In this document: one piece after another, positions 1-64,000 of the stretch
Numbering within the stretch: position 1 is the stretch's first letter
Layout: each line of letters begins with the position of its first letter
Assembly: GCA_902626065.1 (NCBI GenBank)
Contig: CACODT010000001.1
Coordinates: 221,728-285,727, forward strand
Direction of reading: 5' to 3'
Source: an uncultured Candidatus Actinomarina sp.
GTDB lineage: Bacteria; Actinomycetota; Acidimicrobiia; Actinomarinales; Actinomarinaceae
Length of the DNA: 64,000 nt
Program-made: the position numbers and the translations under genes
Notes under the pieces: generated by a model
The model's input: only the letters and a program-made list of their open reading frames with translations
Database searches by the model: none
Told to the model about the DNA's origin: nothing

Positions 1-485
1 CCAGCAAGTAGAGCAGTGGTTGCTCCATAACTAAAACCCCAGATACCAAAGTTTGCTACTCCTTCATATTCTTTGTAATAATTCATTGTTGAGAAAACAT
101 CGTCAACTTCATCAACTCCAAAAGTAAAATCTCCCGGTCCAGATTTACCATGATTTCTAAAATCTATTGCAATTATAGAGAATCCCAATTTGTTGAATTC
201 TTTAATTTTTAATAACATATCATCATCTGCTTTCTGGCCCCTTAAACCATGCAACATTATCAATGTGACATCTGAATCACTAGGAATCCACCATGAGGAG
301 ATATAAGAATTTGTTGTTTGAATGTTTACCTCACTAAATGAAAGGCCGATATTGTTTGGGTTATTTTCACTTTGTTGATCCCCAATTGTGAAAGCACTGA
401 AAGCAACAACAAAAGAAAGTAAAAAATATAAAAATATAAATATGAATACAGTTATTAAAAATTTCTTATTTTTTATTAATTTCAT
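1..485 (-). CDS. alpha/beta hydrolase, partial (C-terminus lies outside the window)
   Basis: Minus-strand translation from the ATG at 485..483 gives MKLIKNKKFLITVF... (signal-like) ...GIWGFSYGATTALLAG. The G-F-S-Y-G stretch is the GxSxG nucleophile elbow. The ORF runs off the window start. Confidence 0.55.
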   Translation of the reverse strand, partial: MKLIKNKKFLITVFIFIFLYFLLSFVVAFSAFTIGDQQSENNPNNIGLSFSEVNIQTTNSYISSWWIPSDSDVTLIMLHGLRGQKADDDMLLKIKEFNKLGFSIIAIDFRNHGKSGPGDFTFGVDEVDDVFSTMNYYKEYEGVANFGIWGFSYGATTALLA

Positions 486-927
486 TTACAAAACTTTTTT
501 TTATATTCGTTGGAATTTTGAAACCAACCAGCCAAAAACTAAATACACCCGCAAAAAAAATAACAAGTCTTATCTCTAATCTATCGACATACATTGGTGA
601 TATAGGTAACAAGGAAGAACTTACAGTCAACAACATCATGGTTTGTGCATAGATTTTTGTTTTCCTCGTAATCCCTTTACCATTTTTAAAATCAAGAACA
701 TATGGGCCAAATTTTTTGTGTGAAGTAAGCCATAAATACAATCTGTCTGACGAATTTAGAAATAATATTGAAGCCAAGATCATAAATGGAGTAGTGGGCA
801 GACCTGGGATTACTATACCAATTGCACCAAATGAAAAGCTAATTAAGCCAAGTATCATAAAAATAATTTTTTTGATCTTCGATGTCGATTTTTGCATAGG
901 CAATAACAATACAATTTGTGTGTACAA
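466..927 (-). CDS. DUF454/YbaN-family inner membrane protein
   Basis: 153 aa and hydrophobic. It carries the GLPTTPFMILA motif typical of YbaN/DUF454. Confidence 0.5.
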   Translation of the reverse strand: MYTQIVLLLPMQKSTSKIKKIIFMILGLISFSFGAIGIVIPGLPTTPFMILASILFLNSSDRLYLWLTSHKKFGPYVLDFKNGKGITRKTKIYAQTMMLLTVSSSLLPISPMYVDRLEIRLVIFFAGVFSFWLVGFKIPTNIKKSFVNEINKK

Positions 928-965
928 TCATAAATTGTCAGGCTGATTATTGAATAGAAATTGAG

Positions 966-1706
966 TTAAAGAGAATTCACTGAAGTGACATACGAACAAG
1001 TTTCACAATTATCACTACTCTCTGGAATCGTGTCTTGATCAAGTAATTTTTTTATCTCTAAGATTTTTGGCTCTACCCAATCAGTAGACCCTGTGTATTT
1101 CAGAACTAATGTATCAAATTTAAGTTCATTCGAGAAACTACCTACTGTTTTCAACCCATTTGCATAGATAAACCAACTATCATCGGATACTTCAAATCCA
1201 TTCATTTTGAGTAACCATTGGTAGATATCTATCTGTCTTTTATATCCCTCTTTCCAGGGGGTTCCATCATTTAGTGATATCTCACTATTTGTAGATGTTG
1301 ACTTATATTCAACAACGATGAGCTCATCAGTATCTAAATCTATCCATACATCATCAATTGCTCCTGTAATAGTCAGATTTGTCTCTTCATGAAGATAACT
1401 TACACCTTTGAAATTATCTCTCCAGATATCAAGATCCTCATGTGCGAAAGGTATCAAGTTTCTTCCGGTTGATTTCATATACGGATGTGCTGTCTTACTT
1501 TCTCTGTGGTGATCAAACTCTTTTTTTAGCAACTCATCCACCGCGCTGTTCAATGAAAAGCCAGGCATACCTATGTCTTTTACGTTCATTCTTCTATTTA
1601 TATAGAAACATTTATTACATTTCATGAAACTGTCTATGGCACTACGACTTAATCTGAAGTTTTTACCTGGTTCGTATTTGTATGTGTTATTTTTTCTGAA
1701 TGCCAT
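966..1706 (-). CDS. RecB-family (Cas4-like) PD-(D/E)XK nuclease with CxxC...CxxC
   Basis: Nuclease motifs are present: GAIDDVWIDLD, VVEYK (E-x-K) and QIDIYQWLL (QxxxY). There is an N-terminal CNKC and a C-terminal CETC. Confidence 0.5.
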   Translation of the reverse strand: MAFRKNNTYKYEPGKNFRLSRSAIDSFMKCNKCFYINRRMNVKDIGMPGFSLNSAVDELLKKEFDHHRESKTAHPYMKSTGRNLIPFAHEDLDIWRDNFKGVSYLHEETNLTITGAIDDVWIDLDTDELIVVEYKSTSTNSEISLNDGTPWKEGYKRQIDIYQWLLKMNGFEVSDDSWFIYANGLKTVGSFSNELKFDTLVLKYTGSTDWVEPKILEIKKLLDQDTIPESSDNCETCSYVTSVNSL

Positions 1707-1759
1707 ACTCTAATGATAACTTTTTTGGATTAAATTTTTTTTATTGGAAATTTTTTTTA

Positions 1760-2578
1760 TTAAAAATTAAAAATCATATCGGCTGTATAGCCCAATGCTT
1801 CAAGTGCTGGCTTAACCGCCTCTGAATTCATTTTTGGAGGTCCACACAGTAGGATCAATGTATCCTCACTTGGTTCAGGCATCGTACTTTTAATCATTTC
1901 CTGATCAATAAATCCTGTGAATCCCTCCCATTCGTCAGAAGGATTATCAAGCGTATAATTGACCGTAAATCTATCAGAAAAATCAATATCTCTGTTTTCA
2001 AGCTTATTCCTTAAAAGTATGTCTTTCTCCTCTTTGTTTGCAAACAATAAATTGATTTTTGTTGGATCATTTTCGTTCCTGAGAATTGCTCTAATGATTT
2101 GAATCATTGGTGTTATACCGGTACCTCCGGCAATCATTCCTACATTTTTTACTACTCGCTGAATTGTTTCTCCACCTTGTGATTTGAGCTGTTTAATATT
2201 GAAGGCTCCATCTCCCATATACTCCAATCGTCCATTTGGTCCTTTGAAATTGAAACTATCACCAATACTTAATGTATCTATCTTTTGTGACATTTTTCCA
2301 CCCTCAGGAAAGTCAGGATGCATATTGCTTTTATAAACTTTTATGACGAAATCTACAAAACCCTTATCCACATCGGAAGAAACAGGTGTATAAGATCTTG
2401 TTACTTGCTCACCATCGTCATCCTCGAACATTAATGAGATATGTTTACCAGTTGGCAAGCCAAGTACGTCATCTTCATTTGGAAATCCAAATCTATAGCG
2501 ATTCGTATCGTGTGTGACTTCTACTTTCTCGATTAACTCAAGCGAAATAATTTCTTCGGGATTTAAAATTGTTTTCAT
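1760..2578 (-). CDS. cytochrome-b5-reductase-like FAD/NAD(P)-binding oxidoreductase
   Basis: RSYTPVS (RxYS FAD-binding motif), GGTGITP and a CGPPxM C-terminal motif of the FNR/b5R family. Confidence 0.6.
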   Translation of the reverse strand: MKTILNPEEIISLELIEKVEVTHDTNRYRFGFPNEDDVLGLPTGKHISLMFEDDDGEQVTRSYTPVSSDVDKGFVDFVIKVYKSNMHPDFPEGGKMSQKIDTLSIGDSFNFKGPNGRLEYMGDGAFNIKQLKSQGGETIQRVVKNVGMIAGGTGITPMIQIIRAILRNENDPTKINLLFANKEEKDILLRNKLENRDIDFSDRFTVNYTLDNPSDEWEGFTGFIDQEMIKSTMPEPSEDTLILLCGPPKMNSEAVKPALEALGYTADMIFNF

Positions 2579-2721
2579 AAAATAACAGTAACAATCTTAT
2601 TTATTAATAGGAAAAATTTTCACACAAAACACTTTCGACTTGTGGCTCATATAGGCTTAATGACTGCCAAAACTGCCAAAAGTAAATTAGGTCGTCTGAA
2701 AACAACCTGTACAATATATAT

Positions 2722-4563
2722 ATGGATAAAAGAATATCTAAATCATTCAGGGTAATTTTTTCTAGTTTGTACCCAAATTTCAATGAAGAAGAAACAAAAA
2801 ACTCTGAAAAATACTTTAATTTTATTCTTGCAAATTTTCCTGATAGATCAGAAATTATATTGCTTAAAGTAGTCTTTTTTATATTTTCTTTTGGAGTAAG
2901 AAGGGTGTTCATAAAAGACAAAAATATTCCCAGATTTGTTAAAAACCTGCAAAGCTCAAACTTGTCACTGCTCAGAAAACTCGGCTCAGGCATGACAGCA
3001 TTATTTGGATTAAGTACTGCAAGATCTCTAGATGGTGAGGGTTCTGTATATAAACATCTTGATTATCCAATCTATAAAAATACAACAATAGAAAAAAAAG
3101 ATGTATCAATTCCAAAAAGTATTGAGGTAGCAGTGATTGGAAGTGGTTCTGGTGGAGGTGTTGCAGCCAATATTCTCAATGAAAAATATGAAGTAGGTCT
3201 CTTCGAAAAAGGCAGTCACGGAAATGGTAAGACAAACAATGAAACATTTGGATATCACAACTTCTATGACACTAACGGGATACAACAAACCAGAGGATAT
3301 AAAGTCTTACTTTTAGCTGGAATGGGAATTGGTGGAGGTACCAGTGTAAATTGGACAACTTCTCTTCGAACACCTGACAAGATATTAAGTGAATGGGACT
3401 CGCTTACAGGACAAGATAACTATTTCAATTCCAGTGAATTTAAAAGCAGTATGGATCATGTATGTAAAGAATTAAATGTTGATGTAGAAAATAATCGAAT
3501 CCCACAAAAAGAAGAGAAATTGGCTGAGGGATTAGAGCTCAATGATCTAAGTTATAAAATTATCCCAAGAAACACCAGTAATGCAGATTGCACAGAATCT
3601 GGCTTCAGTACCTTTGGTCGTTACGACGAAAGCATCAATTCTACAAACAAAGTTTGGTTTTCAGAAGATAAATTTAATCCCGAGAATATTTTTAGTGATA
3701 CAAATATCAAAAGTCTTGATATATCAAATGGAATAGCAACACACATCAATGTCGAAAACAAAGGTACATTACATAAAGTTGCCGTTGATAAGGTCATTCT
3801 TGCTGCTGGTTCTTTGAATACCCCTAAAATTTTGCTTGATAGTGGATATAGAAATAAACATCTTGGTCATAATTTAAAACTTCATCCTGTTTCAGGGGTC
3901 GCAGGTAAATTCCCAGACGAACAAAAACCCTGGGCAGGAACTATGCAAGGTATTTATTCTGATGATAATTTGTTCATGAAAGACAATTACGGATACCTTT
4001 TGGAAGGACTTCCAATGCATCCAAGCCTCTTCTTCCCATTTTTTCCAAATAATACTGATAAATTTGATGAATTTATTGATAGTTACAATCATTGGTCTGG
4101 AGGTATAGTTCTAACATCAGATACAAGCTCTGGATCGATAATTAATAAGAGCCCCCAACATTTGTGGAATTATAATTTAAACGATTTTGATCACAGAAAT
4201 TTGATGCATGGAATTGAAAATCTTGTTCGAGCAAATTATTTAGCTGGGGCAGAAGAAATTATGGTTGCTGCATCCCCTACTATGCACTGGAAAAAAGCAT
4301 CGAATGAAGATATCGAAGATTTCATTCTTAATATAAGAGCTATAAAAAATCAGCCTTTTAGAATGCTTCTTGGTTCAGCACATCAAATGGGTACAGCAAG
4401 AATTAATCCTGATCCAAATTTAGGAGTTACTGATATAAATGGAAAAGTACATGGGTTAGAAAATGTTTACGTTGTTGACTCATCCGTATTTCCAAGATGT
4501 TCAGGTGTAAATCCAATGGTGACTATTCAATCAACAAGTCACTTCTTAATGTCTAAATTATAA
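2722..4563 (+). CDS. GMC-family oxidoreductase (alcohol oxidase / choline dehydrogenase-like) with N-terminal extension
   Basis: VAVIGSGSGGGVAAN Rossmann motif, a GMC-like core and a C-terminal substrate-binding domain. The ~130 aa N-terminal extension resembles long-chain alcohol oxidases. Confidence 0.6.
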   Translation: MDKRISKSFRVIFSSLYPNFNEEETKNSEKYFNFILANFPDRSEIILLKVVFFIFSFGVRRVFIKDKNIPRFVKNLQSSNLSLLRKLGSGMTALFGLSTARSLDGEGSVYKHLDYPIYKNTTIEKKDVSIPKSIEVAVIGSGSGGGVAANILNEKYEVGLFEKGSHGNGKTNNETFGYHNFYDTNGIQQTRGYKVLLLAGMGIGGGTSVNWTTSLRTPDKILSEWDSLTGQDNYFNSSEFKSSMDHVCKELNVDVENNRIPQKEEKLAEGLELNDLSYKIIPRNTSNADCTESGFSTFGRYDESINSTNKVWFSEDKFNPENIFSDTNIKSLDISNGIATHINVENKGTLHKVAVDKVILAAGSLNTPKILLDSGYRNKHLGHNLKLHPVSGVAGKFPDEQKPWAGTMQGIYSDDNLFMKDNYGYLLEGLPMHPSLFFPFFPNNTDKFDEFIDSYNHWSGGIVLTSDTSSGSIINKSPQHLWNYNLNDFDHRNLMHGIENLVRANYLAGAEEIMVAASPTMHWKKASNEDIEDFILNIRAIKNQPFRMLLGSAHQMGTARINPDPNLGVTDINGKVHGLENVYVVDSSVFPRCSGVNPMVTIQSTSHFLMSKL

Positions 4564-4564
4564 A

Positions 4565-5068
4565 TTACGGATAATATTTATCAGGTGCAAAATATGAAGC
4601 TGGATCTATTCCTAGATCAATAAATAGAGCACTTGATTCAACGTGGATAGACTCTTTTGATTGGATCACCGATTCGGTATAAACTTTCTTTCCATCAATA
4701 TCTTTTACCCAGGCATAAAGCTCAAACTCTCTTTCAACCGGAGTTGGATTAATGAAATTAACATTTAGGTTTGCAGTAACACATGGCAGGTTATGAGTTA
4801 CTGTCGCATATCCCATCATGTCATCAAGAGCTGCCGAAAGTATTCCTCCATGGACTAAACCTGGACCGCCTTCAAATCGCTTTTCAAATGCATATTTTGC
4901 ATATACTTTTTGATCTTTAATTTTTGGTATTATTTTCATGCTATGAGTATTTCCCGTCCCGCTAACAAATGAGGAGTCTGGGTAAATATCCTGCATGATC
5001 GTACCCTCACTCCAGCCGGAGTTTTCCGAAAGCTCTAAATTTTTACCAGTAATGTATTTATACTTCAT
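4565..5068 (-). CDS. PaaI/hotdog-fold acyl-CoA thioesterase
   Basis: GGPGLVHGGILSAALDD matches the hotdog thioesterase HGG motif. Its start overlaps the stop of the upstream gene (ATGA). Confidence 0.6.
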   Translation of the reverse strand: MKYKYITGKNLELSENSGWSEGTIMQDIYPDSSFVSGTGNTHSMKIIPKIKDQKVYAKYAFEKRFEGGPGLVHGGILSAALDDMMGYATVTHNLPCVTANLNVNFINPTPVEREFELYAWVKDIDGKKVYTESVIQSKESIHVESSALFIDLGIDPASYFAPDKYYP

Positions 5069-5682
5069 GACTTGTCCCTCAACTCTTTACGCAATGACTC
5101 ACTTACAATTGCATTCGTTATATCAGATCTTGTTCTCTCGATGATTGCTCTCGCAGTATCAGCGTAGCGTCTGAGTCCCCCCGTCAACGCATCAGGATAA
5201 TCAAGTTCATTGTAAATATCCATAGAAGATTCCATTATAGCCAAATACTTCTCTCCCTCTTCAATCTCAAGTTTTCTAAGATGATCTAGAACTTTTCTTC
5301 TCCACTCACCTATCGCATCACCAAGTCCCTGTATATAATTTGATGCTGAGACGTTCATTGAAGCAAATTCGAGTAAAGAGTTTGTATTTTCGAATTCGAA
5401 AACTAGAAATGCCTCTATTAGTTCTCTTTCTGAGTCATTCACATAACCTGCAAACCGTAATTCTGGAATATTCTCAAGAGAAGAACGTAAATTTTGATAA
5501 TTTTTATTTGCCTCATCCAAATGCTGTTTTGCTTCGTCGAGATTATTGCGATGAATATTTCTAATAGACTTTGAACAAGCCTTTATAATTTCTCTGGATA
5601 ACTTTAAAGACTGTTCCCTTATATCGTTTAATTTATCAAACTCTTTAATAAGACTATTTGTAATCTGCTCGGGAGTTTTCAA
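5065..5682 (-). CDS. hypothetical alpha-helical protein, possibly translin-like
   Basis: 205 aa. DIREQSLKLSREII...NYIQGLGDAIGEWRRKV is reminiscent of the translin family (YxxGxxDxxGEL pattern), recalled from memory only. Confidence 0.3.
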   Translation of the reverse strand: MKTPEQITNSLIKEFDKLNDIREQSLKLSREIIKACSKSIRNIHRNNLDEAKQHLDEANKNYQNLRSSLENIPELRFAGYVNDSERELIEAFLVFEFENTNSLLEFASMNVSASNYIQGLGDAIGEWRRKVLDHLRKLEIEEGEKYLAIMESSMDIYNELDYPDALTGGLRRYADTARAIIERTRSDITNAIVSESLRKELRDKS

Positions 5683-5685
5683 ACT

Positions 5686-6060
5686 TTAAACAGCTTCTTT
5701 GAAGTAGCTCTGTTCCTCTACTCTGTTTTTTTCCTGGAGACCGACTGTTAAATTGTTTTGTGCCTGCATAGATTTTCTCACCTGAAAAGAAAGAAATGCA
5801 TAAATTCCAAATATGCAATCGAGAATGAGATGAAATATAAATAATGGGACTGACATGGTCTGAATAGATACAAAAAAGGTCGAGACAGCCAGTAATCCTA
5901 TAATCAAGTAGGCTTTTCTCTGTCTGTTAACCATGGAATCATATTCAGGTGAAATAATGTAAGCGTAACTGTTTTGATTTTTAGAAATTTGAATCTCAGG
6001 TAGTATCACTGCCATCGAAAGTGACAAAAGTAAACCTATTAAAACTAATGTTGAACTCAT
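5686..6060 (-). CDS. small integral membrane protein, hypothetical
   Basis: 124 aa with three predicted TM segments and no recognisable motif. Confidence 0.35.
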   Translation of the reverse strand: MSSTLVLIGLLLSLSMAVILPEIQISKNQNSYAYIISPEYDSMVNRQRKAYLIIGLLAVSTFFVSIQTMSVPLFIFHLILDCIFGIYAFLSFQVRKSMQAQNNLTVGLQEKNRVEEQSYFKEAV

Positions 6061-6121
6061 AGCCCTGCCTCAACTCTTCTTAAAAATATACTACAACAAA
6101 TCTAAATTATATTCTTTCGTT

Positions 6122-6721
6122 TCAAAATTTATTCTCATCACCTTTTGATAATCTTGAAAGATTTTCTCTGTGCTGAAAAAAGATTAATAAGAGAATAGAA
6201 ATTTGAATTCCAATAATAAACGTATCTGATGTTTGAAAAATAATCAAAAAAGCCCCAATTGAGCATGTGATTAAACTAGATATCGCTGAAATCCTAAAAA
6301 TGAAGAATATTCCAAAATAAATTAAAACAAACCCAAAAATTAATACAATTTCCCACAAAAGAAAGCCTAAATCTGTGGCTAGAAAGACAATATAACCGAT
6401 AACCATTCCTAGATATGTGGCAACACCCTTTCCACCTCTGAATCTATAGAATATTGGGAAACAATGCCCAATTACTGCCAAAGATGAGTAAAACAACGTT
6501 TGCAGTTCAGCTCCAAAAATCAAAAAGGGAACAAAACCTTTTAATAAATCACCAATCAATACGATTGCAGCGTATTTTTTACCTAATGCTCTTAAAACAT
6601 TTGATGATCCAGGATTCCCACTTCCAATTTCTTTGATGTTTATCTTTTTAAATTTTGCAACAATATATGCAAAATTAATTGAACCTATTAAATAGCTTAT
6701 GATAACCGCAATAATGCTCAT
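6122..6721 (-). CDS. plsY: glycerol-3-phosphate acyltransferase PlsY
   Basis: N-terminal IISYLIGSINFAYIVAK and the GSGNPGSSN motif (GSGNxGxTN consensus). Length ~200 aa. Confidence 0.8.
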   Translation of the reverse strand: MSIIAVIISYLIGSINFAYIVAKFKKINIKEIGSGNPGSSNVLRALGKKYAAIVLIGDLLKGFVPFLIFGAELQTLFYSSLAVIGHCFPIFYRFRGGKGVATYLGMVIGYIVFLATDLGFLLWEIVLIFGFVLIYFGIFFIFRISAISSLITCSIGAFLIIFQTSDTFIIGIQISILLLIFFQHRENLSRLSKGDENKF

Positions 6722-6801
6722 TATTTGATTCTACTTATTTAAATTTAAATAAGTTTTTATTCCATTGAGGTATTTTTTATTTATTGTAAGTATGGGTACA
6801 A

Positions 6802-6951
6802 ATGAATGTAGAAAACTGTTCCAAAAAACGATTTAAATCTGAAAACGAGGCCAGGAAAGAGAGAGGGTGGGCTGAATCGGAGTACAATCAAAAATTCAAT
6901 ATTTATAAATGTGGTGATTGCAACAACTGGCATTTAGCTAGTATAAAATAG
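6802..6951 (+). CDS. small Cys-rich (putative zinc-ribbon) protein, 49 aa
   Basis: MNVENCSKKRFKSENEARKERGWAESEYNQKFNIYKCGDCNNWHLASIK is not in the ORF track (<60 aa). It has a basic N-terminal half and ends one nt before the uppP ATG. Confidence 0.3.
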   Translation: MNVENCSKKRFKSENEARKERGWAESEYNQKFNIYKCGDCNNWHLASIK

Positions 6952-7707
6952 ATGCTTGAATTTTTTACTGGAGTTTTGCAGGGACTGACAGAATTTTTGC
7001 CAATTTCATCGAGTGGGCATCTCGTTATCATTTCATCGATAAGTTCAGACCTTGATTTAAATACAAATGATATAGCATTTTTACATATCGGGACTTTGTT
7101 TTCTATCATATTTTTCTATAGAAAAAGAATTCTTGAAATATTTAGCAACTTTGAAACTTTTACATTTTATTTCAAGATAATTGTGACCGGAATTATCCCA
7201 GCAGTATTTGTAGGATTGTTTACCCCTATTCAAGATATTATTGACGGAAGTCCATACCTTCTCCTCGTAACGGGTATTTCATATTTGTTTTTTTCAATAC
7301 TCTTAATTTTTTCGGAGAGAATAAACAAAAGTGAAAATATCGGTATCAATGAAATTACAATCAAGCAGGCATTTATTATCGGCCTAGCTCAATCAATCGC
7401 ATTACTACCGGGTATTTCACGATCTGGTGTTACTTTATTGATGGCTATCTACTTGGGTGTAAAAAAAGCAGATGCAATATACTATTCTCTCTTACTCGGT
7501 ATCCCAACAATATTTGGGGCGTGGAGCCTAACATTTATAAATCAATCTTTTACGGTTAACGCAGATATTATAATCCCAACAATTGTGGCGATGTTTACCG
7601 GGGTACTTGCGATAAAAGTATTAATAAATTTCACAACTAACTCAAAACTACAATTCTTTGGTTTTTACTGTTTATTACTTTCTGGGTTTTGTTTTTTAGT
7701 TAGTTAA
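6952..7707 (+). CDS. uppP: undecaprenyl-diphosphatase
   Basis: EFLPISSSGHLVI and later PGISRSG motifs of the BacA/UppP family. Confidence 0.85.
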   Translation: MLEFFTGVLQGLTEFLPISSSGHLVIISSISSDLDLNTNDIAFLHIGTLFSIIFFYRKRILEIFSNFETFTFYFKIIVTGIIPAVFVGLFTPIQDIIDGSPYLLLVTGISYLFFSILLIFSERINKSENIGINEITIKQAFIIGLAQSIALLPGISRSGVTLLMAIYLGVKKADAIYYSLLLGIPTIFGAWSLTFINQSFTVNADIIIPTIVAMFTGVLAIKVLINFTTNSKLQFFGFYCLLLSGFCFLVS

Positions 7708-8749
7708 CTTTTAAATTAATCGGTTTTTTCTTTGGAGCAATATTATTTATTGCGTTTACCATTTCTTCGACAATTTTAAAATTACTATCAGATGCAAACT
7801 CAAGAAGTTGACCTGATTCTGAATATTTTGATACAGAATCAAACAGCGGGAGAGCCCCGATAAATTCAACACCCAGGTTTTTTGAAAGTTCTTTACCGCC
7901 ACCTTGTCCAAATGGATAAAGTTTATCTGTTCCATTTTCTAGATAAGACATATTTTCAATGACACCAATTATACTTGAGTTGACTTTCTTTGACATAATT
8001 CCTGCTCTTTCAGCGACCGTGGTTGCATTACTCTGTGGTGTTGTAACAATTATTGTTTCATAAAAATTAAGAAATTGTGAAAGTGATATTGAGACATCCC
8101 CTGTTCCAGGTGGCATATCTATAAGTAAGATATCTATATCTTGCCAGAGCACTTCATACAAAAACTGCTCAATAGCCTTATGTAGCATTGGTCCTCTCCA
8201 AATTACTGCTTCATCCTGCTTTACAAAGTATTCCATTGAGATGACACTTAAATCATTTATTTTTGAGGGAAAGATCCTGTTATTAAACGGTATCGGAGGG
8301 AATTTTGCACCAAGCATTTTTGGTATTGAGTAGCCCCATATATCAGCATCAAGAATACCTACTCTTTTACCTTCTTTGGCAAATGCCATACCAAGTAAAG
8401 AAGAGATTGTAGACTTTCCAACGCCTCCTTTTCCAGATGAGATACCAATGATTCTTTTTCCAACATTAAAGTCTTTTTTTGTATCATCAACTGATAAATC
8501 TGCTTTAACAAGTTTTGAAGCTAAATCTATATCAGTTGTTGTTGGTTCAATAAATTCTACCGACATTTTGCTGTCAACAACTTTTACCAATTCATCAATA
8601 GCTGAGCGAACCCAATCTATATTGAAATAATCCAATATCTCTAATTTATTATCATCAACTAAATTCGAGCACTCAAGGTCCTTAAATGTTTTATTAAAAC
8701 CTGGATAATATATATTTTCAAATTCCATACTTATGTATTGTATGTTCAA
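7700..8749 (-). CDS. apbC: Mrp/ApbC iron-sulfur cluster carrier ATPase (N-terminal DUF59)
   Basis: GKGGVGKST Walker A, DMPPGTGD and a CxxC region. The N-terminal ~90 aa is a DUF59-like domain. Confidence 0.85.
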   Translation of the reverse strand: MNIQYISMEFENIYYPGFNKTFKDLECSNLVDDNKLEILDYFNIDWVRSAIDELVKVVDSKMSVEFIEPTTTDIDLASKLVKADLSVDDTKKDFNVGKRIIGISSGKGGVGKSTISSLLGMAFAKEGKRVGILDADIWGYSIPKMLGAKFPPIPFNNRIFPSKINDLSVISMEYFVKQDEAVIWRGPMLHKAIEQFLYEVLWQDIDILLIDMPPGTGDVSISLSQFLNFYETIIVTTPQSNATTVAERAGIMSKKVNSSIIGVIENMSYLENGTDKLYPFGQGGGKELSKNLGVEFIGALPLFDSVSKYSESGQLLEFASDSNFKIVEEMVNAINNIAPKKKPINLKVN

Positions 8750-8769
8750 TACTTTATTAAATTAAACTT

Positions 8770-9261
8770 ATGTTGAAAAGAAATTTTATTCTATTGTCAC
8801 TAGTAGCAATTGTATTGATAATTTTCACAAGTTTTGATGATGAGGTAGTTGATGTTGATCCACTACCTAGCAATAAAAATACAGACCTATCAATAATTTC
8901 TGAAATTATTGGGCCAGAACTTTCTTTAAGTGGAAAAAATTATGTAATCGTTAACCTTTGGGCTACATGGTGTACTCCTTGTATTGAAGAGGTAGGTTAT
9001 TTACAACAATTAAGCGGTTTAGAAGACTTTATTGTAATTGGACTCTTGGTCGATGATTCTGAGTCAAATGGATTGGAATTTATAGATGAATACAATTTAA
9101 GCTACTTAAACATTTTGTCTGAGGACAAAGTCGAACTCATTATTACTCAATTTTTTTGGAGTGGTCTTCCAACTACATTACTTTTAAATGATGATTTAAT
9201 CGTATTAGAAACATTCAATGGACCTATTACATATGAAATGATTATTGATTATGTCAATTAA
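8770..9261 (+). CDS. TlpA/ResA-like thiol-disulfide oxidoreductase (membrane anchored)
   Basis: N-terminal TM helix and a WATWCTPC thioredoxin active site. Confidence 0.7.
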   Translation: MLKRNFILLSLVAIVLIIFTSFDDEVVDVDPLPSNKNTDLSIISEIIGPELSLSGKNYVIVNLWATWCTPCIEEVGYLQQLSGLEDFIVIGLLVDDSESNGLEFIDEYNLSYLNILSEDKVELIITQFFWSGLPTTLLLNDDLIVLETFNGPITYEMIIDYVN

Positions 9262-9292
9262 TACAAATACAGTTTCCGCTTATAATTAGATT

Positions 9293-9430
9293 ATGGATGT
9301 AATAATTATTTGGAGAATTGTTTTAGTTCTAGGAACCCTTGGTTTCTTGGGAACAATGGGGATATTCACCTTAAAACTTATTGCAGCATCCACCGGAAGA
9401 AAAAGACTCATAGATTTATTTATAAGATAA
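9293..9430 (+). CDS. 45-aa single-TM micro-protein (hypothetical)
   Basis: MDVIIIWRIVLVLGTLGFLGTMGIFTLKLIAASTGRKRLIDLFIR. It lies in the only sizeable gap in this region. No strong SD was seen. Confidence 0.25.
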   Translation: MDVIIIWRIVLVLGTLGFLGTMGIFTLKLIAASTGRKRLIDLFIR

Positions 9431-9432
9431 GT

Positions 9433-9509
9433 TGGTAGCGGGGGTAGGATTTGAACCTACGACCTCTGGGTTATGAGCCCAGCGAGCTACCAGACTGCTC
9501 CACCCCGCG
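9433..9509 (-). tRNA. tRNA-Met (CAU), initiator type
   Basis: Minus strand reads CGCGGGGTGGAGCAGTCTGGTAGCTCGCTGGGCTCATAACCCAGAGGTCGTAGGTTCAAATCCTACCCCCGCTACCA. It has a cloverleaf with a CAU anticodon, an unpaired 1:72 (C:U), three consecutive G-C pairs in the anticodon stem and an encoded CCA. It closely resembles E. coli tRNA-fMet. Confidence 0.85.
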
Positions 9510-9554
9510 CTGAATATCAATAGTAATTAATAAATTGTTAAACTCAAGCTGTTT

Positions 9555-12374
9555 TTAATCTTGATTGAGAATTGCTAAAGCTCTTTCAACAAGCTCCTCG
9601 ACTCGTACTATTAGATCTTGATATTTGCCTAGATCTCCATCAGTTAAAGCTGTCTGAGCTTGATCAAATAGATCATTGGCTTTATTTAATAAATCGATAG
9701 CACTCGTTTCTTCTGTGTCGTCACTATCAACGTCTATACTGATATCAAGATCACCAAAAACACCCTCTAGAGCAAGCGATAGTGATTCAGCCATAATTAT
9801 TCTGTCTTGAAAAACGACCACCACAAATTTAAATTCTGGTAACGGGTTCTGTTCACCCTGTAGATATATCGGTTGATAATAAAGAACTGATTGGTTTATT
9901 GGTACAACAAAAAGGTTTCCTTTGATAACACTTGATCCCTGTTGATCCAATAACGTAAATATTTGAGAAATATCTGGATCCTGATTTATTCTTGTTGCTA
10001 CTTGTGTTGGTCCATCAACAAATTCACCTTTAGGTAACTTGAAATCAATTATTTGTCCATAATTTTCAGGGTCTGCATCTGCGACTAAGAAGGACTGCAT
10101 ATTTGGTCTGTTTTCTGGATTAAATGGTTGAAAAATAAGATAACTTAAATCAGATTCTCCAGGGAGTGACATTAACAAATAATAAGGGAGCATCGGCTTG
10201 AAGCCAATTTCGGTAAACTCACCTCGTAAAGTTGCAAGTCTGGGTGTAGTAGATGAATCTGTAGGAATAACCCAAGGATCCTCGTCGGCATAGAAAACTC
10301 TCGGATCTGTCATGTGATAGTCACGATACATGTCAGATTGAATCGTGAATAAATCTTCTGGGTATCTTATATGATTGAGTAGATCTTCAGACATATTTGA
10401 CTTTTTGTCAAAAAGTGATGGGAATATTTCCGAATATGATTTTATTAATGGGTCATTCTCATCAAATACATAAAACTTCATTGTTCCGTCGTAAGCGTTA
10501 ACAACGGCCTTGACTGAATTTCGAATATAGTTAAAGTTTATTGGTAATCCTGATCTGTCATTTATTCTTGTAGTATCTGCTGGTTGGGCGTACGGATATC
10601 TATCACTTAATGTATAGAGGTCAATAATCCAGAATAAATTACCATCTATTAAGGCGAGATAGGGGTCATTGTCAGTATATAAAAATGGTGCAGCCTTCTT
10701 AACTCGGCTGATTATATTTCTCTCCATGATTAATTTTGATCCATCTCCTAATTGATTTGATATCAGGAGGTTCAGTTCACTATAACGTAAAGCAAACCCA
10801 AGCCTCTTGAAGAATGAGCCAATTCCAACTCCACCATCACCCGAATAGTTTGTATAAGCAACAGATTGCCCCTCTGTTGAAAGAGGATAATCAACCTCAT
10901 CTTGAAGTGAGTTAACCACAACGTAATCGTTCGACTGAGCTGACTCTCCAAAATATATTCTTGGTTGGTTAACTTCAAGTTCAGAGACACTTGTATTTGC
11001 TGGAACACCCTTTACATAAAAATCTGGCTGTCCCTGACTTGCCACATTATTTGCGGGACTAAATACAACACCAAACCCGTGCGTGTATTGTAATTTTTGG
11101 TTTACCCAACCCTGAGCTGGCAAGTTTGTTTGATCTAACTCTCTAGCTGAAACCATTACCTGAGTTAATTCTCCATCAATCACATACCTATCAACATCTA
11201 CTTCATCCAGGGCATAATATGCTCTAATTTCTTGGAGCTGACTATATGTTTCTGCCAAAACAGTAGGATCCCAAAGTCTAATATTGTCTACTGTTTGCGA
11301 ATTATCATTAATATCATTTTGAGAAAGATTTGGTGAAGCTTCAAATTGTCTTTCCTCAATTGAATCAAGTCCATATGCAAGCCTCGTATAGTTAATGTGA
11401 TCATCTACGTAAGGTAATTCTTTGTTTAACTCATCTGGTACTACCCTAAATCTCTGTATTGCGGCTGGGACGATTCCACCAACAATGATTGATACAGCTA
11501 GCCATAAACCAATTGCAGTAGTCGGAAGAAGCCATCCTCTTCTTCTAATATTTACTAATAGAAGGACTGCACCAAAAAGGGATATAAGAATTAATAAATT
11601 TAGTGCTGGCAAATGAGCTACAACATCTGTGTAGCTTGCTCCAAAGACTTTTCCTCTAGGTGAATAAAGTAGCTCTAGGGCATCTAGCCTGTAAGCTACT
11701 GCTTTTAAAACGGCGATGAATGCAAGTAGTACAGATAAATGTGCTTTTGCTCCGCTACTTACCTCGGGCAATCTACCTGGTCTTAATTGAAGTGCTCCAG
11801 TTGCAATAAAATATAAAACTATGACAAATGACGTTATGGTAACTAGCTGAAATCCCCAAGAAACAAATAATCTATATAGCGGAAGCCCATAAACATAACT
11901 TGCAACGTCGTAATTAAAAACTGGATCATTCACACCAAATTCTTGTCTATTGAGAAATAATAAAACCTGTTCCCATAGTGTTGAGGCACCAGCACCTAAA
12001 AATAATGAGAGACCTATTGCACCGGTTAATCTAAATCTTGCAAATCTTTCACTGACAAAATTTCTAAATCTTGCCAAAGGATCTTCTGAGTCAAATGCTT
12101 CAAATATATCCATAACGGGTGTTGCTCTTGTGGCCAATCTTAAATTAATGAATATAAAAGCAAATGCCACTAATGATGTTGCCCCAACAAGTGCTGTTCT
12201 GGTTAGTAAAATTTTTATCCAAACACTCTCTAAAGCTACAGAGTCAAACCATAAATAATTTGTGTAAAAATTAGCAATTCCTCTTGCTAGTGAAAAACCA
12301 ATAATTGCTATGAATACAATGAAGGAAAAACCCCTTCTCTCCGAATTAGTGTTTAAATTACCTAAGTTAACCAT
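9555..12374 (-). CDS. UPF0182-family large membrane protein
   Basis: 939 aa. The N-terminal ~280 aa is multi-TM, followed by a large soluble domain. Size and architecture match actinobacterial UPF0182 proteins (Rv0064-like). Confidence 0.5.
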   Translation of the reverse strand: MVNLGNLNTNSERRGFSFIVFIAIIGFSLARGIANFYTNYLWFDSVALESVWIKILLTRTALVGATSLVAFAFIFINLRLATRATPVMDIFEAFDSEDPLARFRNFVSERFARFRLTGAIGLSLFLGAGASTLWEQVLLFLNRQEFGVNDPVFNYDVASYVYGLPLYRLFVSWGFQLVTITSFVIVLYFIATGALQLRPGRLPEVSSGAKAHLSVLLAFIAVLKAVAYRLDALELLYSPRGKVFGASYTDVVAHLPALNLLILISLFGAVLLLVNIRRRGWLLPTTAIGLWLAVSIIVGGIVPAAIQRFRVVPDELNKELPYVDDHINYTRLAYGLDSIEERQFEASPNLSQNDINDNSQTVDNIRLWDPTVLAETYSQLQEIRAYYALDEVDVDRYVIDGELTQVMVSARELDQTNLPAQGWVNQKLQYTHGFGVVFSPANNVASQGQPDFYVKGVPANTSVSELEVNQPRIYFGESAQSNDYVVVNSLQDEVDYPLSTEGQSVAYTNYSGDGGVGIGSFFKRLGFALRYSELNLLISNQLGDGSKLIMERNIISRVKKAAPFLYTDNDPYLALIDGNLFWIIDLYTLSDRYPYAQPADTTRINDRSGLPINFNYIRNSVKAVVNAYDGTMKFYVFDENDPLIKSYSEIFPSLFDKKSNMSEDLLNHIRYPEDLFTIQSDMYRDYHMTDPRVFYADEDPWVIPTDSSTTPRLATLRGEFTEIGFKPMLPYYLLMSLPGESDLSYLIFQPFNPENRPNMQSFLVADADPENYGQIIDFKLPKGEFVDGPTQVATRINQDPDISQIFTLLDQQGSSVIKGNLFVVPINQSVLYYQPIYLQGEQNPLPEFKFVVVVFQDRIIMAESLSLALEGVFGDLDISIDVDSDDTEETSAIDLLNKANDLFDQAQTALTDGDLGKYQDLIVRVEELVERALAILNQD

Positions 12375-12402
12375 GTCAATTTATTGTATTTATGTTTCGT
12401 CT

Positions 12403-13413
12403 TTAACGTGAACTAAAGTCAGAAATAACATTCAGTGCTTCCTCAAAAGAATCAACTGCAACAATCGATGTATTTTCATCAGAATATACATTTGCTTCTT
12501 GAAAATTTGCTGTAGGAACTAAAATTAGCGATGCATTTGCTCTTTTAGCAGCAATAACCTTTTGTTTTACACCACCTACCGGTCCAACAGATCCATCTAT
12601 TTCTATAGTTCCGGTTCCAGCAATTTTATTTCCTTCAGTTATATCATTCTCGGTAAGCAAATTAAAAACATTAAGTGCCATCATCATTCCAGCAGAAGGT
12701 CCACCCACATTTCCCGTATTTATATCAACTTCAAAGGGATATACAAATTTTTGATTTGGGGTTGAAGCTAAAAATCCTACCATTGGTTCATTTTCATATT
12801 CCACATGTTCAATAAGGGTAGTCTGAATTGTTAAATTTTCTTGATTTCTATTTAATCCAATTTCAACTGTGTCTCCAATATCGTAGGTTTTTAGTAAAGA
12901 TATAAATTCCGTTGTGGATTTTACTATCTCATCATTAATTGATGTAATAAGATCATTTTTAAAAAGTTTGTTTCTTACAGGGGAGTCGTCAAGTAAGCCA
13001 ACAACTAATACACCATCTCCTTCGGCTTCGACATCATATCCTAAACTATCTAATGCAACAGCTATTGCAACATTTTCAGAAGTTATCATATTTTGAAGGC
13101 TAATTTCAGAAAGCTCTTGAGGAGTCACTCCATCCGGCAAAATAACTTCCCTAGGGTATAGATCAATTTCATTATTCAAAATTGCCCATGCATAAACAAA
13201 GTAGTTAGCTTCGTCTCTCCTTACAGTTAATTGATATAAATTACCATCAAAATCGAAAGTGTTCTGACCCTCTATTTCGATGTCCCATTGATAAGGGGGT
13301 CCAGGGGACATAAAGTAATATTCTGTTTTGGCAAAACCAAATGGAAAAAGAATGACTATGTAAGTAATTACTGCAATTTTCAGTACTTTGTTTTTTTCAA
13401 AGAATGTTTTCAT
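12403..13413 (-). CDS. PDZ-domain Lon-like (S16) serine protease, YlbL/SdrC-like
   Basis: N-terminal TM/signal, a PDZ region and C-terminal GPSAGMMMAL (GPSAG Lon proteolytic motif). The start is set at the ATG at 13413 because the track's longer N-terminus would translate through a terminator hairpin. Confidence 0.7.
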   Translation of the reverse strand: MKTFFEKNKVLKIAVITYIVILFPFGFAKTEYYFMSPGPPYQWDIEIEGQNTFDFDGNLYQLTVRRDEANYFVYAWAILNNEIDLYPREVILPDGVTPQELSEISLQNMITSENVAIAVALDSLGYDVEAEGDGVLVVGLLDDSPVRNKLFKNDLITSINDEIVKSTTEFISLLKTYDIGDTVEIGLNRNQENLTIQTTLIEHVEYENEPMVGFLASTPNQKFVYPFEVDINTGNVGGPSAGMMMALNVFNLLTENDITEGNKIAGTGTIEIDGSVGPVGGVKQKVIAAKRANASLILVPTANFQEANVYSDENTSIVAVDSFEEALNVISDFSSR

Positions 13414-13450
13414 ATTTGCATAATAATTTATTTGAATATATATAAAAAAA

Positions 13451-13476
13451 AGAGCCGGCAACGCCGGCTCTTTTTA
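13451..13476 (-). terminator. Rho-independent terminator (bidirectional hairpin) after the ABC substrate-binding gene
   Basis: agagccggc-aac-gccggctct, a 9-bp GC-rich stem flanked by A8 on one side and T5 on the other. Confidence 0.6.
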
Positions 13477-13493
13477 CTCAATTATTTTTCAAG

Positions 13494-14873
13494 TTATGAA
13501 CATGCTCCTGAAGTCCAATCGTATGATTTGGCTGTTGAGCCTACATAACCTTCTGCAAGTACTCTTTGACCGCTACCAATTGAACCATCGGGAATACCGA
13601 TATATGCTTGGGCATCAGCTCTATCTTGACCTAATGTCCTAGATGGGAACATCCCATCTGATTCAACTGTTACATTTGCAGCTGCTCTTCTAATACCTGC
13701 TCTGGATATATCTCCACCTTTATAAGCTGCTTCTAAAACACCTTTTAAGTGATACTGAGATGACCAACCAGCAACTAGGAATGAGTTTGCACTATCTACT
13801 ATTTGACTCATTGTAGCTCTCATAACTGCATGACCAGGTGTGTCAGCCTCATATGGTGCTACACCAAGTCCCATTGCATAAATGGCTCCTGATTCAAATA
13901 ATCCTTTCAATGCAAAACCTTCTTGAACAAAAGCATCATTATAAGATGGTCCTGCAAGAATTGCGAAAGGTGTAATTCCTTGCTGTGCTGCTCCACCAGC
14001 AACTTGAGCCATAAATCCTGCATTAATTGCTGGATAATATGCATCAACTGGTTGAGTAACCATTAATCCGACCGCTTGAGCAACATCGAATTCAGTTGCA
14101 GGAGGTGTATATGTCCATGCTACTTCTAATCCGTTTGCCTCGGCTGCTTTAGCAACACCAGCTGCCCAATCTGAGCCGTAATCGCCAGCAAATCCCATGA
14201 TACCAACTGTCTTGATATCTCCAAGATTTGCTAAAGACCAGTCAACAGCATTCATTCCATCAGCACAATACTGACTTCCAAATTCGATGACTAAGCCTTT
14301 GTCAGAATCTTTATAAGACCAACCTGACCACCAGCTCATTGGAACTGCAACCATGTTATCTTTATCCATTTCATCTAAGATAAATAAAGTTTGTACAGTA
14401 CCTAACGACATTGATAGTGCTGCTACATCATCTTTTAATGCTGTATACCCTTCTAAATGTTTTTGTGGATTATATCCAGTGTCAAAACTTTCTTTTATTG
14501 CGACACTATATTCTCCAATTCCCCCAGCTGAGTTTGCCCAAAGCCAAAAAGCTCTTTGTGCAACCTCTAACCCTGGACCAGCAGGTGCGAAAGGTCCTGT
14601 AAAGTCATTTAGCATACCTAAATAAATACAACCTTTGTTTGGATCAGCACCTGTTGGTACTCCTCCAATTTCTGCCGGACAAGGATCTTCTGTAACTCCT
14701 GTTCCAGTTTTTACAGATGTTGCTGTTGTGACAGCAGGAGAATCTAGTGATTCAGCAGGTTCTTCAACTACTGCTTCTTCTACAACTTCTTCTTCAGCTG
14801 CTCCACCGCACGCAACAATAACTAAGGAAAGAATTGAAAAAATTATTATTCCTTGCTTACGCAATGAATTCAT
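13494..14873 (-). CDS. ABC transporter substrate-binding lipoprotein, LivK/PBP-type-I family
   Basis: Lipoprotein signal (LSLVIVACGG), an acidic low-complexity linker and a Leu/Ile/Val-binding-protein-like fold. A strong SD (AAGGGGGAG) precedes the ATG. Confidence 0.75.
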   Translation of the reverse strand: MNSLRKQGIIIFSILSLVIVACGGAAEEEVVEEAVVEEPAESLDSPAVTTATSVKTGTGVTEDPCPAEIGGVPTGADPNKGCIYLGMLNDFTGPFAPAGPGLEVAQRAFWLWANSAGGIGEYSVAIKESFDTGYNPQKHLEGYTALKDDVAALSMSLGTVQTLFILDEMDKDNMVAVPMSWWSGWSYKDSDKGLVIEFGSQYCADGMNAVDWSLANLGDIKTVGIMGFAGDYGSDWAAGVAKAAEANGLEVAWTYTPPATEFDVAQAVGLMVTQPVDAYYPAINAGFMAQVAGGAAQQGITPFAILAGPSYNDAFVQEGFALKGLFESGAIYAMGLGVAPYEADTPGHAVMRATMSQIVDSANSFLVAGWSSQYHLKGVLEAAYKGGDISRAGIRRAAANVTVESDGMFPSRTLGQDRADAQAYIGIPDGSIGSGQRVLAEGYVGSTAKSYDWTSGACS

Positions 14874-14930
14874 TTTCTCCCCCTTAAATTATTAGTACTA
14901 ATGTCTTTAGGTTACTAGAAAATGTTTAAG

Positions 14931-16034
14931 TTAGTAGGAAAAAGGCCAAGCTTTAAAATAATTGCGTAACCTAAACCAAATACCCCAAATGCCTCTAGGT
15001 TCAAAAACTAGAAAAAATATAATAAAAAATCCAAAAACAATTCTCTCAATTTCCCCAGCATTTAGAAAAAAGCCAGTATCTGCAACTCCTAAAGCATGCA
15101 AGATCACCTGAATTATTCCAGGTAGCATTGTAAAGAAAAATGCACCGTATAAAGGACCTAAAACTGTACCTACGCCTCCAATTATTACGATAGCAATAAA
15201 GGTTATCGAGTACAGAAGACTAAATGTTCCTGGTTCGACACCCCCCGAAATAATAAAAATAATTGATCCAGCTATACCTGCATAAAAACTTGATAAAGCA
15301 AAGGCGTACATTTTAAATTTGAATAAATTAATGCCTAATGCTTCGGCTGCAATGTCTCTATCTCTAATTGCTGAAAATGCTCTTCCAATTTTTGTTCTTG
15401 TAAGATTTTTTGCACCAATTCCTAGCAATATGCAAAGTATTAATGAGAAATAATAAATTACATCGTTTTTTTCTAAAATTAAATTACCGATTGAAATACC
15501 AGAATCTAAATCGAATCCTAAAAATTTTAATTTTGCAGCTTTTCGACCAAGGCCTGCTCCACCCGTAATGAATTTAAGATTAGAAAAAAAATGCGAGCCA
15601 ATAAAAACAATTGCTAACGTGACTAATCCAAGATTCAAACCTTTTAGTCTGGCTGAAACGGGAGATATTATTACACCAATTAATGCAGCTACAGCTCCTG
15701 ATATTGGTAACCAAAATATCATATCAAGTTCAAAGCCAATGACACTAGATGTCGCAACACCTCCAATCACTGCAGAAGTATATGCACCTATACCAACAAA
15801 TACTCCATGAGCTAAATTTATTTGTCCTGCCATTCCCGAAACTATATTCAAGCCCCATGATGCAATTGCAATCAGTAATGATGTTGTTACTAATAACATC
15901 CAATAATTAGACAAATAAAAAGGTAATAATAACGATATGAATAAAAGAAGCACAAACCAAACCTTTTGAGTAAGTGTTGAAAAAATTGCACTTTCTGATT
16001 TATAGTTTGTATACAGATCCGGTCTTTTTCTCAA
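14931..16034 (-). CDS. livM: branched-chain-type ABC transporter permease (LivM-like)
   Basis: Multi-TM with LivM-like conserved loops. It overlaps the upstream permease by 4 nt. Confidence 0.8.
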   Translation of the reverse strand: MRKRPDLYTNYKSESAIFSTLTQKVWFVLLLFISLLLPFYLSNYWMLLVTTSLLIAIASWGLNIVSGMAGQINLAHGVFVGIGAYTSAVIGGVATSSVIGFELDMIFWLPISGAVAALIGVIISPVSARLKGLNLGLVTLAIVFIGSHFFSNLKFITGGAGLGRKAAKLKFLGFDLDSGISIGNLILEKNDVIYYFSLILCILLGIGAKNLTRTKIGRAFSAIRDRDIAAEALGINLFKFKMYAFALSSFYAGIAGSIIFIISGGVEPGTFSLLYSITFIAIVIIGGVGTVLGPLYGAFFFTMLPGIIQVILHALGVADTGFFLNAGEIERIVFGFFIIFFLVFEPRGIWGIWFRLRNYFKAWPFSY

Positions 16035-16951
16035 ACTCTCTCAACCTCCTCACGTCCAAAAAGTCCATCTGGCCTGATTAATAAAATGAAAAACATTATT
16101 AAATATGGTGCAATTAATGAAAAGCCACTACCTAAAGAAAATCCAACAATATTTTCTATATTTATTTGATAGTATGCAACATAACCTTGAGTTAATCCAA
16201 TAATTAGTGAACCAACAACTGCTCCAGGTATAGAATCAAGTCCTCCGATAACAACTGCAGGAAGAGCTCTAAGAGCAGAAATAAAACTTGTTTGTGTAAG
16301 AGTATTGAAACCACCTGTAATGAAAAATCCTGCAAATCCAGCCAACACACCAGCAATTAACCAAACAAGTCCAAAGATTCTTCCAACATTAATACCTTGG
16401 GCCAAAGCAGCTTCTTGGTCATATGCAGTTGCCATCATTGCTACACCATATTTTGATTTTTTAAAAAATATTGTAAGAAATGAAATCATAATTATTGCTG
16501 TAAATAATGCAGCTAATTCCAAATATTTTAGAGTAACACCATTAACTACAAGTGATCCAAAATTACCAAAGCTTGGAAATGGATCACCTAAATATCTTGG
16601 GTTTAGACCAATCCAATTATTCAAAATTGTTCTTAAAAGTAGATCAATACCAATCGTAAGAATTGCAACCGAAAAAACTGGCTCTCCAACCATAGGGCGT
16701 AAAAAAGTACGCTCTACTATTAAGCCAATTAAGCCAGTCGCGATAATGCCAATTATAAACGCAAGCCAAAATGGTACTCCTCTGTCAACTGCAAGAGCAC
16801 TTATAACTCCAGCACCCACAACAACTAATGCTGGGTGAGCAAAGCTTAAAACATCTGTGGCTTTGTAAACAAGAACAAGCCCAATTGCAACCAATGAATA
16901 GACAGAACCAAGTGATAAACCTTCAAAAGTTGCCTGTAAAAATATTGTCAT
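16031..16951 (-). CDS. livH: branched-chain-type ABC transporter permease (LivH-like)
   Basis: LivH family signature region. 306 aa, multi-TM. Confidence 0.8.
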   Translation of the reverse strand: MTIFLQATFEGLSLGSVYSLVAIGLVLVYKATDVLSFAHPALVVVGAGVISALAVDRGVPFWLAFIIGIIATGLIGLIVERTFLRPMVGEPVFSVAILTIGIDLLLRTILNNWIGLNPRYLGDPFPSFGNFGSLVVNGVTLKYLELAALFTAIIMISFLTIFFKKSKYGVAMMATAYDQEAALAQGINVGRIFGLVWLIAGVLAGFAGFFITGGFNTLTQTSFISALRALPAVVIGGLDSIPGAVVGSLIIGLTQGYVAYYQINIENIVGFSLGSGFSLIAPYLIMFFILLIRPDGLFGREEVERV

Positions 16952-18786
16952 TTATACATATCTTCTATCAAATCAGAAAACTTCTCCATAATTACATTTC
17001 TTTTAGCTTTTTGTGTTGCAGTGAGATCTCCGTCTTCGTGATCAAGCTCTTTTGTGATCATACGAAATTTTCTAATCGGTAATGACGATGTATATTCATT
17101 TGATTTTTTTATTTCCTCCCATATAAGATTTTGTACTTCTTCATTTTCCGATAAATTTCTGTATGTTGTGTGAGCAATATTCTTTCTTAACGCCCAATTA
17201 GAAACAATATCAAATTCAATTCCTATTAGAGCTGAAAGAAATTTTCTATCATCTCCTATAACAATTGCTTCTTTTATAAATGGAGAGGTTTTTATGTTAT
17301 TTTCTAACTCCGAAGGTGAGACATTTTTACCTCCACTAGTAATTATGATGTCCTTTTTTCTATCAACAATTTTCAGAAAATCGCCATCAAATTCACCAAC
17401 GTCCCCTGTGTAAAGCCATCCATCTTCATCCAACACTTCTTTTGTTGCTTCTTCGTTTTTATAATATCCAAGAAAAACGCCTGGATGTCTTACTAAAATT
17501 TCACCATCTTCAGCTAATTTTATCTCTACACCTGGTTGTGCAGTTCCGACAGTTCCTAGCTTCACCTTATCAGGAGTGTTACCAGTTGCTACTGCTGAAT
17601 TTTCTGTCATCCCATAGCCTTCATATATCGGTACCCCCAATGACATAAAGAATCTTAAAATTTCAGGTGCTATTGGTGCTGCACCTGAAACTGCATTATC
17701 AACATTTAATAATCCCAATTTTTTTCTCAGTGATCTAAAAGCCAAAGCTTGAGCAATAAAGTTGGTTATTTTTGCAACTATATCATTTGGATCTTTAAGT
17801 CTTCTACTAGCTGTAATTCCACCAAAAAAACTTGCAACTTTAAAAAGTAGTTGTTTTAATTTTGATGCATCTTTCATTTTTACTAATGTTCCAGCATGCA
17901 TTCTCTCAAGGATTCTTGGGACTGCTGGGAAAATTGATGGTTGTATCTCTGCTAAATCTCTTTGGACAGTATCAATTGATTCCGCAAAATTAATTGTCCC
18001 AATTGAGTTTATTGCGATAATTTCGTCAACTAATCGTCCAAATACATGACATAGTGGCAAGTAAGATAGGTACTCTGGATTACTTATATTTGGAGTAAAA
18101 GATAAATCAGGAATGATTGATGCTGTCCATTCCATATTTCCGTGAGATAACATTGAAGCCTTTGGAGGACCCGTTGTACCAGATGTATAAATCATCAATG
18201 CTACGTCTTCACTTTTAATTTCATCGATACAAAAACTCACAAAATCTTTATTACTTTCGTATTCCCTTTTTCCAATTTCTAGGAACTCATCCCACCTCAT
18301 AAGTTTTTCGTTTTCATATCTGAAAAGTCCCTTTTCTTCAAAATATACAATTTTTGATATGTTCGGAATGTCATCAATTATTTCAAGAGCTTTATCAACT
18401 TGTTCTTGATCCTCTGCGAATAAAATTTTTGATTCTGAGTGACTTAGAAGATACTTAACCTCAGCTGGAGGATTTGTTGGGTATAAACCCACACTTATCC
18501 CTCCTATTGCCTGAATTCCAATGTCAGAAATTAGCCATTCTGGTCTATTTTCTGAATGGATTGCAACTTTATCTGTTTTTCTTATACCAAAATGATTTAA
18601 TGCACAGGAAACATATTGCACTTGCTGCCAAAACTCTCCATATGTTATTTCATTCCAGATACCATATCTTTTATCTCTAAATGCAATTTGATCTGGAAAT
18701 CTGTTTGCAATATCTCTCAATCTTCTTGATGGAGTCATGCCTCCGCTTGCTTCAATTTCTTCAAATATCTCTTTCATTGTTTGCAT
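16948..18786 (-). CDS. long-chain acyl-CoA synthetase (AMP-binding enzyme)
   Basis: IYTSGTTGPPKASMLSHGNM AMP-binding motif, YGMTE and GWLYTGDVG motifs. It is embedded in the liv-type operon. Confidence 0.8.
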   Translation of the reverse strand: MQTMKEIFEEIEASGGMTPSRRLRDIANRFPDQIAFRDKRYGIWNEITYGEFWQQVQYVSCALNHFGIRKTDKVAIHSENRPEWLISDIGIQAIGGISVGLYPTNPPAEVKYLLSHSESKILFAEDQEQVDKALEIIDDIPNISKIVYFEEKGLFRYENEKLMRWDEFLEIGKREYESNKDFVSFCIDEIKSEDVALMIYTSGTTGPPKASMLSHGNMEWTASIIPDLSFTPNISNPEYLSYLPLCHVFGRLVDEIIAINSIGTINFAESIDTVQRDLAEIQPSIFPAVPRILERMHAGTLVKMKDASKLKQLLFKVASFFGGITASRRLKDPNDIVAKITNFIAQALAFRSLRKKLGLLNVDNAVSGAAPIAPEILRFFMSLGVPIYEGYGMTENSAVATGNTPDKVKLGTVGTAQPGVEIKLAEDGEILVRHPGVFLGYYKNEEATKEVLDEDGWLYTGDVGEFDGDFLKIVDRKKDIIITSGGKNVSPSELENNIKTSPFIKEAIVIGDDRKFLSALIGIEFDIVSNWALRKNIAHTTYRNLSENEEVQNLIWEEIKKSNEYTSSLPIRKFRMITKELDHEDGDLTATQKAKRNVIMEKFSDLIEDMYK

Positions 18787-18788
18787 AA

Positions 18789-19562
18789 TTAACTAACTCC
18801 TAAATAAGCATCAATTACCTTTTGGTCTCTTGCTGCATCCGCAGGATTTCCCTGAAATAATTTTTCACCAAAATCCATTACTACAACTTCTGTCGCAATA
18901 TCCATTACCATATTCATATCGTGATCAATAAGGATTACCGTAATGCCCAATTCTTCATGAATATCCAAGATAAATCTTGCAATGTCCTCTGTTTCTTCAT
19001 TGTTCATACCTGCGGCTGGTTCATCTAATAATAAAACTTTTGGTTCCATTGCAAGAGCTCTTCCTAGCTCTATTCTTTTTTGAATTCCGTATGGTAAAGA
19101 CAAAATAAATGAATATCGATATTCTTCTATTTCTAGAAAATCTATAACATTCTCAGATATTTGTCTTGCTTTTTTTTCTTCTTCTCTTACTTTTTTTGAA
19201 TAAAATAAACTTCTTATTGGTCCATAATTAACATGCCTGTGAGCACCAATTAATATGTTGTCCAAGGCAGTCATATTTTCGAAAAGTTCAATATTCTGAA
19301 ATGTTCGTGAAATTCCCAGGTTTGCTATCTCATCAGGGTGCAATTCCTTACTATCTTTCTCAAATATTGATATAGAACCAGTCGTAGGCTTATAAATTCC
19401 ATTTATACAATTTAACAAAGATGTTTTTCCAGCCCCATTGGGACCAATAATTGCAAACAATGAATTCTCTTTTATATCAAATGAAACATTCTTAAGAGCT
19501 TGAACACCACCAAAATTCAAACTTACATCTTTAAAAGAAATTACCTCAGTCAAGATAGCCAC
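18789..19562 (-). CDS. livG: ABC transporter ATP-binding protein (LivG-like)
   Basis: GPNGAGKTS Walker A, an LSGG-type signature (LPYGIQKRIEL) and LLLDEPAAG Walker B. Confidence 0.85.
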   Translation of the reverse strand: MAILTEVISFKDVSLNFGGVQALKNVSFDIKENSLFAIIGPNGAGKTSLLNCINGIYKPTTGSISIFEKDSKELHPDEIANLGISRTFQNIELFENMTALDNILIGAHRHVNYGPIRSLFYSKKVREEEKKARQISENVIDFLEIEEYRYSFILSLPYGIQKRIELGRALAMEPKVLLLDEPAAGMNNEETEDIARFILDIHEELGITVILIDHDMNMVMDIATEVVVMDFGEKLFQGNPADAARDQKVIDAYLGVS

Positions 19563-20338
19563 CTTTTTTTTCTCTTATAATGTTTCACATCTTTAAATGA
19601 TTTTCTTTCAGTTCCCTCTGTATTTAAACCCAGGTAGAATTCTTGTACATCTTGATCTTTCATTAGTTTTTCACTTGAATTATCCATTACTACATTTCCA
19701 GTTTCCATGATATATCCATGTGAAGAAATTTTTAGTGCCATATTTGCATTTTGCTCAACTAGTAAAACAGTTACACCTTGAGAATTTATTTCTACAATCA
19801 ATTCTGATATTTGTTCAACTAGTTTTGGAGCCAATCCTAAGCTGGGCTCATCCAGTAATAAATATTGAGGGTCTGACATTAATGCCCTACCAATTGCCAA
19901 CATTTGTTGTTCACCACCTGAAAGGTAACCGGATATATCTTTTGCTCTTTTCTTTAATATCGGGAATAATTCAAAAACTCTCTGGATATTTTCTTGAACA
20001 TTCCCATCATTTGTGAATCCTCCAAGTCTTAAGTTTTCATTTACTGTCAATTCTGAAAATATTCTTCGTCCTTCTAAAACTTGTGCAATCCCCAAATTTA
20101 CAATTTTTGAGGGATCAGCATTAGTAATATCCTCATCTTCTACTGTAATTTGACCTTTCGTAATATCACCATTTTGAGTATCTAATAAACCAGTAATCGC
20201 TCTTAAAGCAGTTGTCTTACCAGAACCATTGCTTCCTAATAACGAAACAATTTCACCCTTAGGAATTTCAAAAGATATCCCTCTGAGGACCAAAATTACA
20301 TCTTGATAAACTACTTCTAAATTTTTAACCGATAACAC
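19550..20338 (-). CDS. livF: ABC transporter ATP-binding protein (LivF-like)
   Basis: GSNGSGKTT Walker A, LSGGEQQMLAIGRAL signature and LLLDEPSLGLAP. Confidence 0.85.
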   Translation of the reverse strand: MLSVKNLEVVYQDVILVLRGISFEIPKGEIVSLLGSNGSGKTTALRAITGLLDTQNGDITKGQITVEDEDITNADPSKIVNLGIAQVLEGRRIFSELTVNENLRLGGFTNDGNVQENIQRVFELFPILKKRAKDISGYLSGGEQQMLAIGRALMSDPQYLLLDEPSLGLAPKLVEQISELIVEINSQGVTVLLVEQNANMALKISSHGYIMETGNVVMDNSSEKLMKDQDVQEFYLGLNTEGTERKSFKDVKHYKRKKRWLS

Positions 20339-20436
20339 TTATCTAATTACTTTAACTTAAAAAAATTTATTTTACGAAAAAAAGGCCAGTTAGGTTTTAA
20401 AAACAAGTACAACTGAGACATATTTAATATATATAT

Positions 20437-21645
20437 ATGGAAGATAACGATTTTCAACAACAAGAGCTATTTGAGACTGAAAAATACATTTCAGATTTGG
20501 TCGATGAGAAAACTAAAAAGAAATCATCAACACTTAATATCATTTTCTTGTCTTCATTTCTAACAAGCACGATAGTTTTATCTTTTTTATTCTTTTTCGG
20601 AGTTTTTGAAGAAGAAGAAATAATCCTTCCAGACCCTGTAACTATAACTGAAACCATAAAAGAAAAAGAGCTTGTAATGCCAAGAGTTGATTCGACAGAA
20701 GTTGTATCGATTGCGGAAATAGCCACCAAAACAATTGTTCAACTACAAGTAGGAGAACGAAATCAAGAGGATGAGTTCATATCAATTGGTGGAGGTTCTG
20801 GAGTTGTCATTGATCAAAAAGGTTTAATTATTACCAATCATCATGTTATTGAAAATGCCACCGATGTACGAGTTATTTTTGAGGATGGAAGAATGTACGA
20901 GGCCAGTATTGTCGGATCAGACAAACTCACTGACATTGGTGTAGTAAGAATTGAAAACGATAATTTATCACCCATAAATTTTGGAAACAGTGAAGGCGTT
21001 TTTGTAGGAGATTTGGCAGTTGCAATTGGTCATCCCCTAACTCTAGGAGCAGCTCCAACTGTTACTACAGGTGTAATCTCTGCATTAGATAGAAGACTCG
21101 ATGTTGGTAGTGAAGCCATGAATAATGCTGTTACACTCTTTGGACTAATACAGACTGATGCACCCATTACTAGGGGTTCTAGTGGTGGTGCATTGTTAAA
21201 TTCTAGCGGAGAGTTAATTGGTATAACGACAGCAATTGCAACAGCAGATGTCGGAGCAGAGGGATTAGGTTTTGCAGTACCTATAAATCTCGCACTTGGA
21301 ATCGTAGAGGATATTCTTGATGATGGAAAAGTATTTCATGCATTTCTAGGCATACTAGGTGCACAATATTTTGAAGTAGCTGATGATGGTGCAAGAATAT
21401 TTTCGGGTGTATTGATCGAGGAACTATATGGTCCTGCAAATGATATTTATGCAATTGGTAAAGCTGGTGCACTGCCAGGAGATGTAATTAAAAAAATAAA
21501 TGATACAAAAATAGCCACACTTGATCAATTAATCACAATTTTAAGAAATAAAAGAGCAGGAGATGCTATTACTGTCGAAATATTAAGAGATGAAAATACT
21601 ATAACGCTCGACTTCACTCTTGATTTACGACCATCTGATGTGTAA
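20437..21645 (+). CDS. htrA: HtrA/DegP-family trypsin-like serine protease with C-terminal PDZ
   Basis: N-terminal TM, HVI (His), D, GSSGGAL (catalytic Ser) and a C-terminal PDZ domain. Confidence 0.8.
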   Translation: MEDNDFQQQELFETEKYISDLVDEKTKKKSSTLNIIFLSSFLTSTIVLSFLFFFGVFEEEEIILPDPVTITETIKEKELVMPRVDSTEVVSIAEIATKTIVQLQVGERNQEDEFISIGGGSGVVIDQKGLIITNHHVIENATDVRVIFEDGRMYEASIVGSDKLTDIGVVRIENDNLSPINFGNSEGVFVGDLAVAIGHPLTLGAAPTVTTGVISALDRRLDVGSEAMNNAVTLFGLIQTDAPITRGSSGGALLNSSGELIGITTAIATADVGAEGLGFAVPINLALGIVEDILDDGKVFHAFLGILGAQYFEVADDGARIFSGVLIEELYGPANDIYAIGKAGALPGDVIKKINDTKIATLDQLITILRNKRAGDAITVEILRDENTITLDFTLDLRPSDV

Positions 21646-22697
21646 TGTCTGAAGATATTTTCTCACAATTTTTTAACCTGTTTAACAATGAGGAATCAGG
21701 TGTAAATTGGGAGTTAGCAAAACAAATTAATAATCATATATTAAAAGAAGATGTAGATTCCACACTAGAACTTTCAAATTCTGACGTAAATTTTGAGCAA
21801 ATATTTAGAGTGATTGAACTAAAAGCTAATGAGACAAGTGACAATAATATAAGTCCCCAAGAAATTCGCTTTTTAAATTCAAAAGATTATGGTCTTTGGT
21901 TTATAAATTCAATAAAACATTTTGATTTTGAGAGTATAGAATCACCAGAGATATCAATGCTTGGAGGATTTGGTGGTAGTAATCTCAAGTCTTCCTTACT
22001 TGGAATGCAATTTGGTAATTTGGCGGGTCTCCTGGGAAAATTTTCATGGGGCCTGAGTCAATTTGGACTTATTCTTCCTGTATCGAATACTCTTGCAATT
22101 AATCAAAAAAACTTTAATAACAAAATCAGTAATTTTGAAGCTAACGAAAATGACTTGAGTCTGGCTTTTTTAACTCTTGAATACATAACTTTATCCTTAG
22201 GAAAGTATTCTCAACCATTTGAAAATATTATGAATACTATCACTAAAAGTTCTGAGGATATGATAAATACTATGAAAGATCTCAATCTTGATATGGGACC
22301 TGAGGCAATGAATAATCCCCAAGAAATGTTTTCAGGAATTTCAGGAATAGAAGGGTTTAATCCAAATGAAATATTTGAAAGTATTGCAGCACCACTTAGT
22401 TTCTACAGATCGGTTGTTAAACAAAAATCCAAAGAACTAAATCTTCTTCAGAACGAATCTATTTTTGATCTTGCAATGGACCTTTCTTTTACTAATTATG
22501 AAAGTCCAACAAAAGACATAGAAACAAAAATTTCAGAACTAGACAACTATTCAGATGAATTTTTAAATTACATTAATGATTCTCAATCAACATTCTCTTT
22601 GGACGACATCCTTGGCTCAACGGAACTTGTACCAACTTTAGATGAATTGTATGATCCTATTTCTTGGGCAGCCCGTACATCTATGCCTCCTATATAG
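21645..22697 (+). CDS. hypothetical protein, translationally coupled to htrA
   Basis: 350 aa. Its start overlaps the htrA stop (TAATG). No HExxH or other catalytic motif was seen. It is Asn/Ser-rich. Confidence 0.35.
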   Translation: MSEDIFSQFFNLFNNEESGVNWELAKQINNHILKEDVDSTLELSNSDVNFEQIFRVIELKANETSDNNISPQEIRFLNSKDYGLWFINSIKHFDFESIESPEISMLGGFGGSNLKSSLLGMQFGNLAGLLGKFSWGLSQFGLILPVSNTLAINQKNFNNKISNFEANENDLSLAFLTLEYITLSLGKYSQPFENIMNTITKSSEDMINTMKDLNLDMGPEAMNNPQEMFSGISGIEGFNPNEIFESIAAPLSFYRSVVKQKSKELNLLQNESIFDLAMDLSFTNYESPTKDIETKISELDNYSDEFLNYINDSQSTFSLDDILGSTELVPTLDELYDPISWAARTSMPPI

Positions 22698-22733
22698 TTA
22701 TTATAAGAGTTGAATCCAGAAGGAGAATATTAA

Positions 22734-23192
22734 ATGAGTTTAAATATCGGAGACAAAATACCTAATTTTTCTCTCATGAATTATGACAAGGAAACTTTAC
22801 AATCTGATGACTTTCTTGGAAAGAAAACCATGTTTGTTTTTATCCCTTTTCCATTTAGTTCAGTTTGCGATGGAGAGATTTGTCAACTTCGTGATAATAT
22901 GGATGCATTTAAATCAGCTGAAACAGATACCGTCATGATTACTGTTGCAGCAAGGCCAACAAATGAAGCTTGGGCAAATCATTATAATATCACTTTTCCA
23001 ATTCTTGCCGACTTTTGGCCGCATGGCGAGGTCTCAAAAGAATTTGGATGTTTTCATGACGGTGCTGGTATCTCCCTAAGATATACATATATAACCGATG
23101 AAAATAATGTCATTACTGAAATAATTAAAAGTGATGAAATTGGAGTTGAAAGAGATTTTGGAGCTTACAAAGAGAAATTTAATATTTCTTAG
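22734..23192 (+). CDS. peroxiredoxin (AhpE/Bcp-like thiol peroxidase)
   Basis: FVFIPFPFSSVCDGEICQ matches the peroxiredoxin PxxxT/SxxC peroxidatic Cys context. 152 aa. Confidence 0.7.
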   Translation: MSLNIGDKIPNFSLMNYDKETLQSDDFLGKKTMFVFIPFPFSSVCDGEICQLRDNMDAFKSAETDTVMITVAARPTNEAWANHYNITFPILADFWPHGEVSKEFGCFHDGAGISLRYTYITDENNVITEIIKSDEIGVERDFGAYKEKFNIS

Positions 23193-23488
23193 CCAACATC
23201 CCTGATATCACTATCTTGAATGCGTTGTCGTTTGATTCTTCTTCTTTCACGTTCAGATAATCCACCCCAAATACCAAACTTTTCTGATTGATCGATGGCA
23301 AATTCTAAACAATCATCTTGAACTGTACATGCCCTGCAAATGGATTTAGCTTTTCTAGTTGATGCACCTCTCTCTGGAAAAAAAATATCAGCATCTGCAC
23401 CCTTGCAATTAGCTTCTTCGGTCCATGGAGGCATTCCCCCTATAAGTTCATCGATTATTGAATTCTCCACATCACCCCTTAAAATCAT
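23189..23488 (-). CDS. whiB: WhiB-family Fe-S transcriptional regulator
   Basis: Four Cys (C..C..C..DDC), then the GIWGGLSERERRRIKR turn and basic tail diagnostic of WhiB/Wbl proteins. This is a hallmark of Actinobacteria. Confidence 0.85.
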   Translation of the reverse strand: MILRGDVENSIIDELIGGMPPWTEEANCKGADADIFFPERGASTRKAKSICRACTVQDDCLEFAIDQSEKFGIWGGLSERERRRIKRQRIQDSDIRDVG

Positions 23489-23496
23489 GAAAAACT

Positions 23497-23516
23497 AAAT
23501 TACATATGTGTAATTT
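23497..23516. promoter_or_regulatory. perfect 8-4-8 palindrome AAATTACA-TATG-TGTAATTT, 9 nt upstream of the whiB start
   Basis: Read directly from the sequence. It sits in the whiB/sdhC divergent intergenic region. It is a candidate operator or a 5'UTR hairpin. Confidence 0.3.
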
Positions 23517-23606
23517 ATTATTGTTATATCGTTATGTCAAGGGGGTTATTTCCTAATTAATTTAGATTAATATACCTTTTATAGCATAATTAATAAAGGT
23601 AATTTA

Positions 23607-24068
23607 ATGGCATACCAACGAATTGTTTCGACTGGTTCAGTTTATAAAGGTAAGACTGGAATGTGGCTCTATATTTTTCATAGAGTTACTGGTGTTGGTC
23701 TATTTGGCTATCTTTTACTTCATATAATCTCTACTGCCTTGATATTGTTAGGACCAGAAATTTATGAGGGTGCAGAAGCCATATACAAAAATTTTTACTT
23801 TAGAGTTGCTGAAATTGGTTTAATGGCTGCCGTGTTGGGCCATGCAATTAATGGATTAAGAATCATTGCTGTAGATTTATGGAAAAAAGGATCTGATTAT
23901 CAAAAACAATTAAACTTTGTATCACTTTTTATATTTTTGGTAATTTTCGTTCCTACAACTTATAAAATGACCACTTCATATTTTGATTTATGTCTACAGA
24001 AAAGCTCTGAGGGCACAACCGTTGTTGATTGTATAATTAGGCCGATACCAGATTGGAAAACAAAATAA
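23607..24068 (+). CDS. sdhC: succinate dehydrogenase cytochrome b subunit
   Basis: Three-TM haem-binding protein directly upstream of sdhD, sdhA and sdhB. It carries the HRxTG motif region. Confidence 0.7.
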   Translation: MAYQRIVSTGSVYKGKTGMWLYIFHRVTGVGLFGYLLLHIISTALILLGPEIYEGAEAIYKNFYFRVAEIGLMAAVLGHAINGLRIIAVDLWKKGSDYQKQLNFVSLFIFLVIFVPTTYKMTTSYFDLCLQKSSEGTTVVDCIIRPIPDWKTK

Positions 24069-24463
24069 TGCAAACGACCAGAACTGATTGGGGCCGCCGC
24101 CAACCACCTGTTGGAGGATCTAGTTTTGAGCTTCATGCATGGTTTTTTATGAGGGTTAGTGGATTAGTATTAGTCTTCTTAGCTGTTTGGCATATGTTTA
24201 TCATGCATGTATTCAATGACACTCTTAACCTAGATTATGACTTTGTTGCAGCGAGGTGGGAAACTCCGTATTGGAGAGCATTTGACTGGCTTCTACTCAC
24301 TTTGAGCCTTCTACATGGTACTAATGGATTACGAGTTGTTATTCATGATAATTTAGCTGATAAAACAATTCGTAAACTTGCACACAGTGCCCTTTATGGG
24401 ACCTCTTTAATATTCTTTATAATAGGAACGTATGCAATCGTTGCATTTGTAAGACAAGTATGA
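24053..24463 (+). CDS. sdhD: succinate dehydrogenase hydrophobic membrane anchor subunit
   Basis: 136 aa, three TM, with conserved His. It overlaps sdhC and sdhA. Confidence 0.65.
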   Translation: MENKIMQTTRTDWGRRQPPVGGSSFELHAWFFMRVSGLVLVFLAVWHMFIMHVFNDTLNLDYDFVAARWETPYWRAFDWLLLTLSLLHGTNGLRVVIHDNLADKTIRKLAHSALYGTSLIFFIIGTYAIVAFVRQV

Positions 24464-26202
24464 AAGTAATAAAACATTCTTTTGATGGAGTAATAGTTGG
24501 TGCTGGAGGTGCTGGCCTCAGAGCGGCCATTGAAGCTGCTCCTCATATGAAACTAGCAGTCATCACAAAACTTTACCCGACCAGATCACACACTGGAGCA
24601 GCTCAGGGGGGCATGAGTGCTGCACTTGCAAATGTTGAGGAGGATAATTGGAATTGGCATGCTTTCGATACAGTAAAAGGTTCTGATTATCTGGCAGATC
24701 AACCCGCAGTTGATATTCTTTGTAAAGAAGCTATTGACGCAGTAATTGAACTTGAACACTGGGGGCTTCCATTTAGTAGATTAGAAAATGGAAAAATTGC
24801 TCAAAGAAGATTTGGTGGCCACACAGTTAAAGAGGGAGAATCACCAGCTTTCAGAGCATGTTATTCTGCAGATAGAACAGGTCACATGATACTTCAAACA
24901 CTTTACCAAAAGTGTGTGTCCATGGGTGTAACTTTTTTTGATGAATTTCAAGTTCTTGACATAAAAATTGAAGATGGCATCTGCCAGGGTGTAATTGCTT
25001 ATGAACTAGCAACAGGTGATATACATATTTTTGAAACAAGAGCCGTAACTTTTGCAACCGGTGGTTTTGGAAAAATATTTAAAGTAAGTTCCAATGCTCA
25101 CTCATTAACAGGTGATGGTCCAGGGATACTTTATCAAAAAGGTTTACCGCTTGAGGATATGGAGTTCTATCAATTTCATCCAACTGGAATTTATCGACTA
25201 GGTATTCTCCTATCTGAAGCGGCAAGAGGTGAAGGTGGTATTTTACGAAATAAAGATGGGGAAAGATTTATGGAAAGATATGCACCTTCAATCAAAGATT
25301 TAGCGCCAAGAGATATGGTATCGAGAGCGATAGCTACTGAAATAAGTGCTGGCAATGGAGCTGGTCCAGATAGTGATTACGTTTATTTAGATTTAACTCA
25401 TCTAGGTGCAGAGACAATAAAGAAAAAGTTGCCTGATATTACAGATTTTGTAAGGACATATGTAAAAATAGAACCAATCGACGAGCCTATACCTGTTCAG
25501 CCAACTGCTCATTACGCAATGGGTGGTATTCCAACTGATATAAATTCCCGTGTTGTGAGTGATGAAAAAGGAACAGTCCTCCCTGGTGTCTATGCCGCAG
25601 GAGAAGCAGCATGTGTTAGTGTTCACGGTGCAAATAGGTTAGGTACTAACTCGTTGCTTGATATTGTAGTTTTTGGTAAAAGAGCTGGTCAAAGCATGGT
25701 AGATTATGTAACTCAAACAAAGCCAAATAGTATCAGTGAAAGTGCTTCAGATGATTTAAGTAAAAAGATAAATAGCCTGGTTGAAAAAGAACACACTGAA
25801 GAGTTCTCTGTTGCAAAAATAAGAAAAGACCTACAAGAATCCATGGAAGAAAATGCAAAAATATTCAGAACTAGGGAAACATTAGAAAAGCAGACGGAAA
25901 TATTAGAAGAATTAAGAGAGAGATACGAAAATGTTACTATTTTTGATAAAAGTAAAGTTCATAACTCTGAACTTGTAGAAGCTATTGAGTTGGATTACTT
26001 ATTGGATATGTCAGAAGCAACTGTTGCTAGTGCACTTGCACGTAATGAATCACGAGGAGCTCATTCACGTCAAGATTTTCCAGATCGTGATGATGAAAAT
26101 TTTATGAAGCACTCATTTGCATTCAAAAAAGATAACACGGCAAATCTAAAGTATCGAGATGTAGAATTAGGTAAATATGAACCTATGGAGAGAAAATACT
26201 AA
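24460..26202 (+). CDS. sdhA: succinate dehydrogenase flavoprotein subunit
   Basis: N-terminal FAD-binding VGAGGAGLRAA, the covalent-FAD His context (RSHTGAAQGG) and HGANRLG. Confidence 0.95.
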   Translation: MKVIKHSFDGVIVGAGGAGLRAAIEAAPHMKLAVITKLYPTRSHTGAAQGGMSAALANVEEDNWNWHAFDTVKGSDYLADQPAVDILCKEAIDAVIELEHWGLPFSRLENGKIAQRRFGGHTVKEGESPAFRACYSADRTGHMILQTLYQKCVSMGVTFFDEFQVLDIKIEDGICQGVIAYELATGDIHIFETRAVTFATGGFGKIFKVSSNAHSLTGDGPGILYQKGLPLEDMEFYQFHPTGIYRLGILLSEAARGEGGILRNKDGERFMERYAPSIKDLAPRDMVSRAIATEISAGNGAGPDSDYVYLDLTHLGAETIKKKLPDITDFVRTYVKIEPIDEPIPVQPTAHYAMGGIPTDINSRVVSDEKGTVLPGVYAAGEAACVSVHGANRLGTNSLLDIVVFGKRAGQSMVDYVTQTKPNSISESASDDLSKKINSLVEKEHTEEFSVAKIRKDLQESMEENAKIFRTRETLEKQTEILEELRERYENVTIFDKSKVHNSELVEAIELDYLLDMSEATVASALARNESRGAHSRQDFPDRDDENFMKHSFAFKKDNTANLKYRDVELGKYEPMERKY

Positions 26203-26897
26203 TGGATATTAGTTTAAAAATTTTAAGATACGATCCAGAATCAGATAGAAAAGGACACTGGGAGAACTACATTGTTGATGCTGAACCTGAAGAAAGAATT
26301 CTAGATCTATTACATAAAATAAAATGGTTTGAAGATGGCTCTCTTTCATTTAGAAGATCTTGTGCTCATGGCGTTTGCGGTTCCGATGCAATGGTTATTA
26401 ATGGTGAGAACATGCTTGCATGCCAAGTACTAGTTAAAGAAGTAGGTAACCCAATAAAAATTGAACCGATACGTGGTCTTCCTGTTGTAAAAGATTTAAT
26501 TGTAGATATGGAACCATTCTTCGAAAGCTATAAAAAAGTTATGCCATATCTTATAAATGAAAAAGAGCCTGGAGAAAGAGAAAGATTACAATCTCCTGAA
26601 GATAGAGATAAATTTGAGGACACAACAAAGTGTATTTTATGTGCTGCCTGCACGACTAGCTGTCCAGTATTTTGGACAGCCGAAGCATATGTCGGTCCAG
26701 CAGCAATCGTAAATGCCCATAGATTTATTTTTGACTCTAGAGACCAGGGAACAACACAAAGATTAGAGATATTAAAAGATGTCAATGGAGCTTTCAGATG
26801 TAGAACAGCATTTAATTGTACATCGGCATGTCCACGAGGTATTCAAGTTACTAAAGCCATAGAAGATATAAAACGAGAAACACTACTGAATAATTAA
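26202..26897 (+). CDS. sdhB: succinate dehydrogenase iron-sulfur subunit
   Basis: 2Fe-2S (CxxGxCGSD) and 4Fe-4S/3Fe-4S Cys clusters (CILCAACTTSCP, CTSACP). Confidence 0.95.
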   Translation: MDISLKILRYDPESDRKGHWENYIVDAEPEERILDLLHKIKWFEDGSLSFRRSCAHGVCGSDAMVINGENMLACQVLVKEVGNPIKIEPIRGLPVVKDLIVDMEPFFESYKKVMPYLINEKEPGERERLQSPEDRDKFEDTTKCILCAACTTSCPVFWTAEAYVGPAAIVNAHRFIFDSRDQGTTQRLEILKDVNGAFRCRTAFNCTSACPRGIQVTKAIEDIKRETLLNN

Positions 26898-27187
26898 TGC
26901 AAAACTTAAAAGCTGATATTGAAGAAGTAGTCAAAAACTTAAAACTGTCTGATAAAAACTCACTGAACAATATATATCTTCATTTATTTGATTCGAGTGA
27001 AGAAAGTTTCATAAATTTAGATACAGGAGAAATTACAAAAAAACTATCTCACGACAACTATGGATTAATCATAAAAATGTCAGTAGAAACTTTTAATGAG
27101 TTAAAAAATAATGAGAAGCATCCAGAAGATCTTATGTTTGAGGAAAAAATTAAAATTTCTGGAGATCTTAAGTTACTTCAACAATAA
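26897..27187 (+). CDS. small SCP2-like protein (hypothetical)
   Basis: 96 aa. The C-terminal KIKISGDLKLL resembles the SCP2 sterol-carrier C-terminus. It is coupled to the sdhB stop (TAATG). Confidence 0.3.
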   Translation: MQNLKADIEEVVKNLKLSDKNSLNNIYLHLFDSSEESFINLDTGEITKKLSHDNYGLIIKMSVETFNELKNNEKHPEDLMFEEKIKISGDLKLLQQ

Positions 27188-27212
27188 GAAAAGACGGCAT
27201 TGCCGTCTTTTC
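27188..27212. terminator. bidirectional intrinsic terminator between the sdh operon and hup
   Basis: gaaaagacggc-att-gccgtcttttc, an 11-bp stem between convergent genes. Confidence 0.6.
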
Positions 27213-27231
27213 AAATGATTAAATTAATAAT

Positions 27232-27504
27232 TTAGTTTAAACTATCTTTTAATCCTTTTGCAGCTTTAAAAGCTGGGGCATTTTTAGCAGCAATTTGGAT
27301 TGTTTCTCCAGTTGCTGGATTTCTACCCTGTCTAGCAGCCCTGTATCTTGACTCAAACTGTCCAAATCCAGCAATACTTACTTTATCGCCATTTTTCATA
27401 CCGTTTGTTATGCCATCAAAAACTGCGTCAACAGCTGCTTTTGCGTCTGATTGTGACAATCCTACTTCAGAAGCCACTACGCTTGCCAATTGGTCTTTAT
27501 TCAT
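27232..27504 (-). CDS. hup: DNA-binding protein HU
   Basis: 90 aa. MNKDQLASVVA...GFGQFESRYRAARQGRNPATGETIQI. The conserved Pro arm is present. Confidence 0.9.
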   Translation of the reverse strand: MNKDQLASVVASEVGLSQSDAKAAVDAVFDGITNGMKNGDKVSIAGFGQFESRYRAARQGRNPATGETIQIAAKNAPAFKAAKGLKDSLN

Positions 27505-27610
27505 AGCTGTTTTGCCTTTCTTTAATATTTCTTAAGGCAATTATAGTTTTTTTATATAAAATATCTCAAAAATACAATAAATATTGGGTTTTTTTTAAAA
27601 AAGACTGATT

Positions 27611-28549
27611 TTATTGATTTTTTATGTTATTGAGTTCTTCAACCTTAGTTTTTACAGCGTTTGAAGCATTAATAAGTGCATGTCTTTCTGTCTCTGTAAG
27701 TTCAAATTCTACGACTTCAGTAACCCCATCCTTGCCAAGTTTTGCAGGCACTCCAAGATAAACATTATTAATACCGTATTGACCATCAAGCCATGCACAT
27801 ACTGGGAAAATTTCATCTGAATTGTTTACTATCGATTTAACCATTACTGCCGCTGAAGACGCAGGTGCAAAATATGCACTTCCAGTTTTTAATAATCCTA
27901 CAATTTCAGCACCACCGTTTGAAGTTTTCTCAACAAGCTCATTTATATCAGATTCACTCAAAATATTTGTTAAAGGCTCTCCTTTCACTGTACAAAGTGA
28001 TGGGACAGGAACCATTGTCTCTCCATGACTACCTAAAGTTAAGGCGTATACATCAGAGGTTTTTACAGAAAGCTTTTCAGCAATAAAATATGCAAACCTT
28101 GATGAATCTAAAATTCCTGCTTGTCCCATAACTTTGTTTTTTGACAAACCTGAAACATCTGAGGCAAGAGTTGTCATTTGATCTAGGGGGTTTGTTACAA
28201 CAACAATTGAGGGATTATCCGAATATTTTAATATTTCTTCCGTCACGCCTTGAACAATTTTTGCATTTACCTCAAGCAAATCCATGCGAGACATTCCTGG
28301 CTTTCTTGGTAGACCAGCAGTAATGACAACTACATCACTTCCTTCTGTATCTTTATAATCGTTTGTTCCAATCAATTTTGTATTGAATTTTTCAACAAAT
28401 CGGGATTGATTAATGTCAAGAGCAAGCCCCTGTGGAAGACCTTCTACGATGTCTGTCATTACAACCTCATGTACGATATCATATTCTGCTATTCTTAATG
28501 CAGTCATTGAACCATACTTTCCAGCTCCAACAACTGAAACTTTATTCAT
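27611..28549 (-). CDS. mdh: malate dehydrogenase (LDH-like type)
   Basis: N-terminal Rossmann VVGAGKYG, GSHGETMVP active-site loop and 312 aa typical of LDH-like MDH. Confidence 0.85.
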   Translation of the reverse strand: MNKVSVVGAGKYGSMTALRIAEYDIVHEVVMTDIVEGLPQGLALDINQSRFVEKFNTKLIGTNDYKDTEGSDVVVITAGLPRKPGMSRMDLLEVNAKIVQGVTEEILKYSDNPSIVVVTNPLDQMTTLASDVSGLSKNKVMGQAGILDSSRFAYFIAEKLSVKTSDVYALTLGSHGETMVPVPSLCTVKGEPLTNILSESDINELVEKTSNGGAEIVGLLKTGSAYFAPASSAAVMVKSIVNNSDEIFPVCAWLDGQYGINNVYLGVPAKLGKDGVTEVVEFELTETERHALINASNAVKTKVEELNNIKNQ

Positions 28550-29800
28550 TTACTTCTTCTCCTTTTTTGAAGTTTTCATATTATTGATTAAAGCATTTGC
28601 AAATTCCGATGAAGATAGTATTTTTTTAACACTTCTGCCTCGAGCTAAATCATAAGTTACTTTTCCTTCAAGAATTGTTTTTTCCATTGATTCAACGATT
28701 AGGTCAGCAGCACTGTTCCAGCCCATATATCTAAACATCATGACCCCTGATAAAATTAAAGATCCTGGATTTGTTTTATCCTGACCTGCATATTTTGGAG
28801 CTGTGCCATGTGTTGCTTCAAAGACAGCTTTTCCATTCTCATAGTTAATATTTCCTCCAGGACTGATACCAATACCCCCTATTTGGGCTGCTAACGCGTC
28901 AGAAGCATAATCACCATTAAGGTTTGTTGTAGCAATTACATCAAACATTTGTGGTTTTATAAGTATCTGTTGCAAAAATGCATCAGCAATAACATCTTGA
29001 ACTAATATTTTATCCCCGGGATCACCATCACAATCCTCCCATGAAACAGCAACGTCTGAAAATTCAGATTTAACAAGGTCATAACCCCATTTTCTAAATG
29101 CACCTTCCGTGAATTTCATAATGTTACCTTTATGAACCAGAGCAACATTTTTTTTATCATTTTCTACGGCATAATTTAAGGCAGCTCTTATTAGTCTTTC
29201 AGATGCGGTTTGTGATATTGGTTTTATTCCAATACCACTATCTGATCTTATATCCCATCCGAATTCCTGTTTTAGAAAATTATTAAGTTTTTCCACATCT
29301 TTTGTGGAGTTTTCAAGCTCTTTTCCTGCATAAACATCTTCGGTATTTTCCCTAAATAAAGTAATATCTACATCTTGCGGATTCTTTGTCGGAGTTTGAA
29401 TACCTTTAAAGTATTTGATAGGTCTTAGACAAACGTATAAATCCAGCTCTTGTCTAATAGCTACATTTATTGACCTTATTCCCTCACCTACAGGAGTCGT
29501 TAATGGTCCTTTTATTCCAACACCATACTCATTAAATGTTTCTAAAGTTTTATCAGGAAGCCAATCAGAAGTTGTATCAAAAGCTTTTTGCCCTGCGAGA
29601 ACTTCTATCCAATTAATCTTTCTATCATTTTTATAGGTTTTTTCAACTGCAGCGTCAAAAACTTTTTTTGCGGCTGGCCATATATCAATACCAATTCCAT
29701 CACCCTCAATAAATGGAACAGTCGGATTATCTGTATCAAAAGATTTTCTAGTTTCTTGAATTGCATTTATTAAATCTGTTCTGTTTAAGTTTTCAGCCAT
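28550..29800 (-). CDS. icd: NADP-dependent isocitrate dehydrogenase (dimeric type)
   Basis: [27 protein letters not shown] and a Ser-phosphorylation loop region. 416 aa. Confidence 0.9.
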
Positions 29801-30668
29801 TTATGGCACCCTTCATTGCTTCTCCTACTTCAGTTGGTGTTCTAACTACTTCCGCACCGGCATCAGTTAAAGCTTTAATTTTTGCTTCTGCGGTACCTTT
29901 GTTGCCTGAAACAATAGCTCCTGCATGTCCCATTTTTTTTCCAGGAGGAGCAGTAACTCCAGCTATATATGAGACGACAGGTTTTGTTACATATTGTTTT
30001 ATAAAGTCTGCAGCCTCTTCTTCAGCTGTACCACCAATCTCTCCTATCATTACGATACCTTCTGTTTCGCTGTCTGCTTGAAATTTTTCAATTACATCTA
30101 TGAATGACATTCCAGGTACAGGGTCTCCACCAATACCAATACACGTTGATTGTCCGATATTAAGATTTGTTAACTCATAAACTGCTTGATAAGTTAAAGT
30201 TCCCGATCTTGAAACTACTCCTATGTTTCCAGGCATAGTAATTTCATGTGGCATAATTCCAACATTTGCTTTACCAGGTGATATTAATCCTGGACAGTTT
30301 GGTCCCAATAACGATGCTTTAGTTTCTTTTTTCAAAATATCATACATTTCAGCTTCATCTTTTGCAGGTATGCCTTCTGTTATACAAACAATTAATTCAC
30401 ACCCACCAAATGCTGCTTCTAAGACTGCATCTTTTGCAAATGCAGGTGGGACGAAGGTTAAGGCAACATTTGCATTTGTTTTTTTTACAGCCTTTTCAAC
30501 ATCATCAAATATAGGTATTCCGTCAACATTTTCTCCACCTTTCCCAGGTCTAGTGCCGGCTACAATATTTGTTCCATAATCTCTATTTCTTAGTGCATGA
30601 AATTGGCCTTCTCTACCGGTGAGACCTTGAACAACAACTTTTGAATTTTCATCTATAAGAATTGACAA
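29793..30668 (-). CDS. sucD: succinyl-CoA ligase subunit alpha
   Basis: CoA-binding N-terminus and the phosphohistidine loop GHAGAIVSG. Confidence 0.95.
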
Positions 30669-31802
30669 CTAAAGACCTTTCTCTACTGCTAATTTTGCTG
30701 CTGAATCCATTGATCCTTCTATAAAAATTTTGTCATTTGGGTTTTCCTTCAGCAATTCGAGTCCCTCTAATGAATTTGTTCCATCTAACCTTATAATAAT
30801 TGGCCAAACAAGTTTTTTTCCTTTGGTAGCTTCAATTATTCCTTCTGCAACTAAATCACACCTTGTGATGCCGCCAAATATATTTATTAAAACTGACTTA
30901 ACGTTTTCGTCAGCTTCTAATACCTCCAGTGCCGAACTGACAGTTTCTGCTTTTGCTCCACCACCAATATCTAAAAAGTTTGCCGCTTTTCCTCCATTTT
31001 CTGCAACAACGTCGAGTGTCGACATAACTAAGCCTGCTCCATTTCCAATGATCCCAACTGTACCTTCTAGCTTTATAAAATTTAAACCTTTTTCTTTTGC
31101 ATATTTTTCAGAATCTGGAATTGGTATTTCTTCTTCTAGATCCTCAAAATATGTATGTTTGTACTTAGCATTCATATCTAATGCAACTTTTGAATCAAGT
31201 GCCATTACTCCCTCATCAGTAATCGCAAGAGGGTTTACTTCTACTAAGTCACAATCTCCTTCTATGAACATTTGATACAAATTTTGTATGATTTCTGAAA
31301 GACTTTCTTCGTAATCTTGATTTAAATTAGCTTCATGAATTAATTCTGAAATAGTTGATGAAGTTAATTTTTCTGATGGACTTACATGAAATTTAACCAA
31401 GTCATCAGGGTTTTCTGCAGCCACCTGCTCAATGTCCATACCGCCTTTTGCACTCAACATTATTAGATATTTTTTTTCTGACCTATCAAGAGTAAAAGAG
31501 ATGTAGTATTCCTCTAAAATATTGGAAGCTTCTTCTAAAAGAAGAACTTCAACCAGATGACCCTTTATATCCATACCTAATATTTCTTCGGAATGTTGTT
31601 TTAATTCAGTACTGTTATGAGCCACTTTGATACCACCAGCTTTTCCTCTTCCACCAACTTGTACTTGAGCTTTTACAACAATAGGAAAATTTAAATCTAT
31701 AGACTCTTCAATTTCATCAATATTTTTGATAAGTTTTGATTTCGGATGATTTATATTAAATTTTTGATATAAAGATTTTCCCTGATACTCAAATAAATCC
31801 AT
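30669..31802 (-). CDS. sucC: succinyl-CoA ligase subunit beta
   Basis: ATP-grasp N-terminus (VKAQVQVGGRGKAGG) and the CoA-ligase domain. Its stop abuts the sucD start. Confidence 0.95.
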   Translation of the reverse strand: MDLFEYQGKSLYQKFNINHPKSKLIKNIDEIEESIDLNFPIVVKAQVQVGGRGKAGGIKVAHNSTELKQHSEEILGMDIKGHLVEVLLLEEASNILEEYYISFTLDRSEKKYLIMLSAKGGMDIEQVAAENPDDLVKFHVSPSEKLTSSTISELIHEANLNQDYEESLSEIIQNLYQMFIEGDCDLVEVNPLAITDEGVMALDSKVALDMNAKYKHTYFEDLEEEIPIPDSEKYAKEKGLNFIKLEGTVGIIGNGAGLVMSTLDVVAENGGKAANFLDIGGGAKAETVSSALEVLEADENVKSVLINIFGGITRCDLVAEGIIEATKGKKLVWPIIIRLDGTNSLEGLELLKENPNDKIFIEGSMDSAAKLAVEKGL

Positions 31803-31848
31803 TACTCCCCCAAAGATTCTATATTACCAAATTCAAGTATTAAAGATA

Positions 31849-33981
31849 TCATTCAAACTTTATTGGTGCCCATTCAATATCTAAATGTTTAATTCCATGT
31901 TCATCACCAAAATTAACTGTAATTTCGTTACCATTTACTTCTTCAACAATTCCTGATCCGTATTTTTCATGTATCACTTTCTTACCGAGATTGTTTTCAG
32001 AATATATATTGCTTTCGGTTGACTCTTGTTGTGTTTTTATTTCTTTCAAATAGGGTTTAGCTTCATCAATGAAACGACTTGGTAGATAATAATTTGTTCC
32101 TCCCCACATTGTTCTTGTATTTGAATAACTCAAATAAAGTTTTTTCTCAGCTCTTGTCATTCCAACATAACAAAGTCTTCGTTCCTCCTGAATTTCAAAG
32201 TCACTTTCAGACCTTTGACTTGGAAAAATATTTTCTTCCATTCCGGTAATAAAGACAGCGGGAAATTCTAAGCCTTTTGCGTTGTGCAGGGTCATAAGTA
32301 ATATCCTATCTTCCTGATTAACATCGTCAGAGTCAGTGAATAACGCTATTGATTCTAAATAGTCTCTTAAAACGGTAAATGGATCTTCAACTTCTTCCTC
32401 ATATAAGTTCTCAAACTCAAATGCAGATGTTAGTAACTCATCAAGATTTTCTAATCTCATTTGAGATTCGAGTGTCCCTTCTTTTACTAGTTCATCTTTA
32501 TATCCAGTTAATTCAAGAGTTTTAGTAATTGTTATTGAAGGACCTTGTAGAGCAAAAGTTTTTAACTCATTTATTATTTCTTGAAAATTGATAATTTGCT
32601 TTTTAGCTCTTTCAGATAGATTAGAAATTTTGCTTAAATTATTAATTGATTCTGATAAAGATATCTCATTAGTATTGGAATAATCCCTTAATTTTTGAAG
32701 CGTAGATTCACCAATGCCTCTTTTTGGTACATTTAATATTCTCTCGAATGAAATTGTATCTTCAGGATTAATAAGAAAATTCAAATATGAAATGATATCT
32801 TTGATCTCTTTCCTGTCGTAAAATCTTACATTTCCAACTACTTTGTAATTTAAACTAAGTTTTCTAAGTTCCTCCTCAAACAGTCTCGATTGATTATTTG
32901 TTCTATAAAATATTGCAATTTCACTGTATTCATTTTGATTTAAAAGTTTATTTATTTCATCAGCTATCCATTTTGATTCATCTCTTTCTGAATTAAATTC
33001 AATCAAATTTACATCTAAACCAACTTCATTTTCAGTCCACAATTTTTTCTCTTTATTTCGTGGATTGTTTGATATTACTGCGTTTGCAATATCTAAAATT
33101 TTTTGAGATGATCGATAATTTTTTTCGAGCGATATTACTTTTGCATTTCTAAAATCATTTTCAAATTCTTGGATATTTCTTATATCCGCTCCTCGAAAAG
33201 CATATATGCTTTGGTCAGAATCACCCACAACGCATATATTTTTATACTTTGAGGCAAGAAGCTCTACAAGACGATATTGAACCATATTGGTATCTTGATA
33301 TTCATCAATCATGATGTATTTAAACTTAGAAGACCAATAATCTAAAGACTTATCACTTGTTTCTAAAAGCTCTACTGCTTTTACTAATAAATCATCAAAA
33401 TCCATTGAATTAGCTAGCATTAATTTCTTTTGATAAGAAGAGTAAACTTCAGCAACTTTTACATCAAAAAATGACTGTGCAAACTCAATAGCTTCTCCGG
33501 GTAAAATTCTCTGATTTTTAAGCGAGGAAATGTGTGCTTGAATTCTTTTAGGTGAGTATTGTTTTGTGTCAATATCAGAATCTTTCATGCAATTACGTAT
33601 TAGTTTTGTTGAATCACTTTGATCATAAATTGTAAAATTATTGTTGAATCCTATATGATGTCCATGGATTCTTAACATTTTTACACAAAGACTGTGAAAA
33701 GTTGATATCCATTTTGGTGATAACTCAAGATTCAATAATTGACTAATTCTTTCTTTCATTTCGTTTGCAGCTTTATTTGTAAATGTTATTGCAAGTATAT
33801 TTTCAAAATTGATTCCATATGTTTTTATCAAATGTGCATACCTGTAGGTTAAAACTCTCGTTTTTCCTGAACCTGCACCAGCTATTATTAACAGTGGCCC
33901 TTGAATGTTTTCAATTGCTTCTTTCTGTTCACTGTTAAGTAGTCCTGACCATTCTTCAGGTAATGGTTTTATTTTGTTCAT
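31849..33981 (-). CDS. pcrA: ATP-dependent DNA helicase PcrA/UvrD
   Basis: GAGSGKTRVLTYR Walker A, DEYQDTN and C-terminal Tudor-like tail (GSGIVEEVNGNEITVNF). Confidence 0.85.
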   Translation of the reverse strand: MNKIKPLPEEWSGLLNSEQKEAIENIQGPLLIIAGAGSGKTRVLTYRYAHLIKTYGINFENILAITFTNKAANEMKERISQLLNLELSPKWISTFHSLCVKMLRIHGHHIGFNNNFTIYDQSDSTKLIRNCMKDSDIDTKQYSPKRIQAHISSLKNQRILPGEAIEFAQSFFDVKVAEVYSSYQKKLMLANSMDFDDLLVKAVELLETSDKSLDYWSSKFKYIMIDEYQDTNMVQYRLVELLASKYKNICVVGDSDQSIYAFRGADIRNIQEFENDFRNAKVISLEKNYRSSQKILDIANAVISNNPRNKEKKLWTENEVGLDVNLIEFNSERDESKWIADEINKLLNQNEYSEIAIFYRTNNQSRLFEEELRKLSLNYKVVGNVRFYDRKEIKDIISYLNFLINPEDTISFERILNVPKRGIGESTLQKLRDYSNTNEISLSESINNLSKISNLSERAKKQIINFQEIINELKTFALQGPSITITKTLELTGYKDELVKEGTLESQMRLENLDELLTSAFEFENLYEEEVEDPFTVLRDYLESIALFTDSDDVNQEDRILLMTLHNAKGLEFPAVFITGMEENIFPSQRSESDFEIQEERRLCYVGMTRAEKKLYLSYSNTRTMWGGTNYYLPSRFIDEAKPYLKEIKTQQESTESNIYSENNLGKKVIHEKYGSGIVEEVNGNEITVNFGDEHGIKHLDIEWAPIKFE

Positions 33982-33991
33982 TTTTTAGGAA

Positions 33992-34963
33992 TTAAACTCC
34001 AACAATCGCGCTTACTTCATCCATTGTTTTTTTTGCAGAATCTTTAACATCATCAAGGTGATCTCTTATTAATGAAGATATATCTCCATCACTAAGTGAT
34101 TCGTATTTTTCTCTTAATGGCTCTAAATAACTTACAACGGTTTCTCCAACCTCAATCTTAAACTCTCCATATGACGAATTTTTAAATTTAATTTCGACGT
34201 CTTCATGTGACATATCATGTAAAGTCGAGTAAATATCAATCAAATTGCTAATACCTTTTTTGTTTTCAATATCGAATTTAATCTCATTTTCTGAATCAGT
34301 TACTGATGACTTAAATTTTTTGATTATTTCGTCTTTTGAGTCATCAAAATATATAGTTCCATTCAGATCATCATTACTTTTTGACATTTTGTTATCCGGA
34401 TGGCGAAGAGACATTAAGCGCGCACCTGCTTTACCACTAGTTTTTTCAGGTAATGGAAAATATTCAGTATAAGCATTATTAAACCTTTCAACTATATTTC
34501 TTGTAAGTTCTAAGTGCTGTGTTTGATCATCTCCAACAGGAACTTCATTTGCTTTATGGATTAAAATATCTGCCGCCATAAGTATTGGATAAGTCAAAAT
34601 TCCAGCATGACTACCAAGTTGATCAGATTTTTCTTTAAACTGAGTCATTCTTTGTAACTCCCCTATCTGACAGAAGTTTGATAATATCCATGAAAGCTGA
34701 ACATGTTCTGGAACATTACTTTGAATATAGATTTTTGAATTTTTTTGATTTATTCCGGATGAAACCAAAACCTTGATTGTTTCTTGTATATTTTCTTGCA
34801 TTTTAGAAGGGTCGGGATGAGTTGTTAAAGAATGAAGATCAACTACACAAAAATAATTTTTAGACTCTTCGTTTGATAAACTTACCCAATTATTTATTGC
34901 TCCTAACAAATTACCAAGGTGCACCTTACCAGTAGGCTGAATTCCTGAAAAAACTGTTTTCAT
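33992..34963 (-). CDS. trpS: tryptophan--tRNA ligase
   Basis: Class I HIGH-like (TGKVHLGN) and KMSKS motifs. 323 aa. Confidence 0.9.
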   Translation of the reverse strand: MKTVFSGIQPTGKVHLGNLLGAINNWVSLSNEESKNYFCVVDLHSLTTHPDPSKMQENIQETIKVLVSSGINQKNSKIYIQSNVPEHVQLSWILSNFCQIGELQRMTQFKEKSDQLGSHAGILTYPILMAADILIHKANEVPVGDDQTQHLELTRNIVERFNNAYTEYFPLPEKTSGKAGARLMSLRHPDNKMSKSNDDLNGTIYFDDSKDEIIKKFKSSVTDSENEIKFDIENKKGISNLIDIYSTLHDMSHEDVEIKFKNSSYGEFKIEVGETVVSYLEPLREKYESLSDGDISSLIRDHLDDVKDSAKKTMDEVSAIVGV

Positions 34964-35067
34964 ATCTGCTATTCTAATAAACTAAATCGAAATGGAGTAA
35001 CTTTATAAAACCCATCAATCCGATATCAGCTTATACAGGACTCAGAAATATAGTTCTTATTGGGTCA

Positions 35068-35910
35068 TTGTTTGGTTTTCATGGATTGCTCAATAGAAGC
35101 TTATTAATTGATGGAATAAATGAGAATTTTATAGTTACTGCAAGAATAACTATTGTCACTCTCCTTCTAGGAATCTATTGTCTTAAAGAGTTTATTAATG
35201 AAATAAATATTGAATTTTTTCTAAAAGGAAGTTTTACAGGTATTCTTGCCATTTTCATACCTGGTTGGACATTTATTTATGCTTTAAAAAACATTTCCTC
35301 TGGACTTCAAAGTATTTTTATATCTACAATCCCGTTATTTACTGTTTTTTGGGTTCTGCTATTTTTTAAGGAAGAAAAAATAACAAAACTTAAAATTATT
35401 TCTGTACTTATTGGATTAATTGGTTTAATTATTCTTTTTTTATCTGGTGCAACTGGATTGGAGGGAGAGGGAAATCTTATAGTAGGTGGTGTACTTGCAC
35501 TTATTGGAGTCCAAGGGTTGGCTTTAAGTAATATTACAAATAAAAAACATTCTCAATATATTCCAGCAAAAACTTATCTTTTTACACAATGGCTCGTTGG
35601 ATGCATAATCTCAATCGGAATTTTCTTTTCTCTTGGAGGAGTTGTGGATACTTTAAATGTATCTGAATTTTCAAAACTCATGGGGCTAGTTTTTATCGAC
35701 ATATTTAACTACTCTTTATTTTTTTATACTATAAAAAGACTATCAGCAACATTTACAACCCTGGTTGATTATGTAGTTCCTACTGTAGGAATAGCTGTAG
35801 GTTATATTTTCTTGGATGAAATTGTAAACAACGTTTTTTACGTAACATTATTACTTATTTTTATTTCATTGTATTTAGCTGTTCGCGAAGAAGCTGAAAC
35901 TTTATCCTAA
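35068..35910 (+). CDS. EamA/DMT-superfamily transporter
   Basis: About 10 TM with two EamA-like halves. Confidence 0.55.
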   Translation: MFGFHGLLNRSLLIDGINENFIVTARITIVTLLLGIYCLKEFINEINIEFFLKGSFTGILAIFIPGWTFIYALKNISSGLQSIFISTIPLFTVFWVLLFFKEEKITKLKIISVLIGLIGLIILFLSGATGLEGEGNLIVGGVLALIGVQGLALSNITNKKHSQYIPAKTYLFTQWLVGCIISIGIFFSLGGVVDTLNVSEFSKLMGLVFIDIFNYSLFFYTIKRLSATFTTLVDYVVPTVGIAVGYIFLDEIVNNVFYVTLLLIFISLYLAVREEAETLS

Positions 35911-36411
35911 TTCAATTTCCAATAATTCTCTTGTCATATAAGCAGTTGCGCCCCAAAGAATTTCATTCTCAAAAGGATAAATCCAATCATTTTCATAATT
36001 TCCTCGATACTTCCAATTTTTTGCATTTTTTAGATCAAGAATATTTAAATAGAATACTCCCTGCACCTCATCGGGATTATAGCTTTCTGGCCTGTGTTCT
36101 CCTTCGCAAACAATTGGAAAAACTTCAAACTTATACTCAACGGTATCAACAGAATTAAGTTTTCCAATGGGAGTAATTGTTGATTTGTTTATAAACAATT
36201 CTTCTTCAACTTCTCTTAAAGCTGTTTCAACAATGTTTAAATCAGAATTGTCTTTCTTACCACCTGGAAAAGCTATATGCCCTTTGTGGGTAGGTAAATG
36301 ATCAGATCGTTTAATAAAGAGAATATCTTTTTTTTCAAATATTAAGATAGCTACAGACGCATAGTCTCCTTTTAAAGTTAAAAAAGGAACATCTAAATTC
36401 TTAAAGTGCAA
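35902..36411 (-). CDS. NUDIX hydrolase (CoA pyrophosphatase-like)
   Basis: Nudix box GGKKDNSDLNIVETALREVEEELF. Confidence 0.65.
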   Translation of the reverse strand: MHFKNLDVPFLTLKGDYASVAILIFEKKDILFIKRSDHLPTHKGHIAFPGGKKDNSDLNIVETALREVEEELFINKSTITPIGKLNSVDTVEYKFEVFPIVCEGEHRPESYNPDEVQGVFYLNILDLKNAKNWKYRGNYENDWIYPFENEILWGATAYMTRELLEIELG

Positions 36412-36413
36412 TA

Positions 36414-37154
36414 TTAACCTGATGATTTTTCAGCAACAAAATCAATTTCAATACCTATTGGATTAAGAACTTCCCAGGCATTAAATTTTGTTGGTGCATC
36501 AAATCCGAACCAAGTTGTGTCAATTTCTGTAACTCCTGAAATAAAAATAGAATCATTTTGCATATAAGCAGTTACAGAAAAGGGTATATTGACTTCGATA
36601 TTTCTTATTGTTAGAACGCCAACAACAGTTTCATCAATTTTTGAGTCAAAATTATTATTAGGTAAAACTAATTCTTCAATTTTATATATCGCGCTTGGAA
36701 ATAATTTTGATTCTAACCAATTATTTTTTATCGCTCCATCACGGATAGAACTGCCACTTTTTAAAGTAGATAAATCTACAGAAATTAAAAGGTTTGATAT
36801 GTAGAGACAAGAATCTGCTTGGTCGCACTCGTCTAAAGTTAATTCGAAACCACCATTTATTACATTTGTTGTTCCACGTACTATCTCTAGATTTGAATTT
36901 AAAAAGTCTTTGGGTGCTAAGTAGCTTGCAGTACTTTTTTCTTGATTAATAGTAAAAAGATTGTCTGTGAATTTTTCAACCTGCTCCACAACAACTGAAG
37001 TTGTAGTTTCTGAACTTTCAGGTTCTTGATTGTCAGCAATTAAAGTTTCATTCTCATCAACCTCAATCAATGTAGATTCTTGAGGAAGCTCATTTTGTTG
37101 CGAACAAAATGAAAGAAATAATACTAGTGTCAATATTTTTGTTTTTTGAATCAT
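36414..37154 (-). CDS. secreted/lipoprotein with YceI-like C-terminal domain
   Basis: Signal peptide with Cys (LSFCSQQ), an acidic linker and a C-terminal ~170 aa resembling the YceI fold pattern (SGSSIRDGAIKNNWLES..., ...GIEIDFVAEK). Confidence 0.4.
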   Translation of the reverse strand: MIQKTKILTLVLFLSFCSQQNELPQESTLIEVDENETLIADNQEPESSETTTSVVVEQVEKFTDNLFTINQEKSTASYLAPKDFLNSNLEIVRGTTNVINGGFELTLDECDQADSCLYISNLLISVDLSTLKSGSSIRDGAIKNNWLESKLFPSAIYKIEELVLPNNNFDSKIDETVVGVLTIRNIEVNIPFSVTAYMQNDSIFISGVTEIDTTWFGFDAPTKFNAWEVLNPIGIEIDFVAEKSSG

Positions 37155-37193
37155 AGATTCTATATTAACTCTTTAAAAATGTTAGATTAAATT

Positions 37194-37781
37194 ATGTCTT
37201 TAGGCTTAAGAAAATATTTACAAGCATTTTTTGGAATTACGTTTATTGGAATAGGTGTCGCTTTTAATTATACGGCAAATTTAGGTCTTGGACCATGGGG
37301 CGTTTTTCATGACGGTATATCAAAGACAATCGGAATAACTTATGGCCAGGCAGGTATTCTAACTTCTTTGTTAACCCTGTTTCTATGGATTCCATTAAAA
37401 CAAAAACCGGGAATAGCAACAATATTTGACGCATTTTGGATTGGTCTTACAGCTGATTTCGTTATAAATTTAATGAGTTTCTCAGAACAAATATTTATTC
37501 AATATTTATCACTTTTCACTGGAATTACTTTGATTGGACTCGGTACAGCAATCTATGTTGGAGGAGATCTTGGTGCAGGACCAAGAGATGGTGTAATGGT
37601 TGGGTTAGAGCAAAAAGGCTTAAAAATTGGAACTGCCAGAACAATAATTGAAGCAGTTGCTTTTACTTGTGGATTTTTACTTGGAGGAAAAATAGGAATT
37701 GCATCATTAATTATTGTTTTTTCAGTGGGAAGGGTTGTTCAGTATTTCATTCCATACTTTGATTTAAGAAATAAAAAATAA
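37194..37781 (+). CDS. membrane protein, YitT/YczE-like (DUF161-type)
   Basis: 195 aa, about 5 TM and Gly-rich helices. Confidence 0.35.
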   Translation: MSLGLRKYLQAFFGITFIGIGVAFNYTANLGLGPWGVFHDGISKTIGITYGQAGILTSLLTLFLWIPLKQKPGIATIFDAFWIGLTADFVINLMSFSEQIFIQYLSLFTGITLIGLGTAIYVGGDLGAGPRDGVMVGLEQKGLKIGTARTIIEAVAFTCGFLLGGKIGIASLIIVFSVGRVVQYFIPYFDLRNKK

Positions 37782-37812
37782 AATACATTTGTTAAATTCA
37801 ATATTATAAACT

Positions 37813-38547
37813 GTGCTTATGGAACCCATAAGTTTTGAAACAAAGCTAAAAACATTAATTTTATTTCCATTATTTTTAGTTTTATTCGGAATCTTAATAA
37901 TTCTTATAATACTTACAGTCTTTATTCCTAATGGAAAAAAATTAGCTACAAAATATTATAAATTTTTTGGATGGCTGGGGCTTAAAATGGTTGGAATCAA
38001 TTTGACTGTATCAGGTTTAGATTATATCGATATATCAAAAAGTTACGTTGTTGTATCAAACCATCCCTCAACCTTAGATATATTTACTCATATTTATGGC
38101 CTGCCAGTCTCAGTAAGATTTTTGACAAAAAGAGAACTATTTCGAATACCATTTTTAAGTAGAGTCTTAAAAATATTAGGTCTACCCCGAATAGACAGGG
38201 GTAGCTCATCACTAGATTTAGATAAAATTAATAATTCGATACAAAGTGTAATTGATGATGGAAATTCAATAATGGTTTTTCCAGAAGGAAAAAGAAGTAA
38301 CCAAAAAGAACTTCTCCCCTTTAAAAAAGGTGCTGCCCATATTGCTAAAGATTTTAATCTTTCTGTGATTCCTGTCGTAACACATAATGCTCATACGTTA
38401 ATGATTAAGGGCAAAGTTTGGTTCTTATCTGGAGATATTCATTTAGATATTTTAGAACCTATTAACAATGTTGAAGAGTTAGAGGTTGATGAGTTAACTC
38501 AATTATTCTTTGATAAGATTAATTCAAAGTTAACTATTGATAAATAA
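37813..38547 (+). CDS. plsC: 1-acyl-sn-glycerol-3-phosphate acyltransferase
   Basis: N-terminal TM, NHPSTLD (Hx4D acyltransferase motif) and FPEGKRS. Confidence 0.75.
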   Translation: MLMEPISFETKLKTLILFPLFLVLFGILIILIILTVFIPNGKKLATKYYKFFGWLGLKMVGINLTVSGLDYIDISKSYVVVSNHPSTLDIFTHIYGLPVSVRFLTKRELFRIPFLSRVLKILGLPRIDRGSSSLDLDKINNSIQSVIDDGNSIMVFPEGKRSNQKELLPFKKGAAHIAKDFNLSVIPVVTHNAHTLMIKGKVWFLSGDIHLDILEPINNVEELEVDELTQLFFDKINSKLTIDK

Positions 38548-39072
38548 CTTTATAAAATCGAAGTAATCTTCTTTTAATTTTTTGTTTGTTTTTAATTCTT
38601 CAACTTTTCTGTCTTCATTGAAAAGAAAAAAGTTTTCATGTACATTGAGACCGTAATTTTTTAATTGTTGACTTAATAAATTAAATGCGTTTCCAGCATT
38701 TGACCCCTTACCATCAACAGAACTAATGACTGCTGCAGATTTATCTTTGAATAACTCGTTATATGAGTAATCATCAAAACTCAATGAAAGCCAATCAAGT
38801 AAATTTTTCAGATGAGAGACATACCCTCCATTAAAAACCGGACTAAAGATAAGAATTTTCGAAATCTCAATTAAATCATCTCTTACTTTTACTACATACT
38901 CTGGCTGGTCGTCATTGTAATCTCTCAGAAAGGGAACATTTTCAAAAAAATCATCATATAAGCTACAGTCATTATTCAATTCACTACATATAAAATCATC
39001 TGCAATTTTAGCTGCTTCATTATTTCTTGACTCTGGTCTAGTTCCAGCTGATAAAAGCAATATTTTTGACAT
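38530..39072 (-). CDS. flavodoxin-fold NAD(P)H-dependent FMN reductase-like protein
   Basis: MSKILLLSAGTRPESRN N-terminus typical of FMN_red/flavodoxin-like proteins. Confidence 0.45.
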   Translation of the reverse strand: MSKILLLSAGTRPESRNNEAAKIADDFICSELNNDCSLYDDFFENVPFLRDYNDDQPEYVVKVRDDLIEISKILIFSPVFNGGYVSHLKNLLDWLSLSFDDYSYNELFKDKSAAVISSVDGKGSNAGNAFNLLSQQLKNYGLNVHENFFLFNEDRKVEELKTNKKLKEDYFDFIKLFINS

Positions 39073-39102
39073 AGGTCAATTATGTTATAAGATACTTTTT
39101 AT

Positions 39103-39435
39103 ATGAGTACTAATATTGAAAATTTTGAAAGTCTTGACATTAGAGTTGGAATAATCTTGTCAGCAGAAGTTTTTCATGAGGCAAAAAAGCCTGCTTACAT
39201 TCTAAAAATTGATTTTGGTGATGAAGTAGGTATTAAAAAGAGTAGTGCACAAATAACAAACTACGAAATAGAACAGCTCATTGGGTTTAAATGTATTGGA
39301 GTTATAAATCTGGGAGATAAACAAATTGGGCCAATTGTTAGTCAATGTCTAATACTTGGATCTGTTGATAATGAAGGAAATGTCCTTCTTCTTGAACCAA
39401 GTGCAAACTCGAACTTAGGAGACAGGGTATCCTAA
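39103..39435 (+). CDS. tRNA-binding domain protein (CsaA/YgjH-like)
   Basis: 110 aa OB-fold: LDIRVGIILSAEV...GIKKSSAQ...GVINLG, matching the EMAP/Trbp111 tRNA-binding domain. Confidence 0.7.
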   Translation: MSTNIENFESLDIRVGIILSAEVFHEAKKPAYILKIDFGDEVGIKKSSAQITNYEIEQLIGFKCIGVINLGDKQIGPIVSQCLILGSVDNEGNVLLLEPSANSNLGDRVS

Positions 39436-39905
39436 CTAACTAATGAATCGAACTTTTCGATGTTAAATGTACCAACCCTTTTATAAATTTTTTCACCAAA
39501 TTTATCTACAAGAACATAGGTTGGTGTGTACCTTAAATTATATTTTTTAGAAATTTCGAGGTAGCCTTTTTTTGACGCGTTAACCGATACTATTGGAATG
39601 TTTTTATGATTTTTTTGAAATTCATTAACTATGAATTTTGAAGCGGTGCAACCCAGTCAATAATCAGAGTAAAATTCTATTATTGTAAATTCGTGGTTTG
39701 AAAAATTATGATCATCTAAAATCAAACCTCTTTTCGAATTAAATAAATACAATCCAAAAAATGTTCCGATTACAAAGAAACTTAAGATATAAAGCACGAT
39801 AGAAGGTTCAAAAGCAATAAAGAAAATTCCTAATCCTATTATCCAACCCAAAGGGAGATAGATTAGGCTATATCTATTTACAAACTTTAAAAGAATTTTT
39901 TTCAT
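39432..39905 (-). CDS. membrane-anchored thioredoxin-fold protein with in-frame TGA at the CxxC position (candidate selenoprotein, or a pseudogene)
   Basis: The track ORF 39657..39905 (2 TM, ends ...FTIIEFYSDY) stops at a TGA at 39659..39657. The same frame continues 74 codons to a TAG at 39434..39432: LGCTASKFIVNEFQKNHKNIPIVSVNASKKGYLEISKKYNLRYTPTYVLVDKFGEKIYKRVGTFNIEKFDSLVS. This aligns with thioredoxin FWAEW-C-GP-C as FYSDY-[TGA]-LG-C, i.e. U-x-x-C, with a cis-Pro (YTPTYVL) region. Confidence 0.45.
39618..39638 (-). promoter_or_regulatory. candidate bacterial SECIS-like hairpin downstream of the in-frame UGA
   Basis: The mRNA AAAUUCAU-AGUUA-AUGAAUUU forms an 8-bp stem with a 5-nt loop containing GU. 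The stem begins 19 nt after the UGA and the loop G is 28 nt after the UGA (within the 16-37 nt window used for bSECIS). Confidence 0.3.
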
Positions 39906-39938
39906 ATTTTCAATCTTTTCACAAATTATACTTTAATT

Positions 39939-40349
39939 ATGGACCTGATAAGTGAACTCAAAAAAAATGGTAACCGCATTACTGAATCAAGAAGTACTCT
40001 TTGTAAAATTTTAGAAGATTCAGGCCATGAACACTTTACAGCTGAAGAACTCTATCAGTTGGCATTAAAAAGAGTAAAAGATATTGATTTAGCAACCGTA
40101 TACAGAACATTAGAAATACTTGAATCTTTAGAACTTGTGGAACACTCTCATCAACAACATGGTTCTGGGATTTACTATTTAAAAAAACAGGAAAGAAGTG
40201 CACATATTGTTTGTAAGGCATGTAATAAAATTGAAGATATTCCAATAAATATAATGAATTCTGTAGAGGAAATGATTGAAAAAAAATCAAACTTTAAGTT
40301 AGTAAATAATCATTTTGTTTACACAGGTCTTTGTAATAAATGTAAATAA
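39939..40349 (+). CDS. Fur-family metalloregulator (Zur/Nur/PerR-like)
   Basis: ATVYRTL recognition helix, HEHF and a CxxC...CxxC pair (CKACN, CNKCK). It is divergent from the Trx-like gene and directly upstream of ecfT/ecfA. Confidence 0.8.
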   Translation: MDLISELKKNGNRITESRSTLCKILEDSGHEHFTAEELYQLALKRVKDIDLATVYRTLEILESLELVEHSHQQHGSGIYYLKKQERSAHIVCKACNKIEDIPINIMNSVEEMIEKKSNFKLVNNHFVYTGLCNKCK

Positions 40350-40387
40350 ATATTTTTATTGCAATTGATTTGCATTAATATGTTGTC

Positions 40388-41152
40388 ATGTACTCAACTA
40401 CTCATGAACATCACTTATCAATTCATAAAAACTCTGAATTAAAAAATATTAAACCCCAGCAAAAAGTACTCGGGTGTTTTTTGATTGTACTTTCTATTGC
40501 ATTTTCAGATGTAAGAAATTTGTTTCAAATTTTATCTCACATATTTTTAGTTTTTTATATTCTATCTTTAACAAAAATTCCTTTGAAAACATATTTTAAA
40601 AGGTTAGCCCTCGATATACCTTTTATCTTATTTGCGTTATTTCTTCCATTTTTAAGTAGTGAAAATAATGATAAAGTTTTTGAATTCTTTTCATTTAGTA
40701 TCTATCAAACGGGCATAAATGATATGTTTACTATTCTATTTAAAGCAACCTTGGGTCTATCCGTTGGAATAATTTTAACGGCTGTTACTTCAAGCATGGA
40801 AATTATCTATGGACTTCAAAAATTAAAAGTTCCAAACATAATTATTGCAATTATGTCTTTTACAATTCGCTACATTGATGTATTTATTGACGAATTTAAA
40901 AGAGTTAAGATATCAATGGCGTCTAGGGGTTATGTTGAAAAAGGATTAAAGACACTATTACCAATAGCATATGCATCTGGAGCAATGTTAATAAGAGGGT
41001 ATGAAAGAGGTGAGAGAGTGTATCTATCAATGATATCTAGAGGTTTCAAAGGAAATATTGAATTTAAATCACGTACATATGAAGTTTCTTACAAATTTAA
41101 TATTTGTGTATTATTTTCGGTGGCTACCTTAATATTGGATAAAATTTTATGA
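40388..41152 (+). CDS. cbiQ: ECF transporter transmembrane (T) component, CbiQ/NikQ-like
   Basis: 254 aa, 5-6 TM. The conserved ARG-rich C-terminal loop (ISMASRGY...MISRGF) is typical of EcfT/CbiQ. Confidence 0.7.
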   Translation: MYSTTHEHHLSIHKNSELKNIKPQQKVLGCFLIVLSIAFSDVRNLFQILSHIFLVFYILSLTKIPLKTYFKRLALDIPFILFALFLPFLSSENNDKVFEFFSFSIYQTGINDMFTILFKATLGLSVGIILTAVTSSMEIIYGLQKLKVPNIIIAIMSFTIRYIDVFIDEFKRVKISMASRGYVEKGLKTLLPIAYASGAMLIRGYERGERVYLSMISRGFKGNIEFKSRTYEVSYKFNICVLFSVATLILDKIL

Positions 41153-41895
41153 AGAATTATTTAACAGTTAATAACCTTAGCTATTCATATCCAGATGGCC
41201 ATATAGCTTTAAAGGACGTAGGTTTTGCATTAGATGAGAAAGAGTCTCTAGCAATTTTAGGACCTAATGGAGCAGGAAAGACTACTCTAATACTTCATTT
41301 AAATGGAATTCTTGGAAATTTAACTAAAGAGATCAAAATTAGTAATTTTGAATATACAGATGAAAATATGGCCAACATTAGGAAAACAGTTGGAGTGGTA
41401 TTTCAGGACCCCGATGATCAATTATTTATGCCAACAGTAATTGAAGATGTTATGTTTGGGCCAAAAAATTTTGGATTTGATGAAAAAGAAGCTGAAAATC
41501 TTGCTATTGATGCACTCAAAAAAGTCAATATGATTGATTTTTTAGACAGACCCCCACACCATTTAAGTTATGGACAAAAACGTAAGGTTGCTATAGCTAG
41601 TGTTTTAGCATCAAAACCTAAATTACTAGTTTTGGATGAACCCGGTTCAAATCTTGATCCATCATCTAGAAGAGAACTTATAGAAATACTCAATAATTTA
41701 GATGTATCAAAAATTCTTGTAACTCATGACTTGCCTATGGCATTAGAGATCTGTAAGAGAAGTATTGTTTTAAATGATGGACAAATTACTCGTGATGACG
41801 ATACGTTAAATATTTTAAGAGATGATGAATTTATGAAAAATAATAGATTAGAGCTTCCATATGGATTTGCATTCCATCATTTAGGTGAAGAATAA
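41149..41895 (+). CDS. cbiO: ECF transporter ATPase component, CbiO/NikO-like
   Basis: GPNGAGKTT Walker A, LSYGQKRKVAIA signature and LVLDEPGSNLD Walker B. It overlaps cbiQ by 4 nt. Confidence 0.85.
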   Translation: MKNYLTVNNLSYSYPDGHIALKDVGFALDEKESLAILGPNGAGKTTLILHLNGILGNLTKEIKISNFEYTDENMANIRKTVGVVFQDPDDQLFMPTVIEDVMFGPKNFGFDEKEAENLAIDALKKVNMIDFLDRPPHHLSYGQKRKVAIASVLASKPKLLVLDEPGSNLDPSSRRELIEILNNLDVSKILVTHDLPMALEICKRSIVLNDGQITRDDDTLNILRDDEFMKNNRLELPYGFAFHHLGEE

Positions 41896-42876
41896 GAGTT
41901 ATCCTTCACAAAAGAAACTATTTTTTTTCTAGCCTCATTGGCTTCTTGAATTGGGAAAAATTGCCATCCATGCCATAAATTTTTCCATGTTTGAAGTTCA
42001 TAAGGAATATCATTTTTTTCTAACTTTTTACAAAACTCTATGGCATCGTTATACAGAAGTTCATCTGAACATACTTGGATTAAAGTATTTGGAAATGTCT
42101 CAATTTCTGCGAAGACGGGAGATAAAATTGGATTTGTGACTCCGTACTCTCCTGCATAATATTCGCCAACATTTTTAACACCATCAATAGCTAACAATAT
42201 ATCTTTATTCTTTAAGTATTTTCTGTCTTTATTCTCATCAGATAAATCTAGCCATGGGGACATTAGAATTAATTTATCAGGACTAACATCAAATGTTTCA
42301 TCTACCAAAATGCCCGTAGCTAAACCACCTCCTGCAGAGTCCCCCATCCAAATTGTCTGCTTATCCATCTCAAGCTTACTTATTATTTCAACTGCTTTTT
42401 TTTGCATCTTCATGTGCAGCAGGAAAAATAAACTCCGGAGTTAATGAGTATTCAAAATAATAAAAAGGAATTTCAAGCTCAAAACAAAATTGTGAGATAA
42501 TATTTTTGTACGCAGTAATGCTTCCGTTGTAATATCCTCCACCATGAAAATAAATACCAAATGTATCTTCCACAGCGTTTTTGGGGGTAAATTTATAGAT
42601 ATCCATCTCGCTTGTTCTAACTTTTTCAAGTTGAACATTTTCATTGTATTTATTTAATCTTGAACCGGTATAGTCGTAACCTATTCGGGCAGTCCTAGCA
42701 AAATCAACTCTATCTTGATATGTTTGTTGACTTTTTGGTTTATTAAGTAAAACTTTGTCTTTTAATTTTCTAATTGGAAGAATATTTTTATAGAGTTGTG
42801 TCCTTAAACTGATTGGAAGGCTTGGAATATAATCAAGAGTAAACTTTTCTAATATTTTTAATAATATATTTATCAC
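41877..42876 (-). pseudogene. HSL-family (alpha/beta-hydrolase fold-3) esterase disrupted by a frameshift in an A8 homopolymer
   Basis: The upstream ORF 42388..42876 carries HGGGYYNG (oxyanion HGGG). The downstream ORF 41877..42413 carries GDSAGGG (GDSAG nucleophile) and the later Asp/His region. The two frames overlap across caaaaaaaag at about 42392..42401, and one indel restores a ~330 aa esterase. Confidence 0.55.
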
Positions 42877-42927
42877 ATATCAATTATACAATTTTTCAAG
42901 ATTGAATAAATACCTATAATAGTTTCT

Positions 42928-44013
42928 ATGCAAAAAGTAAATGGTTCAATTGCGATACTTGGTTCAGGAGAAACAAGTCCTAATTTAGTTTCTGTGCATA
43001 GAAATTTAATAAATAGAATCGATGGTGAAGTAATTGCTTCCTTAATAGATACGCCTTTTGGATTTCAAGAAAATGCTGATCAATTAGTTGATAAATTGAT
43101 TGAATTTTATGATGTAAGTCTAAATTTAGAAATTAACTTGGCTAGCTTTAGAAATAAGAAGTATTTTAAATCAGTTGAATACTTTGAGTTTATAAAAAAA
43201 ATTCAAAGTTCAAATTTTATATTTTCAGGACCCGGAAGTCCAAGTTATGCAACAAAAAATTGGATAGATACAGATGTACCAGAAATTTTTAAAGAAAGAC
43301 TCTACTCCGGAAGTAGCTTAATTTTTGCCAGTGCAGCAGCATCAACTTTAGGTATTAGAACAATTCCAGTCTATGAAATATACAAGGTTGGGATTGACCC
43401 CTACTGGGAGAAAGGTATAAATCTTCTTGAAGTTTTTGATATTGATTGTGTGGTTGTTCCACACTTCAATAATAAAGAAGGTGGAAACCATGACACGAGC
43501 TTAAGTTATCTTGGTGCTAAAAGAATGGAAATTCTACAAGAGATTCAACCAACTAATATATTAGGTATTGATGAGCATACAGCTCTTATAATTGATGCAA
43601 AAGAAAATCTTTTTGAAGTTGAAGGGTTAGGACAAGTCACTGTCATTAATCAAAATGAAACTCAAAACTTTAAGAATGGCGAGAAATATAATTTAAATGA
43701 TCTTAGAAAGTTATTAGAAAATACTGAAATAAAATCTATTAAAGCAAATGCTGACAATGATCAAAATTCTCAAGATGAACAAGTTGAAGATGTTTTAAGA
43801 AAAGAAATAGCTGAATTAAGATTGGAAATTGAAAAGAATAATAAAAATTCAGAAAATATAAATAATTTAATCAATAAATTAATTACTTACCGTATAGAAC
43901 TTAGATCATCTCAAAAATATGAAGAATCAGATATCGTTAGAGATTTTCTTACAGAATCAAATATAGAAATTGAAGATGATAAGAATTCTTCCAGCTGGAA
44001 GTTTAAAGATTAA
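42928..44013 (+). CDS. hypothetical protein; N-terminal domain possibly class-I glutamine amidotransferase/peptidase S51-like, C-terminal coiled-coil
   Basis: ILGSGETSP and FSGPGSPS Gly-rich loops. The last ~100 aa are charged heptad-like (EIAELRLEIEKNNKN...). Confidence 0.3.
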   Translation: MQKVNGSIAILGSGETSPNLVSVHRNLINRIDGEVIASLIDTPFGFQENADQLVDKLIEFYDVSLNLEINLASFRNKKYFKSVEYFEFIKKIQSSNFIFSGPGSPSYATKNWIDTDVPEIFKERLYSGSSLIFASAAASTLGIRTIPVYEIYKVGIDPYWEKGINLLEVFDIDCVVVPHFNNKEGGNHDTSLSYLGAKRMEILQEIQPTNILGIDEHTALIIDAKENLFEVEGLGQVTVINQNETQNFKNGEKYNLNDLRKLLENTEIKSIKANADNDQNSQDEQVEDVLRKEIAELRLEIEKNNKNSENINNLINKLITYRIELRSSQKYEESDIVRDFLTESNIEIEDDKNSSSWKFKD

Positions 44014-44818
44014 TTGAGCCGTATTCACCCAAAATTTTAAATTCTTTGGCTACTTGGCTAAGATTATCCATTAAAAGTTGGTCAATTTTTTTGTCAGTAT
44101 TCTGATAATCTACGTAAAACTTATATTCCCAAGGAGACCCCAAAATTGGTCTTGATTCTAATTTTATAAGATTTAATTTTAGAACATCGAACACAGTTAA
44201 AGCCTTAAGTAAGGAGCCAGGCTCATCTGCTGCTATAAGAATTGCAGAACGAATATTTTTTTCTTCAGAAATTTCAAGTGGTTTTTTTCCTGTCAAAAAA
44301 AATCTTGTATAGTTTTCTTCGTGATTAGATATATTTTTCTCAATTATTGTAAATCTTTCATCATTATCAAAATGATCACCTGCTATCGCCCCAACATCAA
44401 ATGATTTAGTCTCTAATAAACTAATTACACTTCCTGCAGTATCAAACACTGGTTGTAATTCAACATCTAAATCATTTAAATATTTACTACATTGTTGAAG
44501 TGCTTGTGGATGAGATATAACTTTTTTTATATCATCTCTTTTTGTTCCTTTAATACCAATCAGGGCATGGTTTATCTTCTTTTTAATTTCTAAATATATT
44601 TCTAAATTGTGTTCAATTAAACTTTCATAAGCTTCTATAACTGTTCCAACAAGAGAATTTTCAACTGGCAAAAGCCCAAATCCTTCTTGGGTCGTATTTT
44701 TAGAGACCTCCTGAAAGGTTTTACAAGAAACTAATTCGTAATCTGAAAATAATTCTAATAATACAGATTCAGAGTATGAACCTTTTGATCCCTGGTAAAA
44801 AATTTTTTCATTTTTCAT
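44003..44818 (-). CDS. pheA: prephenate dehydratase
   Basis: PDT domain plus a C-terminal ACT domain with the ESRP motif (LESRPILGSPWEYKFYVD). Confidence 0.85.
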   Translation of the reverse strand: MKNEKIFYQGSKGSYSESVLLELFSDYELVSCKTFQEVSKNTTQEGFGLLPVENSLVGTVIEAYESLIEHNLEIYLEIKKKINHALIGIKGTKRDDIKKVISHPQALQQCSKYLNDLDVELQPVFDTAGSVISLLETKSFDVGAIAGDHFDNDERFTIIEKNISNHEENYTRFFLTGKKPLEISEEKNIRSAILIAADEPGSLLKALTVFDVLKLNLIKLESRPILGSPWEYKFYVDYQNTDKKIDQLLMDNLSQVAKEFKILGEYGSINL

Positions 44819-45239
44819 TTATATAATCAATTCCTTTTTTGTAACCATCAATACCTAAACCTACAAATGACTCATCACATATATCGTGAATTAAATTTGT
44901 TTTTCTAAAATTTTCCCTTTTTCTAATATCTGTCATATGAACTTCCACGATAGGTAAATTTAGAAGTAATAATGAATCTCTTATTGCCACACTTGTGTGA
45001 GTATATCCACCAGGATTAATTATCAAACCATCAATAGTTTCATTATTGAAAATATTTTGGATAAATTCACAAATTTCTCCCTCATGATTGGATTGATAAA
45101 AAATTAATTCGTCCTGATTGTTTGAGTAGTCTTCAAGTTCAGAAATTAATTCCTTATAAGTAGTTGTTCCATATTTATCAATTTCTCTTTGCCCAAGAAA
45201 ATTTAAATTTGGACCATTGATGATGACAATTTTACCCAT
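44808..45239 (-). CDS. aroQ: 3-dehydroquinate dehydratase, type II
   Basis: IVIINGPNLNFLGQRE and the HxS/T region. 143 aa. Confidence 0.9.
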   Translation of the reverse strand: MGKIVIINGPNLNFLGQREIDKYGTTTYKELISELEDYSNNQDELIFYQSNHEGEICEFIQNIFNNETIDGLIINPGGYTHTSVAIRDSLLLLNLPIVEVHMTDIRKRENFRKTNLIHDICDESFVGLGIDGYKKGIDYINEK

Positions 45240-46233
45240 TTATTAAAACCTCCAAGAGATCATTTATGTGAAAATCAATCAAAATAGGTTTCTCAATATC
45301 TTGTATTAATACGAATTTAATTATGTCATTTGATACTTTCTTATCATTTGAAATTATCTCTTTTAAATAATTGTTGTCATTTGAAAATTTATAATCTGTT
45401 TTTAGTGATTTCTTATTCAAAAATTCTTCAAACTTATGTTTCACATTGTTATCAAGATGGTACTTTGTCTCAGCTATTTCAAGGCCTTTAAGAATACCAA
45501 TAGCTACAGCCTGTCCATGGGAAACACTGTAATTAGAATCTTTTTCAATTAAGTGTCCTATTGTATGTCCTAAATTTAGAAACATTCTTTCATTACTTTC
45601 TTCAATATCATTGTGTAATATACTATTTTTCACTTTTACACTTTTTTTTATTATTTCATCGATATTTTTCATAAAATCATCAACATATATTAAATCAAGT
45701 ATTGTTCTATCCCCTAAAAAGCCAGCCTTAATGGATTCTATTATTCCATTATTAAGTTCACTTTCAGAAAGGGAATCTAAAAATTCTGAGCAAATCAATA
45801 TTTTTTCTGGAATAAAGAAGGTTCCAATTTGATTTTTACCATAGTCGTTGTTAAAACCATTCTTTCCTCCATGAGCTGCATCGACCATCCCAAGCAACGT
45901 CGACGGTATTAAACAAAGTTTTGCACCACGTTTGAACGTACTAGTTGCAAAACCCACCAAATCACTGAGTACACCTCCACCAATCCCAATGACTTTAGAA
46001 TTTCTATCTAAAGATTGATCAAACATAATTGTCCAGAGCTTTTGTATAGTCTCTAAGTCCTTGGTTGATTCATTTATATCAATTTCAAAAATATTTAAAT
46101 TCTCATCTAGGTTGAGAATTGATGAAAGATTAGAGTCAAGAAATACCAGATGATTATCAGTATTTATATAATTTTTCAGATCTATATATAGATCATTAAA
46201 GTTATTTGAGTAATCTATTTCAGATAGCTTCAT
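45232..46233 (-). CDS. aroB: 3-dehydroquinate synthase
   Basis: GGGVLSDLVGFATSTFKRG NAD-binding Gly-rich loop and metal-binding His residues (HTIGH, SHGQAVA). Confidence 0.9.
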   Translation of the reverse strand: MKLSEIDYSNNFNDLYIDLKNYINTDNHLVFLDSNLSSILNLDENLNIFEIDINESTKDLETIQKLWTIMFDQSLDRNSKVIGIGGGVLSDLVGFATSTFKRGAKLCLIPSTLLGMVDAAHGGKNGFNNDYGKNQIGTFFIPEKILICSEFLDSLSESELNNGIIESIKAGFLGDRTILDLIYVDDFMKNIDEIIKKSVKVKNSILHNDIEESNERMFLNLGHTIGHLIEKDSNYSVSHGQAVAIGILKGLEIAETKYHLDNNVKHKFEEFLNKKSLKTDYKFSNDNNYLKEIISNDKKVSNDIIKFVLIQDIEKPILIDFHINDLLEVLING

Positions 46234-46729
46234 TTTTTAACCACGTGTTTTGAATAATTGTTTCCGCTATCATTTTCTCTTTTTTATTTTTGATATCGAT
46301 AATATGTTTCGACTGGTTATATAAATTTTCACGCAATTTATAAAGTTCTGATATCTCCTCTTTACCTTTTTTTACAAGCGGACGCTCTGAATTTGAAATT
46401 CTTTTCCATAAATTCTCAAATGTATCTTTTAGATAAAAACTAAGTTCTGAATTTTTGACTTCATCAAGAATATGTGAGACCTCAAGAGAACCTCCTCCAA
46501 GAGCAATTACGGAATCATTATTTGGCAATGCTTCAAAAGTTTTAAGTTCAATATTACGAAAATATTTTTCACCTTTTGTTTGAAAGATTTTATTTATACT
46601 TCCATATTTTTTTTCAATATTTTCATCTAAGTCAATTGTGTTTACATTTACTATCTGTTTTATTTTTTTGAGGATCGATGTTTTACCAGAACCCATGAAT
46701 CCAACTAAATAGATATTATTCTGTTTCAT
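46220..46729 (-). CDS. aroK: shikimate kinase
   Basis: GFMGSGKTS Walker A and ALGGG motif. 169 aa. Confidence 0.85.
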   Translation of the reverse strand: MKQNNIYLVGFMGSGKTSILKKIKQIVNVNTIDLDENIEKKYGSINKIFQTKGEKYFRNIELKTFEALPNNDSVIALGGGSLEVSHILDEVKNSELSFYLKDTFENLWKRISNSERPLVKKGKEEISELYKLRENLYNQSKHIIDIKNKKEKMIAETIIQNTWLKNEAI

Positions 46730-47894
46730 AGTTCATTTTCCAAGTCTGATTGTCCATGTCAAAATCATCAACATTCAATTTTGAAATACTATCAAAGTTT
46801 TTTACAATTTCTTTTTTGCTGTCCCCTCCAGTTTTAAGTAATAAGTTTCTTAAAATTTCAAATGCCATTGCACTTTCAAAAATTGGGACAGCTCTTGGTA
46901 CCGCACATGTATCTGAACGTTCGTAAACTGTCTCTGTTTCACCCTTTGATGATAAATTTACGCTTTTTATCGGAGTTAAAGTCGTACTAATTGGTTTTAA
47001 ATATGCTTTAACTATAATTTCTTCTCCATTAGTCATACCACCTTCAAAACCTCCAAGATTATTGGATTCTTTTTTGATAGATCCATCTTGTAAAACATAT
47101 TGATCTTGAACATCTGTTCCAAAGTTTCTTGAAGCTTCTATTCCATTACCTATTTCAACAGCTTTTACACTTTGTATTGACATAAATATTCTGGCTAGAT
47201 TTGCATCTAACTTTCTATCCCAATGTACAAAGCTTCCTAATGTAGGAGGTACTCCAGATGCTATTGTTGTGATTGATCCACCAAGAGTATCTTTCTTTTT
47301 TCTTGCTTCTAGTATCTCATTCTCCATATCTTTCCCAGATTTTTCATCTGGACAAGATACAGACGATTCAGTGACTTTTGATTGTAGTTCTTGTAAATCA
47401 ATTATTTTTTCTTGAACATAATCAACTTTTCCAATGCTAGAAACATATCCACAAATATTAATTTCAAAAGTTTCTAAAATTTGAGCCGCTATTGCTCCTA
47501 GAGCACATCTCATAGCTGTTTCCCTCGCACTTGATCTTTCCAGTACTAATCTGATGTCCGAACTATTATATTTTGCAGTTCCTATCAAGTCAGCATGTCC
47601 AGGTCTTGGTACTACATAAGGTTCGATGTCTTTGTCTTTCCAATTTTTCCAATCATTATTTTTAATTTTTAATGTGATTGGCCCCCCAGTAGTTAAGTTG
47701 TTTATTACTCCCGAGGTTATCTCAACTTCATCACTTTCAATATTCATTCTTCCACCTGAACCTAGGCTTTTTTGTCTTCTTTTGAGAAAACTATCAATAT
47801 AGTCTTTTGTCACGTGAAATCCAGCAGGTAGGCCTTCGATGATGCCTGTTAACTCAGGCCCATGGCTTTCACCGGCAGTTAAGAATCTAATCAT
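46716..47894 (-). CDS. aroC: chorismate synthase
   Basis: MIRFLTAGESHGPELTGIIEGLPAG N-terminal signature. 392 aa. Confidence 0.9.
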   Translation of the reverse strand: MIRFLTAGESHGPELTGIIEGLPAGFHVTKDYIDSFLKRRQKSLGSGGRMNIESDEVEITSGVINNLTTGGPITLKIKNNDWKNWKDKDIEPYVVPRPGHADLIGTAKYNSSDIRLVLERSSARETAMRCALGAIAAQILETFEINICGYVSSIGKVDYVQEKIIDLQELQSKVTESSVSCPDEKSGKDMENEILEARKKKDTLGGSITTIASGVPPTLGSFVHWDRKLDANLARIFMSIQSVKAVEIGNGIEASRNFGTDVQDQYVLQDGSIKKESNNLGGFEGGMTNGEEIIVKAYLKPISTTLTPIKSVNLSSKGETETVYERSDTCAVPRAVPIFESAMAFEILRNLLLKTGGDSKKEIVKNFDSISKLNVDDFDMDNQTWKMNYETE

Positions 47895-48675
47895 TGTGAC
47901 CTTCTAGTAATTTGTATAACTCATCATATATATCTAAAACTTGTAAGTTAAGATTTGTCCATATGTTAAAAGACAATACTGCTTGGCAGATAAGCATCCC
48001 TGTACCATCATAAGACTCAAATTCTGAAATAAATTTTTCGAAAAAAGAATTTCTATAACCATATCCAATATTTAAAAATAATTCTAGATTTGTAAATTGA
48101 TTTGTATCTAAATCAAGTGATGCCGTGGATAAATGAGACATCCCAACTGGAGTAGTATTAATCACTAAATCAATTTCAGGAGCAAGTTCTTTTGCATTTA
48201 AATATGAAATTGTCTCATCAGTTTGATTTCTACTTACAACATAAGTTTTTGTTTTATGAGTTGATAAAGCATATTTAATTGCTTTGGAACTTCCACCACT
48301 TCCCAAGATTAATATATTTTTTTTATTCAAATCATATCCAATTTTTTTCAAAAATAGTGTAAAACCTTCAAAGTCAGTATTGAAAAGTTTAATTTTATCA
48401 TCTGTTATTTTTACAGTGTTCGTAGATCCTATTTTTTGGACATGTTCATCAATATTAAAATTGATATCTAAATTTAGTATTTTTTCTTTGTATGGAATTG
48501 TAATATTAAATCCATCAAGATCAGTTATTAATGTATCTACTGATTCTGCTGTTAAATTCTCAATCTTAAATGGCTCATATTTACTATCCAAATTGTTCAT
48601 ATTAAACAAATAGTTCTGAATAATTGGAGAATAAGTTTTTTCGAGTGGCCATCCAATAATTCCATAATTACTCAT
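47887..48675 (-). CDS. aroE: shikimate dehydrogenase
   Basis: MSNYGIIGWPLEKTYSPIIQN (substrate-binding SP motif) and GSGGSSKA NADP-binding. Confidence 0.8.
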   Translation of the reverse strand: MSNYGIIGWPLEKTYSPIIQNYLFNMNNLDSKYEPFKIENLTAESVDTLITDLDGFNITIPYKEKILNLDINFNIDEHVQKIGSTNTVKITDDKIKLFNTDFEGFTLFLKKIGYDLNKKNILILGSGGSSKAIKYALSTHKTKTYVVSRNQTDETISYLNAKELAPEIDLVINTTPVGMSHLSTASLDLDTNQFTNLELFLNIGYGYRNSFFEKFISEFESYDGTGMLICQAVLSFNIWTNLNLQVLDIYDELYKLLEGHND

Positions 48676-49942
48676 TTATTTCACCTCCTAATAGCTTTAT
48701 ATCTTCAAAAAAAGAAGGATATGAATCATTTATGCACTCAAAATTATCAGGAATTATTTTTTTATTGAGTCCTATGTTTGCAACTATTGCTGTCATAGCA
48801 ATTCTATGATCATCAAGTGTTTCAATATTTCCTTTTTTTAATTTTTGGATACCTTGAATCTCAAACCCATCATCAAGCAACTTAATATGACCACCTAAAT
48901 TAAGAATGAAATTTTTCATCGCATCTAATCTATTTGATTCTTTAACTTTTAGCTCTTCAGCGCCAACTACTTTTGTCAATCCTTTGGCTTGTGAGGCAAT
49001 TAAAGTAAAAATTGGAATCTCGTCTATTAAATCGGGAATTTCGTCTTTGCTAACTGTTGTTCCATTAAGTATTGACTTATTTATTTTTATATCACCTATT
49101 ACTTCATTGTTTTCTTCTCTAATATTTAAGATCTCAATTTTTGCTTTCATTCTTTTTAAGACTTTTATAAATCCCAGTCTTCTTTCATTAATTAGCATGT
49201 TGGAAAGAATTATTTCTTTACCTCTTAGTAAACCTAGAGCAATTAAAAAAGCACCTGAAGATATATCGCCTGGAATAGTAATGTTCAATGGTTCTAATTT
49301 AGTTGTTGGTGGGACAGTTAATGTATTTCCAAGCCTCAATATATCTACACCCATAGCTACAAGCATTCTCTCAGTATGATCTCTAGTAGGAACGGTTTCT
49401 TCGATAAGGGTAGGTTCATTATGATAAAGGGAAGCGAGGATTAATGCACTTTTGACCTGAGCACTTGGTACTTTAGTATTTTGAAAACTGAATGAGTATT
49501 CTTTTGGATGAAAATTTATTGGTAAAAAATTATTTTTTATCTTCATCTGAGCTCCATGACCAACCAATAAATCAGTAATTCTATTCATTGGTCTTTTATT
49601 TAATTGAGTGCTGCCAATTAATGTTGAAGAAAATTTTTGTTTAGATAATAATCCAATAAGCAATCTAGCGGTTGTTCCAGAATTCTTAGCATTAAGCTCA
49701 TTGTTTGGTTTTTTTAATCCATTTATTCCTTGACCAGTTATTGAAACATTATCCTCGATTTTTACATCAGCCCCCATTTGTTCAACAATTTTTAAAGAGG
49801 CTTTTGTATCTTCGCTTATTAATAAATTCTTAATTACAGATGTGCCCTCTGCTAAAGCAGAAAACAAAATTGCCCTATGGGATATAGATTTATCTCCTAT
49901 CACTTGAACTGTTCCGGATAACCCTCGATTAATAAATTTCAA
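48668..49942 (-). CDS. aroA: 3-phosphoshikimate 1-carboxyvinyltransferase (EPSP synthase)
   Basis: LSGTVQVIGDKSISHRA motif. The start is proposed at the TTG at 49942, which forms TTGA coupling with the tyrA stop. The ATG at 49987 would add an atypical 15-aa N-terminus. Confidence 0.85.
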   Translation of the reverse strand: MKFINRGLSGTVQVIGDKSISHRAILFSALAEGTSVIKNLLISEDTKASLKIVEQMGADVKIEDNVSITGQGINGLKKPNNELNAKNSGTTARLLIGLLSKQKFSSTLIGSTQLNKRPMNRITDLLVGHGAQMKIKNNFLPINFHPKEYSFSFQNTKVPSAQVKSALILASLYHNEPTLIEETVPTRDHTERMLVAMGVDILRLGNTLTVPPTTKLEPLNITIPGDISSGAFLIALGLLRGKEIILSNMLINERRLGFIKVLKRMKAKIEILNIREENNEVIGDIKINKSILNGTTVSKDEIPDLIDEIPIFTLIASQAKGLTKVVGAEELKVKESNRLDAMKNFILNLGGHIKLLDDGFEIQGIQKLKKGNIETLDDHRIAMTAIVANIGLNKKIIPDNFECINDSYPSFFEDIKLLGGEINE

Positions 49943-50772
49943 CTTAATGGTCTCTCTCCAAACTTTTCTGATAAAGCTCTTCTCCACTCAACTGACGAGG
50001 TGAGGTATTCTATTAATTGATTTTTCTCCTGAAGTGTCATTAATGAGGATATTTCATCAATTAGTGAAATAAGAAATTTATTTATATTTTCAGAGTTTGT
50101 GTTGTACATGTCTATTATCATTTCTGGATTTGTTCTTGTTAGCCTTGTTGCGCCATCGAATCCACCAGCTGCTAAACCCATAATTTCATCTATTTCATAA
50201 TCTTTTTTAGCTACCCCAACCAATGCTGAACTTATTAAATGTGGCAAATGACTGGTAATAGATAGTATTTCATCATGTTTTTTTCGATCTATCCACACTT
50301 CTTTGCAGTTCAATATGTTTACTAAATCTCTGGCGATTTTTTTTGAATTATCATTCATAGATTCTGTTTCACAAAGTAAAAATGTTGCATCATCGTACAT
50401 TTCTGGTGTAGGTTCCCAGATTCTATTATCAGCTAAACCACACAAAGGATGACCACCTACAGAAGGTATTTTGGAGTTATCCATAAGATCACAAATTGAT
50501 TCTTTAGTACCACCAATATCAATTAATAATTTTGAATCATAAATTTCATTACCCTCTGATAGGAATGACACTATATTATTTATCGGCATAGATAGAACTG
50601 TCACATCATAACTTTCTTCTTTAGATTTTGTATCAATACCAAATTTTTCAGCTCTATTTTCTGCTTCCTTATCAACGTCCTGACCAAAAACATCTATACC
50701 TTTACTTTTTAAATTGATTCCAAGGTTTGCACCCATCAATCCAAGGCCAATTATTTTTACTTTGTTAATCAT
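49939..50772 (-). CDS. tyrA: prephenate dehydrogenase
   Basis: MINKVKIIGLGLMGANLG Rossmann N-terminus and the PDH catalytic domain with His (SHLPHLIS). Confidence 0.8.
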   Translation of the reverse strand: MINKVKIIGLGLMGANLGINLKSKGIDVFGQDVDKEAENRAEKFGIDTKSKEESYDVTVLSMPINNIVSFLSEGNEIYDSKLLIDIGGTKESICDLMDNSKIPSVGGHPLCGLADNRIWEPTPEMYDDATFLLCETESMNDNSKKIARDLVNILNCKEVWIDRKKHDEILSITSHLPHLISSALVGVAKKDYEIDEIMGLAAGGFDGATRLTRTNPEMIIDMYNTNSENINKFLISLIDEISSLMTLQEKNQLIEYLTSSVEWRRALSEKFGERPLS

Positions 50773-51788
50773 ATTTTTAATGACCTACCAACTACTTCAG
50801 CCATCGAACTTACTTTTTTCCCTAAGTCAGTAAGTTCTGGTGGAGTTAAAGCTTGTGGCCCATCACATAATGCTTCATCTGGCCTTGGATGTATCTCAAT
50901 AAGAAGACCGTCTGCTCCTGCAGCAATAGCTGCTAAAGCAATTGGAGCAACTAAATTATTTGCCCCAGTCCCATGGCTTGGATCAGCAATAACTGGTAAA
51001 TGTGTATTCATTTTCAAATAAGGAATAGCATTTATATCAAAAGTATTTCTTGTGGCTGTTTCAAAGGTTCTGATACCTCTCTCACATAAAATAACATTTT
51101 CATTACCTCTCGTAAGGATATATTCGGAAGCTAAAAGTAGCTCTTCAAGGGTTGCGCTCATTCCTCTTTTTAATAAAACTGGAAGTTTTGATTCTCCAAC
51201 AGCTTCCAAGAGTTTAAAGTTTTGCATATTTCTCGCTCCGATTTGAAGTACATCAACATATTTCTCCATCATCTCAAGATGCTGAACGTCCATAATTTCA
51301 CTGAATAATGGTAAATTATGTAAATCTGCAGCTTCTTTAAGCAATACTAGACCTTCTTCACCAAGACCTTGAAAACTGTATGGAGAGGTTCTTGGTTTGA
51401 ACGCACCACCTCTTAATCCATTTCCTCCAGCTTGAACAACAGCTTCAGCTGTTTCTAACGTTTGTTCTTGATATTCTGCGCTATCTGGCCCTGCTATAAA
51501 TGCAAGTTCTTTACCTCCCACAACTAAATCTTTGATTTTTACTTCTGTATTTGATGCTTTATAGGTTTTACTTGCAAGCTTGTAAGATCTTCCGATTGGA
51601 ATAACCTGATGAACGTTATCTAACAATCGCATAACTCCACGATTATCTTCAATTACCTTCCCATGGACAGCAACTACAGTCCTTTCAACTCCATAAAGAA
51701 CTTTTGGCTCATGACCTTGTTCAATTGCCTTTGCCTTTACCTTTTCAATGTCTTCCTCAGAAGCAGCTTGCTTCATTACTACGATCAA
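50769..51788 (-). CDS. aroG: 3-deoxy-7-phosphoheptulonate (DAHP) synthase, type I-beta with N-terminal ferredoxin-like regulatory domain
   Basis: KPRTSPYSFQG, ADPSHGTG and the DAHPS/KDO8PS TIM-barrel. The start is set at the TTG at 51788, 6 nt after AGGAGG. The track's ATG at 51833 would translate through a terminator hairpin. Confidence 0.8.
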   Translation of the reverse strand: MIVVMKQAASEEDIEKVKAKAIEQGHEPKVLYGVERTVVAVHGKVIEDNRGVMRLLDNVHQVIPIGRSYKLASKTYKASNTEVKIKDLVVGGKELAFIAGPDSAEYQEQTLETAEAVVQAGGNGLRGGAFKPRTSPYSFQGLGEEGLVLLKEAADLHNLPLFSEIMDVQHLEMMEKYVDVLQIGARNMQNFKLLEAVGESKLPVLLKRGMSATLEELLLASEYILTRGNENVILCERGIRTFETATRNTFDINAIPYLKMNTHLPVIADPSHGTGANNLVAPIALAAIAAGADGLLIEIHPRPDEALCDGPQALTPPELTDLGKKVSSMAEVVGRSLKI

Positions 51789-51800
51789 TTTGTTCCTCCT

Positions 51801-51828
51801 AAAAAAAAATCGGGCTTTTGCCCGATTT
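51801..51828 (-). terminator. intrinsic terminator immediately upstream of the aroG RBS (attenuator terminator candidate)
   Basis: The minus-strand RNA is AAAUCGGGC-AAAA-GCCCGAUUU followed by U9, then AGGAGG and a TTG start. Confidence 0.6.
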
Positions 51829-51852
51829 GACACAACGTTACTTTAGGGCAGC

Positions 51853-51894
51853 TTATATGTGCGCTCTAAAGTAAAAGTATGTGTTAATTTTCAT
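51853..51894 (-). promoter_or_regulatory. 13-codon leader peptide ORF MKINTYFYFRAHI (tandem Tyr-Phe-Tyr-Phe codons)
   Basis: An ATG at 51894..51892 and a TAA at 51855..51853 lie between the aroH stop and the terminator. Its YFYF codons overlap one arm (CUUUAGAGC) of an upstream hairpin. Confidence 0.4.
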
Positions 51895-51935
51895 TGTGGT
51901 AATGATACCATGTATGACAGATTTGCAAATAGTTT

Positions 51936-52277
51936 TTATCTATCTGGTCTTAAATTCTTAGCTTCACCTAAATAGATATGAGTTACTTCAATTTCATCAT
52001 TGTAAGTTACTAAAACTCTTATACAACCTTCAAGGTCATTAATTATGTTTGGTGCCTTTGTATCAATTGCAGATAATTGATGGTGACCAAGTTCTCTGAG
52101 AGCCTTTGCTGGAAAAGCGGCATCAAGATCATTGGTAACAGTAAAAATTACAGAAACAATTTTTGAAATATCAAGGTTGTTATTTTCTACAATCGTATTA
52201 AATAATTCTTTTGTAGATTTTAATATATCGTTTTCTGTGTTCTCTACTGCAGCAATTGCTCCCCTTATTCCATTCAT
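51936..52277 (-). CDS. aroH: chorismate mutase, AroH class (monofunctional)
   Basis: MNGIRGAIAAVENT...FPAKALRELG...CIRVLV...LRPDR is collinear with B. subtilis AroH. The start is moved to the ATG at 52277 because the track's extra 13 aa translate the groEL terminator hairpin. Confidence 0.8.
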   Translation of the reverse strand: MNGIRGAIAAVENTENDILKSTKELFNTIVENNNLDISKIVSVIFTVTNDLDAAFPAKALRELGHHQLSAIDTKAPNIINDLEGCIRVLVTYNDEIEVTHIYLGEAKNLRPDR

Positions 52278-52298
52278 GACAACTAATGATAAAAAAAA

Positions 52299-52326
52299 AG
52301 AGTGGACGTTGTCCACTCTTTTTTTT
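52299..52326 (-). terminator. intrinsic terminator after groEL (bidirectional hairpin, A9/T8 flanks)
   Basis: agagtggac-gtt-gtccactct, a 9-bp stem, with the aroH ATG about 20 nt downstream. Confidence 0.6.
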
Positions 52327-52340
52327 AAAAAATGTATGTT

Positions 52341-53978
<1,638 letters not shown>

Positions 53979-53981
53979 CTA

Positions 53982-54275
53982 TTATTTTCCGACTACTGCG
54001 AGTATATCTCTACTTGATAAAATCAAATATTCTTCGCCGTCAACTTTAATTTCTGTTCCACCATATTTTGAATAAACAACTTTGTCACCTTTTTTAACAT
54101 CAGGTTTAATTTTTTCTCCGTTGTCATTAGTTTCTCCAGGTCCTACAGCAACAACCTCTCCTTCTTGGGGTTTCTCCTTCGCCGTATCAGGTATGTAAAT
54201 TCCCGATGGAGTTTTCATATCTTCTTCAGATAGTGGTTTTACGACAACTCTATCTCCTAGTGGTTGAAGATTCAT
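53982..54275 (-). CDS. groS: co-chaperonin GroES
   Basis: [14 protein letters not shown]...GEVVAVGPG. 97 aa. Confidence 0.95.
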
Positions 54276-54354
54276 GTTTAATTCCTTCCTAAAATTTTCT
54301 ACTTTTTGAATTTAATATAGTTATGTTTATAAAGGTATTTATTTTCTTAAATTG

Positions 54355-55356
54355 TTAAGAAATTATTGAAGATAACCTTATATCGTCAATATTAATTTTA
54401 TTTGTAATAAGCTCATTTTTAGCAGCAACGCAAATCATTGCTGCATTATCAGTTGATAATTTTGGTGAAGGTAAATAAAGGTTTTTATTGTTATTTTCAG
54501 AAAATAATACAATTTTTTCACGTAACCTAGAATTTGCCATGACTCCACCTCCACCTGATATATTGTTAACACCAGTTTCTTTAATCGCTTTGACAAAAAT
54601 TTCCATTAAGGAATCAACGATTGCCTCTTGATATGATGCAGCAAAATCTTTTTTTAATAGTTGATCCTCTTCTGAAAGCTTCTGTAGAAAATAAACTGCT
54701 GCTGTCTTCAATCCAGAAAAAGAATAGTCAAATTTGTTTGAAGTTTTAGGTCGAGGAAGATCTACTTTTTTTGGGTCACCGCCTTCTGATATTTTTTGTA
54801 TCGCTGGTCCCCCAGGAAAACCAAATCCACAAAATCTTGATAGCTTGTCAAAAGCTTCACCTGCCGCATCATCAATGGTTGAGCCCAAGAGATTATATTT
54901 TCCCCAATCTTCAACTAAAACAATTTGTGTATGTCCTCCAGAGACAAGTAATGATAGAAATGGAGGCTCCATGTTTGGATGCTCAATAAGAGGTGCACTT
55001 AGATGTCCGACCATATGATCTACTGCATAAAATGGCTTTTCAAGTGCCCATGCTACAGATTTTGCAAAATTGTATCCTACCACAAGACTGCCTGCCAGAC
55101 CCGGACCATCAGTGCTAGCCACAATATCAATCTCACCTATATCTATCCCGCATTCATTGATAGACGAATGAAAAAGATTTCTTATCATTTCAGCGTGTGC
55201 TCTAGAAGCAACTTCCGGTACTACCCCACCAAATTTCTCATGAATTTCGACTTGTGATGAAATCTTGTTTATTAAGAGCTTGTCACCTTTCATTAACGCT
55301 ATCGCTGTCTCATCACAACTTGTTTCAAAACCTATAATAATTTTTTCACTCTGCAT
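54355..55356 (-). CDS. tsaD: tRNA N6-adenosine threonylcarbamoyltransferase
   Basis: IIGFETSCDETAIAL, HMVGHLSAPL and SGGV motifs. The start is set at the ATG at 55356 (MQSEKIIIGFETSCDE), which overlaps the rimI stop by 11 nt. The track's 52-aa extension overlaps rimI extensively. Confidence 0.8.
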   Translation of the reverse strand: MQSEKIIIGFETSCDETAIALMKGDKLLINKISSQVEIHEKFGGVVPEVASRAHAEMIRNLFHSSINECGIDIGEIDIVASTDGPGLAGSLVVGYNFAKSVAWALEKPFYAVDHMVGHLSAPLIEHPNMEPPFLSLLVSGGHTQIVLVEDWGKYNLLGSTIDDAAGEAFDKLSRFCGFGFPGGPAIQKISEGGDPKKVDLPRPKTSNKFDYSFSGLKTAAVYFLQKLSEEDQLLKKDFAASYQEAIVDSLMEIFVKAIKETGVNNISGGGGVMANSRLREKIVLFSENNNKNLYLPSPKLSTDNAAMICVAAKNELITNKINIDDIRLSSIIS

Positions 55357-55792
55357 ATACTTTTTCCTTAATAAAAATGTCTGCGTCTTCGGTGACATAA
55401 TATTTTTGTCTTTTACCAAAATGTTTAAATTTGTATTTTTTATATAAACTCTGTGCAGATTTATTAGATTCACGAACTTCCAAGATAATTTTTTCATATT
55501 TTGAAGCTTCAAAATAACTTATTAATTCGTCCATAAGTTTGGTTGCTACACCTTTTTTTCTGTATTCTTCCAATACACCAATTCCTAAAATCTCAATATC
55601 ATGATGAATGAATTGGATACCCAAATAACCTATAATTTCATCTTCATTTTGATAAATCCAATATTTAAAACTTTTATCATTAATTTTTTGCTTAATGATG
55701 CTGGTATCCCATGACATAGAAAATAAATTTTGCTCTAAGTTTGATAGCTTAAGTGCTGTTTCAGGCGAACAAAATTCTAGACTTTTAATCAT
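55346..55792 (-). CDS. rimI: ribosomal-protein-alanine N-acetyltransferase (GNAT)
   Basis: GNAT fold with an acetyl-CoA motif (RKKGVATKLMDE). It sits between tsaB and tsaD as in many bacteria. Confidence 0.75.
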   Translation of the reverse strand: MIKSLEFCSPETALKLSNLEQNLFSMSWDTSIIKQKINDKSFKYWIYQNEDEIIGYLGIQFIHHDIEILGIGVLEEYRKKGVATKLMDELISYFEASKYEKIILEVRESNKSAQSLYKKYKFKHFGKRQKYYVTEDADIFIKEKVYAE

Positions 55793-56480
55793 AAAACTTC
55801 ACATTCCCACTCAAACTATCTTTTGATAATGTCACATCAGGTTCTCTCATATATTCAAGGTTTATTTCATTAAAGTCTGGATAATCTTTTATTTTTTCAC
55901 CAACGTTATAAATGTTTTCAGCAGTTACAAATCTCGGCTCGGCTAATTTAGTATTACTATCAGTAAGAATTTTTTTATTTTCTATAAGATCCCAATTACC
56001 TACTAGTAATTTTTTATCGGCGTCATCAGAAAGTTTAATTTCTAAGCTTTCAACTGAAATAACTTGAGGGTTTAACTCTCGTGTTACGCCACCCGGAACT
56101 GGCATATATTCACAATAAGCAAACTCATTTCGTTTGATATCAATTAATGAACATATTTTTCTATGGCTTGTATGCGCTGCAAACGCAAGAGCATCGAGAC
56201 CATTTACTGGAATTATAGGTATGCCCAAAACAGCACCAAGCCCTTGAGACACTGATAAACCGATTCTTAGTCCAGTGTAATATCCTGGTCCTACGTCAAG
56301 ATAAAGTGCGCTAAGATCATTTCTGCTTACTTTTGTTTTATCAAATAATTCATTAATTTGATTGAGAAGTATTCCTGTAGAACCCCTATTGGTTTTTGAA
56401 ACAAAACTAGCAACCAATTTATCCTTAAAAATAGCTGCAGAAACATATTCACCTGATGTAGAAATAGATAATTTGTACAA
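55785..56480 (-). CDS. tsaB: tRNA threonylcarbamoyladenosine biosynthesis protein TsaB (YeaZ)
   Basis: Inactive Kae1-homologue fold and a conserved gene context. Confidence 0.7.
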   Translation of the reverse strand: MYKLSISTSGEYVSAAIFKDKLVASFVSKTNRGSTGILLNQINELFDKTKVSRNDLSALYLDVGPGYYTGLRIGLSVSQGLGAVLGIPIIPVNGLDALAFAAHTSHRKICSLIDIKRNEFAYCEYMPVPGGVTRELNPQVISVESLEIKLSDDADKKLLVGNWDLIENKKILTDSNTKLAEPRFVTAENIYNVGEKIKDYPDFNEINLEYMREPDVTLSKDSLSGNVKFYD

Positions 56481-56481
56481 T

Positions 56482-56892
56482 TTAAAACCTTATCATTCTT
56501 GTTGAATCATCAATTATATCAACATCAACAATTGTCCAATTATTAAGATTTGTATCTGGAAGTTGGTTAGACCATTCAACAAAAAATAAGGTTTTTTCTT
56601 CAAATAAAGGAAGATCGAGATCAATAAATTCTTGGAATGATGAGAGTCTATATAGGTCAACATGATAAATGCATAAATCTTCTTTGAGATAATTTTTTAC
56701 AATATTAAATGTTGGGGAAGTTACATTATCTTCGATTCCCAAATGGTAAATTATTTTTTTGATTATTGAAGTTTTCCCAGCCCCTAAACTTCCGTTAAAT
56801 CCTACAACAGAAGGAATTGATAATTTTGTTACAAAGTCTTTTGCAAATTCATCTAAATCTGATTCTTTAAGCTCGATCTCATTCAATTTCAA
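56482..56892 (-). CDS. tsaE: tRNA threonylcarbamoyladenosine biosynthesis ATPase TsaE (YjeE)
   Basis: GSLGAGKTS Walker A. The start is proposed at the TTG at 56892 (or 56886), near the alr stop. The track's ATG at 56985 would overlap alr by 107 nt. Confidence 0.6.
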   Translation of the reverse strand: MKLNEIELKESDLDEFAKDFVTKLSIPSVVGFNGSLGAGKTSIIKKIIYHLGIEDNVTSPTFNIVKNYLKEDLCIYHVDLYRLSSFQEFIDLDLPLFEEKTLFFVEWSNQLPDTNLNNWTIVDVDIIDDSTRMIRF

Positions 56893-57961
56893 CCCTTTCA
56901 AGTCGTTCGTTAATATTAGTAAGGATCTCCCATTCAATAGTCTTATTCCATTTTGCAATATCGAAAACTGTAATTTTAAGTTCATTGTTCTCAGAATTTC
57001 CTAAAAGAACAACTTCATCATTAATATTTGCCTCAACATCTGTGATGTCATATAAAATTTGATCCATAGTTACTCTTCCTATCAAATTGCAATATGTATT
57101 GTTAACTATTACTTTTCCATCAGGAAATGTACTCCATGGATATCCATCGCCATATCCTACGGGCGATACTCCTACAGTTGTGTCTCTATCTAGAGTCAAT
57201 GCTTTTCCATAAGAAACGGCTTCACCTTTTTTTCTATGGTGAATGTTTGATATTCTTGTTTTTATTGCCATCGTAGGTTTGAGGTCTTGAACAACTTCTG
57301 CGGGTGTTATGTTGCACCCATATACTGCGAGACCAACTCTTGACAGGTTAAAAGTAGGATCAAAATTATAAAATGATGATCCAGAATTATCTGCATGTAA
57401 TAGTAAATTATCTGTATTTACATCCTTGATTGTTTGTTTGAACAATTCGATAGATTCTTCTGTAGGCTCTATCTCTTCGTCAGCTAATGGAAAATGGGTG
57501 CATATACCAGCAAGATTTATGGTTTTAGAGTTTGTTATTTTTTCATAAAGGTTTTTAAAATCTTCTGGTTCACAACCAACTCTGTGCATACCAGTATCGA
57601 TTTTTATATGGGCATTGAATGCTTTACCGGATTTTGCTAGACCGTCAATAAAAAAATTATTATAAACTGTTAAGTCGATATTGTATTTCTCTATATTGTC
57701 TATCTCTCCAAGTGATGGCTCCGTAAGCAACAATACCCTTAGTTCATCAGATTGAGCACGAACTTTTTTTGCTTCACTAATAGCTGCTACTGCAAACCAT
57801 TTGATTCCAGCTTCCATTGCCGTTTTGACGGTCCATTCAATGCCGTGACCATAACCATTGGCTTTGACAACCAAGCAAAGTTCCTTATCTGATAGTTGTT
57901 TTAATAATTCTATATTGTGTAAATAATTTGTCTTATTTACGTATACGTAACCTCTATCCAT
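56879..57961 (-). CDS. alr: alanine racemase
   Basis: CLVVKANGYGHG (PLP-Lys region) and the C-terminal beta domain. 360 aa. Confidence 0.85.
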   Translation of the reverse strand: MDRGYVYVNKTNYLHNIELLKQLSDKELCLVVKANGYGHGIEWTVKTAMEAGIKWFAVAAISEAKKVRAQSDELRVLLLTEPSLGEIDNIEKYNIDLTVYNNFFIDGLAKSGKAFNAHIKIDTGMHRVGCEPEDFKNLYEKITNSKTINLAGICTHFPLADEEIEPTEESIELFKQTIKDVNTDNLLLHADNSGSSFYNFDPTFNLSRVGLAVYGCNITPAEVVQDLKPTMAIKTRISNIHHRKKGEAVSYGKALTLDRDTTVGVSPVGYGDGYPWSTFPDGKVIVNNTYCNLIGRVTMDQILYDITDVEANINDEVVLLGNSENNELKITVFDIAKWNKTIEWEILTNINERLERVEIE

Positions 57962-57966
57962 ATTAT

Positions 57967-59763
57967 TTATTCTACAGTAACTGACTTTGCAAGGTTTCTT
58001 GGTTGATCAATCGATTGGCCATTCTTGTTAGCCACGTGATAAGCAATAAATTGTAGAGGTATGATCGAGATCAAAGTAGTTAGTAATTCATTACTATCTG
58101 GTAGAGCGACATAATCATTTGATATATTCTCAAGTTTCTCTGACTCACTATCTCCAATAGCAATTACATATGCTCCCCTAGCAATAACCTCTTGTACATT
58201 ACTTGTCGTCTTATCAAGTAGATGATTTTGACTAGCAGTAACTATTACAGGGGTTCCTTCTTCTATTAAAGCGAGTGTGCCGTGTTTAAGCTCTCCTGCT
58301 GCTAATGCCTCAGCATGAAGATAGGAAATTTCTTTTAATTTTAAGGCACCTTCAGCTGCTAAAGCATAATCTAATCCTCGACCAATAAAATAGATATCAT
58401 TCTTTTTATAGATTTTTTCAGATATTTCTTTTATTTGACCTTCACAAGCCATGGTCTGATCTATTAGGTTTGGGAGTTCTGCAATTTCATCAAATAAAAC
58501 ATCTAACTTATTTTGAGCGTCCCAGTGTTTTGCTATAACAAGCTGAGAAACAAGCATACCTAAATAAGCTTTAGTAGAAGCTACGCCTATCTCTGGACCT
58601 ACATGTAAATAAAATACACTATCAGCCATTCTTGCTAGCGAACTACCAACCACATTTACTAAAGCAAGAACATGTGAGCCATTTTCCTTTAATAATTCTG
58701 TAGCAGCAATAGTGTCCATGGTTTCTCCAGACTGGGAAATTACAATACCTAAATCGTTTTTTCCCACGATTGGTTCTCTATATCTAAACTCGGAAGCAAG
58801 CTCAACACTTACCGGAACTCCAAGAACTTTCTCAAATAGGTCTTTTCCAAACAAACCGGCATGATAGGCTGTTCCGCATGCAACAATCCAAATTTTTTCA
58901 AATTTTGAAGCCTCGTCTAACTTAATCGGGATTTCATCTGAGGATGCTTCAAGCCTTCCCGATAAAGTTCTTTCGATTACCTCAGATTGTTCAAGTATTT
59001 CCTTATACATAAAATGGTCATACCCTGACTTCTCTGCTTCAGATACCTCCCAATCAATTTCTTGAATTTCTCTCTGGATTTCATTTAATTCAGAGTCGAA
59101 CAACTTATATTTACCATTTTTAATTTCTACAAAATCACCGTTTTCAAGAAATATCATTTTCTTTGTATGTTCCAAGATTGCTGCTGAATCAGATGCTAGA
59201 AAAACCTCATTATCACCAACTCCAAGAACTAAAGGACTCATTAATCTTCCTGCAACAATAGTGTCCTCTTCTTTAGTTGTAGTTACAACAAGGGCATATG
59301 TTCCCTCAAGTGTTTTTGCTACATCTACGACTGTTTTTAAAAGATTTCCATTCCATTTTCTGCTTAACTCTATAGCTACGACTTCCGTGTCGGTGTCTGA
59401 ATTAAATTTAAATCCGTCGTTTATAAGATCTTTCTTGATTTCTGCATAATTCTCAATAATGCCATTGTGAATGATTGCAAATTCATCATTGTTGTCTGAA
59501 TGTGGATGTGCATTCACATCATTTGGTACTCCATGAGTTGCCCATCTTGTATGACCAATCCCAATGTTTCCTAAAATTTGCTTATCTTCTAAATGTTCTT
59601 TTAAGACATCGAGTTTACCCTCTTTTTTTTCAATCGTAATTTTGCTTCCATCAGAAATTGCTATTCCTGCCGAATCATATCCCCGATATTCCAAACGAGA
59701 AAGACCATTGATTAAAATTGGTAAAGGTTCTTTAGGGCCTGAATACCCTACAATTCCACACAC
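57967..59763 (-). CDS. glmS: glutamine--fructose-6-phosphate aminotransferase
   Basis: GTG start then CGIVGY (N-terminal Cys nucleophile), two SIS domains and a C-terminal ...KSVTVE. An SD (GGAG) lies 5 nt upstream. Confidence 0.95.
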   Translation of the reverse strand: MCGIVGYSGPKEPLPILINGLSRLEYRGYDSAGIAISDGSKITIEKKEGKLDVLKEHLEDKQILGNIGIGHTRWATHGVPNDVNAHPHSDNNDEFAIIHNGIIENYAEIKKDLINDGFKFNSDTDTEVVAIELSRKWNGNLLKTVVDVAKTLEGTYALVVTTTKEEDTIVAGRLMSPLVLGVGDNEVFLASDSAAILEHTKKMIFLENGDFVEIKNGKYKLFDSELNEIQREIQEIDWEVSEAEKSGYDHFMYKEILEQSEVIERTLSGRLEASSDEIPIKLDEASKFEKIWIVACGTAYHAGLFGKDLFEKVLGVPVSVELASEFRYREPIVGKNDLGIVISQSGETMDTIAATELLKENGSHVLALVNVVGSSLARMADSVFYLHVGPEIGVASTKAYLGMLVSQLVIAKHWDAQNKLDVLFDEIAELPNLIDQTMACEGQIKEISEKIYKKNDIYFIGRGLDYALAAEGALKLKEISYLHAEALAAGELKHGTLALIEEGTPVIVTASQNHLLDKTTSNVQEVIARGAYVIAIGDSESEKLENISNDYVALPDSNELLTTLISIIPLQFIAYHVANKNGQSIDQPRNLAKSVTVE

Positions 59764-59785
59764 TATATCTCCATTCCAACGAGCA

Positions 59786-59940
59786 GGTTAAAATAAAGAC
59801 TGCTTTAAATTGTCTCTGTTCAAAAATTTCTCTTTGTTTTTAAACAATTTATATCGACCGCAGAGCCGAGTATGCATCCGCCGAATTTTTCGATAACATA
59901 CTTCCTCGTCACCTCGTTAAAGGCCAGGCGCTATATTGCT
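59786..59940 (-). ncRNA. glmS ribozyme (GlcN6P-dependent self-cleaving riboswitch) in the glmS leader
   Basis: The minus strand carries AUAGCGCCUGGCC...AACGAGGUGACGAGGAAGUAUGUUAUCGAAAAAUUCGGCGGAUGCAUACUCGG. These match glmS ribozyme core elements (AGCGCC at the cleavage site, GACGAGGA and UUAUCGAAUUUUCGGCGGAUGC). The 3' boundary is approximate. Confidence 0.75.
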
Positions 59941-59969
59941 CGTTATAAAGAGTATATCGATAAGTATGG

Positions 59970-61274
59970 TTAATTTAGGTATTTATTAATTTTTGTAATA
60001 AGCTCATTTGAAAAATCTTCCATAGCTTCATTACTTTTAGCCTCAACAAGTACACGCAATAATGGTTCTGTCCCTGAATTACGTATTAAATATCTTCCAT
60101 CTAAATCTTTTTTTATTGACATGTCTAAAGCTATCTGGTTGATGTATTCTAATTCTTCGTCATTTAATTTATTTTTTAGTTCTAGGTTTGTCAGTTTTTG
60201 TGGGTATTCATAAAGATTCTCGCTCTTAAAATCACTCAAAGCTACACCGAAGTGTTGCATAGCTTTCAAAACATAGATTAATGTAACTAGACCGTCACCA
60301 ACTGGTAATAAGTCAGAAATAATGATGTGACCAGACTGTTCTCCACCTAAAGCAGCATCATATTTTTTCATTGCTTCTGCAACATATTTATCACCAACTG
60401 GAGTTTCAATAAGATCAAAATTAAATTTTTCTATGGCTTGTTTAAAGCCATAATTTGACATTACCGTACTAACAACAATGTTATTGGTAAGCTGATTAAC
60501 CTCTGATAAATATTTTGAAAGAATTGTTAATATCAGATCTCCATTTACAATATCTCCATTTTCATCAACCATTATTAATCTATCGGCATCACCATCAAAA
60601 GATGCGCCAATTTCACCCTTTTCTATATTTTTTTGTAGATTCTCAGGAACTGTTGCTCCACAGTCTTCATTAATATTTAAGCCATCCGGTTGATTATTGA
60701 TAATTCTGTAATTTGCATTTTTTTTATCAAATAACTCTTTTATGACTGTTGATGCTGATCCGTTTGCTGCATCGATGAGTATTTGAAAATTACTAAAATC
60801 AATATCTGTAACCTTATCAAGAAAATTAAGATACTCATGATGTCCATCACTTAAATTAATTATTTGAGAATGTTGATTTGGTAGTTCTAAACTTTCGATA
60901 TTTTTTTCAATTGATATTTCATCATCATCATCTAATTTTGATCCGTTTTCTTGAATTAACTTTATGCCGTTATATTCAGCAGGATTATGTGAAGCAGAAA
61001 TTATAATTCCAAGATCGTAATTAAATTTTTTCAAAATTATAGGCATTGAACCAGAAGGTAAAACTCCATGATTAAAAATATTTACTTTGCTTGAAAATCC
61101 TATGGAAATCCAATTAAGAATTTCATCTGAAGATGAACGTGTATCTGAAATGACAGCAATATTTTTGGGATTTATATGTTGTTCAACAGATGCGGATATT
61201 TTGGATATGAGATCTTGACTTAAAGTATCGTTAGGTATTCCCCTAATACCATCAGTACCAAAATACTTCTTCAA
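59970..61274 (-). CDS. glmM: phosphoglucosamine mutase
   Basis: KKYFGTDGIRG and the ASHNPAEYNGIK phosphoserine loop. The start is placed at the TTG at 61274 (giving MKKYFGTDGIRG), just downstream of the rpsI stop. The track's ATG would overlap rpsI by 74 nt. Confidence 0.9.
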   Translation of the reverse strand: MKKYFGTDGIRGIPNDTLSQDLISKISASVEQHINPKNIAVISDTRSSSDEILNWISIGFSSKVNIFNHGVLPSGSMPIILKKFNYDLGIIISASHNPAEYNGIKLIQENGSKLDDDDEISIEKNIESLELPNQHSQIINLSDGHHEYLNFLDKVTDIDFSNFQILIDAANGSASTVIKELFDKKNANYRIINNQPDGLNINEDCGATVPENLQKNIEKGEIGASFDGDADRLIMVDENGDIVNGDLILTILSKYLSEVNQLTNNIVVSTVMSNYGFKQAIEKFNFDLIETPVGDKYVAEAMKKYDAALGGEQSGHIIISDLLPVGDGLVTLIYVLKAMQHFGVALSDFKSENLYEYPQKLTNLELKNKLNDEELEYINQIALDMSIKKDLDGRYLIRNSGTEPLLRVLVEAKSNEAMEDFSNELITKINKYLN

Positions 61275-61281
61275 TGAATTA

Positions 61282-61671
61282 TTATCTTTTAGTAAATTGC
61301 TCTGCTCTACGGGCTTTCTTAAGTCCGTATTTTTTTCTTTCAACTTTGCGAGCATCTCTAGTAAGTAGGCCTGCTTTTTTTAGTTTTGGTCTAAGTTCTG
61401 GATCAAATTGAATTAAAGCGCGTGAAATACCTAAAGCTACAGCATCAGCTTGAGCAGATAATCCACTTCCGTTGACATTAACTTTTAAATCAAACTTTTT
61501 TTCCATACCAACGACATTGAAAGGTTTATTGATTGTCATTCTCATTGATGGACTTGGAAAATAATTTTCTATTGATTTACCATTAAATTCAAAATTTCCA
61601 TCGCCTTCACTTAACATAACTCTTGCAACAGATGTTTTTCTTCTTCCTGTTCCTAATATTGTTTTACTCAT
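61282..61671 (-). CDS. rpsI: 30S ribosomal protein S9
   Basis: GTGRRKTSVARV...GGGLSAQADA...KKYGLKKARRAEQFTKR. Confidence 0.95.
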   Translation of the reverse strand: MSKTILGTGRRKTSVARVMLSEGDGNFEFNGKSIENYFPSPSMRMTINKPFNVVGMEKKFDLKVNVNGSGLSAQADAVALGISRALIQFDPELRPKLKKAGLLTRDARKVERKKYGLKKARRAEQFTKR

Positions 61672-62126
61672 TACTCGACTACCTTCTTTATATTAAAACT
61701 TAATTCTGAGGGATTTTGGGCACTATGTGGATGGGTATCGTCTCTATATACATATAATTTTTTTAAAATTGATCGTCCAAGTCTATTTTTTGGAAGCATT
61801 CCCCAAACCGCACGTTCTATAATTTTTTCTGGTTTTCTTTTCTTCAAAGAATTAAATGATTCTTCTTTCAAACCACCAGGGTAACCTGAGTGATCATAGT
61901 ACATCTTTTGTTCAGGCTTTTTAGACGTAGCTTGAATTTTCGAGGCATTGATTACAATTACGTAATCTCCGACATCTAAATGAGGAGCAAATTGTGGTTT
62001 GTGCTTTCCTCTAAGTATTTGTGCAATCTCGCTAGCCAATCTGCCAACAGGAAGTCCACTTGCATCAACCAAGTGCCAATTTCTTTCAGATGACTCAACA
62101 CCATCAAATGTCGTTTTTGTACTCAT
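61671..62126 (-). CDS. rplM: 50S ribosomal protein L13
   Basis: [16 protein letters not shown]...GDYVIVINA signature. Confidence 0.95.
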
Positions 62127-62184
62127 AAAACCTTATAGAATCGTAACGAGATTTAAGTATAAATTGTATTCATATTTATGGAAA

Positions 62185-62910
62185 CTAGTATTTGATTTTC
62201 CATAAATGTAATCCATTGCTTGGAACCATAAATCTATGTCTTTCGTCAGAGGGGCTTACTAATGATTTTTTCAAATCCTCTAATGTTACTTTTGAATCAA
62301 TTACAGCAAGTTGACAACCAACTATACATCTGACCATATTGTGAAGAAAAGAATTTCCCTCTATTGTATATACAAATTTTGAATTTATCTTTGACCATTT
62401 ACTTACTGAAATGGTTCTTATCGGTGTTTGATTAGATCTCAATTTAGAAAAATTTTGAAAATTTTTTTCTCCTAAGAAGATTTTTGAAATATCATTTAGC
62501 TCGTCAATATCTAAATCCTTATTAATGAAATATACAAAATCTTTTGAAAAAGGTATTTCTTTAGATTTATTCAAAATAAAAAATTTATAGATTCTAGATT
62601 TGGCATCAAATCTAGGATTAAAATTTTCATTTACTTTTTTACATTTAATCATTCTTATTTCATCAGTAATTAACGAGTTGAAAGATTGGATAAACTTAGT
62701 ATTTAATTGATAAGGAGATTTAATAGAAATTATTTGAGATTTTGCATGAACACCTGAATCAGTTCTTCCAGAATAACTTAGATCATAATTATCAAGCAGT
62801 TGATCCAATACTTGTTTCATCTCTCCTTGAATTGTTCTATTTTTTGGTTGTATTTGAAAACCATGAAAATTAGTTCCATTGTAAGAAATTTCTAATTTAT
62901 AAGTAGCCAA
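62185..62910 (-). CDS. truA: tRNA pseudouridine(38-40) synthase
   Basis: YNGTNFHGFQIQ...SGRTDSGVHA catalytic Asp motif. Confidence 0.85.
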   Translation of the reverse strand: MATYKLEISYNGTNFHGFQIQPKNRTIQGEMKQVLDQLLDNYDLSYSGRTDSGVHAKSQIISIKSPYQLNTKFIQSFNSLITDEIRMIKCKKVNENFNPRFDAKSRIYKFFILNKSKEIPFSKDFVYFINKDLDIDELNDISKIFLGEKNFQNFSKLRSNQTPIRTISVSKWSKINSKFVYTIEGNSFLHNMVRCIVGCQLAVIDSKVTLEDLKKSLVSPSDERHRFMVPSNGLHLWKIKY

Positions 62911-62911
62911 T

Positions 62912-63466
62912 CTAAATAATGATTTTTAAAGGATCTGATGTCCAAAATAAAACAAAAATAAATATTGCAGAAGCTAATTTTGAGTTTCTTTTATCAACTA
63001 AAAATCCAAGCTCTAGTGACTTTGATATTGTCATGTATATCCAAAAAATAACCAGTAGGATAAATATTTGATTTACCCTTTGATCAAAATTTCCAAACAA
63101 ATTTTGTAATATAAATAGCACTGCTACAAAACCAATCAACCCATGGGAATATCCTGTAATAGTTGCAACACTATTAATATCGATAGCTTCTTTAAATAAT
63201 CTGCTTAGGGAAAACCACATAACCAAACTTGCAAATAACCAAGAGAATGTACCATCCAATATTCCAAAAAAAAGATAATCGATATGGCTTGAAAAGGATC
63301 TATAAAGCAGAGGAAACATCGGTGTATAAACTAGCAAAAGGCTTGCAGTAACAATAAGAAGGGCATTTCCAGTTTCATATCTATCTTGGCTGATTCGTGA
63401 TATCACTTCTGAATCAAATCTTATGAAAAGTTTAAATTGTTTCCAAACGTCTTTAAATGTGTTCAA
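62912..63466 (-). CDS. hypothetical integral membrane protein
   Basis: 184 aa, about 5 TM. It lies between truA and rplQ. Confidence 0.4.
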   Translation of the reverse strand: MNTFKDVWKQFKLFIRFDSEVISRISQDRYETGNALLIVTASLLLVYTPMFPLLYRSFSSHIDYLFFGILDGTFSWLFASLVMWFSLSRLFKEAIDINSVATITGYSHGLIGFVAVLFILQNLFGNFDQRVNQIFILLVIFWIYMTISKSLELGFLVDKRNSKLASAIFIFVLFWTSDPLKIII

Positions 63467-63467
63467 T

Positions 63468-63818
63468 TTATACTAACTCTAAAACTGCGAGTTCGGCCCC
63501 ATCACCTTTTCTATGACTTGTTCTTGTTATTCTCGTATATCCGCCATCTCTATCTTGATATTTTGGACCAATCTCATCGAAAAGTTTTGCTACTACTGCT
63601 TTATTTTGTATAAACTTTAAGACTTGTCTTCTGTCATGAAGAGAGCCTTTTTTAGCCTTTGTAATTACTTTATCCACATAGGGTTTTGTAACTTTTGCTT
63701 TTGTAAGAGTTGTTTCAATTTTTTCGAACTCTATTAGAGAAGCAATTAAATTACTTATAATTTGATCTTCGTGTGAAGAAGACCCTCCAAGCAACTTTCC
63801 TCTTCTAGGTTTAGGCAT
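63468..63818 (-). CDS. rplQ: 50S ribosomal protein L17
   Basis: GRKLGRSSSHRKAM-type N-terminus (PKPRRGKLLGGSSSHEDQI) and YTRITRTSHRKGD. Confidence 0.95.
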   Translation of the reverse strand: MPKPRRGKLLGGSSSHEDQIISNLIASLIEFEKIETTLTKAKVTKPYVDKVITKAKKGSLHDRRQVLKFIQNKAVVAKLFDEIGPKYQDRDGGYTRITRTSHRKGDGAELAVLELV

Positions 63819-64000
63819 CTGAATTATCGTCCAAATTCAAATCAGAGCTTGTAGGTAAACTTAGACCAAGTTCATCTAACTTTGCTACGAGTTCGTCTAA
63901 GCTTTTTTGTCCAAAATTAGTAAGGTTTAGTAAGTCGTCTTCTGTATATTCCAAAATTTGACCAACAGTTGTTATATTTTCTCTACCTAAACAATTTCTT
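63811..64000 (-). CDS. rpoA: DNA-directed RNA polymerase subunit alpha, C-terminal fragment (partial)
   Basis: The minus frame reads ...RNCLGRENITTVGQILEYTEDDLLNLTNFGQKSLDELVAKLDELGLSL...LDDNSDA*, an alpha-CTD helix-hairpin-helix. Its stop overlaps the rplQ start by 8 nt. Confidence 0.85.
   Translation of the reverse strand, partial: RNCLGRENITTVGQILEYTEDDLLNLTNFGQKSLDELVAKLDELGLSLPTSSDLNLDDNSDA

What the first reader, a model, noticed from the sequence alone, without database searches (positions are those of the whole stretch)
39432..39905. Thioredoxin-fold membrane protein with in-frame TGA replacing the catalytic Cys (U-x-x-C) plus SECIS-like hairpin: candidate selenoprotein
The 82-aa track ORF (2 TM, ending IIEFYSDY) stops at a TGA. 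The same frame continues for 74 more codons with a clean thioredoxin fold to a TAG. The TGA falls exactly where the nucleophilic Cys of WCxxC would be, giving FYSDY-[TGA]-LGC, and the downstream cis-Pro region (RYTPTYVLVD) is preserved. An 8-bp/5-nt-loop hairpin with GU in the loop starts 19 nt after the UGA, which matches bacterial SECIS geometry. Intact downstream coding potential argues against random decay. Sec use in a streamlined low-GC actinobacterium would be notable. The gene is divergent from a Fur/PerR-family regulator.
Basis: partly seen in the sequence, partly recalled or inferred. Interest (0 to 1): 0.75.

Follow-up and report, generated by a model that had tools for sequence, protein, structure and literature searches.

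The report
Membrane-anchored thioredoxin-like selenoprotein gene
A small membrane-anchored thioredoxin-like gene of the abundant marine bacterium Ca. Actinomarina almost certainly reads its internal TGA "stop" as selenocysteine; this is a real but unsurprising addition to a well-known class of selenoproteins, and public protein databases mistranslate it.

Summary
Window 39432..39905 (-) is one 157-codon gene: two TM helices plus a thioredoxin fold, with TGA at codon 83 where the first Cys of CxxC would sit (Y-U-L-G-C).

- **Conservation:** the TGA is present in all 103 Actinomarina-type loci examined (58 distinct contexts, down to 55% aa identity) and in six far more distant lineages.
- **Cys homologues:** remote homologues with the same architecture carry a true CxxC, with Cys in that column.
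- **Translation:** the sequence downstream of the TGA is under purifying selection (dN/dS about 0.15).
- **Hairpin:** a 7-8 bp hairpin with a 5-nt AGUUA loop starts 19 nt after the UGA. Its synonymous sites are frozen, and 6 of 7 pairs show compensatory changes across lineages. It meets the geometric bSECIS criteria but is weak (-4.4 kcal/mol).
- **Genetic code:** TGA is an ordinary stop elsewhere in the window.
- **Machinery:** no Sec machinery lies in this 64 kb. A 2026 preprint reports selA, selB, selC and selD in all 84 complete Actinomarina genomes.

More than 55 database protein clusters show "W" at this position, an artefact of code-4 gene calling. The gene is a new, uncurated member of the known Trx-fold UxxC selenoprotein class. 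The suggested PerR link is unsupported.

The parts
39432..39905 (-). Complete selenoprotein gene: 157 sense codons (ATG at 39903..39905, Sec-TGA at codon 83) plus the TAG stop at 39432..39434.
   Evidence: Translation. Same length and frame in 24 copies. dN/dS is 0.06 for the N-terminal part and about 0.15 for the part after the TGA.
39657..39659 (-). In-frame TGA (codon 83), the proposed selenocysteine codon. It is the first position of the U-L-G-C redox motif.
   Evidence: TGA in 103 of 103 loci and in 6 distant lineages. It aligns with Cys of CxxC in remote homologues and with Cys32 of WCGPC in solved thioredoxins.
39648..39650 (-). Codon 86 (TGC), the resolving Cys of the UxxC motif.
   Evidence: Invariant in all alignments.
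39618..39638 (-). SECIS-like hairpin AAAUUCAU-AGUUA-AUGAAUUU. The conserved 7-bp core is 39619..39637. The 5-nt loop has G at position 2 followed by U. The apical loop starts 26 nt after the UGA.
   Evidence: Lowest nucleotide entropy in the gene, and synonymous sites are frozen in codons 89-95 while 12 of 13 flanking codons vary (Fisher p=1e-4). 89% of cells are paired, against 12-55% in slid controls. Six pairs carry double changes, and 0 of 500 shuffles reach the covariation score. RNAalifold predicts the same helix.
39741..39869 (-). N-terminal membrane hairpin: two TM helices (about residues 13-31 and 36-55) joined by a 3-4 residue loop (EPS).
   Evidence: Hydropathy and charge distribution. 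AlphaFold helices at 16-31 and 36-57.
39435..39698 (-). Thioredoxin-fold domain (residues 70-157), with U83 and C86 at the N-terminus of helix 84-99 and T127-P128 as the cis-Pro motif.
   Evidence: Pfam PF00085. AF2 pLDDT 83.7 with strands and helices in the order E73-79, H84-99, E105-109, H116-121, E129-134, E139-144, H149-156. Top Foldseek hits are thioredoxins, TM about 0.75.

Best explanation
The gene encodes a 157-residue thioredoxin-fold thiol-disulfide oxidoreductase in which the nucleophilic active-site Cys is replaced by selenocysteine (motif Y-U-L-G-C). An N-terminal two-helix hairpin anchors it in the membrane.

**Decoding (inferred from established bacterial Sec biology).** The ribosome reaches UGA83. 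The hairpin 19 nt downstream acts as a bacterial SECIS and recruits SelB-GTP-Sec-tRNA(Sec). Sec is inserted in competition with RF2 termination, so some truncated 82-aa product is probably made as well.

**Chemistry (inferred from the thioredoxin family).** The selenolate of U83, at the N-terminus of helix alpha1, attacks a substrate disulfide or oxidised thiol. The resulting selenenylsulfide is resolved by C86.

**Topology (inferred from the positive-inside rule).** Both termini, and therefore the Trx domain, face the cytoplasm. The substrate is unknown.

**Shown here:**
- a conserved UGA;
- a Sec/Cys pair in homologues;
- translation of the downstream part, from purifying selection;
- a conserved, covarying hairpin;
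- the thioredoxin fold.

**Not shown here:** Sec machinery in this particular genome, actual selenium incorporation, and orientation in the membrane.
For: 1. **UGA conserved.** TGA at codon 83 in the window, 17 GTDB Actinomarina genomes, 6 contigs of the identical protein and 80 metagenome loci. That is 103 of 103 loci, 58 distinct contexts, down to 55% aa identity. It is also present in 6 lineages only 25-40% identical, with GC 27-44%.
2. **Cys homologues.** Remote same-architecture homologues (about 160 aa, 2 TM plus Trx) have Cys in that column, for example FYSEYCVGC and SPYCLGC. There are 26 Cys forms against 13 UGA forms among representatives. DNA of two Cys forms reads TGC and TGT.
3. 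**Downstream part is translated.** dN/dS for codons 84-157 is about 0.15. There are no indels in 24 copies.
4. **Hairpin.** Synonymous sites are frozen exactly over it. Six of 7 pairs have compensatory changes, 89% of cells are paired, and shuffled and slid controls fail. In UGA forms residues 91/95 are always codon-pairable (P-R, F-E, L-E, S-R) and K90 is invariant, whereas in Cys forms these positions are free.
5. **bSECIS geometry.** The hairpin meets the geometric criteria quoted in PMC13188914: loop 5 nt, stem 7-8 bp, G then U at loop positions 2-3, and 26 nt from UGA to loop.
6. **Standard code otherwise.** TGA ends 18 of 71 selected genes in the window, and neighbouring genes in all lineages have no in-frame TGA and use TGG for Trp.
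7. **Fold.** Pfam, AF2 and Foldseek all indicate a thioredoxin fold.
8. **Machinery in the genus.** The preprint reports selC, selA, selD and a divergent selB in all 84 complete Actinomarina genomes, with about 5 predicted selenoproteins per genome.
Against: - **No machinery in the window.** No tRNA-Sec, selA, selB or selD lies in this 64 kb. Their presence rests on a non-peer-reviewed preprint about the genus, not on this genome.
- **Weak hairpin.** It folds at -4.4 kcal/mol alone and -7.3 in a 60-nt context, with z only -0.9 to -2.3. This misses the -7.5 kcal/mol cut-off of the consensus bSECIS model.
- **Loop GU is ambiguous.** The invariant loop G-U is also the first two bases of an invariant Val codon that Cys forms share, so it cannot be credited to SECIS function alone.
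- **Thin Cys-form control.** The two Cys-form DNAs still pair at 5-6 of 7 positions in the same register.
- **One broken pair.** A low-coverage contig (L104) carries an A.A mismatch in the stem.
- **No Rfam match**, as expected because Rfam holds no bacterial SECIS model.
Confidence: 0.88

Rival explanations
1. The UGA is read through without selenocysteine. Near-cognate decoding (for example Trp-tRNA or Cys-tRNA) would be stimulated by the downstream hairpin, giving a W/CxxC protein.
For: UGA is the leakiest stop codon in bacteria (general knowledge). The hairpin is weak for a SECIS. No Sec machinery was seen in the window.
Against: The recoded position is exactly the catalytic Cys of a CxxC motif, which is the signature Sec/Cys pair. 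The same UGA plus hairpin recurs in unrelated lineages. Sec machinery is reported throughout the genus. A Trp at the nucleophile position would inactivate the enzyme.
Confidence: 0.06
2. The TGA is a true stop. The functional product would be the 82-aa two-TM peptide, and the downstream Trx-like sequence would be untranslated or expressed separately.
For: Standard gene callers produce this ORF, and truncated entries exist in catalogues (P0059, P0061, P0062). RF2 termination will compete with Sec insertion, so some 82-aa product is likely.
Against: The downstream 74 codons are in frame in every copy and carry no indels. Their dN/dS is about 0.15, and they complete a confident thioredoxin fold only when joined to strand beta1, which is encoded upstream of the TGA. 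No start codon follows the TGA at the domain boundary.
Confidence: 0.03
3. The TGA is a sequencing or assembly error (TGG, TGT or TGC) or a recent nonsense mutation, which would make this copy a pseudogene.
For: Database proteins 99% identical read 'W'. The same assembly has a homopolymer frameshift 2.7 kb away.
Against: The DNA behind those 'W' proteins is TGA, and the look-up of encoding contigs reports that they do not translate to the query under code 11. More than 100 independent assemblies from SAGs, MAGs, Tara, GOS and JGI all have TGA.
Confidence: 0.01
4. The organism uses a genetic code in which TGA is a sense codon (code 4 Trp or code 25 Gly).
For: Low GC (30-36%) and a small genome. 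Metagenome gene callers chose code 4 for many of these contigs.
Against: TGA terminates 18 of 71 tightly packed genes in the window. Neighbouring genes have no in-frame TGA and use TGG for Trp. In L115 the code-4 call runs through the true TGA stop.
Confidence: 0.01

Closest known systems
Sec-containing thioredoxin and 'Trx-like' UxxC selenoproteins of bacteria (e.g. Treponema denticola Trx; 'Trx-like 1' and 'Trx-like 3' of the Sargasso/GOS selenoproteomes; PMC13188914, PMC2398784)
   Same: Thioredoxin fold. Sec replaces the N-terminal nucleophilic Cys of CxxC to give UxxC. A SECIS hairpin lies just downstream in the coding region. Cys-containing homologues exist. The family is abundant in marine surface metagenomes.
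   Different: It is not a canonical TrxA (TIGR01068 30.8 bits against a 96.8 cutoff; motif YULGC rather than WUGPC). It carries an N-terminal two-TM anchor. Whether it equals GOS 'Trx-like 3' (weak cd02950 similarity, 212 Sec and 183 Cys sequences) could not be checked, because the held copy of Dataset S1 is cut before the Trx-like sections.
Membrane-anchored thiol-disulfide oxidoreductases of the TlpA/ResA/StoA/CcmG type, and cyanobacterial TxlA/HCF164-like proteins
   Same: A Trx-fold domain with a CxxC-type motif tethered to the membrane. StoA appears among the Foldseek hits. There are weak NCBIfam hits to the thylakoid membrane factor slr1796 family.
   Different: Those proteins have a single N-terminal anchor and an extracytoplasmic domain. 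This one has two TM helices, and the charge distribution predicts a cytoplasmic Trx domain. No model of those families reaches its cutoff. It also lacks the extra insertions of the TlpA/ResA fold (classical Trx hits reach TM 0.75 against 0.54 for StoA).
E. coli fdhF-type bacterial SECIS, the consensus bSECIS model (Zhang and Gladyshev, summarised in PMC13188914)
   Same: A stem-loop inside the ORF immediately 3' of the UGA. It has a small apical loop with G then U at loop positions 2-3, and 26 nt between UGA and loop (allowed range 16-37).
   Different: The stem is very AU-rich and short, at -4.4 kcal/mol, which misses the model's -7.5 kcal/mol threshold. No bulged U or lower stem was identified. 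Binding by the divergent Actinomarina SelB is untested.
Selenoprotein candidates in 'Actinomarina, resolved' (bioRxiv 10.64898/2026.04.03.716425)
   Same: Same genus. The preprint reports universal Sec machinery and about 5 deep-Sep-predicted selenoproteins per genome, most of them uncharacterised.
   Different: The preprint names selD, a 78-aa family and a K07090 family. It never mentions a thioredoxin-like selenoprotein, found no SECIS elements, and its supplement does not list candidates. Whether this gene is among its 69 'families' is therefore unknown.

Membership tests
Bacterial selenoprotein gene (Sec-UGA recoding) | In-frame UGA conserved among orthologues, with an intact, selected reading frame downstream | tested here: met
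   103 of 103 loci plus 6 distant lineages have TGA. dN/dS downstream is about 0.15.
Bacterial selenoprotein gene (Sec-UGA recoding) | Homologues with Cys aligned to the UGA position | tested here: met
   26 remote same-architecture homologues have CxxC with Cys in that column. Two were confirmed as TGC and TGT in DNA.
Bacterial selenoprotein gene (Sec-UGA recoding) | bSECIS geometry: 3-9 nt apical loop, 4-16 bp stem, G in the first two loop positions, 16-37 nt from UGA to loop (PMC13188914) | tested here: met
   Loop of 5 nt (AGUUA), stem of 7-8 bp, G at loop position 2 followed by U, 26 nt spacing. Covariation supports the helix.
Bacterial selenoprotein gene (Sec-UGA recoding) | bSECIS stability: MFE at or below -7.5 kcal/mol | tested here: inconclusive
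   In the window the hairpin alone folds at -4.4 kcal/mol and the 60-nt UGA context at -7.3. Relatives range from -5.7 to -9.1, and GC-richer distant lineages from -8.8 to -19.1 in 66 nt.
Bacterial selenoprotein gene (Sec-UGA recoding) | selA, selB, selC (tRNA-Sec) and selD in the same genome | not testable with these tools
   None in the 64-kb window or in the 17 20-kb genome loci. A preprint reports all four in 84 of 84 complete Actinomarina genomes.
Bacterial selenoprotein gene (Sec-UGA recoding) | Selenium actually incorporated at the UGA position (75Se labelling or mass spectrometry) | not testable with these tools
   This needs an experiment.
Thioredoxin-fold superfamily (Pfam PF00085) | Profile match above the gathering score, a beta-alpha-beta-alpha-beta-beta-alpha fold, the redox motif at the N-terminus of helix alpha1, and a cis-Pro loop | tested here: met
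   PF00085 scores 28.7 against a 23.5 cutoff. The AF2 model has pLDDT 83.7 with U83 and C86 at the start of helix 84-99. Foldseek top hits are thioredoxins. T127-P128 is invariant.
Canonical thioredoxin TrxA (TIGR01068) | Equivalog score of at least 96.8 bits and a WCGPC-type motif | tested here: not met
   30.8 bits. The motif is Y-U-L-G-C, and an extra two-TM N-terminal region is present.
Curated Trx-like selenoprotein families in NCBIfam 20.0 (GOS_C NF045500, SaoT NF040730, HUIPC-motif NF047660, VPGUxxT NF041383, and others) | A match to the family model | tested here: not met
   None of these models appears at E<=0.01 for the window protein, two UGA-type relatives or three Cys-type relatives.
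Extracytoplasmic TlpA/ResA/StoA/CcmG membrane-anchored oxidoreductases | A single N-terminal anchor or signal with the Trx domain outside the cytoplasm, plus a family model match | tested here: not met
   Two TM helices and positive-inside charges place the domain in the cytoplasm (a prediction only). The window protein has no model match.
GOS 'Trx-like 3' selenoprotein family (PMC2398784) | Sequence identity with the entries in Dataset S1 | not testable with these tools
   The motif searches found nothing, but the held file is cut before any Trx-like section.
Alternative genetic code (code 4 or 25) | TGA used as a sense codon across genes and not as a stop | tested here: not met
   18 of 71 genes end in TGA. 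This is the only read-through candidate in the window. Neighbouring genes have no in-frame TGA.

The most novel reading that the evidence does not exclude
This may be the founding description of an uncurated selenoprotein family: a cytoplasm-facing, two-TM-anchored thioredoxin with the signature N-x-Y-S ... Y-S-[DN]-x-U-[LVI]-[GA]-C. It appears to be a core gene of Ca. Actinomarina and recurs with UGA in several other uncultured lineages. Its SECIS is an unusually minimal AU-rich 7-bp hairpin that falls below the stability threshold used by standard bSECIS predictors. That would imply the divergent Actinomarina SelB recognises a reduced element, and that AT-rich marine genomes hide more selenoproteins than current tools and code-4-contaminated catalogues reveal.
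Probability: 0.35. Interest if true: 0.55.

Novelty: new member of a known kind. Interest (0 to 1): 0.45.

Why it matters
Ca. Actinomarina is among the most abundant and most streamlined free-living marine bacteria. Keeping four Sec-machinery genes in a genome of about 1.1 Mb needs explaining by its client proteins.

This gene looks like one such client. It is present with UGA in every Actinomarina locus found, and it can now be described concretely: its fold, redox motif, membrane anchor and SECIS.

It also exposes a practical problem. Public protein catalogues hold dozens of clusters of this protein with a spurious Trp at the active site, because short low-GC contigs were translated with code 4. 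This hides selenoproteins and can falsely refute them.

Finally, the very weak AU-rich hairpin is a useful test case for bSECIS models and for the specificity of the divergent SelB.

Tried and rejected
- **Trp homologues, then rejected.** The first homologue search seemed to refute Sec, because all full-length hits read FYSDYWLGC. Checking the DNA overturned this: every copy is TGA.
- **Alternative genetic code.** Rejected, since TGA is a common stop and neighbouring genes have no in-frame TGA.
- **Sequencing error or pseudogene.** Rejected on more than 100 independent copies.
- **Sec machinery in the window and loci.** ARAGORN, Rfam and NCBIfam on the ten largest ORFs found only housekeeping genes, one tRNA-Met and a glmS ribozyme.
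- **Rfam on the gene.** A permissive-threshold scan gave nothing relevant.
- **Preprint supplement.** It holds no candidate list.
- **GOS Dataset S1.** A motif search gave no hits, but the file is truncated before the Trx-like families, so this is uninformative.
- **Cys-form DNA control.** With only two sequences it was weakly discriminating, at 5-6 of 7 pairs in register. The protein-level control on 26 Cys forms was clearer.
- **Regulator subtype.** Typing the Fur-family regulator as PerR, Fur or Zur failed, because every model scored far below its cutoff.
- **Thermodynamics.** Fold energies alone do not single out the hairpin (z -0.4 to -2.3). The case for it rests on conservation and covariation.
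Full report
**What is in the sequence.** On the minus strand, window 39905..39432 is a single reading frame of 157 sense codons. It is interrupted once, by TGA at codon 83 (window 39657..39659), and ends at TAG. Standard ORF calling gives only the first 82 codons.

With Cys placed at the TGA, the product passes the Pfam Thioredoxin gathering score (28.7 against 23.5 bits). In phmmer alignments to solved thioredoxins the TGA falls on the first Cys of WCGPC.

An AlphaFold2 model built on 18 homologues is confident (mean pLDDT 83.7, pTM 0.73). It shows two long N-terminal helices (16-31 and 36-57), followed by E73-79, H84-99, E105-109, H116-121, E129-134, E139-144 and H149-156. Residues 83 and 86 therefore sit at the N-terminus of the first helix of a thioredoxin fold. 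Foldseek against the PDB returns classical thioredoxins first (TM about 0.75 normalised to the target).

It starts at the 19th nucleotide after the UGA.

**Ordinary explanations excluded.** TGA is a normal stop in this genome. It terminates 18 of 71 tightly packed genes, and the 221 nt after this TGA are the only unexplained gap in the window.

The window is collinear over about 20 kb with Ca. Actinomarina single-cell and metagenome-assembled genomes, at up to 85.6% nucleotide identity.

**A false refutation, and its resolution.** The first homologue search returned more than 55 full-length 157-aa protein clusters. One was identical to the window protein apart from residue 83. All read Trp at residue 83 (FYSDYWLGC).

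The DNA says otherwise:
- All 17 GTDB Actinomarina genome loci have TGA.
- All six contigs that encode the identical 'W' protein have TGA, and the look-up tool reports that they do not translate to the query under code 11.
- All 80 metagenome loci have TGA.

That makes 103 of 103 loci, in 58 distinct sequence contexts, down to 55% amino-acid identity. The 'W' comes from metagenome gene callers choosing code 4 for short low-GC contigs. Truncated code-11 calls ending in ...EFYSDY exist too (P0059, P0061, P0062). Neighbouring genes on these contigs contain no in-frame TGA and use TGG for Trp.

**Evidence that the UGA is recoded as Sec.**

1. *The downstream part is translated.* There are no indels in 24 copies, and dN/dS for codons 84-157 is about 0.15, against 0.06 for the N-terminal part.

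2. *A Sec/Cys pair exists.* A full HMMER scan of 1.84 billion representatives found about 40 remote proteins of the same length and architecture. Twenty-six of them carry a true CxxC with Cys in the UGA column (FYSEYCVGC, SPYCLGC and similar). Some come from Chloroflexi/Anaerolineae MAGs and are annotated only as hypothetical or thioredoxin. Two of these were confirmed as TGC and TGT in DNA.

3. *The UGA recurs in distant lineages.* Thirteen remote proteins read 'W' in the same column. DNA was obtainable for six of these lineages, which are 25-40% identical to each other and have GC from 27 to 44%. All six have TGA at the homologous codon.

4. *The hairpin is under selection as RNA.*
   - Within Actinomarina, 12 of the 13 amino-acid-invariant codons flanking the UGA show synonymous variation, but none of codons 89-95 does (Fisher p=1e-4). 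The nucleotide-entropy minimum of the whole gene lies on the hairpin.
   - The few stem changes preserve pairing. U-A becomes U.G in several lineages. It becomes C-G wherever the 5' U is C (L069/L070, the P0058 lineage, P0028). A-U becomes G.U in L092.
   - Across the six distant lineages the stem sequence differs but the register is identical.
   - On a 29-sequence alignment, 89.2% of cells pair, against 12-55% when the partner is slid by 1-3 nt. Six pairs carry double changes, and no shuffle out of 500 reaches the observed covariation score.
   - RNAalifold independently predicts the same 7-bp helix, with compensatory changes in 6 of 7 pairs.
   - At the protein level the UGA forms always combine residues 91/95 as codon-pairable couples (P-R x9, F-E x2, L-E, S-R), with K90 invariant. 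In Cys forms position 95 is free (P-R in only 2 of 21) and K90 is present in 12 of 26.

5. *The geometry matches the consensus bSECIS model* quoted in a 2026 review (PMC13188914). The loop is 5 nt, the stem 7-8 bp, G is at loop position 2 followed by U, and 26 nt separate the UGA from the loop. Only 0.36-0.9% of TGA triplets in the window are followed by such a hairpin.

6. *The machinery is reported in the genus.* The window and the 17 genome loci contain no tRNA-Sec or sel genes. A 2026 preprint reports selC, selA, selD and a divergent selB in all 84 complete Actinomarina genomes, with about 5 predicted selenoproteins each (bioRxiv 10.64898/2026.04.03.716425).

**Caveats.**
- The hairpin is thermodynamically weak: -4.4 kcal/mol alone and -7.3 in a 60-nt context, with z-scores of -0.9 to -2.3. 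It misses the -7.5 kcal/mol criterion of the consensus model.
- The invariant loop G-U is also the first two bases of an invariant Val codon that Cys forms share.
- The two Cys-form DNAs still pair at 5-6 of 7 positions in register, with internal mismatches, and their MFE folds do not form the hairpin. With n=2 that control is thin.
- One low-coverage contig has an A.A mismatch in the stem.
- The Sec machinery was not verified in this genome, and the supporting source is a preprint.
- Selenium incorporation and membrane orientation are untested.

**Most likely mechanism.** SelB carrying Sec-tRNA(Sec) is recruited by the hairpin while the ribosome sits at UGA83. Sec is inserted in competition with RF2, so an 82-aa by-product is likely. 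The mature protein is anchored by a two-helix hairpin.

The N-tail carries four positive charges, the inter-helix loop is 3-4 residues long, and K-R follows TM2. By the positive-inside rule the Trx domain faces the cytoplasm (inference).

U83 would act as the nucleophile and C86 as the resolving residue of a UxxC thiol-disulfide oxidoreductase. This is inferred from the thioredoxin family. The substrate is unknown.

**Genomic context.** Within Actinomarina, synteny is conserved as Fur-family regulator, this gene, a CsaA-like tRNA-binding-domain protein, then an FMN reductase. This order is not kept in the distant lineages.

The Fur-family protein cannot be subtyped: Fur scores 90 bits and PerR 71 bits, both far below their cutoffs. 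It is co-oriented with an ECF CbiQ/ATPase pair.

**Comparison with what is known.** Trx-fold UxxC proteins are the commonest kind of bacterial selenoprotein and dominate marine selenoproteomes. In the GOS survey, 'Trx-like 1' had 321 sequences and 'Trx-like 3' had 212 Sec sequences against 183 Cys homologues (PMC2398784).

This protein works like those but does not belong to any curated family tested:
- It is not a canonical TrxA (TIGR01068 30.8 bits against 96.8).
- No NCBIfam selenoprotein model matches, including GOS_C, SaoT and the HUIPC-motif family.

Whether it equals GOS 'Trx-like 3' could not be tested, because the held Dataset S1 is cut before those sections. One of the loci found here is a GOS contig (L103, AACY020223329.1), so the sequence was available to that survey.

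The Actinomarina preprint does not mention a thioredoxin-like selenoprotein, found no SECIS elements, and lists no candidates.

**Verdict.** This is a real, well-supported selenoprotein gene and a new (uncurated) member of a known kind. Interest is moderate. It is unsurprising to a selenoprotein specialist, but it is useful as a concretely characterised Sec client in a very abundant streamlined bacterium. It is also an example of a minimal AU-rich SECIS, and a warning about code-4 artefacts in protein catalogues.

Noticed in passing
window 39657..39659; proteins P0001-P0056 and loci L018-L023, L104-L119: Public protein catalogues contain more than 55 clusters of this protein, plus distant relatives, with a spurious Trp at the active site. 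Gene callers translated short low-GC contigs with code 4; the DNA is TGA in every case. In L115 the code-4 call even runs through the true TGA stop.
   Followed up: yes
window 41877..42876 (-), homopolymer at 42396..42403: An alpha/beta-hydrolase (Abhydrolase_3) gene is split into two overlapping ORFs by a +1 frameshift in an A8 run. Six Actinomarina relatives have A7 (or an interrupted run) and an intact single gene. This is either a homopolymer assembly error or a strain-specific pseudogene.
   Followed up: yes
window 59796..59943 (-): A full-length glmS ribozyme (Rfam RF00234, 90.9 bits) sits directly upstream of glmS (57967..59763), with glmM further upstream (59970..61355).
   Followed up: no
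window 39906..39938: Only 33 nt separate the divergent start codons of the selenoprotein gene and the Fur-family regulator gene. Both promoters must overlap, or the transcripts are leaderless.
   Followed up: no
window 39939..41895 (+): The Fur-family regulator (not assignable to Fur, PerR or Zur) is co-oriented with, and immediately followed by, an ECF transporter T component (CbiQ, TIGR02454 above cutoff) and an ECF ATPase. No CbiM/CbiN-type S component was seen next to them.
   Followed up: partly
L104 (ERZ802844 contig, coverage 2.3): A singleton variant with F91I (UUC to AUC) creates an A.A mismatch in the SECIS stem. It is either a sequencing error or a deleterious allele.
   Followed up: partly
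window 13494..14873 (-) and 42928..44013 (+): A 459-aa ORF has no NCBIfam hit at E<=1e-5. A 361-aa ORF has no Pfam hit and only weak, sub-cutoff NCBIfam similarities (cyanophycinase, and the C-terminal region of CysS).
   Followed up: no

What the first reader, a model, noticed from the sequence alone, without database searches (positions are those of the whole stretch)
51801..51935. Tyr/Phe-rich leader peptide plus terminator directly upstream of DAHP synthase: candidate transcription attenuator
Between aroH and aroG (both minus) lies a 13-codon ORF, MKINTYFYFRAHI, with four consecutive aromatic codons. These codons overlap one arm of a hairpin (CUUUAGAGC ... GCCCUAAAG). An intrinsic terminator (AAAUCGGGC-AAAA-GCCCGAUUU followed by U9) then ends 1 nt before the aroG AGGAGG. 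This is the textbook layout for ribosome-mediated attenuation by Phe/Tyr-tRNA supply. It would control entry into the shikimate pathway from inside the operon.
Basis: partly seen in the sequence, partly recalled or inferred. Interest (0 to 1): 0.6.

Follow-up and report, generated by a model that had tools for sequence, protein, structure and literature searches.

The report
Phe/Tyr leader-peptide attenuator of aro operon
A tiny 13-codon gene rich in tyrosine and phenylalanine codons, followed by a transcription stop signal, sits in front of the aromatic amino-acid pathway operon of the marine bacterium Candidatus Actinomarina; it most likely switches the operon on when those two amino acids run short, a mechanism already known in other bacteria.

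Summary
On the minus strand, between chorismate mutase aroH and a nine-gene operon (DAHP synthase to pheA), lie four parts:
- a 13-codon ORF, MKINTYFYFRAHI (51894-51853);
- a long hairpin, P1;
- a strong intrinsic terminator (51828-51807 plus U-tract);
- the DAHP synthase Shine-Dalgarno sequence, directly after the U-tract.

The window is from Candidatus Actinomarina. All 49 related Actinomarinales loci keep the whole layout:
- A -35/extended -10 promoter ends 6-8 nt before the leader ATG, so the leader ORF is probably translated from a leaderless mRNA.
- The in-frame run [Y/F]-F-Y-F is kept, with TAC/TAT synonymous changes and one 3-nt length difference upstream of it.
- A stop codon lies 0-3 nt before an invariant GCCC.
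- P1 and the terminator are kept.

Constrained folding gives the classical logic. A ribosome stalled on the last aromatic codons frees GCCC to pair with the terminator's GGGC. A ribosome at the stop codon, or no ribosome, leaves the terminator to form.

Weak points: the antiterminator is only 4-6 bp and invariant, so covariation cannot test it, and there are no transcript data.

The closest known case is the aroR-aroF attenuator of Corynebacterium glutamicum. I rate this a new member of a known kind, of modest interest.

The parts
51924..51929 (-). -35 box TTTGCA of the leader promoter
   Evidence: Promoter scan. In 31 distinct promoter sequences from 49 loci the box is TT[TG][GT][CT]A, with the two T invariant, always 16 nt from the -10 box, while the spacer sequence varies.
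51902..51910 (-). Extended -10 box TGgTATCAT
   Evidence: TGnTAnnAT is invariant in 31 of 31 distinct promoters. It ends 6 nt (1 case), 7 nt (24) or 8 nt (6) before the leader ATG. The predicted transcription start is therefore at or 1-2 nt before the AUG, giving a leaderless mRNA. This is an inference; no transcription-start data exist.
51853..51894 (-). Leader ORF MKINTYFYFRAHI with its TAA stop
   Evidence: The ATG is invariant, the ORF is 13-15 codons in all relatives, and the stop is TAA or TAG, 0-3 nt before the invariant GCCC.
51868..51879 (-). Regulatory codons TAC TTT TAC TTT (Tyr-Phe-Tyr-Phe)
   Evidence: The run reads YFYF, FFYF or YFFYF in the relatives. Phe-Tyr-Phe is invariant. 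The only changes are TAC/TAT (synonymous) and Tyr/Phe swaps; no non-aromatic replacement was seen.
51830..51884 (-). Hairpin P1 (segments 1:2, the anti-antiterminator). It has a lower stem ACACA/UGUGU, an upper stem UUACUUUAG/CUAAAGUAA and a top G.GC/GCCC.
   Evidence: Minimum-free-energy folds of the window and of all 30 leader variants give the same architecture, and RNAalifold gives the same consensus. In L036 the upper stem carries two compensatory changes, A-U to G-C and C-G to U-A (my reading of the fold). Evidence for covariation in the lower stem is weak: native pairings average -14.06 kcal/mol against -12.68 for chimeras.
51846..51850 (-). Segment 2 core UGCCC, the 5' strand of the predicted antiterminator
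   Evidence: GCCC is invariant in all 30 leaders although its partner strand in P1 varies: AGAGCGC, AGUGAGC, AGAUUGC, GGAGC. It pairs with GGGC(A) only when a ribosome is stalled on the aromatic codons.
51819..51823 (-). Segment 3 core GGGCA, shared by the antiterminator (3' strand) and the terminator (5' arm)
51801..51828 (-). Intrinsic terminator AAAUCGGGC-AAAA-GCCCGAUUU plus U-tract (segments 3:4)
   Evidence: 9 bp, 5 of them G-C, with a tetraloop. It is conserved in all relatives, with one compensatory U-A to G-C change in L036.
51795..51800 (-). Shine-Dalgarno sequence AGGAGG of DAHP synthase
   Evidence: It is unpaired in the minimum-free-energy fold and lies 6 nt before the TTG start codon at 51788.
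44003..51788 (-). The regulated operon: DAHP synthase (type I-beta with ferredoxin-like domain), tyrA, aroA, aroE, aroC, aroK, aroB, aroQ, pheA
   Evidence: ORFs that abut or overlap; Pfam assignments for all nine proteins.
51936..52277 (-). Upstream gene aroH (chorismate mutase type I). It is not part of the attenuated unit.
   Evidence: Pfam CM_1, E = 1.5e-35. Its ATG at 52277 lies 13 nt after the U-tract of the groEL terminator.

Best explanation
This is a classical ribosome-mediated (leader-peptide) transcription attenuator. It senses charged tRNA-Phe and tRNA-Tyr and controls the nine-gene operon from DAHP synthase to pheA in Candidatus Actinomarina.

Proposed sequence of events:
1. Transcription starts from a conserved sigma-70-type promoter that ends 7 nt before the leader AUG. 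The leader ORF is therefore translated from a leaderless mRNA.
2. When Phe and Tyr are plentiful, the ribosome runs to the UAA stop. There it covers the GCCC that lies 3 nt downstream. After release, hairpin P1 re-forms. Either way the terminator's GGGC stays free, the terminator hairpin forms and transcription stops at the U-tract just before the DAHP synthase Shine-Dalgarno sequence.
3. When charged tRNA-Phe or tRNA-Tyr is short, the ribosome stalls on the Phe-Tyr-Phe codons. This holds the 5' strand of P1 open and leaves GCCC exposed. GCCC then pairs with GGGC as soon as GGGC is transcribed, the terminator cannot form, and RNA polymerase reads into the operon.
4. Transcripts that enter from upstream (aroH) have no Shine-Dalgarno sequence for the leader ORF and should always terminate here.

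Shown: the sequence elements, their conservation, and the predicted folds. Inferred: the transcription start, translation of the leader, and the switching itself.
For: - Anatomy.
- Operon content matches the sensed amino acids. It holds tyrA, pheA and the whole common pathway, and no trp genes.
- The promoter boxes are invariant at a fixed spacing in 31 distinct promoters from 49 loci. The -10 box ends 6-8 nt from the invariant ATG.
- The leader ORF is kept in frame in all 30 distinct leaders. The aromatic run is [Y/F]FYF or YFFYF, synonymous TAC/TAT changes occur, and ORF length is 13-15 codons. The ATG-to-run distance takes only two values, 18 or 21 nt. The stop is always 0-3 nt before GCCC.
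- The leader is more conserved (84%) than the flanking coding DNA (68-72%; third positions 47-49%).
- Fold: z = -4.86, with the same two-hairpin fold in all variants.
- Constrained folds of the nascent transcript show the GCCC:GGGC helix at -6.7 to -10.7 kcal/mol in the seven lineages examined (-5.8 to -10.7 across all 30 leaders). Its probability is at least 0.89 in 29 of 30 leaders (0.44 in L029) only when the ribosome sits on the last aromatic codons. It is at or near 0 (at most 0.09) with no ribosome and 0 with a ribosome at the stop codon.
- The terminator lies between a promoter and the first gene with no room for another promoter, and strong terminators are rare in the window.
- Precedents in the same phylum: the C. 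glutamicum aroR leader peptide (Phe-Tyr-Phe) upstream of the DAHP synthase gene aroF, and Streptomyces leader peptides that are transcribed leaderless.
- Many long ORFs in this window start 6-8 nt after a TAnnnT hexamer, which fits common leaderless initiation.
Against: - The antiterminator is only 4-6 bp across a loop of about 22 nt. At equilibrium the full-length RNA always prefers the terminator, so the switch has to work kinetically.
- GCCC and GGGC never vary, so no covariation test of the antiterminator is possible.
- Covariation for P1 is thin. It rests on two compensatory pairs in one divergent lineage (L036) and on a small native-versus-chimera energy difference.
- The aromatic codons also form the 5' strand of P1, so their conservation is confounded with RNA-structure constraint.
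- An aromatic run in a short ORF is not unusual by itself.
- The near-invariant loop GCACAUAUAAG is not explained by the model.
- There is no mapping of transcription starts or 3' ends, and no expression data.
- There are only four regulatory codons.
Confidence: 0.75

Rival explanations
1. P1 with its near-invariant loop is the sensor itself. It would be a binding site for a small ligand (a riboswitch-like element) or for an RNA-binding regulatory protein. Binding would stabilise or disrupt P1 and so control the terminator. The short ORF would be incidental, or only a by-product of the U- and A-rich stem.
For: The loop GCACAUAUAAG and the GCCC are nearly invariant across lineages in which flanking third codon positions are close to saturation. 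The leader-peptide model does not explain the loop conservation. The aromatic codons are part of the stem, so RNA constraints could account for their conservation. An aromatic run in a short ORF is common by chance.
Against: The ATG is invariant and sits at a fixed 6-8 nt from an invariant -10 box. The reading frame, the Tyr/Phe identity of every variant codon, the single 3-nt length difference upstream of the run, and the stop position next to GCCC are all kept. In the L011 group the Phe-Phe codons lie in an unpaired bulge and are still kept. P1 is a simple hairpin with no multi-helix pocket. No Rfam family matches.
Confidence: 0.1
2. The terminator is simply the end of the aroH (and groESL read-through) transcript. 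The operon is expressed by constitutive leakage through it, the promoter-like site and the short ORF have no regulatory role, and P1 is a stabilising 3' structure.
For: The terminator follows aroH by only about 110 nt. No other terminator lies between aroH and DAHP synthase. At equilibrium the terminator always forms.
Against: A promoter with invariant boxes is conserved upstream of the terminator, with no other gene between them. The leader is more conserved than the coding DNA around it. The ORF features are conserved. There is no room for a promoter between the terminator and the Shine-Dalgarno sequence, so a nine-gene essential pathway would depend on leakage through a strong terminator of 9 bp plus a U-tract.
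Confidence: 0.07
3. The leader ORF regulates DAHP synthase mainly at the level of translation or mRNA stability, as an upstream-ORF effect or by Shine-Dalgarno occlusion, rather than by transcription termination.
For: One paper describes the C. glutamicum aroR as a 'translational regulatory leader peptide'. CCUAAAG in the 3' strand of P1 is complementary to UUUUAGG, which overlaps the Shine-Dalgarno sequence (my reading).
Against: A canonical G+C-rich hairpin plus U-tract is conserved in every relative. The Shine-Dalgarno sequence is unpaired in the minimum-free-energy fold. The leader stop codon is about 50 nt from the Shine-Dalgarno sequence, so coupling is unlikely.
Confidence: 0.05

Closest known systems
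Corynebacterium glutamicum aroR-aroF attenuator (Neshat et al. 2014, as summarised in PMC11802643; also PMC4046766 and PMC3890552)
   Same: Same phylum (Actinomycetota). A short leader peptide containing Phe-Tyr-Phe lies directly upstream of a DAHP synthase gene. Ribosome stalling at Phe/Tyr codons is reported to raise transcription under Phe limitation. Phe-Tyr-Phe is also the invariant core of the Actinomarina leader.
   Different: From my own knowledge, not tested here, the C. glutamicum aroF enzyme belongs to a different DAHP synthase subfamily. The enzyme here is type I-beta with an N-terminal ferredoxin-like domain. The regulated unit here is a nine-gene operon that also carries tyrA and pheA. 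The genome here is 33% G+C and the leader is very short (94 nt from AUG to the end of the U-tract). The two are probably analogous rather than orthologous.
Escherichia coli pheL-pheA and pheST leader-peptide attenuators (Rfam Phe_leader)
   Same: Same mechanism class: a short ORF rich in Phe codons, alternative 1:2, 2:3 and 3:4 hairpins, and an intrinsic terminator before a Phe-pathway gene.
   Different: No Rfam leader family matches, even at E up to 10. The leader here mixes Tyr and Phe codons (four in all), whereas my recollection, not checked here, is that pheL has seven Phe codons. Translation here is probably leaderless rather than dependent on a Shine-Dalgarno sequence. The target is the whole shikimate, Tyr and Phe operon starting with DAHP synthase. 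In E. coli, DAHP synthase genes are controlled by the TyrR and TrpR repressors, not by attenuation.
Leaderless leader peptides of Streptomyces and Corynebacterium (trpL, leuL, ilvL)
   Same: Leader peptides of 12-18 residues, transcribed without a 5' UTR and followed by hairpins and a U-stretch. For ilvBNC, leader peptide formation without a ribosome-binding site has been reported (reference cited).
   Different: Those sense Trp, Leu or Ile/Val. The 2005 comparative survey of Actinobacteria found no RNA element for Phe or Tyr operons.

Membership tests
Ribosome-mediated (leader-peptide) transcription attenuator | A short ORF upstream of a biosynthetic operon, enriched in codons for that pathway's end products | tested here: met
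   The 13-codon ORF carries Tyr-Phe-Tyr-Phe. The operon encodes tyrA, pheA and the common pathway.
Ribosome-mediated (leader-peptide) transcription attenuator | The regulatory codons and the reading frame are conserved in relatives | tested here: met
   All 30 distinct leaders from 49 loci keep [Y/F]FYF or YFFYF in frame. Synonymous changes occur, and the ATG-to-run distance is 18 or 21 nt.
Ribosome-mediated (leader-peptide) transcription attenuator | The leader ORF is translated (Shine-Dalgarno sequence, or a 5'-terminal AUG on a leaderless mRNA) | tested here: inconclusive
   There is no Shine-Dalgarno sequence. The conserved promoter has its -10 box ending 6-8 nt before the invariant ATG, which predicts a leaderless mRNA. 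Leaderless leader peptides are the rule in Actinobacteria. No transcription-start or ribosome-profiling data are available.
Ribosome-mediated (leader-peptide) transcription attenuator | An intrinsic terminator between the leader ORF and the first structural gene | tested here: met
   A 9-bp stem, tetraloop and U-tract at 51828-51801, conserved, with one compensatory change.
Ribosome-mediated (leader-peptide) transcription attenuator | A mutually exclusive antiterminator whose formation depends on where the ribosome sits | tested here: met
   GCCC:GGGC has probability at least 0.89 in 29 of 30 leaders (0.44 in L029) with the ribosome on the last aromatic codons. It is at or near 0 (at most 0.09) with no ribosome and 0 with a ribosome at the stop codon. 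The helix is only 4-6 bp and invariant, so covariation cannot support it.
Ribosome-mediated (leader-peptide) transcription attenuator | Read-through rises when the cognate charged tRNA is scarce | not testable with these tools
   This needs Term-seq or RNA-seq, or reporter assays under Phe/Tyr limitation.
Rfam Phe_leader and other curated leader families | A match to the family covariance model | tested here: not met
   cmscan at gathering thresholds over the window, and at E up to 10 over 51700-52050, returned no leader family.
T-box riboswitch (tRNA-sensing antitermination, usual for aro genes in Firmicutes) | A match to the T-box model, with a specifier loop and T-box sequence in a leader of about 200 nt | tested here: not met
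   No T-box hit. The whole leader is 94 nt.
C. glutamicum aroR-type leader | A Phe-Tyr-Phe leader peptide directly upstream of a DAHP synthase gene in an actinobacterium | tested here: met
   Phe-Tyr-Phe is invariant in the leader. DAHP synthase follows it directly. The organism is Actinomarinales.
C. glutamicum aroR-type leader | Sequence homology of the leader RNA or peptide to aroR | not tested

The most novel reading that the evidence does not exclude
The conserved P1 hairpin, with its near-invariant loop GCACAUAUAAG and invariant GCCC, might itself be a sensor. It could bind an aromatic amino acid or a related metabolite, or a so far unknown RNA-binding protein. It would then act with, or instead of, the leader peptide. 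That would make it a new class of small aromatic-amino-acid-responsive RNA in streamlined marine Actinobacteria.
Probability: 0.08. Interest if true: 0.7.

Novelty: new member of a known kind. Interest (0 to 1): 0.35.

Why it matters
Candidatus Actinomarina is an abundant, uncultured marine actinobacterium. The two near-complete single-contig assemblies are about 1 Mb, and from general knowledge such streamlined genomes carry few transcription factors. A compact element of about 130 nt, counting promoter and leader, appears to govern the whole shikimate, Phe and Tyr pathway. This shows how such cells can keep amino-acid feedback control without a dedicated regulator protein.

It extends the Phe/Tyr leader peptide in front of DAHP synthase beyond Corynebacterium, the only actinobacterial example I found. 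It also gives a marker that can be tested directly in ocean metatranscriptomes: the ratio of leader reads to operon reads would report Phe/Tyr limitation in situ.

The mechanism itself is textbook, so the advance is in annotation and ecology rather than concept.

Tried and rejected
- Rfam. At gathering thresholds on the whole window only a glmS ribozyme and a tRNA were found. At E up to 10 on the leader region only chance hits appeared (STnc300, snoRNAs, mir-217). No Phe_leader and no T-box.
- More distant DAHP synthase loci (Chloroflexi, Ignavibacteria, Planctomycetes, Selenomonadaceae and others, 43-57% identity). None has a comparable aromatic leader ORF upstream. As far as sampled, the element is confined to Actinomarinales.
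- Metagenome scan seeded with the most divergent lineage (L036), meant to find variants for a covariation test of GCCC:GGGC. It returned only ordinary Actinomarina at 73% and unrelated taxa at about 50%, with no new leader diversity.
- Protein search with DAHP synthase. The 120 listed hits were all at least 75% identical, so it opened no intermediate lineages.
- Native-versus-chimera test of P1 pairing. The difference was small (-14.06 against -12.68 kcal/mol), so I do not claim strong covariation for the lower stem.
- Statistical test of the aromatic run alone. Not significant.
- Search for a second copy of the motif, or for other attenuator-like terminators, in the window. None found.
- TRAP-like repeated GAG/UAG triplets. 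Not seen by eye in the leader.

Full report
**What is there**

All features are on the minus strand.
- The aroH stop codon TAA is at 51938-51936.
- A promoter-like site follows: TTTGCA (51929-51924), a 16-nt spacer, then TGgTATCAT (51910-51902).
- Seven bases later an ORF starts at ATG 51894 and ends at TAA 51855-51853. It encodes MKINTYFYFRAHI.
- The RNA then folds into a long hairpin, P1 (51884-51830). Its 5' strand contains the codons AAC ACA TAC TTT TAC TTT AG.
- A 9-bp intrinsic terminator with a tetraloop comes next (51828-51807), with its U-tract running to 51801.
- AGGAGG (51800-51795) follows directly, then the TTG start of DAHP synthase at 51788.
- The 141-nt region folds at -38 kcal/mol, z = -4.86, and 0 of 200 shuffles fold as well.

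Three of the nine U belong to the terminator stem. AGGAGG abuts the U-tract. The hairpin is larger than described.

**Context**

The window is about 33% G+C. Its DAHP synthase is 99% identical to that of single-cell and metagenome-assembled genomes named Candidatus Actinomarina.

Gene order on the minus strand:
- glmS, with a glmS ribozyme in front of it;
- alr, tsaE, tsaB, rimI, tsaD (named from my reading of the translations, not checked by a family search);
- groES, groEL;
- aroH (chorismate mutase type I);
- the leader;
- DAHP synthase (type I with a ferredoxin-like domain), tyrA, aroA, aroE, aroC, aroK, aroB, aroQ, pheA.

The downstream unit therefore encodes the whole common pathway plus the Tyr and Phe branches, and no trp genes. 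This matches a leader that carries only Tyr and Phe codons.

groEL has its own strong terminator (52322-52296). The aroH ATG (52277) lies 13 nt after that terminator's U-tract. aroH, the leader and the operon are therefore not one simple operon.

**Comparative evidence**

Genome and metagenome scans gave 49 Actinomarinales loci, with DAHP synthase 73-99% identical. Every one keeps the layout.

- *Promoter.* There are 31 distinct promoter sequences. The -35 box is TT[TG][GT][CT]A, the spacer is always 16 nt but varies in sequence, and TGnTAnnAT is invariant. The -10 box ends 6 nt (1 case), 7 nt (24) or 8 nt (6) before an invariant ATG. This places the transcription start at or next to the AUG, so the leader ORF would be read from a leaderless mRNA. 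That is usual for actinobacterial leader peptides. Many long ORFs in this window show the same -10-to-ATG spacing.
- *Leader ORF.* It is 13-15 codons. Its aromatic run reads YFYF, FFYF or YFFYF, and Phe-Tyr-Phe is invariant. Changes within the run are TAC/TAT (synonymous) or Tyr/Phe swaps only. The distance from the ATG to the run is 18 or 21 nt. The stop codon (TAA or TAG) is always 0-3 nt before an invariant GCCC.
- *Degree of conservation.* Among 14 representative lineages the leader is 84% identical pairwise. The aroH 3' end is 68%, DAHP synthase DNA 72%, their third positions 47-49%, and the promoter-side intergenic DNA 59%.
- *Taxonomic range.* DAHP synthase loci from other phyla (43-57% identity) have no such leader.

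**Structure and switching logic**

All 30 distinct leaders fold into the same two hairpins. RNAalifold returns the upper stem of P1 (CUUUAG.G.GC / GCCCUAAAG) and the terminator.

I modelled the ribosome as covering the RNA from the 5' end to 13 nt past the first base of the P-site codon. I folded the nascent transcript up to the terminator loop. The results:
- No ribosome: P1 forms, and the probability of GCCC:GGGC is at or near 0 (at most 0.09).
- Ribosome at the stop codon: GCCC is covered, and the probability is 0.
- Ribosome with its A site on the last, or second-to-last, aromatic codon: (U)GCCC pairs with GGGC(A). The stabilities were -6.7 to -10.7 kcal/mol in the seven lineages, and -5.8 to -10.7 across all 30 leaders. 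The probability was at least 0.89 in 29 of 30 leaders and 0.44 in L029.

This is the 1:2, 2:3, 3:4 logic of the trp and phe attenuators. GCCC is invariant even though its partner strand in P1 varies (AGAGCGC, AGUGAGC, AGAUUGC, GGAGC). That fits a second role for GCCC as the antiterminator strand.

**Weak points**

- The antiterminator is short, and at equilibrium the full-length RNA always prefers the terminator. The switch has to be kinetic.
- GCCC and GGGC never vary, so covariation cannot test their pairing.
- Covariation for P1 rests mainly on one divergent genome, L036. It has A-U to G-C and C-G to U-A changes in the upper stem, and a U-A to G-C change in the terminator. The native-versus-chimera difference is small.
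- The aromatic codons are part of a stem, so codon and structure constraints are confounded. In the L011 group, however, the Phe-Phe codons sit in an unpaired bulge and are still kept.
- A four-codon aromatic run in a short ORF is expected by chance about 2.5 times per window.
- The near-invariant loop GCACAUAUAAG remains unexplained.
- No transcript data were available.

**Rivals**

- A ligand- or protein-binding P1 (confidence 0.10) would explain the loop. It would not explain the invariant AUG at the predicted transcription start, the kept reading frame or the stop-codon placement.
- A plain aroH terminator with leakage (0.07) does not explain a conserved promoter placed upstream of the terminator, nor the strong purifying selection on the leader.
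- Purely translational control (0.05) is unlikely. The terminator is canonical and conserved, and the Shine-Dalgarno sequence is unpaired.

**Comparison with known systems**

The kind is known. The closest case is the C. glutamicum aroR leader peptide (Phe-Tyr-Phe) upstream of the DAHP synthase gene aroF. There, read-through rises under Phe limitation. E. coli pheL-pheA and pheST use the same mechanism, but no Rfam leader model matches here. A 2005 survey found no Phe/Tyr RNA elements in Actinobacteria, and I found no paper linking Actinomarina to attenuators.

I therefore file this as a new member of a known kind. It is a leaderless Phe/Tyr leader-peptide attenuator that controls the whole aro, tyrA and pheA operon in Actinomarinales.

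**Verdict**

The attenuator interpretation is supported, with confidence 0.75. The claim that it acts 'from inside the operon' should be replaced: it is the 5' leader of its own transcription unit, and its terminator probably also ends aroH transcripts. Interest is modest, at 0.35.

Noticed in passing
window 59796-59943 (-): A glmS ribozyme (Rfam RF00234, 90.9 bits, E = 1e-19) lies directly upstream of the glmS ORF (57967-59763) in this low-G+C actinobacterium.
   Followed up: no
window 52296-52322 and 52277-52291 (-): groEL ends with a strong terminator flanked by an A-tract and a T-tract, so it also scores as a terminator on the + strand. The aroH ATG (52277) lies 13 nt after the U-tract. 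A TATCAT hexamer sits 8 nt upstream of the ATG and there is no Shine-Dalgarno sequence. aroH may therefore be leaderless, from a promoter that overlaps the groEL terminator (TGGACA-18-TATCAT).
   Followed up: partly
L034 and L035, leader region (about 2893-2988): Two single-cell genomes (AG-349-A01, AG-426-D23) carry TTTA instead of TAAA in the 3' strand of P1 (GCCCUUUAG). This breaks the usual upper stem and shifts P1 to another register. Their native P1 is weaker than most chimeras. They may be naturally de-repressed variants.
   Followed up: partly
window, many gene starts (for example 2722+, 6952+, 42928+, 57961-, 34963-, 12374-, 8728-): Thirty-one ORFs of at least 80 aa, several of them evidently internal in-frame starts, begin 6-8 nt after a TAnnnT -10-like hexamer. 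This suggests that leaderless mRNAs are common in this genome.
   Followed up: partly
window 51857-51867 (-), loop of P1: The loop sequence GCACAUAUAAG is almost invariant in all lineages. ACAUAU resembles the 5' strand of the lower P1 stem and can pair with its 3' strand (UGUGU) when the ribosome is stalled. Its role is unexplained.
   Followed up: partly
window 13448-13474 (both strands): A G+C-rich hairpin, AAAAGAGCCGGC-GTT-GCCGGCTCTTTT, has A and T tracts on both sides and scores as a terminator on both strands.
   Followed up: no
window 9436-9509 (-): A tRNA gene (Rfam RF00005, 65.1 bits).
   Followed up: no
window 61632 (+): The only other short ATG-ORF in the window with a run of at least 4 aromatic codons is [23 protein letters not shown]. 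It is not next to a terminator in my scan and is probably a chance ORF.
   Followed up: no
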